64,000 nucleotides of DNA from Epithemia pelagica (GCA_946965045.2 OX337234.1:3410001-3474000), one strand, 5' to 3'. Counted from the stretch's first letter, positions 1-64,000 are shown. The notes: generated by a model from the sequence alone, not told the origin. A program made the numbers and translations.

Positions 1-1767
1 CCTAATGGTGACATAGCCAATGCTGGTTTGGTTTCACCAGAAGCACAAGTTCTTTCAAACTTCAACATCGTTGGGTTGATGGATGGTTTCTTAGCAATGG
101 TCAAATATGGTCTTGACCGTTGCTTTGATGGTTTTGGTGAATCGTCAATCTGGAAGGGAAAGAACCGATGCCAATCCAGGCTGCCGGGCGAATATTCAGA
201 AGCTTCGAGTTATCCTCACTTTGTCCCCTCTGATGCAAGTTCGCCATCAAGTGTTGTCGATGAGCTGTCAACACTCATGACAAGCGGTCGACTTAATCAA
301 CATCACCGAAGCTTAATTGAACAGGCCGTAGCTCAGGAACCAGATCGAATGATTGGAATCATCAAGGCGGAGCAACTTATGGCATCAATCCCTGAATTTC
401 ATAGCACAGGGACTGTCACAACTAGTTCCGAAAGGACCCAGGACGCGCCAGAAAGTGTGTCGAAGTCCAGCAAACCCTACAAAGCATTGGTAGTTTTGAT
501 GCTGGCAGGGGGTTGTGACTCCTTTAACCTTCTTGTTCCGAAGAGGTGTCCTGGGACAAATGACGGAGGTGTCTCTGTCCTGGACCAGTACGTTTCGGAA
601 CGGGGTGTAATTGGACTCGATGACATTGAACGTAAACTTGAAATCGAGGCCAAAAACCAGAACCAGCCTTGCGACACCTTTGCTGTTCATCCACAGTTGC
701 CTGTCGTCCAAGAACTCTACAAGTCCGGAGATTTGAGCTTCTTTGTCAACGCCGGAATGATCGACCGGCCGTCCAATAGTGACACTTGGAGGGTGGCAAC
801 GTCTACAAAGCTGTTTGACAACCACGCGATGCAAAGAGCAGCTCAACTCCTGGACCCCTATAGCCTCGAAACGCCAAGTGGGGTCCTGACCCGGATTGCG
901 AATGCGTTGAAAAACACACGCTACGGACTGAATCCCCAAACCTTTTCCCTGAACAAACCTTTTCTTGCAGTCAAAACAAACAGCAGCACGCATGAACTGA
1001 ACCCAATTATAATCCATGAAGATGGTCCGCAAGCTTTTAACAACAAGCCAAAAGGGGAACAATTTGATCCCCTTGACAACATCAAGAAGCTCAATGAATT
1101 GAGCTTTGGACAAAGCAACTTGTTCGGTAATTTGTGGTCCCGGGCCCTTTTGCGCGCACTGTCAGACAACGACTTTTGGAGTAGAGCACTGGATGGCGTT
1201 GAATTGGAAGTTTCTTGTGGATCAAAAGCGCTAAACATGGCTGTGAAATTGATGGAAACCCGACAGGATCGTGGAAAGGACCGCGACATGTTTTTTGTTG
1301 AAATGGGTGGTTGGGACAATGAATTCGGCACAAAGGCTGGTCTGGATGAGGGTTTTGAACAGTTGAATGATGACATCACCTGTTTCGTGGAAAACGTGAA
1401 GCAAAAAGGTCTCTGGAAAAATGTAACCTTATTGGTGGTTTCGGAATTTGGACGAACGCTTGTACCGACTAGTAATACTTCGTTGAAAACCGGGAATGGT
1501 TGGGCTGGCCACTACTTTGCCATTGGTGGAGGGGTGCAAGGTGGTGTTCTCCATGGACAATATCCCTCCGATTTGACGAAGTCCAGTATGTTGCAGGCGG
1601 GAGATGGACGTATCATACCTACGCTTTCGTGGGAGTCCATTTGGTTCGCCATGATGGAATGGATGGGTGTGAGCATACAAGAAGACTTACATGCCCTGCT
1701 ACCAAATGCTCGTGGAACTGAAACGAAACTGCTTCGCAAAGACGAAGTTTTTGAACAAAATCTGTAA
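1..1767 (+). CDS. DUF1501-domain protein (diatom DUF1800/DUF1501 type), 5'-partial
   Basis: Frame is open from base 1 (PNGDIANAGLVSPEAQ...). Motifs LVVLMLAGGCDSFNLLVP, FAVHPQLP, MGGWD, VVSEFGRTL and GNGWAGHYFAIGGGVQGG..G.YP match DUF1501 proteins. Confidence 0.8.
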   Translation, partial: PNGDIANAGLVSPEAQVLSNFNIVGLMDGFLAMVKYGLDRCFDGFGESSIWKGKNRCQSRLPGEYSEASSYPHFVPSDASSPSSVVDELSTLMTSGRLNQHHRSLIEQAVAQEPDRMIGIIKAEQLMASIPEFHSTGTVTTSSERTQDAPESVSKSSKPYKALVVLMLAGGCDSFNLLVPKRCPGTNDGGVSVLDQYVSERGVIGLDDIERKLEIEAKNQNQPCDTFAVHPQLPVVQELYKSGDLSFFVNAGMIDRPSNSDTWRVATSTKLFDNHAMQRAAQLLDPYSLETPSGVLTRIANALKNTRYGLNPQTFSLNKPFLAVKTNSSTHELNPIIIHEDGPQAFNNKPKGEQFDPLDNIKKLNELSFGQSNLFGNLWSRALLRALSDNDFWSRALDGVELEVSCGSKALNMAVKLMETRQDRGKDRDMFFVEMGGWDNEFGTKAGLDEGFEQLNDDITCFVENVKQKGLWKNVTLLVVSEFGRTLVPTSNTSLKTGNGWAGHYFAIGGGVQGGVLHGQYPSDLTKSSMLQAGDGRIIPTLSWESIWFAMMEWMGVSIQEDLHALLPNARGTETKLLRKDEVFEQNL

Positions 1768-2255
1768 ATGCAGAAGCGCTACATACACGCCGTACAATAA
1801 ATAATGTATAGTACACGACATTTGTTTCCTCTTGTGGTATCGTGCCCTTGACGCAGCACCTAGAAAGATGCGATGATGTGGCTTCATTGGCTGCAGATCC
1901 CATTGCGTTGAATCAAGTTCGAGGGAGGAGCTAATCGGAGTAATTTTCCACATCTGGGTAGTATTGGTTGAACCCCCGGACCCGGGCCGGAACAAGACCA
2001 AAAGTGCGTTTGAGGCTAATACATGTATTGTCTTCACCATGAGCGACCTCGCTAAGAAGAGTACTGCACCTAACACTTCAAACGATCCGATGGAGCCATG
2101 CGTTGATAGATACCGTAACTACGGATATGTAATTTGGATCTATGCCCTCCAGCAAAGCGGTTTTCGCACAGTTCTGAAAAAGAAGAGGAGTTCCCTCGAT
2201 CCTCCATGCATTTGGCTAGACCTTTTCCCCATGGTTCACGGGAGAAGCGAGACTG

Positions 2256-5200
2256 CTATGGCAAACCTGGTGCCCGTCCCGTGTTCTTGAACTGGGAGCC
2301 ATCATGTCCCTGCTGTCCATCCTCGTCTCGAAAAGATTCGATTTCTTCCTCTGGCTTGTGTGAATAAGCAGACTGTTTGTTGCTCGGATGACTTTGGTTG
2401 CCTCCTTGAGGTGCACTTGTATTCATTCCATTTCCTTTCTCTTGAGCCTTCACCCCAGCAGGACCATTGTTGTCCAAAGGTACAATGGGTGCAATTGGAG
2501 GGCGTGTAGCAGCGACAATAGCGGCGTCATCATGGACCCGCATCGCTTCCTCTTTCCATTCCTGAACAATCCATTTTCCTCGGGCCTTCCACTCCCTCAA
2601 GTTGCGAATTGCATAGGCCAGATACTCCTGGCCCGACACACCGAGGATTCCGCACGAGTTGAGCTTTTGCGCCAGGGGAATGACATTTGATTCAAAAAAG
2701 TATATTTCTCCCTGGTACCATCCTTTAGCTGGATCTGTACTACCCCCACGACCCATTCGATACGATCGATAGAGCTCCTGAAACAACCGACCATTCCACT
2801 TTTGATATATCTGGAAATGCTGCATGGTGTGTGCGACGTCGGATGCCTGAAGCAAATGCTCAAGTACCAACGTCGCCTTACGATTCACCATCAGCTGCGA
2901 CTGCATATCTGTCAACGAAGTGTTTGATATGCTTCCACGGCTCGTGTTGCTTGTCTGTGGAGCCAAGGACGAAAAGGCGCCATTCCAGCGAGATAAACGT
3001 TCTTCTCGTAGATCCGGATCCAAAAGCTGTATGACAAAGTACCGTTGGTACCCCATGATTAGTCGATCGGAAAGACGGACGATTGGTGACGAGCCCTGGC
3101 AGTACTTACATCGGTTGCCATGACTGTGTTAACCAGGAGTTGACGAAAACGTTTCAGTTCCTCTCTAGTTGTGTAAATAGCTGAGCGGAGATCTGAGAAG
3201 ACATCATTCATCAACAAACTCCAGGCAAGATCAACAGAATTTTGCTCGGCGACGCTTTTATTCTTGTATCGAATTGCAAGTGGACTGTGCTCATGGATAA
3301 GCTGGGAATTGGGGACACCGGGGTGATCGAGATCATGGAAAATGGCCGATAACACACCTGATATAATAACACGAAACGAGAGATAGCAACGTTAGATTAC
3401 ATACAGAGGAAGAACTTGTGTTTACACAAATGATGGGACTTATATGCAAATTGCGTCATTGGGTCGGAAATGATGTCGTACATGTGGTTAATAGCAGCAA
3501 CCGCGGAAGACGATGGGGCTACAACTCTCGAAAAGAGTTTGACTGTAGACATTGCCACGTGTGAAGCATGTTCAAAGTTGTGAAAGGCATGATTGCGGTA
3601 CAACGAAGCGACTTGTTCCACGTAATCTTGTAGCTGTTCTTTAACAGGCAAAGTTAGTTCACCTCCCTGAAACTTTTGCTCTTTCTGAGGATGGAGCGAA
3701 AGCGGCGGAGTTGACTTGTAGGACGAAGAAAAAGAAGATTTGTTGGACATAGGACCTGGAATGCTCTCATCCACCTCTTCCAGAACCATTCGTTTGCTTC
3801 TCGCGATACTCTTTTCCAATCGATTGATCTTGTCTGGAGAATCTGCCTTTGTCCCTATGCTGTGTCGTCGTTCCTGCACCTGCACCAGTAAATTCGTAAG
3901 AATTTCGACATTCCATCGAACTAACCTCGCCTTTTTCTCACGAAGTTCTTCATCCGACGTTAGTTTCACCCAATCGTATATGGGAGTTGTCTGCATATGA
4001 GCTCCTTGATTGTCGGGACCATGGTCACTTTGCTCACTGCTGCCCTGACTCTCTGTCTTGTTGTTGTTAGAACCCTTGGAAGACCCAGAAGCTCCACTAA
4101 TGTGCAGCCAGTAAGTCTGAAGCACACCTTTTCCCTTGGCTTCGACAAGATCCATGCGTTTATGACACCAGTGTCCTTTATTTGCCTCATTCAACAAATC
4201 GGCCGTTTCTTGAGAAATCTGGATTTTGTGTGGATGACTTGTACTCTCCATACGGGATGCAGTGTTCATAGTATCCCCAAACAATTGAAATCGAGCTTGC
4301 TCACCACGAAGCACACCGGCGGTGACCGGTCCCGAATGCAATCCTATTCGAATCGCAAGGTCAGCCGTATCGGGTCCAAGCGAAACCTCGAGATGCTTTG
4401 ATAGTGCTTGAAACCGGTACATACAGTCACGTGCTCCTCGCAAGATAGTCATACTTCTTGTTATGAATATCATGATTGCCCTTGTATTCCGCAAATTGTC
4501 CATTAAGAACAAATATCATCTCACCCCCACACGTGTCGACAATGTCAAGGATAAATCCATGCACTTGTTCGGGACGGCTCTGGCTCTCAAAGTAGGTCGT
4601 CCACGTTTCCACAACCACAAAAACACCAACAACGGACCGAGACTGTTCATCAAAGCTATCAAAGACTGGCTCAACAATGATACTTCGTGGATCATCACTC
4701 CGTTTCACAGAACGGCTGGAAAGTTCAAGGAGGAAGGTGAGATTAGTCACCTCAGAAAGCATTGTATGTTGCACTTGTACTGCCCCTGTCAAAGATTGAT
4801 ATAGGACGGAATGAGAGTTCAGATCTTGGTTTATCAAGCCACTGGAGGACGCATCAGGACCATATTGTAGAACCGGAAGCACAAATTCCTGTTGTGCCAT
4901 TTCGTTGGTACGGGATCCCTCCATAGTATTGAAAGTAAAGTCTCGAAGGTCATGAATGGTGTCCATCTGATCCGCTTTAGATTCACCAAACTAAACAGAA
5001 TCATAATATGAAACGATAACCAAGATGTAAGAGATAACCACATTCGCAAAAAACTAGCAATGAAAAATAGAACACGTACCGTATCAAGAAAAACTTTGTG
5101 TTGGTTCGTCCGAAGCCATTCCGTCCACTCGGCGCCCATTGACCGCTCGACAACAGGCGCAAACAAGATGAGATCGGAATCAAGAAGATTGCTGATCTCT

Positions 5201-5763
5201 GCAGTGCGTCGGCCAAAGCGTGGAAGGGACACATAAGGCCAAGAGCTATTCGAATGCAGCGCATGCGAGGTAATGGCGGTGGAAAGAGAATGAATTTGTC
5301 GAAAGACTGCACTCGCCTTGTCATTTGCAGTTTCGACAATTTCGTTGGCATAGACAGAATACTGCGTTGCGAGAAAACATTGTCTGGTTGAGGAGTTCAA
5401 GGCTCAAATTGGAACACTTAAATATTCTGTCACTCTTACCTGATGCTCAAAGTTATTGGTTTCATCTTCTTTCACGTAGTGCCACGTTCCTACAGCTGTG
5501 GCGATTGCCAGCAAGAGGAGCAAAAGATAGACAACCACTTTCGAACGAAGGACGGCCTTACATTCCTTTTGGGCAAAGGGAGTTGTCGAGGATGTGTCTG
5601 TCCTGTTTGACACAGAATGAGAGCCATCTTGATCGTTGTTCGAAGAAGATACCTGCTCACCGTCGTTCTCTTCCTCGAGGAGGACCGATTCATCACTCTC
5701 GGATGAAGACGAATCTTTCTTTGCCTCTTCCATCATTCTCATTATAGTCATCGTCTTTCTCAA
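2256..5763 (-). pseudogene. Receptor-type class III nucleotide cyclase fused to a PDEase/HD-like domain; multi-exon, internally deleted and frameshifted near 4436
   Basis: N-terminal TM (VVVYLLLLLLAIATAVGTW); cyclase C-half IRIGLHSGPVTAGVLRGEQARFQLFGDTMNTASRMESTS; PDE-like FHNFEHASHV, AIFHDLDHPGVPN, LLQASDVAHTMQH, WYQGEIYFF. GT-AG introns (e.g. donor gtaaga at 5439). The cyclase N-half (FADI.GFT, KVETIGD) and second TM are absent. Confidence 0.75.
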
Positions 5764-7218
5764 TTTCGGAAAGATCCGGTCAAGGTTTTCTCGAAGTGTT
5801 CAAACAACAATGGTTTTACTCGGTCCTTCTTCTGAAATTGTGGACTAAATCCGAAGTTTCTCATCGGAAAACCACTATTCAGAGCTGAGATCATGTCATG
5901 ATTTTCACGAACTGATGACTGGTGAAAGTGGTGTGGTTATCACAACATGGGGACACATCAAAGCGTCCCAGTTGTCCCGAATCTTGATCACCAATGCGAA
6001 TCTTGTTCATGTTCAAGTATCCATAGAAATATCTATCCCCGGCAAAGTATTTATGGTCTTGATTGATCTGCTGGTACCTCTTTCTATCCATTGTTAACAA
6101 CATCAAATCAAATACGATAGTGCATGAAACACAGGGTAGAAGGCCTTAAAATAGCGTTCTGTCTTCCATGCAGTTCACTTGAGTGCGAGTCTTCTGATTG
6201 AAGAAAGCACACCCGTCTATCATCTTCCCATTCTTTGTTATCTCGTCACCATGAACATGATACGACTATGTTGCTATGGTGAGATGTGTTCATCCCATTC
6301 CCCACAAGATGCTCCTCCATAAGATAATTTATGTCGTCCGGGGCTGATGCGAAATGCGAATTCCTCTGGCTGGAACAGCTCACAGCTTGGTGAGCTGCCG
6401 CAACTCTCATTGAACGTATAACAAATAATATTATGAGAGAGCACAGCACGACATGGTCCAAAGAACGCCTGGAACACAAGAGATCATCATGATTTGAGGG
6501 GCCAAAAGGTATCTTATTCTCAGTCGCTGTTTGAATGATATCTAATCGTCTTTAAGTCGCTCACGGTGAATGGATTCTCCACATAGGGAACATATAGGGA
6601 ATGTCATGTCCTCATAAGTCATAAGGCATGTCAAATGCCAACATACTTCCCACTCCTATCTCTTTGGTGAGCGTCTAAACACAGGTTTCTGTTGCGAATT
6701 GCGAACCAACCTTCCTTACTGTGGTGAACGCAATGGCAGTAACGCGAATACAATACAACTTGAGATCTATTCCAGCGTTTTACAACAACAAAAAACGGCA
6801 AGTGTCTAGTTTTGTCAATGCCGTGATCCATCACCATTCCATATCACCAAAACGGCCCCATACACAATCCATGCGAGAGTTCAAGAAGAGGGAGAGAAAC
6901 ATGGGACGCTTGTCCCGTCCGGGCAACAAGACAGAATCACGTCAAGAGAAATCAAACGAAAACACCATACAGACGTGTCTCTGTCAGGAACGAAGAGCGA
7001 CCAAAGGTTAAGAGTACAACAGGACAGCATGAATTGTAGATAGAGGTATAGCCAGGGAAATGGGTTGCTCTTGCAGATCAAGCAAAAGGACATTATTTGT
7101 AGATGAGTCGACCACGTGTATTCAATCATTCAATGACATTGCATACAGAGGCATCCCATCCATCCAGGTTCATCATAAAATCTTTGTCTTCATCTTTGTT
7201 TCAACTAAACAAGGAGAC

Positions 7219-10200
7219 TCAAGGAATATGTTCCGGTGGAATGGCGTCAATATAGGTATCATCATCCAACGAGCTCCCAATGCCAAGGGTGAGGGCCTCC
7301 TCGACAATTTCGGGATCGTCACCCTCTTCCAAAATGACACAGGTGGTTTGGAAAATCCACAAACAGGGCTCTGGATTTTGGGTGGTACATGTGTCCAGGT
7401 TTACAGCAAATCGGGTAAAGGTGAGATCGAATCCGTCTTGGTACACGGGCAGTCGACGTTCGTCTTGTGGTTGTTGGTCACTGGTGAGTGTTGTTGTTGT
7501 TGTTGTTGTTGTAAGAGTACTTGGATAATAGGGCAATGATGACTGCGGATAGTATGGGTGTTGTGGGAGTGGTATAAGACGACCTTGTTCTCTCATAATC
7601 TGTCGCGTGTGATCCTCTCCAAAATACTCTTGCAAGGCCAATTGGAAGGCCCGATCGACACTGTCCTGCATCGTTGCGGTGGTGGCCAATGGTACGGGGC
7701 TTGTCCCATTCCGAACGGATGGGCTCCATCGCATGGTGGTGGCGTCCGACAATTGTCTAGTTTCGTCTTGGTCGTCATCTCGAGGAAAGGTTTCATTCAA
7801 GGTTTGAATGGTAATGGTTCGTCCGGCCAGATCGACACCGGTCCGCAAGGTATTGTTGGTTTGACTCATAAAGTCCGCGGCACTCAAAAGGGTGGGATTG
7901 TCCACAAAGACAAAATATTCGATACAGAGCTTGTTGCCAATGGACGGAGCGGAACTGGGAATGTCCGAGGGAATCGCCGTCGGCGTCACCGTGGGAGACC
8001 ACGAGGGTGGGATACTGGGAACCGCACTGGGACGAGACGATGGCTGTACGGTAGGATCTTGACTGGGTCGAACGGAAGGAGTGGTGGTGGGCGATTCCGA
8101 GGGTGCGACAGACGGAACGGAACTGGGACGCACGGTCGGTGTGACACTGGGCAAACGACTGGGCGAGTGCGAGGGCAGTGCCGAAGGAGACGACGAGGGA
8201 CTGGTACTGGGCCGGAACGACGGTGTGACGGAGGGAACCGTCGTGGGCGACAACGAGGGACGAACAGAGGGTGTGACACTGGGAGACGTGGAAGGACGTT
8301 GCGTGGGAGTCGTTGTGGGCGACGAGGACGGATTCTGGGAGGGACTGTATGTCGGAGAGGACGACGGACTTTGGGAGGGAGTCACACTGGGAACCTGCGA
8401 CGGTCGGAAACTGGGACGGGAAGTGGGCTCCTCACTCGGCGTGGTACTGGGCGTGGCACTGGGGGATTCCGTGGGAGATGCCGTGGGCATGTTTGTGGGC
8501 GACGCCGAAGGACGGGAGGTGGGTGTCGCACTGGGTACTGTGGACGGAGCCATGGTTGGTGCCTCCGTGGGCGAGACGGTCGGTGTGGCCGTGGGGGAGA
8601 AGGTTGGTACATCGGTGGGACTTGCGCTCGGACCTTGACTGGGTACATTCGTGGGCGAGACGGTCGGTGTGGCCGTGGGACCTCCACTCGGAGCTTGACT
8701 GGGAGGAATGGAAGGAACGGCCGTGGGCAATGTCGACGGGACTGCACTGGGAATTGCCGTGGGAGATGTACTCGGTTCGGCAGTGGGTCCTACCGTCGGA
8801 GAAGCCGTCGTGGGTGCCACGGTTGGAGCAGCAGTGGGTTGGTCCGTCGGTGAGCTGCTCGGCGAACTGCTGGGAGCCGTGCTGGGAGCTACAGTGGGCG
8901 AACGTGTGGGAGCGGAGCTGGGAGCTGCCGTCGGAGAAGGGTTGGGTGCCACACTGGGCGGTGCACTCGGTGTGGCACTGGGCACATTGGTGGGCACTTG
9001 GGTCGGAGATTCCGTGGTGGGACTTGTGGTCGGAGCATTGGTGGGAACTGTCGATGGCATGGTACTGGGACTGCTTGTGGGAGTATTTGTCGCACGGCTC
9101 GTAGGACTGCTTGTGGGATTATTCGTAGGACTGCTCGTGGGACCATCCGAGGGAACCGCCGACGGTGCCAGGGTCGTAGGAGCATTGGTCGGTGACGCAC
9201 TGGGCCGGGCACTGGGTGGCACCGTAGGAACAGTCGTTGTCGGAGAATTGCTGGGGACGGCCGTGGGAGCCGGTACCGTGGGCGACCCTGTGGGTGAAGC
9301 GGTCGGCGAATCAGTCGGCAACGATGAGGGACTATTCATGGGTGCCACACTGGGAGTTGGGGTCGTGGGACTGTTGGAAGGAGGCACGGGAGGAGCGTTG
9401 GTCGGAACATTGGTCGGAGCTGGAGTCGCACCGGTCGTTGTTGGAGTCGGAGGAGGTGTCGATGGTGCAATCGTCGAGGAAGATTCCGTCGGTACCGGTG
9501 TGGGAACTAGAGCGGGAGCCATGGTCGGTGCAGCGGTCGGAACCAGAGTGGGAGCTGCGGTCGGTGCCAGTGTCGCAATCGGTACGGGTGTTGGAGCCAT
9601 GCTGGTCGGCGCCAGAGTCGGTGCTGGTGTCACGACGGGTCGGGGCGTGGGTGCCGTGGTGGGAAATTGAGACGCCAATTGCGCTTGGACGGCACGACAG
9701 ACAAAGCTGACGGTCGACACGTATTGCGTTTGATTGGACTGTGTCACATTGAGGGCGGCTTGAGTGCCGACACAACAGTTCGAGTCCTTGGTGACAACAT
9801 AGCACGTGGTACAGGCTTCGGCCAAAAAAATCGTGACATACGGCCTATCCAAGTCGCCAAAGCGCGTCGACATATCAATATTGCCGTTGGATTCCAAGGC
9901 CAAAAAGAAGACAAATTCGTCCGTGGAGAGCAGCGAATTGGCCGCCGTGGTGCCATTGCGACCATCGGCGAGATGCAAGCGCTGCGCACACTGATCCAAG
10001 GCTTGATTGCGGGGATCCGTAAATTCGTACCCAAAAATTTGCAACGTCTTGTTGCTCGTGGTAGTACTGCTGCTGCTACTACTACTTTGTTGTTCTTGTT
10101 GCATCCATCGATGGGCCGTCCGATACCACGACGATGCCGCGGCCGCCTCGTGTTGGGATGCTTGTTGTTCCTGTGGTTTGTTGGCTTGCGATGCGTGTGC

Positions 10201-10584
10201 CTGCTGTTGTTGCTGCTGCTGCAAGGCCTCGAGACGTGAGTGGGACAACCAATTGTTCTTGTTGGAGGAGGATGCCGGTGGAGCCCCGGCTCGCAACAAG
10301 GGTGTACCAGGAGCATGCTCCTTGGTCGTAGTATTGCTGTCATGGTTGGAACGGGCAGTGGCGCCCGCAGCAGCCACCAGTTGCCAGAGGAACAAGACGA
10401 ACCACATGCCTCGAAACCGAGACTGTCGTCGTCCTCCCTGCTGGTTCCATGCCATTGGTTTGATGGTTGTGGTTGTGTCTGTGGTTGTTGTGAGTCGATC
10501 CTGGTCCGTGTCGTGATTGTGCATGATTGCAGACGGTGTGGTCGAGTCCTGGTTACAGCAAGGAACGAAGGAAGGAGCAATCAA
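7219..10584 (-). CDS. Secreted or membrane-associated mucin-like protein: Cys-rich N-domain, ~580-aa P/T/S repeat stalk, Cys-containing C-domain
   Basis: 1121-aa ORF; hydrophobic segment GMWFVLFLWQLVAAAGATA; Cys domain (CAQRL..AD...AC.TC......CCVG...VCR); (xxxP[ST])n run at ~7930-9660. The true start may be a downstream ATG. Confidence 0.8.
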   Translation of the reverse strand: MIAPSFVPCCNQDSTTPSAIMHNHDTDQDRLTTTTDTTTTIKPMAWNQQGGRRQSRFRGMWFVLFLWQLVAAAGATARSNHDSNTTTKEHAPGTPLLRAGAPPASSSNKNNWLSHSRLEALQQQQQQQAHASQANKPQEQQASQHEAAAASSWYRTAHRWMQQEQQSSSSSSSTTTSNKTLQIFGYEFTDPRNQALDQCAQRLHLADGRNGTTAANSLLSTDEFVFFLALESNGNIDMSTRFGDLDRPYVTIFLAEACTTCYVVTKDSNCCVGTQAALNVTQSNQTQYVSTVSFVCRAVQAQLASQFPTTAPTPRPVVTPAPTLAPTSMAPTPVPIATLAPTAAPTLVPTAAPTMAPALVPTPVPTESSSTIAPSTPPPTPTTTGATPAPTNVPTNAPPVPPSNSPTTPTPSVAPMNSPSSLPTDSPTASPTGSPTVPAPTAVPSNSPTTTVPTVPPSARPSASPTNAPTTLAPSAVPSDGPTSSPTNNPTSSPTSRATNTPTSSPSTMPSTVPTNAPTTSPTTESPTQVPTNVPSATPSAPPSVAPNPSPTAAPSSAPTRSPTVAPSTAPSSSPSSSPTDQPTAAPTVAPTTASPTVGPTAEPSTSPTAIPSAVPSTLPTAVPSIPPSQAPSGGPTATPTVSPTNVPSQGPSASPTDVPTFSPTATPTVSPTEAPTMAPSTVPSATPTSRPSASPTNMPTASPTESPSATPSTTPSEEPTSRPSFRPSQVPSVTPSQSPSSSPTYSPSQNPSSSPTTTPTQRPSTSPSVTPSVRPSLSPTTVPSVTPSFRPSTSPSSSPSALPSHSPSRLPSVTPTVRPSSVPSVAPSESPTTTPSVRPSQDPTVQPSSRPSAVPSIPPSWSPTVTPTAIPSDIPSSAPSIGNKLCIEYFVFVDNPTLLSAADFMSQTNNTLRTGVDLAGRTITIQTLNETFPRDDDQDETRQLSDATTMRWSPSVRNGTSPVPLATTATMQDSVDRAFQLALQEYFGEDHTRQIMREQGRLIPLPQHPYYPQSSLPYYPSTLTTTTTTTTLTSDQQPQDERRLPVYQDGFDLTFTRFAVNLDTCTTQNPEPCLWIFQTTCVILEEGDDPEIVEEALTLGIGSSLDDDTYIDAIPPEHIP

Positions 10585-11480
10585 TCAATATTACTAGAAC
10601 GGAGAACGAGAGAGAGAGAGAGCAAACGATGGGTCCTTTGCTGCTGGTGTTTCTCTCAATCCGGAACGACAATGACCAGGGAAACGTGGTTGCAATACTT
10701 GCTTTGCCAGGAGAGAGTAGTGTCGGTAGACGAAACAATCCAGTGAGAGAATGGTGAAAAAGTGAGACCCAATTGCAAATCGTGGATGCTTCAGGCAAGA
10801 CTTCAAAAATGTGGCGCATCGCCAAGCTCCATTGCGGTATGGTTTGAGTGGAGGTCGGCGGGAGTTCCCGCCTCCGACTTGAAATTCAACGGATCGTTTG
10901 AATATACACTCGAGCGACAGGAGCTTTGACACGATTCATACAATTCAATTTCGTTGTTACGGATCATCGCGCTGAAGTGTATCAAGGACTCGTGTGCCGG
11001 GTTGGTTCAAATGGCGTTGGTGGGGGGATTTTCATGTCTACCAACAGTCCATCAGCACCCCCGTTGCCCATTTCGCCCCTCCATCTCATTCGTTTCAAAC
11101 TAATCCGTTCCAGGATGCCATTGAATTTGATTGGACCCAGGTGTCGCCGGCCGAGCCATGCAATAGAGGTTGAGATAGGCAAATCTCAAATCTCAATTGC
11201 ATGTGTGTCGGAACCAAATGGAATCGATACTAATACTTGGAACGAGGAATTATCACCAAGAAGACAACATGAGAGATTACTTGCTAGGAGTACCAACCAA
11301 AGAATCTCTGCTCGATATATAGAGAGATTAGAGAGAAGCAAAGGATGGAGCGCCGCAACGTATTCTATTCTTTGGAAGGAGTGTATGGAAACACACACAA
11401 CAATGGTATGCCCAAAGGATGAGTTGTTTGTGCGTCACCAAATTCTCCCACCAAGGAGGATTACCACTCGAGGACGATGA

Positions 11481-11481
<1 letters not shown>

Positions 11482-11556
<75 letters not shown>
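11482..11556. repeat. (AAC)25 microsatellite
   Basis: Perfect AAC trinucleotide run read directly. Confidence 0.95.
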
Positions 11557-11558
<2 letters not shown>

Positions 11559-13040
11559 GAGAGGAATGGGGATTGCGAGCATCCTGACCAGCAGCAGAAG
11601 ACTACCATTTAGAGCACCCGCACAGGGGAGGGATGCTCATGTGTGTTGTTGTTGTTGTGGTTGGCAAAGGACCACCACGGCAAACAAGTGTGTTGGTTGG
11701 GTATTGTTTTTCTCTCTCTGACTTTTTGTGTGGGACATTCCGACTCTACACACACACAAACAAGAAATGCGCACCGTCGTCGTCCTCCGAGCCGAGAGAC
11801 GTGGTCCTTCCACCACACACACGGTACAGGTCCTCGCTGTAGGTACACCTCGATATCATGCCCCAAAGGAACAACAACACAACCAGACGAGCGCCGGAAC
11901 AAGACTCTCGAACGCTCCTTCTCCAGTCCTATAATACTCCTTTTGTGGTGGTCAATGATGATGATGATGATGATGATGATGAGTGTGGCAACGGCAATCC
12001 CATATGTTGGTAGGAGAGTCGTGCACACTTGTCGTCGTTGTCGTCCTGATCGGTTGGGTGATGATGATGATGATGACGATGATGATTGGAGAGTATTGGT
12101 GCAGGAACCGGGGACCAAACCTGTTTTGGTGCGTGCCATTGTGGTGTGAGGACAACCATTCCTTCCTTCATCCTCCATCCTGCTCGGCCGTAACGTACGC
12201 GTACGTGGGACCCCTCGCTCGTTCGACCAGGAGAGCAGGCCAACGACGAACCCCCGTCTCTGTTGGGAACCCAATTGGTCGTTCCAGCATGCCCGCAACC
12301 CCGACCGAACCACAACAATCAACCTCATTCTCATTCTCATGGACCATTGTAGTATTCGGCCACCTTTTCGTGACACGCCATTGGTCCTCCTCTCTCAATC
12401 CCCCAAGTTTCTGGGTCCTTTTTACTATACCGGCATGCAAGGACCAGGACCGTGGGCTCTTCTTCTTTCGTTCTTTGTTTGCTGGAGCAACCAAATTGTT
12501 CCGCCAGAAACTACCGACGGTTCCACCCGAGCAAGCCAAACCGACTGTTGGACCAGAATCCTGGTTTCGTACATGGATAAATGAATATAGGTAGTCACGT
12601 GGGACTCTTGCCCTTTCCATGTATTCTCTAGTGTTTGTGAAAACCATTCATGGGAGTTTCCGTAAAGATTGGCGGTTGGTCGCAACACAAACAGAAAAAA
12701 CACCAAAACCCAACAAGAAGCCGAGTGTCAATCGTCCACAACCGTCGTCCCGAATGGAAACCTCCAACATTTTCTCCTCGAGTTGTGGCTTTCCTCATAA
12801 AGCATGCTTTGTCTCGTGTCTTGGATTGTTGTACTAGGAATCGGAGCATCTGCAATGGTACGTGAGATATACCAAGGAGAATCATAGTCTCGTAAGGTTG
12901 TCTTGGGCAGTGCTTGGGTAGAAGAGCCATACATGTCAAATACAATCTTTCTTCACAAGCTAGTTGAATGTCGAACGAATAACTTCAAACAACGATTGAT
13001 TTGCTATTTTACGACTTTTTGTCAAGAAAGGTTCCAGTCC

Positions 13041-14183
13041 TTAAAAGACAACACCAACGCCCTTGATATCATGAAACTCCTTTTCGAGAATTTTGCAATA
13101 GGTATCCCATGCCTTTTGTTCAATGACTTGTTCATTGGTCAAGGAGGGACCGACACTTACGGGAACACCCATTTCATTCAATTCGAATTGTCCCATGAGC
13201 GGTGTGGATGGTGCAATGGGTGTCATGGGCTTGGTCGTCGTGGGTTCCAGTTCGGCCTTGAGCAACCATTCCTGGACCGTTCCAGCGGGTAACAGCAAGT
13301 GATGAATGCGGTAAAAGGCTTTTCGATCGTCATAATCAAATCCCGTGTGAATGCACATGCGCAAATGGGGATACCGGGGCGAAATAAAGGGTTGGCCTTC
13401 GTCGGTATCGAAAATGGTCAATTCCGGAATCACGTTCTGGGCCAATTCAATGTAATTTTGATCCTCATGCGTTTCGGGGGTCACAAATATGTTGGCCTTG
13501 CTTAAAATCAAGCCTTCTTTCAGCGCTGTGTTGTAGCCCACCGGGTTCGATTTGGCCGTGCTCGCGTCCAATTGATAGAGGACCAGCCCCGCCTTGGAAC
13601 AGGCAAATTGCAAGACCATCTATTACAAAGTAGAACCAAAGCACCAAAACAAGCAATGAGAAACGCTGTATACAGGTCAAAGAAAAAAACAGTTCAAAAT
13701 CTTTTGGACCAGTCAAGACCCAGAAATACTCGACATTTCATAACCAAATCCGACATGGTCTTTTTTCTCACGTACCGTTTCGGACCAATGTTCTGGCATG
13801 GTACTCAACACCACATCGCCAGGAATAAATCCAGCATCCAAAAATCCAATGGCCATGGCTTCGGAAAAATAATCCACATGATGAACGGTCCAGGTTCGAT
13901 TCTTGTGTTCGTATCGGACCACATTGATATGTTTGTTTTCTTCCTTGAGTTGTCCAATTCGCAATCCTCCCACCAAGCTAGGAGCAGGTTCCGAGGGCGT
14001 CTCGGGTGCAGAAGCCGAAAAGAAATTGCGAACCATGGGAGTGGATCTGGCCGACGACGACGATGCAGCGCTCCAGGACACCATTCGTTCGGTGGATGCC
14101 GCGCCAACCACTGGAGCGGAAGTGGTTGTAGACGCCAAGGAGGCGACTCGTCGCATGCAAGAAGAGCGAAGTGACCGAAGCAT
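13041..14183 (-). CDS. Mitochondrion-targeted short AMP-binding (ANL / acyl-CoA synthetase N-domain)-like protein, 2 exons (14183-13776, 13619-13041)
   Basis: Arg/Ser-rich presequence MLRSLRSSCMRRVASLAST; ANL-like stretch AMAIGFLDAGFIPGDVVLSTMP...MVLQFACSKAGLVL; phase-0 intron gtacgt(13775)..taatag(13620). Confidence 0.65.
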
Positions 14184-15040
14184 GGTTTCCTTCCGTCCCC
14201 ACCAACAAATACAACACAATCCAGTCAAGATCTGCCGACAACGACGACGACGATAACAACAACACACTGCAAGTCAAAGTCTGCTGCGGATCGATCGATG
14301 GATTGGTGCCACAATCTTCACGCACGCAGAAAAACATCGTGATGTCTGTCGGTCTCCACTCTCTACCTATTGACGACATGTCTTCCAGATGTCGCTTTAG
14401 GATAGCAGCCGGCAGTTGGGCAAGTCCTCCATAGCTCCATAGCATATATTATATGCGTATCTCCATTTTGACTTGTTTCCCATTACTTAATGGTACGATT
14501 GGAGGAAAGCATATATTATGTATTTCTATACCATCATGGGAAGCGTTTGATCTGGAGATGGATGACATTCTCGAGCCTAGTTGTAGCTACGGATTCGTCG
14601 GAAGCAAAAGCAAGCCCAAAGAGTTGGATCGACGCAAGGCGACACACCAAAGACTCCAGGCGGCGCGGGATACCCAAGACTTTGACCAAACCGTCGACGC
14701 ACTCGGCAAACAAGGAGAGATGGAACGATTTGATTTCTGAGAAGTACGCATCTAAGAGGATCTACCTATGCTTTACGAGCTGCTCGACTGCTGGTTCCAC
14801 ATAGCTATGGAGTTTCCAGAAGTGGGATACAATTGGGATAGGACCTACGAGTACGAACATTTTACGGGTACTATGCTTTGTAATTGCCCCATTCTTCTCC
14901 ATGACTGCAAAAAAGGACAACCAGGAAACAAACACAATCGTCCCACAAAGTCGAGCAGCAGGACGTCGCCAAGACAACCTGAAACCTGACCGGACTTGGA
15001 GGATTGTCGTCAGAGAGAGAGTGAATATAGGGCTACCATC

Positions 15041-16513
15041 ATGGATGTTACGGATACTCTAATCCGCATGCCGTTTGCATGGAAACTGGTCATTTCCCTT
15101 GCCTTGATGGGCCTGGTTCAAGTCTGGTTGATGAGGAAGCAGTACACGGATATGGATTGGATCGACAACCATAGTATGGAAGACCTGGTCGTACCATCCA
15201 ACGTTCTCCGGTCCGCAACAACGACTCCACCAACACCGACCAGCAAATTTCCCAAACCGCAACCCGTGGATTGGGAACGACAAGTGTCGGAAAAGCGAAC
15301 ATGGTTGGACATGGTACAAGCCAGTTTGCCCCGAGCCATCCTTCACAAAAAACGCAAGGGCATGTCACGTGCCACTGTTTGTCGTCAAGTTGCCAATGGG
15401 ACCAAGGATTCATGGGTCATTCACCGATTGGATTATTCTTTCGACGCTACCAACCAAAACCAGACGACAAGGACGACCACAACATCCACAACAAATATGG
15501 TCCAAGCGGAGGATCAACCAACGTCTACACTAGCAACAACAACAAAACCACAAGAGCAACCTCGTCACCGTCATCACCGACATGCCATTGTCATTCCCTA
15601 TCACCGATCCTATCATTTAGAACGATTCTTGAAGTACATGTCCATGTATTTCAAGTATCATTACCCGCAACCCAATAACCGCCTTCTCACTGATCAACAA
15701 GAACCGGACCGGGAATTTTCCAATCATTCCTTTGCCTTGTACATTGTGGAACAAGCGGATACCGAACTTTTTAATCGCGCCTTGCTAATGAATGTGGGTT
15801 TGGATCATGTGTCGAGCGATACCGAATGCATTGTCCGACACGACGTCGATTTGATACCCGGGTTTTTTGCCCATGTACCCCACCACAAGTGTTCCAAACC
15901 AACTCATTTGGCCACCCGACCCGAACACTACAATTTCGCCGTCTATTATCCCACCTTTGTCGGTGCCGTCATGGCCATGCATCAGCAACACTGGGCGGCC
16001 GTGAATGGCATGGACCATCAGTTGCAGGGATGGGGTGGAGAAGACGATGATTTGTTTGTGCGATTGGCCTTTATGGGACTGGTCAATTGTACCAAGGAAC
16101 CGAATGGCGAGCCCTTTCGACCAGCGGAACATGACACCCAAGGAGTCTTTACGGCCATTTCCGAAAAGTCCCACAATCCTCAACGAGGGGCTGTCATTGC
16201 CCAAGCCAAACAGTTTCATCGGGCCGGGAATGATTCCTTTTTGGTTACGGGCCAAAGTCCCACGGTCACCGCCTCGGGTGGGTGGAGACAAACGCGCTAT
16301 CATGTCGTGAATCGAACCTCGTGGGACTTGTCCAACCGGCCATTGCTCCAAGGATTTGCCGAGATTCATCACATTCAAGTCAAGGTCGACAAGGCATCCA
16401 TGGAAAAGTGTTATACCAATTGCGAAAGCACCGTCGAAACGAGTGACAAACCAACCAACGTCACAAAGCAACCAACACGATCCACTACACATTCCGCCCC
16501 AACAAATAGATGA
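15041..16513 (+). CDS. Glycosyltransferase family 7 (beta-1,4-galactosyltransferase-like), type II membrane protein
   Basis: TM LVISLALMGLVQVWL; AIVIPY, FNRALLMNVG, HDVD (DxD), QGWGGEDDDL motifs. Start ATG 15041 or 15068. Confidence 0.85.
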   Translation: MDVTDTLIRMPFAWKLVISLALMGLVQVWLMRKQYTDMDWIDNHSMEDLVVPSNVLRSATTTPPTPTSKFPKPQPVDWERQVSEKRTWLDMVQASLPRAILHKKRKGMSRATVCRQVANGTKDSWVIHRLDYSFDATNQNQTTRTTTTSTTNMVQAEDQPTSTLATTTKPQEQPRHRHHRHAIVIPYHRSYHLERFLKYMSMYFKYHYPQPNNRLLTDQQEPDREFSNHSFALYIVEQADTELFNRALLMNVGLDHVSSDTECIVRHDVDLIPGFFAHVPHHKCSKPTHLATRPEHYNFAVYYPTFVGAVMAMHQQHWAAVNGMDHQLQGWGGEDDDLFVRLAFMGLVNCTKEPNGEPFRPAEHDTQGVFTAISEKSHNPQRGAVIAQAKQFHRAGNDSFLVTGQSPTVTASGGWRQTRYHVVNRTSWDLSNRPLLQGFAEIHHIQVKVDKASMEKCYTNCESTVETSDKPTNVTKQPTRSTTHSAPTNR

Positions 16514-18496
16514 AACTAGTAGAAATATAATGTAAACAGTTGGCTGTCTTGTTTGTTCCCACGCATCCTACATCTTGTTTCCCATTGCCTGGTTGTGGAC
16601 TCACCAACAGAGACGGCGATTGGAAACATGGTTTAGTATGGTAACCATTACGCACCAGCCAAAGCCAAACACATGTACTCCTATCATACTCCTATCTCTA
16701 GGAGTAACTCTAAGGAAACGGACTTGGACATCAGACAATGGCTGTGGCTATCACGGCTAGTGATCCAGTATCCAGTACCGATTCATGAGTGTTCTGCGCG
16801 TCCTATGATCGCCATGCCCGCTTTTGTACCGCGGGCATGCGCGTTCGCAGAGCAATCCCGATTCGTGTTTGACTGACTGGCTACATCTGAAACGGGATAG
16901 AACTTTTGAAAGCCACGCAGTTGCGTATGGTGGCGGGACTGTGAAGTGGCCAATCCCAATTCTCCGTGATGGAACTTCACTACCGCTCGGTATCGATTTC
17001 CGATTTTGACGACTAAAACCTGTACCAGTGAGGTGCATGAGGTATGAGGTACGAGTACGAGTAGCGAGTAGGTGTTGTGCTACGACAATGACCGTTGACC
17101 ATGCGACTGGAACGACAATGACTGGAACGAGATCATGAAATGTACGAGTATATGCGTTTGCTGTACATACCACAAGTCGACCCAAGACTGGATCTATTTC
17201 GCGGATGCAACCCAACAACCTTACGACTTGACCAAGTCAACCATTCTTGCCGCCGCCGCACTTTTTACACTTGCGACTTGCGGCCACTTTTTCGTCTTGG
17301 AACTTGCGTTGCTAAGGACTCGTTCCAAGGCCTATGCCTCTAAAACGGCAACATTGATCCCTGTTCTCGTTCTTTAATGTCTAAACACGCACACACACAA
17401 CAAGAATGTCGTTTCGTGTTCGGTGCTAGGTCTCGATCAATTGTTCCTAACTTTCATCACAGGCCAAGGTGATTCGATCTCTACCGTCATGACGAATGGG
17501 GGCCCGCCTCTACTTGTAACTAACTACAAGCATGAGATGGATCGGCCTGGTCTTTGCTGGTTGAATGCTTCGGCAAACTACTACTAACTGGTTAACCCAC
17601 GCAACAATACACCAGTTTTGAAAGAGTCGCAACATGCAACCAATGGCTTTGATTGGCAAGGTAGGTGAGATCGCGTCCAGCATTGTCCAAGGGAGAAACC
17701 TTGTCTGCGTCCAGGAACGGAGCCACCCGAAACCCGAAGAAGGTCCGCCCACGCCAAAGCGCGACTGTCATTTCTCCAATAAGTAGTTTGATAGCCGTAC
17801 ACTACAATACCAAGAAGTGCCGGCTGCCGGCCCACTACGGATCACGTATGATCGGGACTGAATCGTCCATAAGTGTCAAACGAACGTGAGTCCCGGAGAT
17901 GAGTCCGATATGGGCGTCAGGTGTCAGGTTCGCATCCTCGGGTTTATTCGCAAATTTACAACTGCCCCATCTGATTACCCAACCAGTAACAATCGATTGA
18001 AGCTGCTGGATGAATCTCCAGTACTCGTAAGTTCGAGCCTGCTCCAATACCGAGACGGAACCTTCCCCCAACACCGTATTGTCCGTTAAGTTGTGTACTA
18101 CGGACATCCGATACTGTATTCGTTGTGCGACTGATTTACACTACCAAACGGATTTTGCTGTACCGTCGGACTGATGCGACCGGTATTTTTACGATGTGGC
18201 GGCATTGACTGACAGATAGTTTTTTCTCACCATATGATAACTTTGTTGAGGCTTGGCCTTGGCCGTCCTTTATTCATATTTTATCAGAACCAACATCGCC
18301 AACCGCAATACAAACCAACGTCAAACACTTTAGAAAAGACAAAGACAGACAACACTCCAAGGTTTCATGTTCGTCCTCATTTGTGACAGTGGAGTTGAGT
18401 GATTGCCCCTACGTGGAAACACTTTGACAAAGAAGCAACAACAGTGAGACTAGAATAGGATCGAACCGATTATCCATCACTTATTGTTCGCCTTGG

Positions 18497-20695
18497 ATGA
18501 ACCTAGCGAACGATCCAAGAAGAGCTTTTCAGTCTTCTGCGACAGAAGACGCACAACAACATCAAGAAGAAAAAGCTGCTGCGTGGTCTAACACGGTACA
18601 AATAGCCACCAATAGTATTCCATCGGCATCTACAACAAGTACATCGACTCGAACCACTTCACGACCAACCATGCCGCCTTTGCCTCTGCCGGCCAATTAT
18701 TATCCACATCATCACCATCATCATCATGGTCACCTTGCCGCACTGAATCGTCACAGTCCTGACGAGACAGAGCACAATATTTCACTGTTGGCCAATGCGG
18801 CGTCCTCCCTGTCATCGTCCTTTCACGCCGATCCAGAAGAGCAAGCCGTGATTGCTCCCAAAACAACCTTTGTTCGAGGTCGTCCACCGATGGCCGCTCG
18901 GTATCCTGCCGCATCTCCGTATTCCTCGTCGTCCTTGCCCACTGTCTGGTCCCACCACAACCACACACGAGAAGCGTTCGATCAGGCCATTGTCCGACCA
19001 CCCGTCATGGCTCCTCCTCCTGCTCCAACGACCTTTCGCACGACGGCACCTGGCTTTCTTCCCCATCGACCACAACCATATGCCACAAGACCATCGACAT
19101 CCGCATCCTGGATGTCACAAGCACCACCGTTACCAGCAACGCAGCATCGACAACAACCACAACAACAACAATTGCAAGATCCCCTTTCGACGCAAATATT
19201 GCCTCAACTTCGTGATCGGATACGAGGTTACGTGCACGATCTTATCATGAAATCTCATTTGGAACAACAACAGTCACAGCGCCAATCCAATGAACCATTC
19301 TCCTCAACCACAACAACCAATTTAGGTGCCACGGCGGCCTATTGGCAAGCCTGGAATCACGATCGTCACTTGGTTCAAACCGAAACAGATCCCTTGCAAT
19401 TTGTCCGCTTTACGCAATACGATTTGTGGGCCGCAGCGCAACGATTGTGTTTGTATTGGACGGAACGTGTCGAGGTGTTTGGTGCCGATCGAGCCTTTTT
19501 GCCCTTGACCTTGACGGGGACGGGTGCCTTGACGGACGATGACTTGTTGACCCTGCATGCCGGGTATCCCAGTTTATTGCCCGATACAACCACGGGTCGC
19601 AAATGCCTCTTGTTTGATCGACGCAAACTAATTCCCAACGTCACAACCGTCGAACATCGCTTGCGATGTTTGTTCTATGTCCAATCCATCTTGGCACAGG
19701 AAGAAGGAACCCAATTGGAAGGTGCCCTTGCTTTGATTGTCTATGTCTTGCCTCGAGGCTATCAGGAATTTGATTTGCGAGCCATTCGACGCATGTCACA
19801 CTTGTGTTCCACCATCTTCCCCGTCAAATTGGAACTCCATTTGATTAGCGTTGTTCCACCACGGAGTGGACCACGACACAAACCCTATTTGGTTCAACAA
19901 GGCATGGAAAAGGCCCTCAACTTTTTGCGATCCTTTTATCCCTCGTACTTGCTCCAGGACGAAGAAGCGGAAACCGAACAGCAACCACAAACGAGAGAAC
20001 CCAAGGACAACTCCTCTGCGACTGCAAGCACCAACAACCCTGCTTCACCCAATCTACCGTCCCAACTACCGTCTCAATCCACCGGGTCAACCGCAGCCGA
20101 CGGAGGACAACGACCAGCGACGCAGCCACGGAAATGGCTGTATTATCATTTGCACAAAACCAAGCAAGAAATTTATGAAACCCTGACAACCTCCCATGCC
20201 TTGACGCGGGAAGGGATTCCATTCTTTTGGGGTGGAGATTGGAAGTACGAACACTTTTTTGAATGGTGCCTCCGACGGAAACAATGGGAACAGGAACATC
20301 ACAAGGACAAACTACTCAAACAAGCACCCGTGTTGTCCTCCTCCAAGAGTGGTAGTGGTGGTTCCTCCTCGTCACAGACCAGTCAGAGCAGTAAAGAGGA
20401 TCCAGACACGGGCAGCAGCACCAAAGGCAAGAAAAAGGGAGACCCCTCGGAGGATGAGGAAGATGCCGCGGCCAAGAAACGCTACAAGGAAAAGAAGCGC
20501 AAAATCGCCGACATGCTGCAAGCACGGCGGAAGCGAGAACGAAAACACCGAGAAGTTCAATTGCTCCAAAGTGAACTGGCACAGTTGCAGCAAGAAAACA
20601 CTCAACTGAAACGAGAACATCAGTTTTTGGAACAGTGCGTGGAAACTGCAATGAAACTTGTACCATCGGTAACCGGCACCAGTCCAAACTTGTAG
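18497..20695 (+). CDS. CRAL-TRIO-like domain protein with C-terminal bZIP-like basic region and leucine zipper
   Basis: ETDPLQFVRFTQYDLWAAAQRLCLYW resembles the CRAL-TRIO N-region (from recall); GIPFFWGGDW; basic region KRKIADMLQARRKRERK followed by heptad L/Q zipper. Confidence 0.65.
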   Translation: MNLANDPRRAFQSSATEDAQQHQEEKAAAWSNTVQIATNSIPSASTTSTSTRTTSRPTMPPLPLPANYYPHHHHHHHGHLAALNRHSPDETEHNISLLANAASSLSSSFHADPEEQAVIAPKTTFVRGRPPMAARYPAASPYSSSSLPTVWSHHNHTREAFDQAIVRPPVMAPPPAPTTFRTTAPGFLPHRPQPYATRPSTSASWMSQAPPLPATQHRQQPQQQQLQDPLSTQILPQLRDRIRGYVHDLIMKSHLEQQQSQRQSNEPFSSTTTTNLGATAAYWQAWNHDRHLVQTETDPLQFVRFTQYDLWAAAQRLCLYWTERVEVFGADRAFLPLTLTGTGALTDDDLLTLHAGYPSLLPDTTTGRKCLLFDRRKLIPNVTTVEHRLRCLFYVQSILAQEEGTQLEGALALIVYVLPRGYQEFDLRAIRRMSHLCSTIFPVKLELHLISVVPPRSGPRHKPYLVQQGMEKALNFLRSFYPSYLLQDEEAETEQQPQTREPKDNSSATASTNNPASPNLPSQLPSQSTGSTAADGGQRPATQPRKWLYYHLHKTKQEIYETLTTSHALTREGIPFFWGGDWKYEHFFEWCLRRKQWEQEHHKDKLLKQAPVLSSSKSGSGGSSSSQTSQSSKEDPDTGSSTKGKKKGDPSEDEEDAAAKKRYKEKKRKIADMLQARRKRERKHREVQLLQSELAQLQQENTQLKREHQFLEQCVETAMKLVPSVTGTSPNL

Positions 20696-22261
20696 CAGGG
20701 TCGCAGATTCGTTCTCATTGGCATGTCGTTGTCAAAGGAAAGGGACGTTCACTTCCATGGTCGAGTACCGACAGAACAATGTCAAAATCCATACCCTCTC
20801 GATCCAACAACATCCTGCACTGAGCAACATTCCGATAACCATTTGTTGGAGAAATCACGAAGGAACAATCCTATTCACCGCACGACAAGGAGTTCTGGTT
20901 TGCGGTGGGATGGATCGGTCGCACCTTGCAGAGCACAAGGCACTGTTGCATAACACACCCACAGTTTTGTTTTACCGATGATGCAGAGGTCTTGGTGTAC
21001 CCAACCCTTCTTTTGATTCCTCCCGCTTCGACATTCACAACAACTCAACCTTTTTTCTATTTTGAATGAAATGGATATTACACTCTCTCCCTTGCAAGAA
21101 TACATAAACTATAATGGGAATTTTCCATGTTTCAGTGAAACCCAAGTTGTGTTTGGATCGCACAGACGTAGTCATCCGTTGTCGTACTCAATATACTGGG
21201 CCTCTTATAGCCTGCGACAACGCAGAGGATATCCACACAGAATCCAAAATTCGAATCGTTTGCGCCTTTCGTAGAATCAACCATTCCACGAGATACACCT
21301 GACCATGGGACAAACACAATAATAATCACAAGTTCTCAAACCCCTTGTTCTTTCCAATGGATCATGGTGACACATCTTCTGGCATCAGCAAAATCGGCTC
21401 CGGGTTTGGCGCTGACAACATCGATGCGCGCCGTCGGAGTACCTGACCCGCTCGATTTGAGCCACTCCGTCGTCGATGAGCCTTACGCATTGAGTGGCTT
21501 TGGGAGTTCAAAAAGACCTTGCGATCGCGCCCTGCGCAATGGCAAAATCGCCGGGCGATCCAACGGTATGGGTGGTGTGGCCGTTACGACGCAGCTATGG
21601 GTCCCAACGCCGTGCTTTACACGTGGAATCTCAACCATTGCACTGGTGCAAATGAACGTTACCATCAGACTAATTTGACCATGGCGGATTTTTCTGGACG
21701 ATTTCCATCTCTCCATTTCTATTACAACGGTAGATCTAGGTTAGTCACTAGCGCTAGGGACTCGGTTCGCTCGATTGGTGTTGTTGCGCGCTCCTTGCGC
21801 TCTCGTTGCGCTTTTGTTGCGCTTCTGAGGGCAACGACGAGGGGACCTTTTACGATAGGCTTTGTGGCACAAGGACAAGGAGTTTTTCTTATCCCTCGTA
21901 GCAATCAACCAAATAGAACGATTAGAACGGATCTCTCCGAGGGATAAGAAAACGAAGATAGTTATGGACCATAACAGATTGACGGAAGGCATGCCATGGT
22001 GAAGCCACGATACACCGCGACAAACTTGATGCCAAACATGACGTCATGTACTAGGAAAAATTACGTAGGCTCTACTGCGTTGGGACCCATAGCAGCGCCG
22101 GGTGGCCTTTTTTGGTCTGCGCAACAACAGCCGCCAGTCCACTTTTCTTTTTGGGTGAGTTTGTCGTCCTCTATACAAAATACACCCAACATTCATTCCA
22201 TCCCAGGCGAGGGAAACCAACAACACAACACAGGTTGCTTCCCGAACAACAACAACAAGAC

Positions 22262-23885
22262 ATGGTGGCGAGTAGTAGCTCCAGGAAACATCAACCAAGG
22301 GAGATTCCTCTCAAACGCGTGTGCCAAATTCTCTTGGCCACCCTGCTCATTAGTTTGGGATTGGTCTTTCCCTTGTCCATGAGCTTTACATCTCGGGTTG
22401 TGGAAGACCTTGTGATGCACAGTTTCTCCAGTTCTCCCCTTCCACCAGACAATGAAATGGCCAAGGACCACAGAGAGACGATTGCCTATGTCATCTCCAT
22501 CACGTCCTGTTCCCCAAAATTTGCCGCCTCGACCAAGGACATGGCCGCAGTTTTGAAAAAGAGTATTGACATGCACTCGTGGCCAAGGAATCCCAACTCG
22601 CGATACAAGAGTGAGGCCTTTGTGCTGGGAACTCCCGAAACGGCCCATTCTCGCTGCATTGCCATGTTGCAAAAAGCGGGCTTTACGCACCGGGTGGTGG
22701 ACCTGCCCGTCCAGTTGCCGGACATTGCGCACGTGGAGGGGGCGGAGAATTTGCCACAATCCATGCCATCCAATGGATGTTGTGGGGAAAAGGAATTTCT
22801 CAAACTACACGTGTATAGCATGACGGATTTCCAGGTTGCCCTTCATTTGGATTTGGATACGCTGCTCGTCCAACCGCTCGACCCTCTGTTCGATGCCATG
22901 ATACAATCGCCCCAGACGGAAGAAGGGTTACAAGCACGCCAACGCTTGTTTGCTCCACCCCTCACTCACAGCGACAACAACAACAACAACAAGAGCATGA
23001 ATCAGAGTGACTTTCCGTATCGTCGCTTGGCCTCGGCCCTGTATGAGCCGGATGTTCCTTTGGAGGAACTCACCATTAATGCCTACTACACTCGTGACTA
23101 TAACATGTATCCTCGTCGAGTTCAGAAAATGGGTGGAAAGGTTGGTATACAAGGCGGAGTCATGATTGTTCGACCCAACAATGAAACCCGGGATGAAATT
23201 GTCCAGTTGGTCCAAATGGGACAGTTCTACCATGGGAGAGGGCCGGACTCGGGGTGGTTTCAAAAGGGATATGGGTACGTTCGTTCGTTGTTCCTCCTCC
23301 TCGAATGGTGCAACTCGGGGAACCGAAAGGGCTCACTCACAAGTGTGTTTCGTAGTTTGGATTCATTTCTATTTTACAAAAAGCAATCATATTTGGGGCG
23401 CCAAAACCATACAAGGCTTCATGGCCTATTACTACAACGAGGTGAAACATGCAGAGAGTATCGAGCTCAATCGATGTCGCTTCAATCAGATTGCGGAGAA
23501 TCCCCGGCGGTCTTCCTATGACGGACGGGGACTTTATCCGCGAGGAACTCCAGTCAGTCCCGACTCTCAGTACGGCGATGAGGAATGTCGAGACGGACGA
23601 ACCAATTGTGACGACGAACAGTGCCAAACCTGGCCCATGTCCCAGTCCTACATTTTACATTTTACCTACTGCAGCCTTCCTACCAAATGTCACGATGCCG
23701 TCTACAACGAAACACTCAAGAACAGCAATGTCGGGACATGCGGCGAGAGTGGTTCCAGATGCGAAAGTTGGTTGCCGAGGAGGCTCAGGAGGCCCTACCC
23801 ACGGGAGGGTACTTTCCCGACATTTATCAAGGGTTTTGCAGTCATGTGGGCAAGTACATCACGGGTCCTCCCCAAACGGTGGTGA
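22262..23885 (+). CDS. GT8-like (GT-A fold) glycosyltransferase, 2 exons (22262-23274, 23384-23885)
   Basis: TM ILLATLLISLGLVFPL; CCGEKEFLKLHVYSMTDFQVALHLDLDTLLVQPLDPLF (DxD); IQGGVMIVRP; intron gtacgt(23275)..aaag(23383) joins GYG/NHIWGAKTIQG in frame. Confidence 0.75.
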
Positions 23886-24514
23886 CGTGAGGTATAACGT
23901 CAGAGTTCAAGTACCGTAGTACTCTCTCTAGAGGTGTTGTTATTCTAGTCATCAACGCTCATAGAAGCGTTGCGCACGAACCTCAATGGTGGAGATCGCC
24001 TTTTGTCTCTGTCCGAATCGAGAATGGTGTCCACGTCACTTCATACACACCAAGTGATCCTCTCCATCCGACGGACTGTCGCAGTGGTCACAACACAGCC
24101 ATATGCCCTTGTTTGTCATCCAGACAGTAGGCTCACTGTCTTGTCTGTGGAGAGTGGAACCGGGCCCATTCCCAATCGAAACTCGTCACACCCTACGCTC
24201 CCAAACGGAGACGTGAGCATTGGTGCAGAAATGATTTTTGGAGAGGACCAAAAAAAAAGAAGTCCCTCCGTTCCTGGCGCATTCGCAATCCACACAGAGG
24301 GAAACAATGGGTATATACGGTACAGTCGTGACCGACAGTGCCAGGAAGCAGCAACCACATGGACCAAGGTCCGTCCCAAAGAAAGACAAGAAGGGGTGCG
24401 GACCTTTGGCGGAAAGATTCGAGTGCGGTGGATCCTACCACTCCCACTTGGTTCGGATTGACATTGCAGCTGCCATTGTTCCAAGGCAGAAATGTGTGTA
24501 CTCTATGTATTAGG

Positions 24515-24569
24515 TTAATGTACTGAGCCTACTTCGCCGAACAGGGATCGGCTTACCCAGCCCCCTTAC
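24515..24569. mobile_element. Isolated end (TIR plus subterminal sequence) of the MITE family found at 54471-55085
   Basis: ttaatgtactgagcctacttcgccgaacagggatcggcttacccagccc matches 55037-55084 with 2 substitutions; no partner end seen nearby. Confidence 0.75.
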
Positions 24570-24680
24570 TTGTCGGGAGTATAGAAGCTACTCCGTCTAT
24601 CCACTATCCCTGCGGCCATTCGGTGCTCTGGAGAGAGATGGTTCGAACAATCCCAATGGTTGGATCTATTGGGAAGGTTG

Positions 24681-26054
24681 TCATGTGTTCGTGGAATTCG
24701 ACTTGCAATACACAAAACATTTTTCCAAGGCCGAAATGTTCACCTTGACTCGAATGTGGTGAATTTCGGCAATGCCTGGATACAACACGGAGGTATTCGT
24801 CCAGGTTTCTCGGCTCACAATGTGATAGGTGCTTTGTTTCCATCCACCCGTCGCATGTCCCGCTGGATTCAGTCCCGTCTTTTGATAGTCACGTCGACGA
24901 TTCTGGTTCCAGTGGAGAGCACCACGGGTACGAATGCCTCGTGTATGATGTGTCACGTCTTGCGATATGGTGGTAAAGACACCGTCTTGGGGCGGAGGTC
25001 GAAAGGGTGCACCGTGGAACGAATTGGAACAATTGGCCAGGCCCGTATAGGCCAAACGGACAAGCAAATCATCGTCTTCACAACCCCATCCTTGATATTG
25101 ATTGTCCATCCCATTCACCAAGGCCCAATGTTGCTGATGCATCGTCATGACTGCCCCAGCAAATCCAACTGCCCCAGCAAATGCTAGTTTTGGAAGCTTG
25201 AAATTTTTCGATTGGGCTCGAAGGGCCAGGTGCATGGGCATGGTACACTTGTGGTAGGGGACGGCTGAATAAAATGCTGGTACCAAGTCGACATCATGTT
25301 GAGTGATGCATTCCGTTTCGGGTGACACATGATCCAGTCCAACATTGTTGAGTAGGGCTCGATTGAAGAGTTGTTGGTCGGCCTGTTCCACAATATAAAT
25401 GGCAAAGCTGTGCTTTTGTGGCTGTTGCTCGTCTTGCTGTTTGAAGAGTGCCTGCTCTTGATAATGATGTTGCAGATAGTGGGAAAGGTAGACCAAGAAT
25501 CGAGGCAAGTGATAGGGTCGATCTCGATAGGGAATCAGAATGGCATGTCGGTGCTCTTGAATGGTAGTGTCGTTGGTATAGGCCAAGGAATGAACTTGCC
25601 ACGCATCTTGCATGAGACGCTTGGATAGTTTGCATGTAATGGAGCGCTTTGTGTAAGACTTGCGATTCCACAAGAGGTAGGGGAGACTGGTTTGAAGGTT
25701 TTGCAGCCACTCTCGTTTGTCCAAGACACGACGGGTCCAATTGATGGCCTCCATTGATGAATCGGTTGTTGGAGTACTATTCAACCAGGATTTGAGATTT
25801 GCTGCTTCCCCTTGTGGAGACTCGGGTACTACATGAGGAGGAGGAGGAGGAGGAGGGATGGTGCGGTTGCGTATTCCCAGTGTGGTCGCCGAGGAGAACA
25901 AGGAGATTGTTGACATGAGTCGTAATTGTTGCCAAATCAGGAAGAGTATCAAACCTATTTGAAACAGTCCAATCACCATGATGGTGGAACCATGACGAAT
26001 GGAGGAAAGAAAACGGCGATCCATGGCATTCATGGGTGGTTGCCTGTTTCTCAT
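24681..26054 (-). CDS. GT7 beta-1,4-galactosyltransferase-like, tandem copy 1
   Basis: 457-aa ORF; TM; AILIPYRDR, FNRALLNNVG, HDVD, QGWGCEDDDL. Confidence 0.88.
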   Translation of the reverse strand: MRNRQPPMNAMDRRFLSSIRHGSTIMVIGLFQIGLILFLIWQQLRLMSTISLFSSATTLGIRNRTIPPPPPPPHVVPESPQGEAANLKSWLNSTPTTDSSMEAINWTRRVLDKREWLQNLQTSLPYLLWNRKSYTKRSITCKLSKRLMQDAWQVHSLAYTNDTTIQEHRHAILIPYRDRPYHLPRFLVYLSHYLQHHYQEQALFKQQDEQQPQKHSFAIYIVEQADQQLFNRALLNNVGLDHVSPETECITQHDVDLVPAFYSAVPYHKCTMPMHLALRAQSKNFKLPKLAFAGAVGFAGAVMTMHQQHWALVNGMDNQYQGWGCEDDDLLVRLAYTGLANCSNSFHGAPFRPPPQDGVFTTISQDVTHHTRGIRTRGALHWNQNRRRDYQKTGLNPAGHATGGWKQSTYHIVSRETWTNTSVLYPGIAEIHHIRVKVNISALEKCFVYCKSNSTNT

Positions 26055-26388
26055 GGTCCCCTGAACCCTGAATGACCCTGGTCAAATAAAAAAATTAAAA
26101 ATTATTCTGCTGGATTGCTCCTTGGGCTCATCGGTTTTGATGGTCCGATAGAGAGTGATTTGGGGGCTTTGGGCTGCATGCTGCATGGGGATTGGGGGGG
26201 GCACACCCATAGCATTAGCATAATCGGCCAATAGCTCTTCTAACTTTTCTATTATTATTACGAGAAAACTTCATATCCTTATACCATACACGGAGCCCTT
26301 TTTTTCACTGCTGGCAAAACAACACAGTTGTCATCTATTATACATCATCACGTGAACACAGATACTCCAATTAGCTAGAAGTAACCTT

Positions 26389-26901
26389 ATGATCCCCAAA
26401 CCTATCATTCGAATCCCTCTGATCGTCGGCCTGATTCTATACACCGCAGTCGGGAACTGGTGGACTCTGTCACAGCAGAACGCTTCTGCCCCAACAACAA
26501 CACTCAGAACCAAAGAGGAGGTCTAGAACAATCAGAATGCAACGACCCACAATGATTACACGGAGCAGGAGATTCGGGAACAGTGGCTACATTTGCCAGA
26601 GAAGAATCATCAAAAACGATTGGAAATGGTCCACATTCCAAAAACAGCCGGATCGGCATTGGAAATTGCTGCCGCGAAAGCAGGTGTTCCCTGGTCGTTT
26701 TGCCATTTTCGGGTGCGATTTCTCAACCAAGCATTGCCCTTTCCCTTGCCCAACAAAGTCTTTTATCCCAGCGATTCTTCCTTTTCCTCCAACATCTCCA
26801 AGCAGTAGCAACACGAGTACTACTACAGACACATGGGTGGTAACACGCCTTGGCATATCCCTCCAAGTTTCTTTCTCAACACAACCGACCAGCAACTTTC
26901 C

Positions 26902-26941
<40 letters not shown>

Positions 26942-27582
26942 CGACGATCCAGTTGTTCTCCTTTCCTGGATCATTTTACGACCAATCTGCCTTGTTTGCC
27001 GTCGTACGGCATCCGTACGATCGCATGGTGAGTGAATTCAACTACATCCACCAACGAGACTTGAGGGATGGAGGCAAACTGGCAACGGCTTCCGAGTCCG
27101 ACCTCCAAAGGGCCTTGAATGGGTGGCTGCAACAACGATTGATCCCCTATCAAAAGGAAGGATTCCGGCAGACTTTGCACACCGACACGCAACGAACCAC
27201 CACCACCACCACCACCACCACCACTGTTCCTGCGGATGGGAAGGGAGGAGAAACGACGAGCTGTACCACCAGTCTTTTTTCAATCCCACAAGAACGCACC
27301 AACCATTCCATACAGGTTGTACCACTTGGTCGCACGTCTAGGCAACGAGTTCCGAAACAGTACAGGACAGACGATTGCCATTTCATTCCTCAAAGTCATT
27401 TTCTCTCTCCCTTGTCCCTGACGTTCCAAAATGATACGCGGACCACCAATGTCACTGAACCAGCAGACCATCCCAATGGGTGCATCGATAAGGAAGGTTG
27501 TCATGTGCGCGTGGAATTCGACTTGCAATACACAAAACATTTTTCCAAGGCCGAAATGTTCACCTTGACTCGAATGTGGTGA
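26389..27582 (+). pseudogene. Sulfotransferase (Sulfotransfer_2-like) pseudogene, copy 1
   Basis: One frame from ATG 26389 with HIPKTAGSALE (5'-PSB) and FAVVRHPYDRMVSEFNY (3'-PB). In-frame TAG at 26524 (CAG in copy 2) and at 26806. The C-terminus runs into antisense GT7 copy 2. Confidence 0.8.
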
Positions 27583-28847
27583 ATTTCGGCAATGCCTGGA
27601 TACAACACGGAGGTATTCGTCCAGGTTTCTCGGCTCACAATGTGATAGGTGCTTTGTTTCCATCCACCCGTCGCATGTCCCGCTGGATTCAGTCCCGTCG
27701 TTTGATAGTCTTTGCGACGACGTTGGTTCCAGTGGAGCGCAGGACGGGTAAGAATGCCTCGGGTATGATGCGTCACGTCTTGCGATATGGTGGTAAAGAC
27801 ACTGTCTTGGGGCGAAGGTCGAAAGGGTGAACCGTGGAACGAATTGGAACAATTGGCCAGGCCCGTATAGGCCAAACGGACAAGCAAATCATCGTCTTCA
27901 CAACCCCATCCTTGATATTGATTGTCCATCCCATTCACCAAGGCCCAATGTTGCTGATGCATCGTCATGACGGCACCCGAAAAGCGTATAAAGGGAAGCT
28001 TGAAATCTTTGGATTGGGCTCGACGGGCCATGTGCATGGGCATGGTACACTTGTGGTAGGGGACGGCTGAATAAAAGGCTGGTACCAAGTCGACATCGTG
28101 TTGAGTGATGCATTCCGTTTCGGGTGACACATGGTCCAGTCCCACATTTGTGAGGAGGGCTCGATTGAAGAGTTGTTGGTCGGCCTGTTCCACAATATAA
28201 ATGGCAAAGCTGTGCTTTTGTGGCTGTTGCTCGTCTTGCTGTTTGAAGAGTGCCTGCTCTTGATAATGATGTTGCAGATAGTGGGAAAGGTAGACCAAGA
28301 ATCGAGGCAAGTGATAGGGTCGATCTCGATAGGGAATCAGAATGGCATGTCGGTGCTCTTGAATGGTAGTGTCGTTGGTATAGGCCAAGGAATGAACTTG
28401 CCACGCATCTTGCATGAAACGCTTGATTACTTTGCAAGTCATGGAGGGCTTTCGGTAAGACTTGCGATTCCACAAGAGGTAGGGGAGACTGGTTTGAAGG
28501 TTTTGTAGCCACTCTCGTTTGTCCAAGACACGACGGGTCCAATTGATGGCCTTCATGGAATCGGTTGTTGGAGTACTATTCAACCAAGATGTGAGATTTG
28601 CTGCGTTTCGTTGTGGAGACTCTGATACTACATGAGGAGGAGGAGGAGGGATGGTGCGGTTGCGTATTCCAAGTGTGGTCACTGAGGAGAACAAGGAGAC
28701 TGTCGACATGAGTCGTAGTTGTTGCCAAATCAGGAAGAGTATCAAACCTATTTGAAACAGTCCAATCACCATCATGGTGGAACCATGACGAATGGAGGAA
28801 GGAAAACGACGATCCATGGTATTCTTGGGTGGTTGTCTGTTTCTCAT
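27501..28847 (-). CDS. GT7 beta-1,4-galactosyltransferase-like, tandem copy 2
   Basis: 448-aa ORF, close paralogue of 24681-26054 with the same catalytic motifs. Confidence 0.88.
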   Translation of the reverse strand: MRNRQPPKNTMDRRFPSSIRHGSTMMVIGLFQIGLILFLIWQQLRLMSTVSLFSSVTTLGIRNRTIPPPPPHVVSESPQRNAANLTSWLNSTPTTDSMKAINWTRRVLDKREWLQNLQTSLPYLLWNRKSYRKPSMTCKVIKRFMQDAWQVHSLAYTNDTTIQEHRHAILIPYRDRPYHLPRFLVYLSHYLQHHYQEQALFKQQDEQQPQKHSFAIYIVEQADQQLFNRALLTNVGLDHVSPETECITQHDVDLVPAFYSAVPYHKCTMPMHMARRAQSKDFKLPFIRFSGAVMTMHQQHWALVNGMDNQYQGWGCEDDDLLVRLAYTGLANCSNSFHGSPFRPSPQDSVFTTISQDVTHHTRGILTRPALHWNQRRRKDYQTTGLNPAGHATGGWKQSTYHIVSRETWTNTSVLYPGIAEIHHIRVKVNISALEKCFVYCKSNSTRT

Positions 28848-29171
28848 TGTCCCCCCTGAATGACCGTGTGGTCAAATAAAAAAATTAAAAATTATTCTGC
28901 TGGATTGTTCCTTATTGGGCTCATTGGTTTTGACGGTCCCGATAGAGAGTGTGATTTGGGGGCTTTGGGCTGCAGGGGGGGGGGACACCCATAGTATTAG
29001 CATCTAATCGGCTTATAGCATAGCTCCTCTATCCCTTTTCACTTTTCTACTCCTACACTTCATATCCGTAACAATACGGAGCCCTTTTCACTGCTGGCAA
29101 AACAACAGTTGTCATCATCTATTACATGATAAAGTGAACACAGATACTCCTAGGTAGCTAGTAGTAACCTT

Positions 29172-29610
29172 ATGATCCCCAAACCCATCATTCGAATCCC
29201 TGTGATCGTCGGCCTGATTCTATACACCGCAGTCGGGAACTGGTGGACTCTGTCACAGCAGAACGCTTCTGCCCCAACAACAACACTCAGAACCAAAGAG
29301 GACGAGGTCCAGAACAAGAAGAACGCAACGACCCACAATGACACGGAGCAGGAGATTCGGGAACAGTGGTTACATTTGCCAGAAACATCATCATCAAGAC
29401 ACGACGAGTGTCCATGACAAGCAACAACGACGATTGGAATTGGTCCACATTCCAAAAACAGTCGGTTCGGCATTGGAAATTGCCGCCGCGAAAGCCGGTC
29501 TTCCCTGGTCGTTTTGCCATTTTCGGGTCCGATTTCTCAACCCTTGCCAAACAAAGTCTTTTGTCCCAGCGATTCTTCCTTCTCCTCCAACACCTCCAAC
29601 GAGTCCAAGT
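29172..29610 (+). pseudogene. Sulfotransferase pseudogene, copy 2 (frameshifted, 3'-truncated)
   Basis: Near-identical 5' end to 26389; frameshift near 29390 before ELVHIPKTVGSALE; homology to copy 1 ends near 29610. Confidence 0.8.
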
Positions 29611-29782
29611 CGCAGTTGGGTCAGCATCTTCGATGCATTCTCTTTTTTTACTCAATGCACATCGTACATTCAAGGGAGTAAGTGTTGGCGTTGGGTAGAG
29701 GTGTCCTGGGTCCTATGCCATAACAACACCATAGAAGATGTGCTTTGGATGAGTTTGTCGTCCTGTTCTATACTGTGTCATC

Positions 29783-30116
29783 CCCAGGAGGGAAACAGCG
29801 ACAAAAGACAACAGGTTCCTTCCGCAACAAAAACACGACATGGCGAGTATCTCCAGGAAGAAAAATCCACTCCAGCTCAAGGGCAAGTTCCAGATTCTCT
29901 TGGTGACCCTGTTCCTTACTTTGTCTTTTCTTTGTCCATGATCTTTACATCTCTGGTTGAAGACCTTGTGATCCCCAGTTCCTTCAGTGCTCCACTTCCC
30001 TCAAAACGACGGCACGACAATGGAGGACGACCACCAGAACAGAAGTAGTATGTAGTATGCCCAGCAACACCACCAGCCGCAGCCGCAGCAGCAGAGAGAC
30101 GATTGCCTATGTCATC
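29783..30116 (+). pseudogene. 5' fragment of the GT8-like gene
   Basis: Matches 22200-22496, e.g. ttgtccatga.ctttacatctc.ggtt..gaagaccttgtgat and cagagagacgattgcctatgtcatc. Confidence 0.7.
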
Positions 30117-30206
30117 TTGCAAACGACCACAACGACCAAGAAAATCCGGACAGTTGGAAAGGTGATTTATCCATGAGACCACATGTCACTCACCATACGC
30201 AAGCTC

Positions 30207-31598
30207 TCAAACAAAGGTATCCTCTCGAGATATGATTGAGACCACGTGTTGTGCCTCCGCTAATAAGGTTGACAATCGCTCTTGTTCGGCACGTAAATGT
30301 TCATGATCGACAGTTAATTGCGTAGCTTCCTGTTTGAGTGCTTCTATTTCTTGTTTTCGCCGTTGTCGATCTCGTCGGCATCGAAGTACATTTGATCGTC
30401 TGTTCGTCTCTTTACATTCGTTAGCATCCATGGCATCTGGTTCTTCTTGCTTTCGTTTCCCATTTGCGTTCTCGGTGTCGGCGTGCGATGGATCTCCTCT
30501 AGATTCAGCAACAGTGCTTGGTAGGCAAGTGGTTGTGCCGTGGGCGACATTATCAGTCTGGCATGTGCTCGTAGAGGTCAGAGAAGGAGGTTTCTTCAGT
30601 AAGCGATTCTTGTAGACGTGTTCTTCCCACTCTTGTCGTTCTTGACACCAATTGTACCAGTCCTCAGTCGTCCAATCACCACCAAACGCCATTGGAATGC
30701 CTCTCTTGGATAGACCCACGTTCATCAGCTCTTTGAGAATCTGATTGGGCTCGGATTCTACATGAAAGTACATCTTGGGATCTTTGTACCAATAGCGACA
30801 CAATTCGACTACCGCCTTGGAAGCGGTGGCTATTAAATGATGTTTTCGACGAATGGGAATACTGACAAAATGGCCACAGGGGCGGACAGGAAACACCTTC
30901 GATCCGAGATGGGATAGACGATGGGCGAATTCCCAATCGAATTCACATCGGCTTCGTGGAGTCACCAAAACGGCCAAGCCAATCAACAAACCATCCATTT
31001 GCGACAAAATATCTTTGCACACAATACACATGGCATAAAACCACGCACGAAGCTTGTTTTCGTCCGTTGCCGTTTGGGTCCAATTGTTCCGATCATCTAG
31101 GACGACTTTGCGACCCGTATTGGTTTCCGGTAAAATGGTTGGATACCCTGCAAATATGGTATGCACATCTTCGGGAGTGAGGGCACCCGTTCCAGTCAAA
31201 ACCAGCGGTAAAAAGGCTCGTTGAGATCCAAACAGTTTGAGACGTTCCGTCCAATACCGACACAGCCGTTTGGCGGCCTCGAGGATATCGTACTGACAAC
31301 ATCGAACAAACTGGATTGGATCCGACTCGGTGTCGACAAGATCGGGGCATTTTTGCATAGCCTCCTGGTACGCTTGACAGTTCTGACCAGAAGGTAGACA
31401 TTGAATGACGCCATGGACGTAGGTTCGAACTCGCGCTCGCAATAGGGGCAATTGAGAGAGATCTGCGGCCAGTGTGCCTTGTGGAGGAATCACCGTTGAT
31501 CCGTTGTTGTGGATCAAGGCGCCGTTCTGTTGATGATGTAGACTGATGCTAGGATTGGCATCAAGGACTTGACGACGACTGTTTGGAGAGAAATTCAT
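30207..31598 (-). CDS. CRAL-TRIO-like plus bZIP protein, paralogue of 18497-20695
   Basis: ESDPIQFVRCCQYDILEAAKRLCRYWTERLKLFG..RAFLPL..TGTGALT; GIPMAFGGDW; basic region N-x7-R (SNVLRCRRDRQRR) plus zipper. Confidence 0.7.
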   Translation of the reverse strand: MNFSPNSRRQVLDANPSISLHHQQNGALIHNNGSTVIPPQGTLAADLSQLPLLRARVRTYVHGVIQCLPSGQNCQAYQEAMQKCPDLVDTESDPIQFVRCCQYDILEAAKRLCRYWTERLKLFGSQRAFLPLVLTGTGALTPEDVHTIFAGYPTILPETNTGRKVVLDDRNNWTQTATDENKLRAWFYAMCIVCKDILSQMDGLLIGLAVLVTPRSRCEFDWEFAHRLSHLGSKVFPVRPCGHFVSIPIRRKHHLIATASKAVVELCRYWYKDPKMYFHVESEPNQILKELMNVGLSKRGIPMAFGGDWTTEDWYNWCQERQEWEEHVYKNRLLKKPPSLTSTSTCQTDNVAHGTTTCLPSTVAESRGDPSHADTENANGKRKQEEPDAMDANECKETNRRSNVLRCRRDRQRRKQEIEALKQEATQLTVDHEHLRAEQERLSTLLAEAQHVVSIISREDTFV

Positions 31599-32169
31599 TC
31601 TGGATCTTACTCGATCGATCCATTGTTCTGTTGAGTATGTCTCGAGAATTGCTTCCAGCAGAAGATGTTGTGCGTTGTGCGGATGGACGAAGAGCGCATA
31701 TAATCGCGAATAACTAGCGACCTGTTTGATCTTGTTGAGTCGCTTTTGAGGGGACTTTACTTTTCACGACCGGATTCAAATATGATGCCATGGGCGTTCC
31801 GACAGGAGATAGCATCGACGCTAATGACTCTTAGCCGCTGCTTCGGAAGGATCTACCCCACACAATGGTCCTTGTTTGCCCTACAGCAGTGGAGATCATT
31901 AACTGATCGAAATATCATTAGTAACTTCACAATCATCCTTACTGAATGAAGCTAAAATGAAACAAAAGGTGAACGGCTCCCCAGTTGCTTGTTTCCGTTA
32001 AGGTTGTAAGCAGGGTGTTCACGAGAGACCCGTCCCTCGCGGTGGCTTCTTTAGCCTTGATGACGTCCAATGGAGCAGTGTTCACATGTTTTGACAAATA
32101 ACTTTCATCGACTGTCGATAAATATTCGCCTTTAGAGCACGCATGCTGGAGGTTGTCCGTGTGTGTAAA

Positions 32170-35100
32170 TTACAGTTCTCCCTTGATCACGTCCATCAAG
32201 GCTGGTTCGTCCACCTTGAGGAGGCCCCCTTGGTAGACCCATGGCAAAAGATCAATGTCTCCTTGCGTCACATAAATGCCCCGTGGGGCGGCCAGAGTCT
32301 GAGACGTTTTGACGAGTTGCAACATTTTGGATTTGGTAGGTCGGTCATGACCCAAATACCACTGGTAGGCCAAGAGGAGTCGTTGACTTTTTCCCATGAG
32401 AAAGCGTTCCTTGTCTTCTTCCTTGTTATGAACGAGACGATTTTGTTTGACACGAATGTTTTCCTCGATTCGGTCCATGTGCTCTTGGCGTTTCTGACGA
32501 CGTTCTTGCTGGAGCACTCGACGTTCCGATTCCGAGATGGAGGCGGACGAACTTAACGAATCTTTGCCGAGTGGACGTTGATCCAACAATATGAAACAAT
32601 CTGAATCGGATTCATCCGTAAAATCCTGCAACATTCCCATAGTTTTCTTGTATCCGGTTCGACGAGGATTACTTTGCGTTCGATTCCCCTGGTGCGTTGT
32701 TGGTACTGTCGTCGTAAAAGGTGATGGAGGTAGTTGCGAAAGGTACTGCGCCTTTGTTGTACCTCCGCGATTACCCAGCCTGGATTCCGATTCGGAGCGC
32801 TTGAGACAGCTTTTGCGTGGTGAATTGGATCGAGTAGCGACCGCGGGAGAGACGAAGAAGGTAGAATCTTCTTCATTTCCCACTGACGACAAGTTCTTGA
32901 CTGTTTGGGATCGTGCCAGTTTGCGTTTGGGCTTGGGCGACGCGGCACGGGCAGCGGTGAGCGATGGAGATTGATCCAGACGACTGGTCTTTAGTGGTTC
33001 GTGTGCTTCCTCCGGGGACGACGGTGTTCCCAAATTCTTGAGGGTTTGAGAACGGGTGATTCCTCGCTGCAGGCGTTTGCGCTGAGGCGAAGAACGGGTA
33101 CCTGTAGTAGCAGACGGTTGTTGGTGCTGTGGTGGTGGTGGTTGAAGCACCATTTCCTTGTCCTCGAAAATCGGTGTGTTCCCCAAGTGTTTGACCGTTC
33201 TGGAACGGACGAGTCCTCTCTGAATGGGACGACTCATTGGGCAAGAAGAAGAAAATGGTTCTTGGTGCTCGGATCGAATAGTCTGCTGCTGCCGCAGTTG
33301 TTGTTGTGGTTGTTGCAGCGCCTCTTCGGCGTCCTCGAGCATCGGTGTGTTCCCCAAGTGTTTGACCGTTCTGGAACGAACAAGTCCTCTCTGAATGGGA
33401 CGATTCGTTGGGGAAGAGGCTCGAGCAGAGGAAGATGGTACGCGTCCAAGCTGAGCTTCGGAATGCGACCGTACAAACGCAGGTTTCCTAGTCTTATTGC
33501 TTTTCGTCGTCGTCGTCATCAACTTGCGGTCCATACTGCTACTGCTCAAATCCTGTAATTCTTGTTGCTGCTGTTTCTGTTGTTTTTGGTTATATGGAGG
33601 AGAAATGCCTCGACCACTGGGACTGTCATCACGAACCGTTGTGGCAGACTGATGTTTTGATGGAACCGTTGAGGTTGTTTGTGTGCTTCTCGTACGACTG
33701 CTGGCACGATATTTCAAGGGGGATTCTCCTGAACGGGTGTTTCCCAGGGATGATGGTTGTCTTGTTGGGCTGCGAGGCCTCGTTGATGCGGTCATTGGAG
33801 CAACATTGTTGTTATAGTTGATGATGCTGTTGCGGATACTACTGCTGGAACGGCGACGACTCCCCTTGGGTGAGGGAGATCGCGGTCGAGAACGTCCTGT
33901 CATTGTGCTTGTGTTGGTCTTGGTGGTCGCCGTTGTTGGAGTGGATCCAGGGCCCACCGAAGCACTGGAACGGCGAGTCTTGGCAGTAGTAGTAGTATTG
34001 GAGGTTGGTTCGATCATGGCGACTGACAGCGCTTGTTTGGGAGAAGGAGACTTGGAACGACGACGACAATGACGCCCCTGGCCTGGCGTGTTTGTGGAGG
34101 TTCCTTTGGAAACGGACGAGGAAGAGGAGGAGGAAGCCATGCTACTGGTGGTCGGTTGGATGGTTCCAATACTTGGTTTGGTTCGGGACGGTGATCGAGA
34201 TACAGCGCCACGATCCAAGGTACGGCGATGTGTACTGCTGGAGGTGCTGGCGGTTGTTTCTCGTGAGGCACGGATGGAAGAGGCCGCCACAGGTGTACCT
34301 GGCACTGGAGAGGCACTCCTGGTGGTCCTGGTTGTTCTTGTCGTTGTTGTTGTTGGAGAGGAAGACGACAGGGGAGCCGATTGGTCTTGGGAAACCAACA
34401 TCATGGCAGCTGCCAAGAGTTGGAGACGAGCCATGTCAAACATTTCGGGTGTTACGGTTGTTGGTGTTGCTGGCGTTGTCCCAGTTGTTGTTGGTGGTGT
34501 GGTGGTGACAGTTTTTGTCGTTGGTGGTGTTGGTGGTGGTGGTGGTGAGGGGACCATGGTTGGGGGAGTGGTGGAGTTTGTGTGTGATGTTGGTGTTGTC
34601 GATGAGGTTGTTGCGGCCTTGGTCCGTCGGCTGGATTCCCCACGAGCATTTTTATGATTGTTATTCTTGGAAGGAGAGGGTGACCGGATGGTTGCTGGTG
34701 GCACCATCATTGCATCAGGATCCGTACTAATAGAAGTTTGGAGGGCCAGTAACTCTACGGGTGACTGGATAATGGGTGTCGGCACCACGACCGACAACAA
34801 GGGTTGTGTGGTTTGCAAAGCATTGTCTTCTCGTCGTCCCAGTGTTGTTGTTGTTGTCGTAGTAGTAGTAGCATTGGTTCTGTTTATTGGCATGCCATTC
34901 GTATGGTTGCTACTCGTGCTGTTGTTGCAAGAGGAATGACTGGTCCGATGGCTGCTGGCACTGCTCATGCTAGTCGTTCGGCGAGTGACATTCTTACCAC
35001 CACTTGTGCTGCGATTGCTCGTACTGCTGTTTTGACTGCTCATGCTGCTGGATCGTTTCGAGTCCATTCCATTCATGAAATTGGAGGATGATGATGTTGT

Positions 35101-36213
35101 TGTTGTTGTTGTGGTGGTTGTTGCTAGAGAGGTGCTGATGTTGGATCCTTGGACCGACAAGGGAGGTGCCATGGTCCGTGAGGGAGTCATGATTGCTTTG
35201 TCTGCTTCATGTTCTGGTTGTTGTATGGAAACAGGCGGCTGTGTACGCTGCGAATGAGTACAACCACTGCGATTGCTCGTGCTGTTTTGACTGCTCGTGC
35301 TGCTGGATCGTTTCGCGTCCATTCCTTGCAGGGGAGTGGATAATGTTTTGGTTGCTATACCATTGCTATTCGTGTTGGAGGCTTTTCTCGGTGCCAGTGG
35401 TGGTGCTGCTGCTATTGCAGTGTCTGCTTGTTGTGATTGTGGTTTTTCAATGACAACGACGGGCTCTTCTTGTCGTGTTTGTGGAGAAGAACGGAGAGAC
35501 TCTGCATCCTGTGCCAACTCTTGTGGTTGTCGTTGTAGTTGTAGTTGTGGTTGTAGTTGTTGTTGCTTCTGCGGTGGCACACTTGGGAGAGGAGTAGTGT
35601 GTTTGGTGCCTTGTTGATGAGCCAGTAACATGTTGCGTTGCTTTTTCTTTATAGGATTTTGGTTGAGAGGATCCGTGGACGCTAGTGTTGTTGTTGTGGA
35701 TGTTGTGGTTGTTGTTGCTGGCTTGGTAATCATGGAGGAAAATCCGACCGAGGGCCACCAATCTTCCTCGACAAAACTCATGTCGGTGCTGGTTGTACAA
35801 CTTTCGTCGGTGGAGATTCTGGGAAAGTGGTGGCTGGTTATGGGTACCACTTGTTCGGGAACTAGAAAGGAGGAGGAGGAGGAACCGAGCAGTTCTTTCT
35901 GTTTTGGTGCATTCTTGTCTGCTGTTGCTGGTTCTGGGAGACCACTGCTACTACTACTGCTGCTAGTACTGGTAATGGTCAAGTCACTGGATTCCACGAG
36001 AGCATCCACAATCGTATTGATATGGTTGTCTGTGTCGGTGTCGTTCTTGTCGCTGGTGTTGCTGTTGGCATGGACCGAATCTTGGGTTGCGGACGAATCG
36101 TCCAGCCACATGATGATGATGATGATTGCGAAACCCCAAACGACTACTCCTACTCCTGCCTCGACACAATGATTTTGTACCAAAGCAAATCCGTCCGTCC
36201 CTTCAACAAACAA
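32170..36213 (-). CDS. Large S/T/Q/P-rich disordered protein with a short conserved-looking C-terminal domain
   Basis: 1347-aa ORF; C-terminal LLLAYQWY..HDRPTKSKMLQLV...VTQGDIDLLPW; internal 171-nt-period repeat at 33170 and 33341. Start probably near 36121. Confidence 0.7.
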   Translation of the reverse strand: MFVEGTDGFALVQNHCVEAGVGVVVWGFAIIIIIMWLDDSSATQDSVHANSNTSDKNDTDTDNHINTIVDALVESSDLTITSTSSSSSSSGLPEPATADKNAPKQKELLGSSSSSFLVPEQVVPITSHHFPRISTDESCTTSTDMSFVEEDWWPSVGFSSMITKPATTTTTSTTTTLASTDPLNQNPIKKKQRNMLLAHQQGTKHTTPLPSVPPQKQQQLQPQLQLQRQPQELAQDAESLRSSPQTRQEEPVVVIEKPQSQQADTAIAAAPPLAPRKASNTNSNGIATKTLSTPLQGMDAKRSSSTSSQNSTSNRSGCTHSQRTQPPVSIQQPEHEADKAIMTPSRTMAPPLSVQGSNISTSLATTTTTTTTTSSSSNFMNGMDSKRSSSMSSQNSSTSNRSTSGGKNVTRRTTSMSSASSHRTSHSSCNNSTSSNHTNGMPINRTNATTTTTTTTTLGRREDNALQTTQPLLSVVVPTPIIQSPVELLALQTSISTDPDAMMVPPATIRSPSPSKNNNHKNARGESSRRTKAATTSSTTPTSHTNSTTPPTMVPSPPPPPTPPTTKTVTTTPPTTTGTTPATPTTVTPEMFDMARLQLLAAAMMLVSQDQSAPLSSSSPTTTTTRTTRTTRSASPVPGTPVAASSIRASRETTASTSSSTHRRTLDRGAVSRSPSRTKPSIGTIQPTTSSMASSSSSSSVSKGTSTNTPGQGRHCRRRSKSPSPKQALSVAMIEPTSNTTTTAKTRRSSASVGPGSTPTTATTKTNTSTMTGRSRPRSPSPKGSRRRSSSSIRNSIINYNNNVAPMTASTRPRSPTRQPSSLGNTRSGESPLKYRASSRTRSTQTTSTVPSKHQSATTVRDDSPSGRGISPPYNQKQQKQQQQELQDLSSSSMDRKLMTTTTKSNKTRKPAFVRSHSEAQLGRVPSSSARASSPTNRPIQRGLVRSRTVKHLGNTPMLEDAEEALQQPQQQLRQQQTIRSEHQEPFSSSCPMSRPIQRGLVRSRTVKHLGNTPIFEDKEMVLQPPPPQHQQPSATTGTRSSPQRKRLQRGITRSQTLKNLGTPSSPEEAHEPLKTSRLDQSPSLTAARAASPKPKRKLARSQTVKNLSSVGNEEDSTFFVSPAVATRSNSPRKSCLKRSESESRLGNRGGTTKAQYLSQLPPSPFTTTVPTTHQGNRTQSNPRRTGYKKTMGMLQDFTDESDSDCFILLDQRPLGKDSLSSSASISESERRVLQQERRQKRQEHMDRIEENIRVKQNRLVHNKEEDKERFLMGKSQRLLLAYQWYLGHDRPTKSKMLQLVKTSQTLAAPRGIYVTQGDIDLLPWVYQGGLLKVDEPALMDVIKGEL

Positions 36214-37920
36214 ACAAACGAACGAACCAACTCAATGTTGTTGTTGTTGTTGTTTCTCGTGTCTGGAATCACGTCTCTAGTGTCCTGCGAATTGAATAAG
36301 GCGCACAACTAAGGCCGTACAGAACTCTAATAGTAGGTAGTTCTTTTGTTGTTTGACTTTGTCCACTCGGTTTTTGGAAATGGCAGGAACGAAACAAGAG
36401 AGAGAGAGAGATTGCCAATTCCCATAAAACATGCACCTCTCTGCTGGGATGGTACATGGTCTTGTGGGCCAGTGAGATGACTTGCTTGTTTCACTGGTCG
36501 TCTTCGGCTTCCGAATCCTCCCATGGTACAATAAATCTCGGGCGCAGACGGATCTTCCAGGGACCGTTGCCGGGGGCATTGGGTTGGAGGAAGTCTCTCC
36601 GTAGTCCGTAGTTCCCGCTAGATAATCAAAAATACCGGGTAATCCTTGTTTTGCAGGATTTCAGTGGGAACCCGGATAATTGCGACACCATTTTTGAAAA
36701 ATTCATCTCTTTCCTCTATAGTGATACACCTTACCCCCAAAACAGTCGGTGACACCCATACTACCTTCACCCCGCCACGTTTTTCTCCTATATTCCCCTT
36801 CTATTTATTTAGATGCAAACGGCGCCGTTATTTTATTTTTTTTCGTCAACCTTACACTGTGGAATTGTATTTAAGACTGTTTCCATTGTGGGCACGGATA
36901 TTTCAGAGGGGTCCCAATTTGAGTTCGTTACATAGATCAACTCGTCTTTGAATGCTCTTTCGATTGGTTCAATATATGCCTCGCCAAATTAAGATATACA
37001 CTTTGAAATATTGGACTAAAGTATGGCCGGCAAAATTTTAGTATTCAAAACCCTAATGTGAGATGTGCTAAAAGGTACGTAAAAACGGTACTGCAGTCGC
37101 GCACGTGAATGACAATAGGGGTATATCGCGCGCATACCGCGCAAAACTTTCAAGCTTGATTTCTCGAAAAGTGGATTTTTCAAATATCCCTGGTGACGAT
37201 GGAATCAGTCTTATTTTAATCTCTTCAATGTCGTTACGCTAGCAATGTGGCAAGCGTTCTTCCCCCTGCCGCAATTTCCCGGGGGGTCTGGTTACACCAC
37301 AGTAAAACGCTTGTTTGGGGGCAATCAAAATTTGGACTTTCTATGGTTTCACCCCGTCCTAATACTACTACGAGAAACAAGACTATACCCAACCAAATGC
37401 ATAGGTCTCCGCGCGCGCCGCGCTCTTCCTAGTTCTTGCGCCCCCCATTGTCGATCACTTTAACTCCCAGTCGGAAACCAGACATTCTGGGACCGGTAGG
37501 GTATCAGATTTTGGTTCACGAACTTCCGAGTCACCAACACCTGTTCAATATCGATAAAGTAATATATAATAGAGTAAAACAGTGAGGATCGCGCGCCATC
37601 CGAGCAACGACCATCCGAAACATGTTCATTTTTTTACGGACACCATCTCGGGACCCTCCTGAATGATTCTCTTATCTCACCCAGACCAATGCGGTCGATC
37701 AATTCGTCACAACGCAACACCACAAATAAGCAATCACACCACACACTTCCCCGCTTGCTCTTTTTCGATCAAGCGTGTATGCCGAATGCCGATGCAGGAA
37801 TCCTTCTCGTGCTCCGCGCGTCATGGGGGTTCTCTCCCCCCACATCAGCACACACACACACACAGACAAGAGTATACCTCGTTTCCTCTTCCTACCCAGT
37901 GACCTAATTAAAAGGAAGGT

Positions 37921-38200
37921 GACACGCACTCTTCTCTCATCTTCACAAGAAATCTTGCCTTGTCTAAGAGGATCGTGATTGAAAAAACACCCAGAAATCG
38001 TCACTCTTCTCTTTGATCCACAAAAACCTATTACATATTATATATTGGAACCACCCAGCAGAAATACGGATCGTACGTCTTGGTATCCACAAGAACCGAC
38101 ACCCAGTAGAAATCGTCACTCGTTTCTCTCCTCTCCACACCAGAAAACCTTGCCGGGTCGGAGAGGATCGTGATTGCACCACAACACCTCGAATTTGGCA
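37921..38200. repeat. Degenerate local direct repeats
   Basis: AGAGGATCGTGATTG at 37967 and 38162; AGAAATCGTCACTC at 37993 and 38108. Confidence 0.5.
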
Positions 38201-38635
38201 TACTCCACACTCCACACCCTCGTACGGGAGCGTTTGCCCCATCCACAGACAGTTGAAATCTCGTGTCCTTTTCTCATGGATAAATCTTTTTGGACCAGTA
38301 GTGTGTACCGACGACTGGAACCATTGTCGTCTTTGGCTAGGAAGGCTGGAATCATCCAAGGACCATGGCAGTACATGAGACTCACGCCATGTTCCAATCC
38401 AGACTACATACATCATGATCCACAACCTTGTCAAGTCTCGTGACATACTCTCTCCCTCCCCCTTTTTTGCTGCCGGAAAAGATCCCTAGGTAGTCTATTG
38501 TGTGTTACCTATCCTGATTGTAGGTGAAAACTATTTCGTTCATGTATATACAGTATGAGCATTCTTTCTTCTCCATCATTCGCATGGCACTGTGCTCGCA
38601 GGTCCAAGTCCATTTGCTCCTCCTCTTTTCCCTCC

Positions 38636-41600
38636 TCATTGATCCTTTTTCATTGCTTGTTCGAATCGTTTTTGTTGCGTTTCCATGGCCTTGTCATACA
38701 AGGTCTTGGCCATGGAGGGACCAGTATCTTGTACCATGCGAGCAAAGACTCCACCATCTTCCTTACTGCCGTCGTCGTCTTTGGCCAATAATTCTGCCGG
38801 TGATCCAAATTCGAGAACTTCGCCATGTCCCAAGACGAGAATGTAATCGTAATCAATGACTGTATCCAATCGATGCGCCACGGCCAAAATGGTACCATCT
38901 TGGTAGGATTCTTGCAAGGCTTGTTGGAGCAACTGATCGGTCCGACGATCGACCGATGCTGTGGCTTCGTCCAAGACGAGAATTTTGTTTTGCGACAACA
39001 AGGCTCGCGCCAAACACAACAATTGACGTTGTCCGACCGAAAAGTTGGATCCGCCTTCGGAAACGAGGGCATTCCAACCACCGGGCAAGTCGGCAATCAC
39101 GTCTTGCATGTGACAGGACGTCAAGACACGTTTAATCTCCTCGTCACTGTGCAACTCAAACAAATCCAAATTCTCCCGCACCGTACATCCACTAAACAAG
39201 GTGGGGACCTGGGGAATGACGGAAATGTTGGTGCGTACCTTGTGCAAGCCCAACTTGGCAATGTCTTCGCCGTCAATGAGAATCCGGCCTTGTTCGGCCT
39301 CCAAGAGACGAAAAATGGTTTGCACTACAGTACTCTTGCCACTTCCTGTAAACAGGTTACAATGCACCACACAAGTTTAGCAATCCATTATGGCACCAAT
39401 TGTCCAGAAAGACTCTTTGTCATGGACTTACCGGTCCGTCCCACTACTCCAACTCGCGCACCAGCGGGTATTTGGAAGCTAATTTGTCGCAATGCCAGTG
39501 GCAATGTGGATCGATACCGTACGGAAACGCCCTCATATTCAATCTTGCCAGCCATGGGCCATCCCTTGTGGGTCACGGCATCGTCTTCGCTCGGGCAACT
39601 CAGGGGAGCTTCGGATTCCAACTGTCCAAATTCCAAGACACGCTCAACACTCACCATTTGGTTCACCACTTCGGCCGATTGACGAATCCCCCATTGAAAC
39701 AAATTGGACAGCATTATAAGCATGGACAGGGACAATCCCAAAATGGCCGGATCCACACTAAACCATCCTTCGTTCTGGACTACAACGGCCAAGAAGCAAA
39801 CCACAGTCAGGAACATGGTGACAATCGAATCCATTCGGAACCCAATCCATCGCGAGGCGGCGATAAAGCCAAAAAAGATTCTTGTATGGGAGTCCTGTGC
39901 TTGCTCAAATTTTCGTTTGAAATACGGAATGTACCCATTGGCCCGAATCGTGGCAATGCCGCCCAATGCCTCGCTCAACATGGCAAAGATGGGCGACCGC
40001 GCCATTCCCTCCAGGCGTTTCAGTTCCCGAGTGCTGGTGACAAAAATGGTTCGAATCTTGAGAAAGTACCAGATCAAGAATGGCAAGGCTGCCAGAGCAA
40101 AGGGTAGCGTCGTCAAGGTTGTCACAACGGCTCCCAATACTATAAAGAAAATCACCAACACTTCAAAGAGTGTCTGTGGCAGTTGATCGTCGGCAATCCC
40201 CACATCGGCACTGAAACGGTTCAAGATGCGACCCAACGGGTTGGTATCAAAGAATTCAATCTTGGCTCGCAACACGGCATCGGCCATGCGATCGTGGAGT
40301 ATCTGTGAGGCCTTGACAGCCAGTTCCAGTGTCAGATAGGCCCGAACAGTCGCCAACACAATCACCAAGCCTGACATGGCCACGACAGTAGCAACAATGT
40401 CCACATCTCGTTGATCCTCTCCGTCTCGTTCGGCCCATCGACCCATGGCTGCCACAGTCACCAGCACAGATCCTTGCGTACAAACAAACAACAAAAAGAG
40501 GAAAAAGGCCACCCAATATCCACCCATGGCCTTCATGTACGCCAAGTACGAGTCGAGATGAACCACACCCGTCACGTTCTGTTCATCTTGTTCCTTTTGA
40601 AAGTCCTCGTCTTTTCCTTCTTCTTTTGCGTCCGTGTCGCTTGTCTGCGCTTTCCTCGTGTTACTGTCAGAACCGTTTCCTTGTTGACTATTTTCTTCGT
40701 CCGAGGAGGACATGGTTTCACCCTTCTCCAGTACTCTTTGATTGGAGTCATCGTCTGCTGTGTTTGAGGTGATTGTAGACGTGGTCAGTGCCTTTGAGTT
40801 GTCTGGAGTATGGGGATGATCGGCTTCATGTGCCGTGAGTTTGCCCTTGGAAGCCTCCACGCATTCTTGGTAGGTTCCAATACAGGCAATCCGGCCTCCA
40901 TTGGCGACCAAGACACATCGCGTATGATGAATGTATTGATGTTGATGCGTGGCTAAAATGACACAGGATTGTGTTTCTTGGACCGCCAAGGCGAGAATGG
41001 CTTGTTGAAACAAGTGGCGGCCTACTCGGGCATCCACGGCCGACAAGGGATCGTCCAAGACCAACACGTCCGATTCTTGGTACAAGGCACGCGCCAAGCC
41101 AACCCGAGCCCGTTGACCACCACTCAATTGTACACCTCGGTCTCCCACGACCGTCGCATCGCCATCGCGCAACTGACCAAAATCGACATCCAAGGTACAG
41201 GCTTGAATGACTCGTTGATACCACTCGTCGTCGTCGTCATCCTCCTCCGTGGTAGGGTCATTCTGCCCGTTCTCCTCAATACTGGACGAGGGCCTCGGTC
41301 GTTTTTGGTGTCGTCGTCGTCGTCCACCCATGCAAATGTTTTCCCGAATGGTTCCGCCCATGATCCAGGGATCTTGAGCGGCATAGGCCAAGGTTTGATA
41401 ATTTCGGTGAATGGAACCGGCCGTGACGGCCAATTCATTGACACAGGCTTGCAGCAAGGCACTTTTGCCACTTCCCACGGCTCCAATCACGGCCGTCAAG
41501 GAACCACGATCAAAGTCGACCGAAACTTGATCCAAGGCCAACAAGGCCGTTGTCGATGCCGACATGCTTTCGGAACGTTTCACCAGTGATTTACTGCTCG

Positions 41601-43245
41601 TAGACTTTGATTGCTCTTGTTCTGGTTGTGGTTGTCGTTGTCGTCGAACATGTCGAACCTTGCTCCAGTCACACGACACATTTTGCAAGCTGAGGGCCGG
41701 AACCTCTGAATTATTATTTCTAGTTTCCTTTTGGTCGTTCGTGTTGTGTTCCTCGCTGTCGTCCTTGTGGTTGTTGTTGTCGTTCTGCTGGTTGTGGGGC
41801 GATGGTGCTACAAGGAAGGATTGGTTGTAGTGTTCGGGGACTTGCAAAAATTCTTGCATGCGTCCGACCGACACGTAACATTCGGACGAGGCCATGGTCC
41901 CCAACGACACGTGTTTGACCAACTCGACTTGCATGACATTGACGAGGGTGAAGACGGTAAAGACATGACCGGCCGTCAAGGGATTGTTGTCGTCATTGTA
42001 GTCATTTTCCACGTAGACGTGGACCAAAAAAATCACGAGACTGACACAAATGTTGGTGACAAAAAACAAGGCTTCATTGGCCGCCTTGAGTCGCAAGGCG
42101 GCTTGCAATTGTTGGACTTCGAGACGTCGGAGGGTTTGAATGCGCTGGGCAAAGCGTGGTTCGTAGCCCGACACCTTGACGACCCGCGCTCCGCGCACGG
42201 CTTGGGCGACAAAACTCACCCGTTCGTCCGTATAAGCGGCAATGGTGGAGCGGTAATGGGCAAAGCGACGCGACAAGAAGAGTTGGAGGGGAACCAAACA
42301 TCCCACCAAGACGGCCACACCAGATCCAAAGGCCAGTGGTCCAATCAAGAAACTCCCGGCAATCCAAATGCCAATGCATTGGAGGGGGGCCCACCAAAGA
42401 AAACTAATAAAGAGACAGGTCAAAAAGAAGCGTTCGACATCGTTGCTGGCCAAATTCAAGACGCGGCCATTGGTATTGTTGGTCGTATCGGCCTGCGTAC
42501 TGCTCAGCCGTAGGGACTTGTCGTAAATGGCGGCAATACAGGCAATGCGGAATTGCATGGCCTTGCGCCACAAGACAAAAAAGACGTGATGATGTTCGAG
42601 GAGGGTCACGAGTGCACAGGCGACAATGCCGGCGGCCCAAGCATAATTGGTGGCCTTGTTGCCATCATTTTCAAAGGATTCAATCAATTGACCCAAACAA
42701 ATGGCTTGAACAATCTTGGCCACCATGGCAGCCATGAGCATGGGTTGAACAAACCAGGTGGATTGAATCAAGTCTCGGAACAAGACATGTCGTAAATCGC
42801 CTGGTCCTCGCGTGTCCGTGGTTGTTGACTTGTCGTTGTTATCATTAGCAAAGTGATACCACAAGGATTGCAAGTGTTGGAAATTGGCGTGGGAGGAATC
42901 CACCTCAGCCACCTCGGCCAAATCATTCAAGGTCAAGGGTCGTTCCAATCCCAATTTCAAGAGCGGCCAGGGCCACCAAAAGAATAATTTTGAGACAAAC
43001 GAGGCATTATTGTAAGGATGGGGAGGTGGTGGTTGCGTCGTGTTGTCGTTGTTGTCGTCGTCCTCCTTTGTTTTGTGGTTGGTCGTGGACGTGGTGACAT
43101 GGAGAGGCGTGTGGGGGGAATCCGTCTTGTTCTTTTCAAGTGGAATGGCAGATGACAGTGGTTCATCGAGCAAGGATTCATCGGGTCGACTGGATGTCGT
43201 TCGAGTCGAATCCTGGTTGATGGGAGTGGTGGAGGGATGTGTCAT
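38636..43245 (-). CDS. ABC transporter subfamily C (MRP-type), TMD-NBD-TMD-NBD, 2 exons (43245-39432, 39345-38636)
   Basis: NBD1 GAVGSGKS, LSGGQ, VLVLDD; NBD2 GRTG/SGKS across an 86-bp intron (gtaagt 39431..tacag 39346), FSVGQ, ILVLDE; NPLGRILNRFS; MARSPIF. Confidence 0.93.
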
Positions 43246-45131
43246 TGTGTCCAGTCTCGTTTCGTGTTAGGCAACAAGAACGAATGAAGGAATGAATGAA
43301 GGAATATACGTCCGCCAAACTCACGTCAAGATGATGCAGATTCTTGTCCTTTTCAGCAGCTTGCGCTGGTTCCTTGTTTGTACTTGTGTGCTAATTGTGT
43401 GCTTCAATTCAGATACAAGTACGGTTCATCCATTCACAAAGCCTCTAGTCAGAAATCTGCACAGGCATTTGGGTGTGCGACGCTCCAGGACGAACTACGA
43501 ATTCGTCGGTTAAGTGTGTAGTTCTTGGTTCCACTGTATGAAGTTGTGAGCGAGAGAGAACAGAGAGCGAGTGCTTTGGATCTCTTCTACTTCGAAGCAA
43601 TCACAGGACGACTGGTGTAGGATGAGAATACTCAATCACCTCTTCTTGAGAGTGAAGAATGAGGCATGATGCGGTAAGTCTGGTTTTGATTTGGTTCATG
43701 AGTCGACACATCACCACACCAGAGAGGTTCTTCGATGTGTTGTCCCAAAAAAGCTCACGCAACCTCAGAAGTACGTGGCACAGATAAGCGCGACTGCATC
43801 AATGAAAGTCGCTTTTAGGTCGTGCTTAACGGATGGTCTGTCTGTCTGTCTGCTCGGGGTTCGGGGTTGCGTTTGCATGGACCTTTTGCTGTTCTTCTTC
43901 TGCCGGCACATGGGGTAGATACGACATAATAGGACATTGTAGTTACTATGCTTCGAGGATCTCGCCTTTCTCTAGAACAGGAGACGCGAAAGGTTCTCAA
44001 AGTCAAAAGTACCGACAATAGACAATAGACAATAGACGATAGTCGATGGCATGACGAATGACGAATCAAGAGGGGTCTCATTACTCGTATTGTAGTCATG
44101 AGGTATTGGTCTGGAGGAATATTAGATGATAGTGACACCCCGAACCACGCAGGCCCACCAATATTGTATGCCTTTTCTGTCAGCCAGATCCCGCAATTCC
44201 ATTAAATACGTCCTTGTCGTGCAAGAAGAGTAATTAGTTCCTGAGATTCTGAAAAATTAAAATTAAAACCATCTTCGAGAGAACAAGATTCCCCAGCAAT
44301 GAAACTCCCTTTGAATTTTTTGTGTTGGTAACGCGCTAAAAAATAAATGGACTAAATGCGATGTTTTTCTATCTTGATACCGCCGCGACTTCTGTTGGTT
44401 TCATATTCGGACCAAAGATGAGGATGTTTACAATTTATAGAAAAGGTCACCGACATAGAGTATTGGTTTCTCCACGAAGTTGTCAAACTCCTCGAAATCG
44501 AAATTTTTCGGAGAAAAAATCATGACAAAAAAGCCCCAGGAGCAGTTGGCATTCGAGTTGAAAACCCTCGAACGAGAACTTGCTCGCGCTGCAAGAGCGT
44601 GTACAAGAATTGTCCGGTGACGGCGAGAGCAAAGAAGGGGATGGTGAAAGTAGGACTTCCGTTAACGCATACTCGTCGAAAGAAGCCTGTAAGCATCGGA
44701 GCTCTACCGATCGGTTCGGCAGTGTAACATGCCACGATGAAACATCAGCCGCCATACTGTCGGACTCAAGTTCTAAATCGAGCGATGATCGACGCAACGA
44801 CGCTATTCCGAAATTCAAATCCTCTATAACATCAAAGGGTAGTAGTATTCGGCTTTATAGTATTAGATAGAATAAGAATGGCTCATCAGCTTCGTCGTCG
44901 AACTCGTCCCGTATAGCAAGGTGCCTCCTTGCACTTCTATTTCAGTAGCACCACCACAAACCGAAGTGGAAGCAATATCGGATTCTAATCCGCTGCTTCC
45001 GGTCTTCCTTGTCGACTTCCCCTTTCTTTGTCAGATTCAAGCTGAGTGAGGGCAAGGTTTCTCCTCTCGATTCTATTTCAGTACCGGTAGCACCATCACA
45101 AACCGAATTTCAGCAATTGCATATCGAAATT

Positions 45132-46103
45132 TTATTTCCGTGCGCGTTTCATTGCGCGTTCACCAGAGTCTTCGTCGTCTTCGTCGTCTTCGTCGTCGTC
45201 TTCGTTGTTGTCTTCGTCGTCGTCTTCGTCGTCGTCTTCCTCGTCAGATTCAAGCCGAGTGAGGTTAAGAGCCTTCGCGTATGCAGCCTCAACGTCAATG
45301 ATGATGGCATTATTGTTGGGTGGCGGCGCGGGGTGGAAGAAATCTACTGCAGTGATCACGATTGGATGGCTTTTTCCATTTCCGACGTTTTCGCTCTTGA
45401 TTGTCTTGTAATTCGGCCATTTCTTCCCTCTGCAGATCAAGCGATACTTGACGAAAGCAGGGGGGAATTGGGGGTAGTCGATGTTAATTTCGACGACGCA
45501 GCGAACGCCCGTGAACTCGTTTCCAGCCGCAAACCAGGCGTCGATCTTATCCTTGAGACTTTCCTTTTTCTGAGAGTACCCAACCTCAACGATAACTGAT
45601 GGGTAGTATCGACCCCTGGAATCGGCAGCATTATCCCGATGTTTACTTGGCACTTTCTTGCGGTACCGAATGCAAGCGTCCGGTTGAATCGTCTTGCCAT
45701 AGGCACTTGGACCAAAGCATGTGTCGGCACCGCTTGCTTCGATGTTATTATACTGTATGGCTTCATTACCGAGCTGTCTACTTACTTCTACGATTACGCA
45801 TTCGTGAATGGCATCGTTGAGCTCGTCAATGAAAAATTTGCGACTTGCACTATGATAGTGCCAACGGAAGGGGAGGGATTCACCGTTTTCTTTCATATAA
45901 CCCTCTACTTCCTTTTCGTCAACGTACTCCAATATGATAGGCATCGTTTTGGGTTTCTCATCTCTCAATGACCAGAGTCGTTCGAGTCGTTCGAGTCGTT
46001 CGGGAAACGTCAGGCGAGCAGAAGTCGATCTAGTTCGAACTCCTTTCTTGACTACGGCACGAACTGGAAGCGCATAGTCATCAGAACCAATCACCGTCGC
46101 CAT
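45132..46103 (-). CDS. PD-(D/E)XK restriction-endonuclease-fold protein (Uma2/DUF820-like) with acidic tail
   Basis: IQPDACIRY...YYPSVIVEVGYSQKKESLKDKIDAWF...VVEINID fits the PD..EVxxS pattern of Uma2-like nucleases. Confidence 0.7.
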   Translation of the reverse strand: MATVIGSDDYALPVRAVVKKGVRTRSTSARLTFPERLERLERLWSLRDEKPKTMPIILEYVDEKEVEGYMKENGESLPFRWHYHSASRKFFIDELNDAIHECVIVEVSRQLGNEAIQYNNIEASGADTCFGPSAYGKTIQPDACIRYRKKVPSKHRDNAADSRGRYYPSVIVEVGYSQKKESLKDKIDAWFAAGNEFTGVRCVVEINIDYPQFPPAFVKYRLICRGKKWPNYKTIKSENVGNGKSHPIVITAVDFFHPAPPPNNNAIIIDVEAAYAKALNLTRLESDEEDDDEDDDEDNNEDDDEDDEDDEDSGERAMKRARK

Positions 46104-46358
46104 TATGTCAAGTCAAGTAGTAAAGATTGTGAAAGCCGCGAAGAGACGAACTGCGAAACAATTGTTCAAAACAATTGTTCAAACACCTCCTTGGTTGAAA
46201 ATGCGCTGTTGCTGTTGCTACTGTGCGGTGCAACAAAAAATGACCAGGAAACGATGCAGAGAAGCGCGCTGAACTACGCTGAAATTTTGTGCTATCGCTT
46301 ACAGAGCGATTCCGGAGGACTGCAGAAGCTGAGAAGCTTCTCAGAACTAATCTAGTAC

Positions 46359-46603
46359 GTTTCTGTCGTGCTTTGGTCGCGGCGTGGCAGTGGATTGCAG
46401 ACAGATGCGAAGAACAATGTGATGCGACTACAACCTGCTCCCGCGGTTGAGCGACTCCCAATGTCTCTGACGCGTCAGACATTGGATTGTCCCTGCGATC
46501 TGTATGAGAGTCAAGCTCACAACTTGGAGATTTGTGAACTTGCCACTGCCATCCGAGTCGAGAGTGAGAAGGTCACGAGCAACTAGATAGTCTAAGAATC
46601 AAA
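46359..46603 (+). repeat. Split direct repeat A1 (245 bp)
   Basis: Identical by eye to 53856-54100. Confidence 0.95.
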
Positions 46604-46608
46604 CAACC

Positions 46609-49359
46609 ATGACGAAGTCTTCTACCTTTTACGATCCTACGCTCGATGAAGAGCTAGCTGATACGGCCAAGGTTTCTCAGGATCCTGTTTCTGATGATGA
46701 GAAGAAGAAACCGGCTGATCCCGACAAGAAGAAGTCTTCTCGTGCTCGTCGTCGCTCCTCCTCTGGTTCAAGTGGTGGCAACCCGCCTCCTCCCAAACCT
46801 GAAGCCCCCAAGAAGGTCTCGAACCTTTCCACGAAGCTGTCCGTTCCTGTTCCCAAGATCTCTAATCGTTCCTCGTCTGACCTCTCTTTGAACGATAAAG
46901 CCATTGATCTTTCGGATGAATCGGTTCCTGGTGGTCGTGTTGGTGGGATCAAGTTCTCTCGTCGCTCCGACGTTTTTCTTCAAACCATCCCCATCTCCGA
47001 TGACATGAAGGCTAAGCATCTCTCCATCAAGCCTGTTGATTGGTCCGATTCTTTCGCTTCCGACCTTCACCTGTTGCTGGATGCTGACCACAAGGCCTAT
47101 TGGAATGAGTTTGTTCCCTTGTTCAACTCGGTATCCGATTCTGATGGTTTCCGTCAATTCATTTCAGGTAGCACAGACAGTCTCCCTCTTGCCTTCTTAG
47201 GATTCGATCCTAAGGGAAACCTCCGTGTGTTCCATAACGTGATCCAAGCTCCTCGTACTTCGGTTGACTCTTTCTTTCGCAAGTCTCCATCGAAATTCCT
47301 TTGTTTGACCAAGAAGCCTTTCGATAGTCCCCCGAACATGTTGGATCCTCAAGAACTTGATACTTTGCTACCCTCCTTCGAAATCGATGATGTTCCTTTG
47401 GGTGCTCACATCATTGACTTTTGCGTAGTTGATGTCAACGTTCCCCAAGGAGAGTCTTCTCGCCCAGCTCACCTTCCTCCCGATTTTCGCTTTGACTCTG
47501 CAAAACTCAAAGCTTTGGTCCAACCCACGACCATCTCGTCCGAGGATGAAGCCTTTTTTGAAGAATTCTCTACGAAGAAGTTTGCGATGCTCCATCCGAG
47601 TTTTGCTGGAGTTCTCTTGAACTTCTTTGACTCCAAGAGCAAAGAGTTGGACAAATCGTTGACTTCGCCTGAAGCCGTTGCCGCGGAGTTGTTCTCCTTT
47701 GTCATCCATCGTTGGTATCTTAGCCTTTCGGATGATGATTTATCCAAGATTAAGAGTTGTCCTACAGACTCGGAGTTGATTGTTGGTTTGTTTCCGATCC
47801 TTCAGTTTCTTTGGTGCGCTTCTCATGTTAGTCATCTCTTGGAACCAATTTCCTTTGAAGTTCCCGATGACTTTGGTTTAGCGGTCTCGGCCTTCAAGAA
47901 CCATTTGTTCAAGTTCTTTCCAGACGCGATTGTTGAACCATTCAGTCTGTTGGCTCCTTCCAATGGCTTACCTCCTCTATCGTCGTCCCTCCCCAAAAAT
48001 CCTCCTTCATTGAACCCTCCCCCTTCTTTTGCTTCGGCTGCTCCTCCCTCGGTTCCTCATGTAGGAGGTGTCTCTGCTGACACCATCTATTTGACAGAGA
48101 AGATGTCGGAGAATTTCTCAGAAGCACTGGCTCGTCACTCGACGAAATTGACGAAGGACCGTGACGACGAGAAGAAAGAGATTTTTAAGAACGCAAGTCA
48201 CCTCCGCAATGGTATTGTGTTCGGTCAAGTTGGCCCTTCCAGTCTCGAACTTCCTTCAGCCCCATCCGAAACTGCAGCTGATCTATTCAAGCAGAAGAGC
48301 ACCCATACCTTGTATTCGTCCATTCAGGCGAAGATCTTTCGTAAATCGGACAATGCCGGTTATATTTTGTTCAGCCAATGTGGGATTTTGCAGAAGTATG
48401 GCGTTCGTTGGCGTGCCGAAGATCTTCCCAGCGGGTTCTCTCCTTTCAGTTTCGACCCCTACAACTGCGCAGGTCCAGACTCTCATATGGCGTTGGACCA
48501 CGACATTCACCGCGACATTTATGAGTGTTCTCTGCGACACGATAACGGTTTATCGACGAAGGATATGCGGGACATCTTTACAAATGAAAAACTTTTCTGC
48601 CCCCTCACTTGCGATGAATTCTTGATGCAGCTTCGTTCTTATTATCTCTTTGCTTCTGCGATTTGGGGGAAGGAATGCTTCATCTCTATTCAAGTTCACA
48701 AGATGATCGAGCACCACCTTCGTCATCGTCATGTATACCGGAACAGTCAGTCTTACGATCACTCATTTCTTTCCCGTGTTTTGTTTTCGATTGACAACGC
48801 CGTGCAGCGTTTTATTGAAGACAATTTGGAAATGGCTGATTGTTTGGAGGATATCAGTGGGTCAAGCCTCACTTATCATATGGACAAGCTCTGTGATAAA
48901 ATTGACTCACGAGAGGATATTTGCAGAGAACTTCCCCGCTTTGTTGACTCGACACTCAGGACGAAGTTGAAGAAGCAGAATCCTTCCAATTCTTCTTCAC
49001 CTTCTCGTGGTAATGGCTCCTCCAACTCGAGCAACAACAGTCGCAAAAGGCCTGCCGACCGTGACGCCAATGATGGTCAAGCAATTCCCTGGACGAGATT
49101 TGATTCTCCCCCCGAGTGGTGCCTTCCAACGAACCTCAAGTACTCCAAAGTTTTTCCTCGTTCCGTCTTGGATAAGATTCCCAAGTTTTCATCCAATGGT
49201 GTCGTAAAGCCCTTTTGCAACAAATTGTTTTCCATGAAGAGTTGTCGTAATGGTACGAATTGTTATTTCAGCCACGAAGACCCTCGGAACCACGGTAAAG
49301 GAGAGGCTATGACTTCCTTTTATAAGAAAGCATATGCCGACGCTTCTCGCAATGAATGA
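46609..49359 (+). CDS. gag: Ngaro ORF1 (Gag-like) with C-terminal CCCH zinc finger
   Basis: 916-aa ORF starting 5 nt after A1; C-x8-C-x5-C-x3-H (CNKLFSMKSCRNGTNCYFSH). Confidence 0.85.
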   Translation: MTKSSTFYDPTLDEELADTAKVSQDPVSDDEKKKPADPDKKKSSRARRRSSSGSSGGNPPPPKPEAPKKVSNLSTKLSVPVPKISNRSSSDLSLNDKAIDLSDESVPGGRVGGIKFSRRSDVFLQTIPISDDMKAKHLSIKPVDWSDSFASDLHLLLDADHKAYWNEFVPLFNSVSDSDGFRQFISGSTDSLPLAFLGFDPKGNLRVFHNVIQAPRTSVDSFFRKSPSKFLCLTKKPFDSPPNMLDPQELDTLLPSFEIDDVPLGAHIIDFCVVDVNVPQGESSRPAHLPPDFRFDSAKLKALVQPTTISSEDEAFFEEFSTKKFAMLHPSFAGVLLNFFDSKSKELDKSLTSPEAVAAELFSFVIHRWYLSLSDDDLSKIKSCPTDSELIVGLFPILQFLWCASHVSHLLEPISFEVPDDFGLAVSAFKNHLFKFFPDAIVEPFSLLAPSNGLPPLSSSLPKNPPSLNPPPSFASAAPPSVPHVGGVSADTIYLTEKMSENFSEALARHSTKLTKDRDDEKKEIFKNASHLRNGIVFGQVGPSSLELPSAPSETAADLFKQKSTHTLYSSIQAKIFRKSDNAGYILFSQCGILQKYGVRWRAEDLPSGFSPFSFDPYNCAGPDSHMALDHDIHRDIYECSLRHDNGLSTKDMRDIFTNEKLFCPLTCDEFLMQLRSYYLFASAIWGKECFISIQVHKMIEHHLRHRHVYRNSQSYDHSFLSRVLFSIDNAVQRFIEDNLEMADCLEDISGSSLTYHMDKLCDKIDSREDICRELPRFVDSTLRTKLKKQNPSNSSSPSRGNGSSNSSNNSRKRPADRDANDGQAIPWTRFDSPPEWCLPTNLKYSKVFPRSVLDKIPKFSSNGVVKPFCNKLFSMKSCRNGTNCYFSHEDPRNHGKGEAMTSFYKKAYADASRNE

Positions 49360-52300
49360 CATGCGATCGGGTTGATTGATGATTCGGGTAGTCCATCCCT
49401 CGTTCCTTTCAGAAAAAATGTTTCTCTTGTTTCTCACTCAGATCGTTCAATCAACCCACCCATTCCCCCCTTAGTGTCTTCTCCTTTCTTCCCCCTACCA
49501 GTTCCCAGCGTTCCAGCTCCGTTGATTCCAGGTGTTTTCTCCGACGAGCGCCTTCCATGTGACGACGATATTCATTCCAAGATCTCAAGCCCCAGAAATT
49601 CTGATTGTGTTGTTTCGTCTGAGCCCAACTCTTTGATCCAATTTGCCCCTCGAGTTGCTGTCAGAGAGTTCTCAAGTTCCCAACCTACTTCGTCCCCCAA
49701 TACTTGTGCCCCAGTTCAACTGACCTCCCTACGAAGTATTCTTAAGGCTTCTAATTCCGATTCTTGTGTCCCAGCCCCCACGACTCAACGGCCCATTTCT
49801 CCAGACAATTCGGTTGATGGTGATACACTGTACTCCCCCAACAGAAGGCTTCTTCATTCCATACAAGAATCAGAACGCGTGCCGACCTCTCCTTCTATCA
49901 TGAAGCGCGATCTATTGTCTCAAAACTCAATTGGTAATTCTCGAGCTCTTGGTGCTTCACGACCTATCATCTCCTCTGATTCGAGTGGTATTCCTCTGAG
50001 TCGTAACATCTCGCGACTTAAGAACGAAATGCTAATGGGAGAACAAATCCTAGGTGAGTCCGAGACGTCCAGTACCAATTCCGATTACTTTATTCCCTTG
50101 CATTCGGGGATAGGTCGACCCTATTTGCCGAATGATCCCCGTGAAATCTTTACCGAAAAAGTCCATAGCCCCCCTCTGCTTCCTTGGAAGATTCGCCATT
50201 CCCTTTCCTTCATCAAACGAGTCTGTGCCTCCCCAGTTCCCCCTCCCAAGCCATCTCCGTTTAAACATGAACGCTCCTACGAAGCGGCCGTCTTCAATTC
50301 CATCTTGCTTCGGAAGAACGATTATGACCTTCAGCAAATTATAGACAAGAATCCAAGGTCGACGATCAGCCCAGGTTCCGAGTTTCGGCCAGTCGAAATT
50401 CTGGAAACATTCTTAGACCAGCATCCTTTCTGGCCCAAGATTAATGACATCATGCGTCATGGAGCCTTTTACAAATTCCAATTGGTTACATCTGATGAAG
50501 ACCGTTGCCGAGAAAACGAGGCGATCTTGAACTATGGAAATCACTCTTCGGCCCAAAAACGTCCCGAAGCTCTTATCAAGGTTTCGGAGAAGGATACAGC
50601 AGCTGGTTACTCATTCCCAGTAACGTTTGATTGTTGTAAAAAGATCCGTCATGGACGGGTTGGACCTTTGGGTGTGGCCCAGCATGCTGGAATCACCGAG
50701 TCAGGTGATATCGTGATGAAAGACCGACTCGCACATGACCAATCGTTTTCTTTTGGCCACGCTCCTTCCTTGAATCAAGCGGTTGATGAATCCGAACTGA
50801 TTGACCTCGTGTTTGGCTGGTGCATTGATAGAATCATCCACCAAGTTGTTGCATTACGATTGGAATTCCCAGACAAGCGCATCCTGGTATGCAAATTTGA
50901 TTGGGGCTCCGCCTATCGACGGATTAATGGAGACGGAGTGTTGATTGCCAATACAATTACGACAGATGCTTCAGGAGAATTCGCAAATCTCTTGACGCGA
51001 CTCACATTCGGCGGTAGTCCTCATCCAGCCATGTTCAGTACAATCTCGGAAGCCACCTGTGATTTTTGCAATGATCTTGTCTCGGTCAAGCGATGGTCCC
51101 CAGCCGTCTGTAAATCGCCGCTCCAAGACAAGATGGGCCCTGTCAAACGACTCGAAGATGATATTCCGTTTGCACAGGGACGTCCGTTGGCTGTGCAAGT
51201 CCTCACGAGTCCAGAGAGTTTCGTCGACGTGTACCTCGACGACATGGTGCAACTCTTCCTGGACACAGAGGAGAATCTGCGTCGATCCCCTGGTATAGTC
51301 CCTCTTGCACTCCATCTTTTGGTCCGCCCAACGGCACCAGATGAACCCATCAAGCGTTCCGATATCCTTGCAGCCGATAAGATGATGGCTGAAGGATCCC
51401 CATCCGAAGAAATGCGTGTCCTCGGTTGGCTCATTGACACTCGTCGTTTATTGTTACGTCTGCCAAACGAGAAGTTTATCAACTGGTCCAGATTGGTGCA
51501 ATCGTTTTTGGACCCACAGCGGAAGAATTTCAAATTCACCGAGATTGAGAGTTTGATCGGCAAGATGGACAACGCATGCAAAGGCATACCTCTTGCCCGG
51601 TACTTCATCAACCGTATTCGAGCATATAAAGACAAGTTGATATCCGACCATGCTGCCAAGCAGGACCCCGAAGCTCCTGCCTTCGTTAAGAGACCGAAAC
51701 CTTGGTACCGTTACAAGATGCCAGAAAATTTGAAACCCGATCTCCAAGTTTGGTTGAAATTGTTGAATCGCGCCAACGAAGGTATCAGTTTGAACCTGTT
51801 AACTTGTCGCCAACCAACGAACGTTGCGTTAGCCGACTCCTGCCCATTCGGCATGGGCGGTTTCTCTTTACGCACAGGACGAGCATGGCACGTCCGACTC
51901 GACCCTGCCGTAGTCGCGATGGCCTCCAATGCACAAGATATGGAGGACGATCCAAACTTAGGCTCCCCTGACTTGAAACTCTCCAACAACCTTTTTGAGT
52001 TCATCTGTCAGGTTGTAACGATTTGGTTAGACTGCATCGATGGTGTTCTCGGCAATGACGACTGCATTCTGGCCCTCTCGGATAGCAGCTCGGCCACGGG
52101 ATGGATGCACCGAGCATCCTATGGAACAAACAAACCCCACCACCGCAAGGTTTCGGAAAAGTTAGTCGACCTGTCCTTGCAACATCGATTTGCACTCCAT
52201 CCAGAACACGTACCGGGAAAGGCGAATCAAGTCACCGACGTTCTTTCGAGGACGTTTGATTGTTGCGATATAGAACTAACACAACTCATCCATTCTCGTT

Positions 52301-52716
52301 TCCCCGAACAGATTCCGAGCAATTTCAAGATCTTACCACTACCGACCGAAATACAATCATGGATCTCATCAGTCGCTCCGCAACTGCCCGTATCTTCTAC
52401 GGCAGAGTCGAATCAACAAGTGAGAGTCAAGACCGGACATGGCGACGATGGAACATCCACCTACGATTGTTCAAACTCACCGGCGACCCCTTTTTGGACG
52501 GAATCAAGACCCTCAGTACCCGAGCCCTCATCGTCAGCACTTTCTTGCAAAGACTACGGGACGGGTATTACAGTCGCAACCATGAGGGAGACCTTCGGGC
52601 GAGCACTGTTGAAAAAGCCACTGGCGAGTTGGCAGCGAAGTTTCGGTATCACGACAGGGCGAGCCCCTGCCACGTCCCGGGATGCAACCGGCTTCATCCC
52701 ATTGTTGAATCATTGA
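49360..52716 (+). CDS. pol: Ngaro ORF2: reverse transcriptase plus RNase H, in frame with ORF1 after a single TGA
   Basis: KFDWGSAYRRI, LTFGGSPHPAMF, YLDD; RNase H ADSCPFGMGG, NNLFE, SDSSSATGW, HVPGKANQVTDVLSR. First in-frame ATG only at 49900. Confidence 0.9.
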   Translation, partial: HAIGLIDDSGSPSLVPFRKNVSLVSHSDRSINPPIPPLVSSPFFPLPVPSVPAPLIPGVFSDERLPCDDDIHSKISSPRNSDCVVSSEPNSLIQFAPRVAVREFSSSQPTSSPNTCAPVQLTSLRSILKASNSDSCVPAPTTQRPISPDNSVDGDTLYSPNRRLLHSIQESERVPTSPSIMKRDLLSQNSIGNSRALGASRPIISSDSSGIPLSRNISRLKNEMLMGEQILGESETSSTNSDYFIPLHSGIGRPYLPNDPREIFTEKVHSPPLLPWKIRHSLSFIKRVCASPVPPPKPSPFKHERSYEAAVFNSILLRKNDYDLQQIIDKNPRSTISPGSEFRPVEILETFLDQHPFWPKINDIMRHGAFYKFQLVTSDEDRCRENEAILNYGNHSSAQKRPEALIKVSEKDTAAGYSFPVTFDCCKKIRHGRVGPLGVAQHAGITESGDIVMKDRLAHDQSFSFGHAPSLNQAVDESELIDLVFGWCIDRIIHQVVALRLEFPDKRILVCKFDWGSAYRRINGDGVLIANTITTDASGEFANLLTRLTFGGSPHPAMFSTISEATCDFCNDLVSVKRWSPAVCKSPLQDKMGPVKRLEDDIPFAQGRPLAVQVLTSPESFVDVYLDDMVQLFLDTEENLRRSPGIVPLALHLLVRPTAPDEPIKRSDILAADKMMAEGSPSEEMRVLGWLIDTRRLLLRLPNEKFINWSRLVQSFLDPQRKNFKFTEIESLIGKMDNACKGIPLARYFINRIRAYKDKLISDHAAKQDPEAPAFVKRPKPWYRYKMPENLKPDLQVWLKLLNRANEGISLNLLTCRQPTNVALADSCPFGMGGFSLRTGRAWHVRLDPAVVAMASNAQDMEDDPNLGSPDLKLSNNLFEFICQVVTIWLDCIDGVLGNDDCILALSDSSSATGWMHRASYGTNKPHHRKVSEKLVDLSLQHRFALHPEHVPGKANQVTDVLSRTFDCCDIELTQLIHSRFPEQIPSNFKILPLPTEIQSWISSVAPQLPVSSTAESNQQVRVKTGHGDDGTSTYDCSNSPATPFWTESRPSVPEPSSSALSCKDYGTGITVATMRETFGRALLKKPLASWQRSFGITTGRAPATSRDATGFIPLLNH

Positions 52717-53672
52717 AGAAGGCCTGGAAGAACCTCGATCCAGACGAGGCACGACAAAAAGCAATATCACCAAGACACCTCCGACATGCATGGATGGAAG
52801 CAACGAAATCCGTCAACGGCCACCGCGATCTTGTCTCCTTTCGCGCTTGCGCCGTTGAATTGTCTTGTGGTGGATACTTTTATGGGATGCGCAGTTGCGA
52901 ATACCTCACAGTCAAATACAGAGGTAAAACGAAACTGTTGACGATAGGAAACATCAAGTTCATGGTCGATGATGAACGACGAACGGAGATCGACCCTTGT
53001 GACCCAGACTTCGCCTCCAAGGCCATGTTCGTCTCAATAACCTTTATTTCTCAGAAGAACGGCGAGAAGAATCAGACGCGGACCCAAAGCAAAACCAACG
53101 ATACAATCCTTTGTCCGGTCCGATTGTGGGGGCGCATCATTCGACGTATCCTTTTTTACCGCCCCGATGCTGCACCCGACACGCCGGTTAATTGCTGGTT
53201 TGACCCAGACATAGCCAAACGCGGAGAAACACCCACACCGAGATTCATCCGATCGGAGGACACCATCAAGATCTTGCGATCCTCTTGTGCAACCGGAGGA
53301 GGATTTGAAAAATTCGGATACCGGCCCATGGAAATCGGAAACCATTCCATCCGATCGGGCGCCGCGATGGCCTTGTTCCTCGCCAAAGCATCAGTATTGA
53401 AGATTATGATCCTTGGGCGATGGTCGTCCGCTGCCTTTCTCCGATATATCCGTCCACAGGTGATGGAGTGGACGGCAGGAATGTCAACTCAAATGCTGAC
53501 AACACTCGACTTCAGGCACGTCGACCCTTCCACCGCCAACAACCGACCAACGGGCGACGCCGAGTCCATTCAAGCCAACCTTGAAGCCGCTATCGAATCC
53601 CCGGAAGAGATCAAGTTCACTGGCTCCGTCCCCTTCCAGCATTTTGACACGCAACTGAATCTGGAATTCTGA
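52260..53672 (+). CDS. Ngaro ORF3: tyrosine recombinase, overlapping the 3' end of ORF2 in another frame
   Basis: Catalytic R (GMRSCEY), K (SQKNG), H-x-x-R (NHSIRSG), W (GRWSS), Y (FLRYIR). First ATG at 52359. Confidence 0.92.
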   Translation: MLRYRTNTTHPFSFPRTDSEQFQDLTTTDRNTIMDLISRSATARIFYGRVESTSESQDRTWRRWNIHLRLFKLTGDPFLDGIKTLSTRALIVSTFLQRLRDGYYSRNHEGDLRASTVEKATGELAAKFRYHDRASPCHVPGCNRLHPIVESLKKAWKNLDPDEARQKAISPRHLRHAWMEATKSVNGHRDLVSFRACAVELSCGGYFYGMRSCEYLTVKYRGKTKLLTIGNIKFMVDDERRTEIDPCDPDFASKAMFVSITFISQKNGEKNQTRTQSKTNDTILCPVRLWGRIIRRILFYRPDAAPDTPVNCWFDPDIAKRGETPTPRFIRSEDTIKILRSSCATGGGFEKFGYRPMEIGNHSIRSGAAMALFLAKASVLKIMILGRWSSAAFLRYIRPQVMEWTAGMSTQMLTTLDFRHVDPSTANNRPTGDAESIQANLEAAIESPEEIKFTGSVPFQHFDTQLNLEF

Positions 53673-53711
53673 TGGCGTATCCAAATTGATGGAAGGTGCT
53701 CTTCAATGGTA

Positions 53712-54264
53712 CTGGGAGCCAGCACGGTTTCCCTTGGGCCTAGCGGCACACGCGTCTACTCCCCTAGCGTGTCCTAGACTGTCAAGACGAGAGAGACCTT
53801 CGCAACGACAGAACGCCGCGACTCTGCAGGATGACGTCGCTGGGTTGTCCCCTCGGTTTCTGTCGTGCTTTGGTCGCGGCGTGGCAGTGGATTGCAGACA
53901 GATGCGAAGAACAATGTGATGCGACTACAACCTGCTCCCGCGGTTGAGCGACTCCCAATGTCTCTGACGCGTCAGACATTGGATTGTCCCTGCGATCTGT
54001 ATGAGAGTCAAGCTCACAACTTGGAGATTTGTGAACTTGCCACTGCCATCCGAGTCGAGAGTGAGAAGGTCACGAGCAACTAGATAGTCTAAGAATCAAA
54101 AAATAACCCCCTACCCGCCCCTGGGAGCCAGCACGGTTTCCCTTGGGCCTAGCGGCACACGCGTCTACTCCCCTAGCGTGTCCTAGACTGTCAAGACGAG
54201 AGAGACCTTCGCAACGACAGAACGCCGCGACTCTGCAGGATGACGTCGCTGGGTTGTCCCCTCG
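53712..54264 (+). repeat. B1 (53712-53855), A2 (53856-54100), 20-bp spacer, B2 (54121-54264)
   Basis: B copies of 144 bp identical by eye; the B1|A2 abutment reproduces the predicted circle junction cctcg|gtttc. Confidence 0.95.
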
Positions 54265-54470
54265 CGGCCTGGAACGATTGCTTGGAATGTGGTTGCGCGC
54301 GATGGTAACATCGTTCGTACAAAGACTACCACAGTAGTGTTGCAGACCGAAGACTCCAGAATCAATCCTGCGGGATTCATCCACTCTTTCTTGTTGCAAG
54401 AAAAGTGTTTCTGCTGCCGCCACAATCATTGTAGATGAGTAGCATTGAAATAGAACGTAGATAGGAGGTA

Positions 54471-55085
54471 AGGGCTGGGTAAGCCGATCCATGTTCGGCT
54501 AAGTAGGTTCAGTACGAAAGCTACGTAGCGTACATAAAGTCCCATAGTACACGTCATACCTGAAATGGTGGGAAGTCCGAAAAAATGCAAAAACACTCCA
54601 CGATGACGGCGAGATCCGTTGATGCCGCATGCATTCACTCATGCATCGCATCAACATCCGACCACTGTGAGTTGTTTGCGTTTGCTAGTATTACTGTGTT
54701 CTACAGCTACAGAAGATTTGTCGCGTTGGATCAAAAGTTATACTCATTTTTCTGTGGTGCTGTAATCTAAAAACCTTCCTAACTCATTCATTTCTCAACG
54801 GTGACTGAATCAAATTGAACCCATAGTTGCTCTAGTATTAAAGAGTATTATTCTAAAAGTGATTCAGTTAGGCTCAATTATCCATGAAGTTATTGCCATG
54901 GGGGTGATTTCTTCGACCATCGTCGAGTGATGGTTTCCGGACTGCATTGTGTCTCGTGGCAGCAAGTTTTCGATTTGCGACTCGGTGTGACCATCCGCCC
55001 CACTTGTTACAGTCATGAAAATAGTACTACGTAGCTTAATGTACTGAGCCTACTTAGCCGAACATGGATCGGCTTACCCAGCCCT
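54471..55085. mobile_element. MITE (~615 bp) with 45-bp TIRs, flanked by TA
   Basis: 54471-54515 and 55041-55085 are inverted repeats with 1 mismatch; TA at 54469-70 and 55086-87; no coding capacity. Confidence 0.8.
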
Positions 55086-55243
55086 TACATAGGGCTCATT
55101 TTACCCAAACAACTACCGCAACTTGGGGTAAAATGACTGGATCACTCGGAAGCTCGTGAACCAAGTCACGAGTTGAAAATCAAGAATTTTTCAAAACAGT
55201 CCTGGCACCCAAGGCTCGTGAGCCAATCCGCTGGGTGTGCTTC

Positions 55244-55355
55244 CAAAATAGCGTGGTGTGGATGTTACAAAAACATAAAGAGTGACTACTAGGCACCTCC
55301 AACTTAGAGGAGCTATCTATCGCTAAACTTTCGCTCATAAACGCGACCCTTTCTC
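55244..55355 (-). repeat. 3' LTR
   Basis: Identical to 61400-61511; preceded on the element strand by purine-rich GAGGGGACC. Confidence 0.92.
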
Positions 55356-55496
55356 GGTCCCCTCGTGATCTAACTATCGTAATCATGCATTTTCTTCTTC
55401 TCCTTCTATCCATTCCAACTGGACCTGCTTAAAGATCAGTTCATCATCTGACTGCAGGACGTACCCAAACCTGTTTTCCAACAGTGGGAAACGCAC

Positions 55497-58400
55497 TTAG
55501 TACAAAATCATCTCCGCTAGTCGCTTCCTTTCTGTGCCGGTCTGAACTTTAGTCAAGAGATCGGCAAGATTTGACTTTGATGGCTCATATGCAATTCGAC
55601 ATACTCCGTTTGCGACATTTTCTCTTACGAAATGATAGGCGATTGCATTCGATTTCTTGCGGAGAATGGATTCTGGTCTGGTACTGTTCTGTACCACTGA
55701 CATATTGTCGACTCTGATGTGTGCATGACCGTCCAGAGGCACGCCCAACATCCTCAATTTGTATCTCAAACCCTTGGTCATCTCGATACCCACTTTCAGG
55801 GCCATGAACTCAGAACCAAATGTCGAAGTCTCGACACTTGTCTGCTTCTTTGAATACCAATTTACTGGTGAACGATTTAAGAAGATCAAGACTCCCGTCC
55901 TGGAACGACGAGTCACCAAATCACCCGCGTGATCAGAATCAACGAAGACAGTGATTTGCACCGGTTTACCCAATGGTTCAGGTGCATCGGGTGGGATTTC
56001 TTCCTTTGCATCGGGATAGAATCCTGACCAATCCGCCAACGGCTCCTCCCCATGGACAATATATGATGGATCCAACACCAATCTCGATCTGTCATATTGA
56101 TTGATGTAAGCGAAAACATGAAGGAGAGCATGTACATGTCCTTCTCTTGGACCAGCCAAATAAGCAGCCAACATCGAGACCTCTGTTGTTATATCGATCC
56201 TTCCGAGTTCCACCAACCATCGGAGAACTCCAATCTGTTGTTGAAAGAAAGATTGCCATTCTTGGTCACAGTAGGACGACGTGTCCAATTCAGGTCTGTA
56301 TCCAGATGGGAGTACACCTGCCACCCTTGTCTTGAGCATCATGTCCCTTTCCTCCAGCCAAATCTTTACATTACGGATGGCTTCACTGGCATATTTCTTT
56401 GAGCTCAATGCCCAACACCGTTTAGATACGTCGTTGTCGATGTCAAAAGTCTGAATTTCGTTTCCAAGGTAAATCTTGGGTGGACCTATTGAGTCCGGTT
56501 TCAATAGATAATGCTGGTCAAGCATGTTGAGGATTTCACGTCCCCTGTGCGAGATTACAAGTACATCGTCAATATAAATGAACACGAGTTCATAATATAA
56601 AGAACCATCTTGTTTCTTTGCTGGTCGCAAATACACGTCGGGATCAGCCTTGCAGGGCTTGAATCCCAACGACTCTTGTAGAGTTGTGGACAGGTGCTCT
56701 CTCCAGGCGAATGCACTGGTTTTGAGGCCATAGAGCGCCTTTGTTATTACTGCGTATCGTCCTTCGTATTCCTTTCCGAATTCGAGACCGCAGAGTGTAC
56801 AAATCCTTTCGTGACATGGAGCATTGAGGTAAGCCCCGGCTATATCTGCGGCCGTCACGTCCACTCCATTCAATGCTGCCAACATGAACCCAATTCTCAC
56901 ACTTTCCCTGGAAACAACGCTCGCATAGGTCGGTGTTTCAGGCTCTCCTGTCTTGTGTCCACCTGCAACATACCTCGCCTTTCGCGTAAAGTCCATCTTT
57001 ACGTCAAAGACGATATGGCAGGGGATGACCTTGTGACCAATGGGCTGCGGCATTCCCTCATCCAGTATCTTTACTGCTGGGAATATCTTTGACATTTCTA
57101 GTTGCAATGCCTTAGCCCAGAAATCAGTACCGGTCTCTCGGTCAATCTCCAACGCCCTTTCTACCGTTTTAGGCAGTTCGATACCGTATTTTTGTGATTT
57201 GCGAAAATATCGAGTCGATTTGGTCGCCTTGATCAGCCGATCCCGTCGCTTCAGAGCGAAAGCGACCCACCATGCAAATGCTGGTTCCTTGTCTATAAGA
57301 TTGGCTACAGCATATTCCGCGACTTCCAAGGGATTGGATTCCTTGAGATCTTGCAACTTCTCCCAAGACGTTGACCCGTCTTTCCATTCGACACACAATG
57401 ACCAACCTCTGGTTGTTCTCTTCTTATGCTCTCTCCCGTTCCAATGGAAGGTACCATCTGAGATAGAGATGGCCGATGCGTCTTTCTTGTGATCAACGAT
57501 ACTGCTCAGGAGCCGATACTTATTGCCCTCTTCGTCTAGTTGTTCGTAGATGTTTTCCGCGATAAGGTTTGCCGCGTAAGACTCCACGTGACCATCTTGA
57601 AATTCGACCTCGTACATGGTCGTGTCTAGAATAGGGTTCGTTGAAGGTCGTCCAATGAGGTTGCCGTCTGCATTTCTTTTCCTTCGCTTGACTTGCCCCT
57701 GACGCAACGATCCTCCCAAAGGTAGCATGACTTTTGCTGCAATGAGCTTGTCATAGGAATCTGTCTTGTATTGGTCTAGGTCAGGCTTCCGAACATCTTC
57801 CTGTTCATCATCCTCATATGCGTCATAAAACGGAGTATCCGTACCATCTTCATCGGGTTCTCCTTGTTCTATCGGCATTCCTTCAAATTTTGCACCCAAT
57901 ACGGCCTTTAAATTAGCGTCAAATTGTTCCCTCTGTGCTGTGAAGGTTTCATCGTGTGATTTCTCCGAAGACAGGGGCCAAACCGACGTCCTGTATACAA
58001 TTTTCCCTTTGTCAGTTAGGATTTTCGAGCTCATGGCTTGACCGACACTTCTACTAGGTCCGAGCCATCGTCCCAACTTTCGACCTTCAAACCCAGGATT
58101 GGAGTACCAAACCGGGTCGTACCACCGATGTTCCACTAGGTGGGAAATATCAGGTGTGTCCCCTGTCAATGTAGTTAGGGGTGGACCGGTATTGAATGGA
58201 CTAGTCGACAAGACTGTGTGAGATCTCCTTGCTGCCATTAGTTCAAGGCAGTGATCCCAGAGGACTGAGGGACAATTAGTCCTTCTCATTTCACGGCGAT
58301 ACATCCTTTTTAGTTCCCAAATATTGGCTTCGGCCAGATTCTGGTTAGGAGTGTATGCCTCAATTGGTTTAATCCGGCAGCTGAACTTGTGCGCAGTCTT

Positions 58401-59474
58401 CCTGAAGTTACCGCTTGTTAACTCAGGTGCATTGTCTGGTATGACACTATTAAAGATGCCATAGTCACTGAATACTCTTTCAAGTGTCTTATGTGCATCC
58501 TTCTTTCGTTGCATGGGATAGAACTCTACCCATCCAAAATCTGTCGCGTACACTTGCCCGCATGTGTTCTGACCAAGTGACTTGACGTCTGAGAAGAGGG
58601 TATCTGTGTAGACGTCCGCTCTTAATCGTCTATGCTTCAACTGATACGCTGTATGGCGTAATCTCTTGCTTCCAATGGAGTCAGTAAAGTCTCGTACTCC
58701 CAATTGCGTTGTGGCCGAACAAGTCTTCTCAGCCAATGGGATACCTATTCCCCATCTTCTTGATAGAGTCACAGGGTCCACTGTCCCCTTTCGACGATGC
58801 CTCAAATCAGCAATCGTCCTTGAGTTTACCCGAACCATTTGGGCCATCCTTTGATGCAAGTCTCTCGATTCTTTCTTTCGAACTGCATCTGTTTCTAAAT
58901 CGACACGGAGTTTCCTTTCGTCGGCGTCTGCCAAGTCATTCGGATCCCACTCCGGTGTGTCGTTAGTCATATGGATCCTGTTGCTCGGATCTATATTCTT
59001 GATTTCATCCCAAGTTGGTTTCCTTACTGTGAAGGAGCTCATTACACCAACCAAGTCGAATGGGATGACAAGATGATCGCTTTCATCTGAGAAAGGAGCT
59101 ATGATCGAATGCGAGTGACTGTTCCTGTCCTCACTCTTGATATATTTTAGAGGAACGTCATTCACTTTGACTCCTGCTTCTCTCATCTGGTTGGGGTTTA
59201 ACAAGCATTTATTCATCATCGGTAAATGGAGGGCCTGATGAAAATATAGGAGATATGTTTCATTTGATTTGGGGTCGTCATAGGCGACTACTCCATTGAT
59301 GATTGGAGTTTCTTTAATGCTCCCAAGTGAATTCGTAAAACCACTAACTTCTGCTTTGCCTGTCGTATATAGGACTTGACAGACATCTCCAAGGCAGCAA
59401 GTGTCCGCGTGACTGTCCAATTCACACGTTGCCGTCATAACCGTTATTTCACTTGCTACCGTGCTGACTGTATG
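55497..59474 (-). CDS. pol: Copia Pol (protease, integrase, RT, RNase H), in frame with gag after a single TGA
   Basis: PR ELDSHADTC; IN YTD..PDNA..LAE; RT KARYVAGGH, ADIAGAYLNA, KALYGLK, YIDD; RH FVDSDHAGDLVTRRSRTG, STFGSE, VDN, NLADLLTK. Confidence 0.93.
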   Translation of the reverse strand, partial: HTVSTVASEITVMTATCELDSHADTCCLGDVCQVLYTTGKAEVSGFTNSLGSIKETPIINGVVAYDDPKSNETYLLYFHQALHLPMMNKCLLNPNQMREAGVKVNDVPLKYIKSEDRNSHSHSIIAPFSDESDHLVIPFDLVGVMSSFTVRKPTWDEIKNIDPSNRIHMTNDTPEWDPNDLADADERKLRVDLETDAVRKKESRDLHQRMAQMVRVNSRTIADLRHRRKGTVDPVTLSRRWGIGIPLAEKTCSATTQLGVRDFTDSIGSKRLRHTAYQLKHRRLRADVYTDTLFSDVKSLGQNTCGQVYATDFGWVEFYPMQRKKDAHKTLERVFSDYGIFNSVIPDNAPELTSGNFRKTAHKFSCRIKPIEAYTPNQNLAEANIWELKRMYRREMRRTNCPSVLWDHCLELMAARRSHTVLSTSPFNTGPPLTTLTGDTPDISHLVEHRWYDPVWYSNPGFEGRKLGRWLGPSRSVGQAMSSKILTDKGKIVYRTSVWPLSSEKSHDETFTAQREQFDANLKAVLGAKFEGMPIEQGEPDEDGTDTPFYDAYEDDEQEDVRKPDLDQYKTDSYDKLIAAKVMLPLGGSLRQGQVKRRKRNADGNLIGRPSTNPILDTTMYEVEFQDGHVESYAANLIAENIYEQLDEEGNKYRLLSSIVDHKKDASAISISDGTFHWNGREHKKRTTRGWSLCVEWKDGSTSWEKLQDLKESNPLEVAEYAVANLIDKEPAFAWWVAFALKRRDRLIKATKSTRYFRKSQKYGIELPKTVERALEIDRETGTDFWAKALQLEMSKIFPAVKILDEGMPQPIGHKVIPCHIVFDVKMDFTRKARYVAGGHKTGEPETPTYASVVSRESVRIGFMLAALNGVDVTAADIAGAYLNAPCHERICTLCGLEFGKEYEGRYAVITKALYGLKTSAFAWREHLSTTLQESLGFKPCKADPDVYLRPAKKQDGSLYYELVFIYIDDVLVISHRGREILNMLDQHYLLKPDSIGPPKIYLGNEIQTFDIDNDVSKRCWALSSKKYASEAIRNVKIWLEERDMMLKTRVAGVLPSGYRPELDTSSYCDQEWQSFFQQQIGVLRWLVELGRIDITTEVSMLAAYLAGPREGHVHALLHVFAYINQYDRSRLVLDPSYIVHGEEPLADWSGFYPDAKEEIPPDAPEPLGKPVQITVFVDSDHAGDLVTRRSRTGVLIFLNRSPVNWYSKKQTSVETSTFGSEFMALKVGIEMTKGLRYKLRMLGVPLDGHAHIRVDNMSVVQNSTRPESILRKKSNAIAYHFVRENVANGVCRIAYEPSKSNLADLLTKVQTGTERKRLAEMILY

Positions 59475-60959
59475 TCAGACTCGGTCATTTCGCTTCTTTC
59501 TTTGGCTCATGATAGCACCAATGCCAGCTTCTCTATCTTCCATGGAGTCGTCTCCGTTACTTGTCAAATCTTCTGTCGTGTCTGTCGCCGACGATGAACC
59601 GTCATTGTTCTTCCTTTTCTTCTTGTTCGAGTTTACTCCTGATGCAGTACGTTTCTTAGTGCTGCTATTTTGCTTGTCTCGCGAGTCTCGAACCAATTGT
59701 TGTTGCTCAGGTGTGAGCTTTACCCATAACTTGTAAGGATAGTACTTGTTAGGGTTGTTTGGATCAAATTTGGTCGGGGTATTCTTATTGTTGCCTTTGT
59801 TGTTTTTCTTGTTGCCGCTTGATTGGACAGCGGAAATCCTGGCCCTTCTCGTTGTAGCGCTGTAGGAAACCTTGTTGTCTAGTACTTCTGCGAGATAACC
59901 TGATGCCACTTCAAACGAGATCCGGAGATTTGGGGATGCTAGGATCTGATTCTTGGCACTCTCAAGTCGCGTATCATGAATACCCGTTAGAAGAATACGG
60001 ATCTTCCTTTCTTCACTCACGAATTCTCCTGTGGATTCGAGATCAGAAAAGGCCTTCTGCAAGGACTCAATATATTTCTCGTAGGTAAAGTTACGTTTTG
60101 AGCCGTCGTAATAGTTTGTCTCCAACGTTTGGTCTGCCTTCGCTCGCAAACGAGTTTGATAGGCATCTCCAAAGTAGTGATTTCTGAGGGCTCTGTAGGC
60201 TCCTCTGCCATCCCTGTTACGGCTGTACATCTGTACCCAGCCCCATCCCGGTCCATCATGGGTTACGTGTCTGACTGCGTCCCATACTGCTTCATTGTCG
60301 GTAAGGGCTGTTGGTCCTGTGTGCGGTGCTCGTCGTATAAGCTCTTGGATAATACTTGGCCGACCATAGCCCGGATCAAGATTCAAAGGTGGTACTGTGT
60401 TGAGTGGACGAGTGTAAGCGGCCAAAGGAATGCCAGTTACTCCTCTTTTTCTTTCGAAGTAATCGTCCAAATCTTCCAGTACGGTACGGATATTTTCAAC
60501 TGCAGTCAGCTTCTTGGGTAGTTCAATGTCGTTGTTCTTGTACTCGTCTTCACTTTCCTTGAATCGATATAGGTCTTGAAGATTTGGTAGCGATGAGGAA
60601 GGTGCAGCAGGGTCAAAAGAGCGTGAGACTTTCATCAAATGATGAATGTAGTATCTCATCATCTTCAATCTCTTCTCGATTACATGGCCCACTAACACTC
60701 CTGGATTCGTAATGGTAGGGGCTATGCCGACAACCGGGTTCAACGGGTCAAAGGCTGGATTCGGAACGGTTCCTCCTGGCTTTCTTGCATTATTGCAAAT
60801 TTCGGCGACGTCTTCTTCCGTCAAGCCGAGGAAGTCACTCGCTGACAGTAAGCCCTGAGCATGCAGGGCATCGCGAACTGTTTGCTGTTGAATCTGTAAC
60901 GTATTCAACCAGTAGTCATCTAGCTCTTGGAGCAGAGCTGCGGCATCGGGTGCTGCCAT
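59475..60959 (-). CDS. gag: Copia Gag
   Basis: 494-aa ORF with RDGRGAYRAL..HYFG, YDGSKRNFTYEKY and a basic tail, upstream of pol within the LTRs. Confidence 0.85.
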   Translation of the reverse strand: MAAPDAAALLQELDDYWLNTLQIQQQTVRDALHAQGLLSASDFLGLTEEDVAEICNNARKPGGTVPNPAFDPLNPVVGIAPTITNPGVLVGHVIEKRLKMMRYYIHHLMKVSRSFDPAAPSSSLPNLQDLYRFKESEDEYKNNDIELPKKLTAVENIRTVLEDLDDYFERKRGVTGIPLAAYTRPLNTVPPLNLDPGYGRPSIIQELIRRAPHTGPTALTDNEAVWDAVRHVTHDGPGWGWVQMYSRNRDGRGAYRALRNHYFGDAYQTRLRAKADQTLETNYYDGSKRNFTYEKYIESLQKAFSDLESTGEFVSEERKIRILLTGIHDTRLESAKNQILASPNLRISFEVASGYLAEVLDNKVSYSATTRRARISAVQSSGNKKNNKGNNKNTPTKFDPNNPNKYYPYKLWVKLTPEQQQLVRDSRDKQNSSTKKRTASGVNSNKKKRKNNDGSSSATDTTEDLTSNGDDSMEDREAGIGAIMSQRKKRNDRV

Positions 60960-61379
60960 GGTTCAAAAAGATCTGTTTTGATGGACTCTCTCAGACTTTC
61001 CAGTATTCGGAACTGTGTGTGTCATGCGCACCTTACCCTCTTTCATTCATTGAAGTAGATACATGAGCGATCACCAAGGTAGAGAGCGTGCACAGCTGCA
61101 TTATCGTCCCGCGCCACATAAGTGGATAAAACGCATGGTCGCATGGCAGGCTTTTTCTTTTCAACGGCAAAGAACAGGCGCGTCCGCCATTGCCCAGAGT
61201 GTGCGCAGTAGCAGACCACACCCCTCACTAGTCCGGTCTGGCTCCGTTGCAAGTCAGATATTCAACGAGACTAGATCCTTGGGCGGATCATATGGACCTA
61301 CTTAGTCCGATCCGGATATTTCTTGACCTTCCCAGGCCATTGTGCCCTTAGCTCCTCTTCTTCTTCCTCTTCAGCTCAG

Positions 61380-61399
61380 AGTCATTGGGTCTGATAAAC
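61380..61399 (-). promoter_or_regulatory. Putative primer-binding site (half-tRNA type)
   Basis: Abuts the 5' LTR; the + strand reads GTCATTGGGT-CTGATAA-ACC, resembling a tRNA-Ile anticodon arm. Confidence 0.45.
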
Positions 61400-61511
61400 C
61401 AAAATAGCGTGGTGTGGATGTTACAAAAACATAAAGAGTGACTACTAGGCACCTCCAACTTAGAGGAGCTATCTATCGCTAAACTTTCGCTCATAAACGC
61501 GACCCTTTCTC
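61400..61511 (-). repeat. 5' LTR
   Basis: Identical to 55244-55355. Confidence 0.92.
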
Positions 61512-61516
61512 GCTTC

Positions 61517-62300
61517 AACACGATAAAAATTCAGGAGAGCGTCACTCAATTCCTGAAATTCTTTCAGCCCGCTCCTGAATTTCTGCCCAAGTCCTGAATT
61601 TCCCATTGCGAGAGCGCATGGTTCGGTCGTTTTGCAGAGTGTGATGAGATCCTTGATTTGTGCTGTGCACCTGATGTCATTGCTGGCACTCACGCTTTGC
61701 CGTTGCAATGACATTCTCACAAGCAATCTGTTGGAAAAGCAAACTCTGGAGGGTGCCACATGAGCCCAATTTGAACCCAACAGACTTTCCAAAGATCAAC
61801 CCTGCAACCTGTGGGCAGCTCTGGTGCAACTGGGGATTGACATAGTTTGACTGAGGGCACTGCAAAAAGCAAGGCAAGCTGGCATCAGCAAGAAGGACAG
61901 CACCATCCACTGCGACAGATGTGTGGAAGGCCCAGCAACCGGTGGCTTGTGAGCTTTGTGTTGGAGAGTTTTGCACCCATGGGATTTGGAATGTTGCTCC
62001 TGGGATCACAGATGAATGGCTGAGTTTGGAGGTGACCACGGCAATCAGCGCTTCATTTGGTTCAGGAGTTGGCATTGCTCTCACCAAGCCTCAACTTTGA
62101 GGTTGCCTTGGTGGAGGCGCATGTGAGTTTGTGCTCCCAGGCGTGAGGAGCCATGGACAAAGACTACAATGATTGCATCTGATCTCATTGAAGCATCATT
62201 GGCATCATGACCTCCTTGGCCAGAAGACACCTTGACCGCCAAGACAGTGGGTTAGTTCCCGCAGGACTGTGACTGCACTTATCGAAAAAACGAGATCAAG
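61517..62300 (+). pseudogene. Decayed tyrosine-recombinase (Crypton-like) transposon relic, split by the copia insertion (left part ~55131-55243)
   Basis: Residual peptides HSL..G.A/ARQAGISKKD/DRCVE/VACELCVG/PGITDEWL; the frame runs across the empty site (W-V-C-F-N-T) once the copia and one GCTTC are removed; extreme TpA depletion. Confidence 0.5.
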
Positions 62301-62462
62301 AAAATTATGAACGTCAAAATGCATCATGGTCATCCGTGCTTTACACGACAAACGCACGCGCGGGGTCGGACAGCCGATGATGCCGGCGACGTTGTGAGTA
62401 CAATAATGTCAAAAATACACGTACGTTTTAAAAAAAATGAATCCGCGAATGAAAGCGTCTTA

Positions 62463-63827
62463 GGCCGATCCTATAGCATTGACAAAACCAAACCTCGAGA
62501 GTGACGCCGGCTCTGGATTCAGTTTTGTCGGGTTTCGCCGTCCTATAGCACCGGCAAAACCAAAATCCAATTCCGCGCTGCATTCCCCCAAGGCCCCCAA
62601 CAGTCCCCATATTCACTTTGAATAGTTGAATACTAAAAGTTTTGAAAGTAGGACATCAAGCCCGCATGTTTCTTGGGGTTAGGGTGACCGTTGAAGTCGA
62701 ACGCGCGCCGCGCAAATGGTAACCGTCATTTGTCATTTCTGTAAGAGAAACATACACTAGCATAGAAAAAACACTATCCCTAATGTCATTTCGGATTATC
62801 CCTAATGGTAAAAATTGGTTTGGAGGGTTAAAAAAGGGTGCGATTGGGGGGGTACCTTTGTTCGTCCGTCATCCGAAAGGAAAAAATTGTCTCGTATTTT
62901 TTCCCAAAGCGCCAGCCGGGTGATATCGCCAGCCTCCCTTCGACCGTTCGAAATAGACGCGCCGGTCACGCCTTGTATTGCTGGCACAAGGGCCAGGAAT
63001 CGTCTCACTTTTCGAGCAACACCACAAAAGACGACCATGAGCACACCAAAAACCAAAAGAAAACCATCCAGCCGTACGAACGACCACAGTGACAACTTTA
63101 TGGCTAAAACCATCCACCTAGATCACAGGTGAAGGCGGAATACATCAAAGGAAGGATGACAACATGAAACATGATAATCAACCACTGCAATGAACAATCA
63201 ACCACTGCAATGATGAAGCGAAGGTTTGACAGCGTCATCATGGGGTATGTAAGCCCAGGAAGCAGGAAGCCTAAACTAGTAGTGGACTATGCTTTTATCT
63301 TTCCCATAGACAAAGTGCCAGGAGCTTGTGTTGATACTCCTAGAGGTGCATTGCATGTGTGTATTTCATGGTGTGTGTGTGATGATTCCGTGAAGCTTCA
63401 TCCACTACTACGTAAAGAGTACTCGCTTCTGAAACAGTATAGACTTTAGAGTACAAAATGGGCTTGTAGATTTCTCTGTGCATGTCTCGTCAAGTCTCAC
63501 GGCTCACGGTTCCTGTTTCCCATTCATGAGCGCAAGCGGCTACACAATAGGGCGAAGCCAGTTATTACAGTTGGCTGGGACGTTATAATAATGTGCTAAA
63601 TCAAAAGAAATTTGAAAGAAATAATTTTTACATTTTTAGGAAAATTTGGGAATAACCGTATGGACAGCAGACGGGAGGTACCCCCGCAATCGGAGCGAAA
63701 CCTGAGCTCAGGTTTTGTCGGAGCAAAAGTTGAAACGACAGAAAACCCGGATTTGACATCATATTTCCGGGTTTTTAGTGACGTGTCACGCTCCAGGTTT
63801 GGTTTTGTCAATGCTATAGGATCAGCC
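62463..63827. mobile_element. Non-autonomous PIF/Harbinger-type element (1365 bp)
   Basis: 43-bp TIRs 62463-62505 and 63785-63827 (40/43 match, GGC[CT]GATCCTATAGC...); TTA duplicated at 62460-62 and 63828-30; no transposase ORF. Confidence 0.85.
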
Positions 63828-64000
63828 TTAATGAGGCTCAATCGTGATGGCATGGTTCGCTTTTTTGATGGGAAAGTATGTCAGAATGATTCTTATTTTG
63901 TTTTCCAAAATCCAATTTGTTCTTTCTTTTTCAGCGAACTGAAAATATACCGATTTTGACGACTATTCCATTGCTTTTCATCGGTTTACACGAAATAGTT

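Follow-up and report, generated by a model that had tools for sequence, protein, structure and literature searches.

Two unrelated retrotransposons in the window (the whole 64,000-nt stretch of DNA that was analysed), one of the Ngaro type and one of the Ty1/copia type, each carry a single in-frame UGA followed by C at the gag/pol boundary. It is probable that in both elements this leaky stop gives Gag together with a minority of Gag-Pol, and that an RNA stem strengthens the stop context in the Ngaro-type element. Gag would be made by termination at the weak UGA-C, while in a minority of ribosomes a near-cognate tRNA would decode the UGA and translation would proceed in frame to yield a Gag-Pol fusion. 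As in gammaretroviruses, such readthrough would keep Pol low relative to Gag. The weak context would be reinforced in the Ngaro-type family by an RNA stem of ~ 7–16 bp that closes a 43–90-nt loop and starts 8–9 nt past the stop, approximately where the mRNA enters the ribosomal channel. For the copia family, UGA-C itself is the conserved signal, and it reads UGA-CUAG in two environmental relatives. We infer ribosomal readthrough, its efficiency and the insertion of an amino acid from what was observed directly, namely the stop, the shared frame, the +4 C, the coding constraint and the Ngaro pairing.

Organization of the two elements

The Ngaro-type tyrosine-recombinase retrotransposon was delimited at 46359..54264 on the plus strand by repeat comparison and ORF layout. 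Its split direct repeats are arranged as A1-[ORFs]-B1-A2-B2, an arrangement that forms part of the published Ngaro definition (PMC8547959), with A1 (46359-46606) matching A2 (53856-54103) over 248 nt and B1 (53712-53855) matching B2 (54121-54264) over 144 nt, both at 100%. ORF1 (46609..49356, plus strand) encodes a gag-like protein of 916 aa that has at least 70 relatives in the same genome. Near its C terminus is a C-x8-C-x5-C-x3-H finger, the C/C/H columns of which are invariant in the family, and comparison with Pfam returned weak zf-CCCH matches. ORF2 (49360..52716, plus strand; 1118 codons) shares its frame with ORF1 and comprises a Ser/Pro-rich linker followed by a probable reverse transcriptase (RT)/RNase H with a YLDD motif. 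The ORF2 product gave no match to Pfam or PDB sequences, the RT being too divergent for Pfam RVT_1, and its single-sequence AlphaFold model had a pLDDT of 33; the nearest named Atlas clusters were RVT_1/RT_RNaseH (0.92).

ORF3 (52260..53672, plus strand) lies in another frame, overlaps the end of ORF2 and encodes a tyrosine recombinase. The family consensus R..HSxRSG..GRWSS..Y is conserved, PF00589 was detected in 5 of the 31 relatives, the Atlas neighbors were Phage_integrase clusters, and the family profile matched Cre only, and weakly (E = 0.06). No rve integrase match was obtained in any Ngaro ORF. With split repeats, and with a tyrosine recombinase replacing the rve integrase, the element belongs to the Ngaro superfamily of the DIRS order. 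The Ngaro elements of the stramenopile Cafeteria burkhardae likewise have split repeats, a Gag-like ORF1 and, in ORF3, a tyrosine recombinase bearing HxxR and the catalytic Tyr, and their ORF2 encodes the RT/RNase H that is probable here; no ORF1/ORF2 recoding signal is mentioned for those elements (PMC8547959).

The second element, an LTR retrotransposon on the minus strand (55243..61512), is flanked by identical 114-nt LTRs (55243-55356 and 61399-61512; 100%). Its gag gene (59478..60959, minus strand) encodes 494 aa and has relatives of 471–545 aa in ENA, JGI and Logan, and its pol gene (55497..59474, minus strand) runs in a single frame for 1325 codons to a terminal TAA-G. A protease motif is located ~ 20 codons past the gag stop and is followed in the same frame by a presumed integrase region, the RT, identified as RVT_2 (PF07727; E = 2.6e-17), and a presumed RNase H. 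An RVT_2-type RT behind a protease motif, one pol frame and flanking LTRs identify this element as Ty1/copia. The identity of the terminal repeats in both elements, as described in an earlier note on this DNA, was borne out at 100% by the comparison.

A single in-frame UGA is conserved in both families

The candidate readthrough site of the Ngaro-type element (49357..49360, plus strand) consists of the in-frame UGA (49357-49359) and a conserved +4 C, within the junction sequence gaa-TGA-cat-gcg on the plus strand. Across the frame 46609-52716 (2036 codons), the TGA at 49357 is the sole stop besides the terminal one, and the TGA is unchanged in independent DNA contigs that span this position and come from three public runs. 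In the copia element, the UGA (59477-59475) and its conserved +4 C (59474..59477, minus strand) lie within gtc-TGA-cat-aca on the minus strand, and this TGA is the sole internal stop in a frame of 1821 codons. Each element thus has one in-frame internal TGA as against 41–81 in other frames, which indicates that TGA is a genuine stop here. The terminal stops in these elements are TGA-A, TGA-T and TAA-G.

As judged by comparison with relatives, both stops are family traits, each a lone TGA codon conserved at the boundary between gag and pol. The Ngaro family was sampled at 29 loci of the same genome, representing 18 lineages with gag C termini 30–58% identical to that in the window; a single in-frame TGA was kept in 29/29 and the +4 C in 26/29. 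The TGA was also present in an 85%-identical relative from another assembly and was retained in frame in two environmental relatives, L082 and L083/84 (ORF2 48% and 38% identical), which have 1200 and 1249 open codons beyond it, respectively. In a further environmental relative, L086, gag and ORF2 are in different frames. For the copia family, TGA-C occupied the same codon in 27 of the 30 loci from the same genome and the same spot in all five environmental loci (L074-L078; gag 36–43% identical), where the contexts included TGA-CTAG (twice), TGA-CAC and TGA-CTC; in L074 and L077 the frame remained open for 1339–1343 codons beyond the stop. The junction stop was always TGA, never TAA or TAG, in both families.

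That most transposon copies decay is a prior consideration, and the sole one, in favor of regarding the two stops as random nonsense mutations that arose independently in dead copies, and the stems as products of chance. Against this reading stand the conserved codon position of the stop in lineages with as little as 30–36% protein identity, its presence in other assemblies and in metagenomes, the consistent use of TGA and the identical terminal repeats. The reading retains virtually no probability and is refuted by the family comparisons, in agreement with the initial argument that the stops are not random nonsense: a single in-frame TGA is kept in deeply diverged relatives of both elements. 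Since the TGA is conserved in both families, two unrelated element types appear to use the same strategy independently, and the convergent use of a gag/pol stop proposed from the sequence of the window is supported by conservation within each family.

The suggestion that the two elements share a UGA-CAU signal did not survive the comparison. Only the +4 C was retained, and the codon following TGA varied across lineages (CAT, CAC, CAA, CAG, CGG, CGA, CGC, CTG, CTA or CTC), with T at +4 in a few of them (L056, L069/70, L040/41, L082 and L083/84). As the +4 C alone is conserved, the CAU common to both elements in the window is a coincidence.

Downstream of the stop, pairwise dN/dS values were 0.18–0.52 over the first 100 codons in the Ngaro family and 0.14–0.61 over the first 19 codons in the copia family (computable pairs only). 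Such low values indicate that the downstream codons are under purifying selection and are translated in the gag frame. The first Met beyond the stop varied between lineages, from codon 31 to 286 in the Ngaro family and from codon 5 to 149 in the copia family, and there is therefore no conserved restart codon.

These observations bear on a noncanonical bypass of the kind proposed for Tca2 (pCal), a Ty1/copia element of Candida albicans, in which the UGA would merely end gag, and pol would be expressed from a promoter inside the junction, from a subgenomic RNA, or by internal initiation or reinitiation. In Tca2, too, one in-frame UGA separates gag from pol, and a structure is predicted downstream of the gag-UGA-pol junction. 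Its junction alone gave no readthrough in a Saccharomyces cerevisiae reporter, and its bypass mechanism is unexplained (PMC2194720); an in-frame UGA is therefore no proof of canonical readthrough. While Tca2 was assayed by reporter, the diatom copia UGA-C has deep comparative support. Note, however, that independent initiation does not need a gag-frame pol behind exactly one stop, as seen in nearly all lineages, that no AUG past the stop is conserved, that the codons directly after it are under purifying selection in the gag frame, and that the Ngaro stem keeps its distance to the stop and not to a protein motif. A bypass is accordingly regarded as improbable here.

An RNA stem follows the Ngaro stop at a fixed distance

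A 9-nt spacer (49360..49368, plus strand) separates the Ngaro stop from the 5' arm of a predicted stem, GGGTTGATTGA (49369..49379, plus strand), which pairs with the 3' arm TCAATCAACCC (49447..49457, plus strand) to close a 67-nt pyrimidine-rich loop. The stem has 11 perfect Watson–Crick pairs and was present in the MFE and centroid folds alike, and random anchors at the same loci matched the helix in 0.5% of trials. The spacer measured 8–9 nt in those lineages of the same genome that have a clear helix. When positions +12..+25 were paired with downstream sequence using RNAduplex, 17 of the 18 Ngaro lineages exceeded random anchors (Fisher combined p = 7e-18).

Different lineages have stem arms of unrelated sequence (GGGTTGATTGA/TCAATCAACCC, GAGTCTTCGG/CCGAAGACTC, GGGTCATCGT/ACGATGACCC, GGATCGTCGAA/TTCGGCGATCC and CGGACTGA/TCAGTCCG). 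Within subgroup A, double changes were found in five pairs of the stem, and the covariation score was 0.117 compared with 0.065 for shuffled data, a score matched in 1 of 500 shuffles; slid registers gave 0.013–0.066. In subgroup B the stop is four codons nearer to a conserved L-I-V motif and the stem is shifted along with it, this joint shift indicating that the 9-nt spacing is a retained feature. The fold energy of the whole region after the stop was unexceptional (z = -1.2; Fisher p = 0.30), which, taken with the significant anchored duplex, shows the signal to be positional rather than global. Duplex tests on the environmental relatives were suggestive only (p = 0.06, 0.31 and 0.06). On this comparative evidence, the Ngaro stem is real, covaries and stands at a fixed distance from the stop.

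A stem beginning 6–9 nt past a UGA also resembles the SEPN1 redefinition element (PMC3159437), and the UGA might in principle be recoded as selenocysteine with the nearby stem acting in that manner. No SECIS or other Rfam family was found on either strand between 45500 and 62500 at E <= 1, however, the stop position differs between lineages, and no plausible role can be seen for selenocysteine in a Gag-Pol linker that is not conserved, all of which makes this explanation very improbable.

The copia stem is restricted to one clade

The layout described at the outset, with one TGA-C at each gag/pol boundary and an 11-bp stem 9 or 14 nt further on closing a loop of 67 or 46 nt, was reproduced for both elements. 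In the copia element, the clade-specific 5' arm GGTAGCAAGTG (59450..59460, minus strand) begins 14 nt past the stop, and the 3' arm CACTTGCTGCC (59393..59403, minus strand) falls within codons of the conserved protease motif ...DSHADTCCLG. The 11 bp include one G.U pair, the spacer is 14 nt and the loop 46 nt. Random anchors at the same loci matched the helix in 0.3% of trials, and the fold energy of the whole region after the stop, calculated on the single sequence, gave z = -3.3. The duplex was significant in one of seven lineages, this being the clade of the window element itself, the copies of which are 93–97% identical. Covariation of the copia stem was no better than in shuffles (130/500 reached the score), and conservation of the arms relative to the rest within the clade gave p = 0.18. 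The 11-bp stem is a trait of one young clade, and it may or may not contribute to readthrough. A shared long-range stem, as the earlier note had it, stands for the Ngaro family, where there is covariation, and not for copia, where the stem is confined to its own clade and does not covary.

Comparison with known readthrough systems

UGA-C is a classic leaky stop context. Type II readthrough cassettes are carried by alphaviruses (VEEV, SINV), a coltivirus, and tobra-, peclu-, furo- and pomoviruses, and consist of UGA-C and a stem of ~ 10–12 bp that starts 7–12 nt (mostly 8–9) past the stop, is backed by compensatory changes and closes a long, poorly conserved loop in coding sequence (Firth et al. 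2011, PMC3159437). The VEEV cassette has an 8–9-nt spacer, an 11–12-bp stem and a 101-nt loop; it raises readthrough by as much as 10-fold and can do without the loop itself (PMC3159437). The Ngaro junction shares the UGA-C, the 8–9-nt spacer, the covarying stem and the long loop. It differs in being carried not by an RNA virus but by a tyrosine-recombinase retrotransposon integrated into the DNA of a diatom-like genome, and in having loops of 43–90 nt rather than about 100–150 nt. Positions +5/+6 in these elements are not limited to CGG or CUA. The copia junction has the UGA-C and the coding downstream ORF of a Type II cassette, with a 14-nt spacer and a clade-limited stem.

An in-frame stop just upstream of the protease active site is also a feature of gag-pro in gammaretroviruses and epsilonretroviruses (MoMLV, Type III), where it sets the Gag:Gag-Pol ratio and is followed ~ 8 nt downstream by structured RNA. 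MoMLV uses UAG-G, a purine-rich spacer and a compact H-type pseudoknot (PMC13517186). The elements described here have UGA-C instead, which is followed by a simple long-range stem in Ngaro and by no conserved structure in copia. Readthrough of the MoMLV type was rejected, as every junction stop is UGA, with C or rarely T at +4, rather than UAG-G.

A host-lineage readthrough mechanism, possibly used by host genes too, was also proposed initially. On this view, termination at UGA-C would be exceptionally leaky in the diatom lineage, or a dedicated suppressor tRNA or a variant release factor would operate there, and several transposon orders and perhaps host genes would exploit it. No evidence for such a mechanism was found, and the architecture is that of the published Type II cassette (PMC3159437). 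The use of TGA-C by two unrelated element orders in one genome would fit such a mechanism, as would the same trait in environmental copia relatives, but all the features are generic to eukaryotes, the spacer and stem are of the alphavirus/plant-virus type (PMC3159437), and no tRNA gene lies within the window; the proposal is considered unlikely. Similarly doubtful is the broader notion that UGA-C readthrough is the dominant Gag:Pol control across several transposon orders in this diatom lineage, by way of unusually inefficient UGA-C termination in the host (a peculiarity of its release factor or tRNA pool). If it were true, host genes would shun UGA-C or use it for conserved C-terminal extensions. 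Virus-style readthrough is an already known strategy, and no new mechanism is revealed here.

A literature search found neither an account of readthrough in elements of the DIRS or Ngaro type nor a paper on transposon gag-pol readthrough in diatoms. The account of diatom CoDi copia elements (Maumus et al. 2009, PMC2806351) mentions a matching feature briefly, as a criterion for calling elements intact, and its accessible part does not describe which stop is used, its context or conservation, or any RNA structure. The virus-style readthrough favored here would add a tyrosine-recombinase retrotransposon to the RNA viruses known to carry the UGA-C and extended-stem cassette. For annotation, an in-frame TGA-C at gag/pol in either family should not be counted as a disabling mutation, and a copy that has one such stop and whose repeats are identical may well be active. 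With unrelated stems at a fixed 8–9-nt distance in many lineages of one genome, the Ngaro family constitutes a clean natural experiment, in which the lineages supply natural wild-type and compensatory stem variants.

Two adjoining retroelements with an in-frame UGA

Two intact retroelements were found to adjoin in the window, a Ngaro-type element on the + strand (46359-54264) and a Ty1/copia LTR element on the - strand (55243-61512). A third retroelement or a tRNA gene was not found within the 64-kb window. The Ngaro-type element has split direct repeats in the order A1-[ORFs]-B1-A2-B2, all 100% identical, and carries on the + strand a gag-like ORF1 of 916 aa (46609-49356), an ORF2 of 1118 codons (49360-52716) that shares the ORF1 frame and contains a YLDD motif, and an overlapping ORF3 of 470 aa (52260-53672). 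The copia element has identical 114-nt LTRs and an RVT_2 match, with gag at 59478-60959 and pol at 55497-59474.

ORF3 is a tyrosine recombinase: its family (2222 relatives at E <= 0.001) has the consensus R..HSxRSG..GRWSS..Y, the sole match of its profile in the PDB was Cre recombinase (weak, E = 0.06), and PF00589 is present in 5/31 family members. Such a recombinase, taken with the repeat architecture, agrees with how Ngaro elements are defined in the literature (PMC8547959). ORF2 is a putative reverse transcriptase (RT), judged by its YLDD motif and by protein-atlas neighbours carrying RVT_1; diatom proteins were the atlas neighbours of one element protein in the window. Sequence searches of Pfam and the PDB with ORF2 and ORF3 gave no match, and the single-sequence AlphaFold model of ORF2 had a pLDDT of 33. 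Hundreds of ORF2 relatives, at 33-65% identity, were present in JGI, ENA, NCBI and Logan; none had a precomputed Pfam domain, and therefore this RT lineage escapes RVT_1.

At the Ngaro-type junction (gaa-TGA-cat, + strand) the TGA at 49357-49359 is the one internal stop of a 2036-codon frame, and it is followed by a spacer of 9 nt and a stem of 11 perfect bp with a loop of 67 nt. At the copia junction (gtc-TGA-cat, - strand) the TGA at 59477-59475 is the one internal stop of an 1821-codon frame, followed by a spacer of 14 nt and a stem of 11 bp, including one G.U, with a loop of 46 nt. The earlier note on this DNA had described these junctions, stops, stems and repeats, and all were found where it had placed them. 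Position 49357 was bridged by DNA-like contigs from three public runs that carry the Ngaro-type element, with no difference at the TGA; among the runs on record, none of RNA was found to carry it.

A reassigned UGA, read as a sense codon, was ruled out, as neither element has a TGA at any other place within its frame. In each element 41-81 TGAs occur in the remaining two frames, and TGA is therefore a normal stop codon of this organism; the real terminators of the elements are TGA-A, TGA-T and TAA-G.

Conservation of the stop in both families

Own-genome relatives of both elements were gathered by DNA and protein search of the 60.5-Mb genome (23 contigs), in which a Pfam search returned 898 RVT_2 and 149 RVT_1 candidates. 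In the copia family, a single in-frame TGA was present at the identical codon in 27/30 own-genome loci, the gag C-terminus being 51-100% identical to that in the window. Two further loci, which belong to a single lineage, carry a TGA-T that lies three codons upstream, and the remainder are visibly broken copies. The +4 base was C in 27/27 of the loci with the conserved TGA, and the next codon was CAT, CAC, CAA, CGG or CGA. An in-frame TGA-C was also found in five contigs from JGI metagenomes and one Logan assembly, with gag 36-43% identical to that of the window copia copy and with CTA-G (twice), CAC or CTC after the stop; the two relatives with UGA-CUA-G carry the UGA-CUA context of Type II readthrough signals. 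Among these environmental loci, L074 and L077 have 1339-1343 open codons past the stop, L075/76 has a second stop ~ 850 codons past the TGA, and L078 runs to the contig edge.

In the Ngaro family, one in-frame TGA was present at the gag end in 29/29 loci examined, representing 18 lineages at <=90% identity with a gag C-terminus 30-58% identical to that in the window. The +4 base was C in 26/29 loci, the codon being CAT, CAG, CAA, CTG, CGG, CGA or CGC, and in most loci the frame remained open for hundreds of codons past the stop. An 85%-identical relative in another ENA assembly showed the same stop behaviour. Gag-alignment scans of metagenomes for cross-species Ngaro gag found no relatives, and contigs with tyrosine-recombinase relatives were too short to span the gag/ORF2 junction; ORF2 relatives led to three environmental Ngaro-type lineages. 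Two of these three (ORF2 48% and 38% identical) have an in-frame TGA with T at +4 and 1200-1249 open codons after it. The third, L086 (4660-5010), has a gag-like ORF, ending in TGA-CGG, and an ORF2 in different frames; the copy is damaged, or else it is recoded in another way.

Because it is kept across diverged own-genome and environmental relatives, the in-frame stop is an old trait under selection in both families. The possibility that the stops are random nonsense mutations was ruled out by this family-wide conservation, the same single TGA being kept in 27/30 copia and 29/29 Ngaro loci, and here the earlier note was borne out. It had also proposed a shared UGA-CAU signal, which did not survive comparison of the lineages: the +4 C is the sole conserved neighbouring base in both families and the following codons vary. 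The CAU common to both window copies is a coincidence, since only the +4 C is conserved.

Probable translation past the stop

Values of dN/dS were 0.18-0.52 over the first 100 codons past the stop in eleven Ngaro pairs, and 0.14-0.61 over the first 19 codons in the 6/8 copia pairs where they were computable; the copia protease motif begins ~ 20 codons past the stop. The first in-frame Met past the stop lies anywhere from codon 31 to 286 in Ngaro and from codon 5 to 149 in copia, and because its position varies so widely there is no conserved restart codon. Termination followed by reinitiation was ruled out by this lack of a conserved AUG. Insertion of selenocysteine at the UGA is unlikely, since an Rfam search of the elements returned no SECIS and no other known RNA family. 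That pol shares the frame of gag, with just one stop between them, suggests that ribosomes pass this stop, as there would otherwise be no reason for the shared frame. Convergent programmed readthrough in both families is the likely interpretation of these sequences.

A positioned stem in the Ngaro family

Ungapped helices at a spacer of 8-9 nt were found to recur among Ngaro lineages, with loops of 43-90 nt and entirely unlike arm sequences. The 5' and 3' arms are GGGTTGATTGA and TCAATCAACCC in the window copy, GAGTCTTCGG and CCGAAGACTC in the own-genome locus L061, GGGTCATCGT and ACGATGACCC in L062, GGATCGTCGAA and TTCGGCGATCC in L064, and CGGACTGA and TCAGTCCG in L069. When bulges were allowed, by pairing +12..+25 with the next 90 nt in RNAduplex and with random anchors in the same locus as control, p < 0.05 was obtained in 17/18 lineages (Fisher combined p = 7e-18). 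In an alignment of the closer subgroup, a 7-bp core was paired in nearly all cells, and in five stem pairs both partners had changed. The covariation score was 0.117 compared with 0.065 when shuffled, a level reached by 1/500 shuffles, and it fell to 0.013-0.066 when the register was slid.

The stop lies directly before a conserved L-I-V in subgroup B and four codons upstream of it in subgroup A, and the 5' arm in subgroup B is shifted from the G-L-I codons to E-S-S codons. It is the distance of the stem to the stop that is preserved, and not its position in the protein. Total fold energy downstream of the Ngaro stop was unremarkable, and as a test of structure such energy was uninformative in both families; the Ngaro signal is a positioned helix and not general structure. 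On these data the Ngaro stem is real, and its covariation and co-migration with the stop are the most valuable result of the analysis.

Of the two environmental lineages with U at +4, L082 (2748-2800) has a local hairpin of 11 bp that closes a loop of 13 nt and begins 6 nt past the stop, its 5' arm still being GGGGTTGATTG, and in L083 (4659-4795) a multi-helix long-range structure begins 8 nt past the stop.

The copia stem

The 11-bp helix of the window copia copy gave p = 0.003 against random anchors and a fold z of -3.3. It was present only in the clade of the window copy (copies 93-97% identical), and its 3' arm falls in the conserved codons of the protease motif. Across the family alignment, pairing in the stem register was no better than in column shuffles, 130/500 of which reached the covariation score. 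Within the clade, sites in the arms did not vary significantly less than those around them (1/22 versus 15/78 sites, p = 0.18). The long-range stem claimed for both junctions is supported for the Ngaro family alone; among copia lineages, 1/7 was significant. The copia stem is not established, and may have been added recently as a reinforcement or have come about as a by-product; UGA-C alone is the signal shared across the copia family.

The copia stop also sits inside a small hairpin, CUGAC-N5-GUCAG (59464-59478, - strand), with the UGA within the 5' arm. This hairpin is kept in most own-genome copia lineages (87.7% of cells paired), only via conserved Val/Ile-Ser codons and with no double changes. 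In distant relatives it is absent, or the stop lies in a loop.

Relation to known readthrough systems

The Type II cassette described by Firth et al. in alphaviruses and several plant-virus genera consists of UGA-C, a spacer of 8-9 nt, a stem of 10-12 bp and a long loop that can be dispensed with; readthrough there is 3- to 14-fold higher owing to the stem (PMC3159437). All of its sequence-level features were found in the Ngaro family, whereas copia shares its context alone. The Ngaro family would be expected to work like this cassette, because the UGA-C, spacer and stem architecture match. In gamma- and epsilonretroviruses the Gag:Gag-Pol ratio is set by an in-frame stop that immediately precedes the protease (PMC13517186); the signal there is UAG-G with a pseudoknot, in contrast to the UGA-C of these elements. 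However, note that the junction of Tca2, a Candida copia element with a gag-UGA-pol arrangement, gave no readthrough on its own in a yeast reporter (PMC2194720), which would urge caution in reading the present UGAs as readthrough sites. A literature search for readthrough in DIRS/Ngaro elements or diatom transposons found no report. For the host-lineage mechanism inferred previously, nothing that was tested gave support, all features being generic eukaryotic ones; the recoding signal here is one more case of a known kind.

Other features of the elements

The C-terminus of the Ngaro gag-like ORF1 (49231-49299) contains a conserved C-x8-C-x5-C-x3-H finger, unlike the CCHC knuckle usual in Gag. 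Its C, C, C and H are invariant or near-invariant across 15 Ngaro lineages, and its matches to Pfam zf-CCCH were weak. The copia protease motif (~ 59400-59420, - strand; also in L074-L077) is ELDSHADTC, with D-S-H and not the usual D-S/T-G, and D-S-H is kept in all own-genome copia lineages and the environmental relatives. DNA contigs of two public runs connect position 48975 of the Ngaro-type element to 52424, with an additional TC between the two and at roughly half the depth seen for the full form. The shortened form is an internally deleted copy or allele that has lost the end of gag, the stop junction and most of ORF2.
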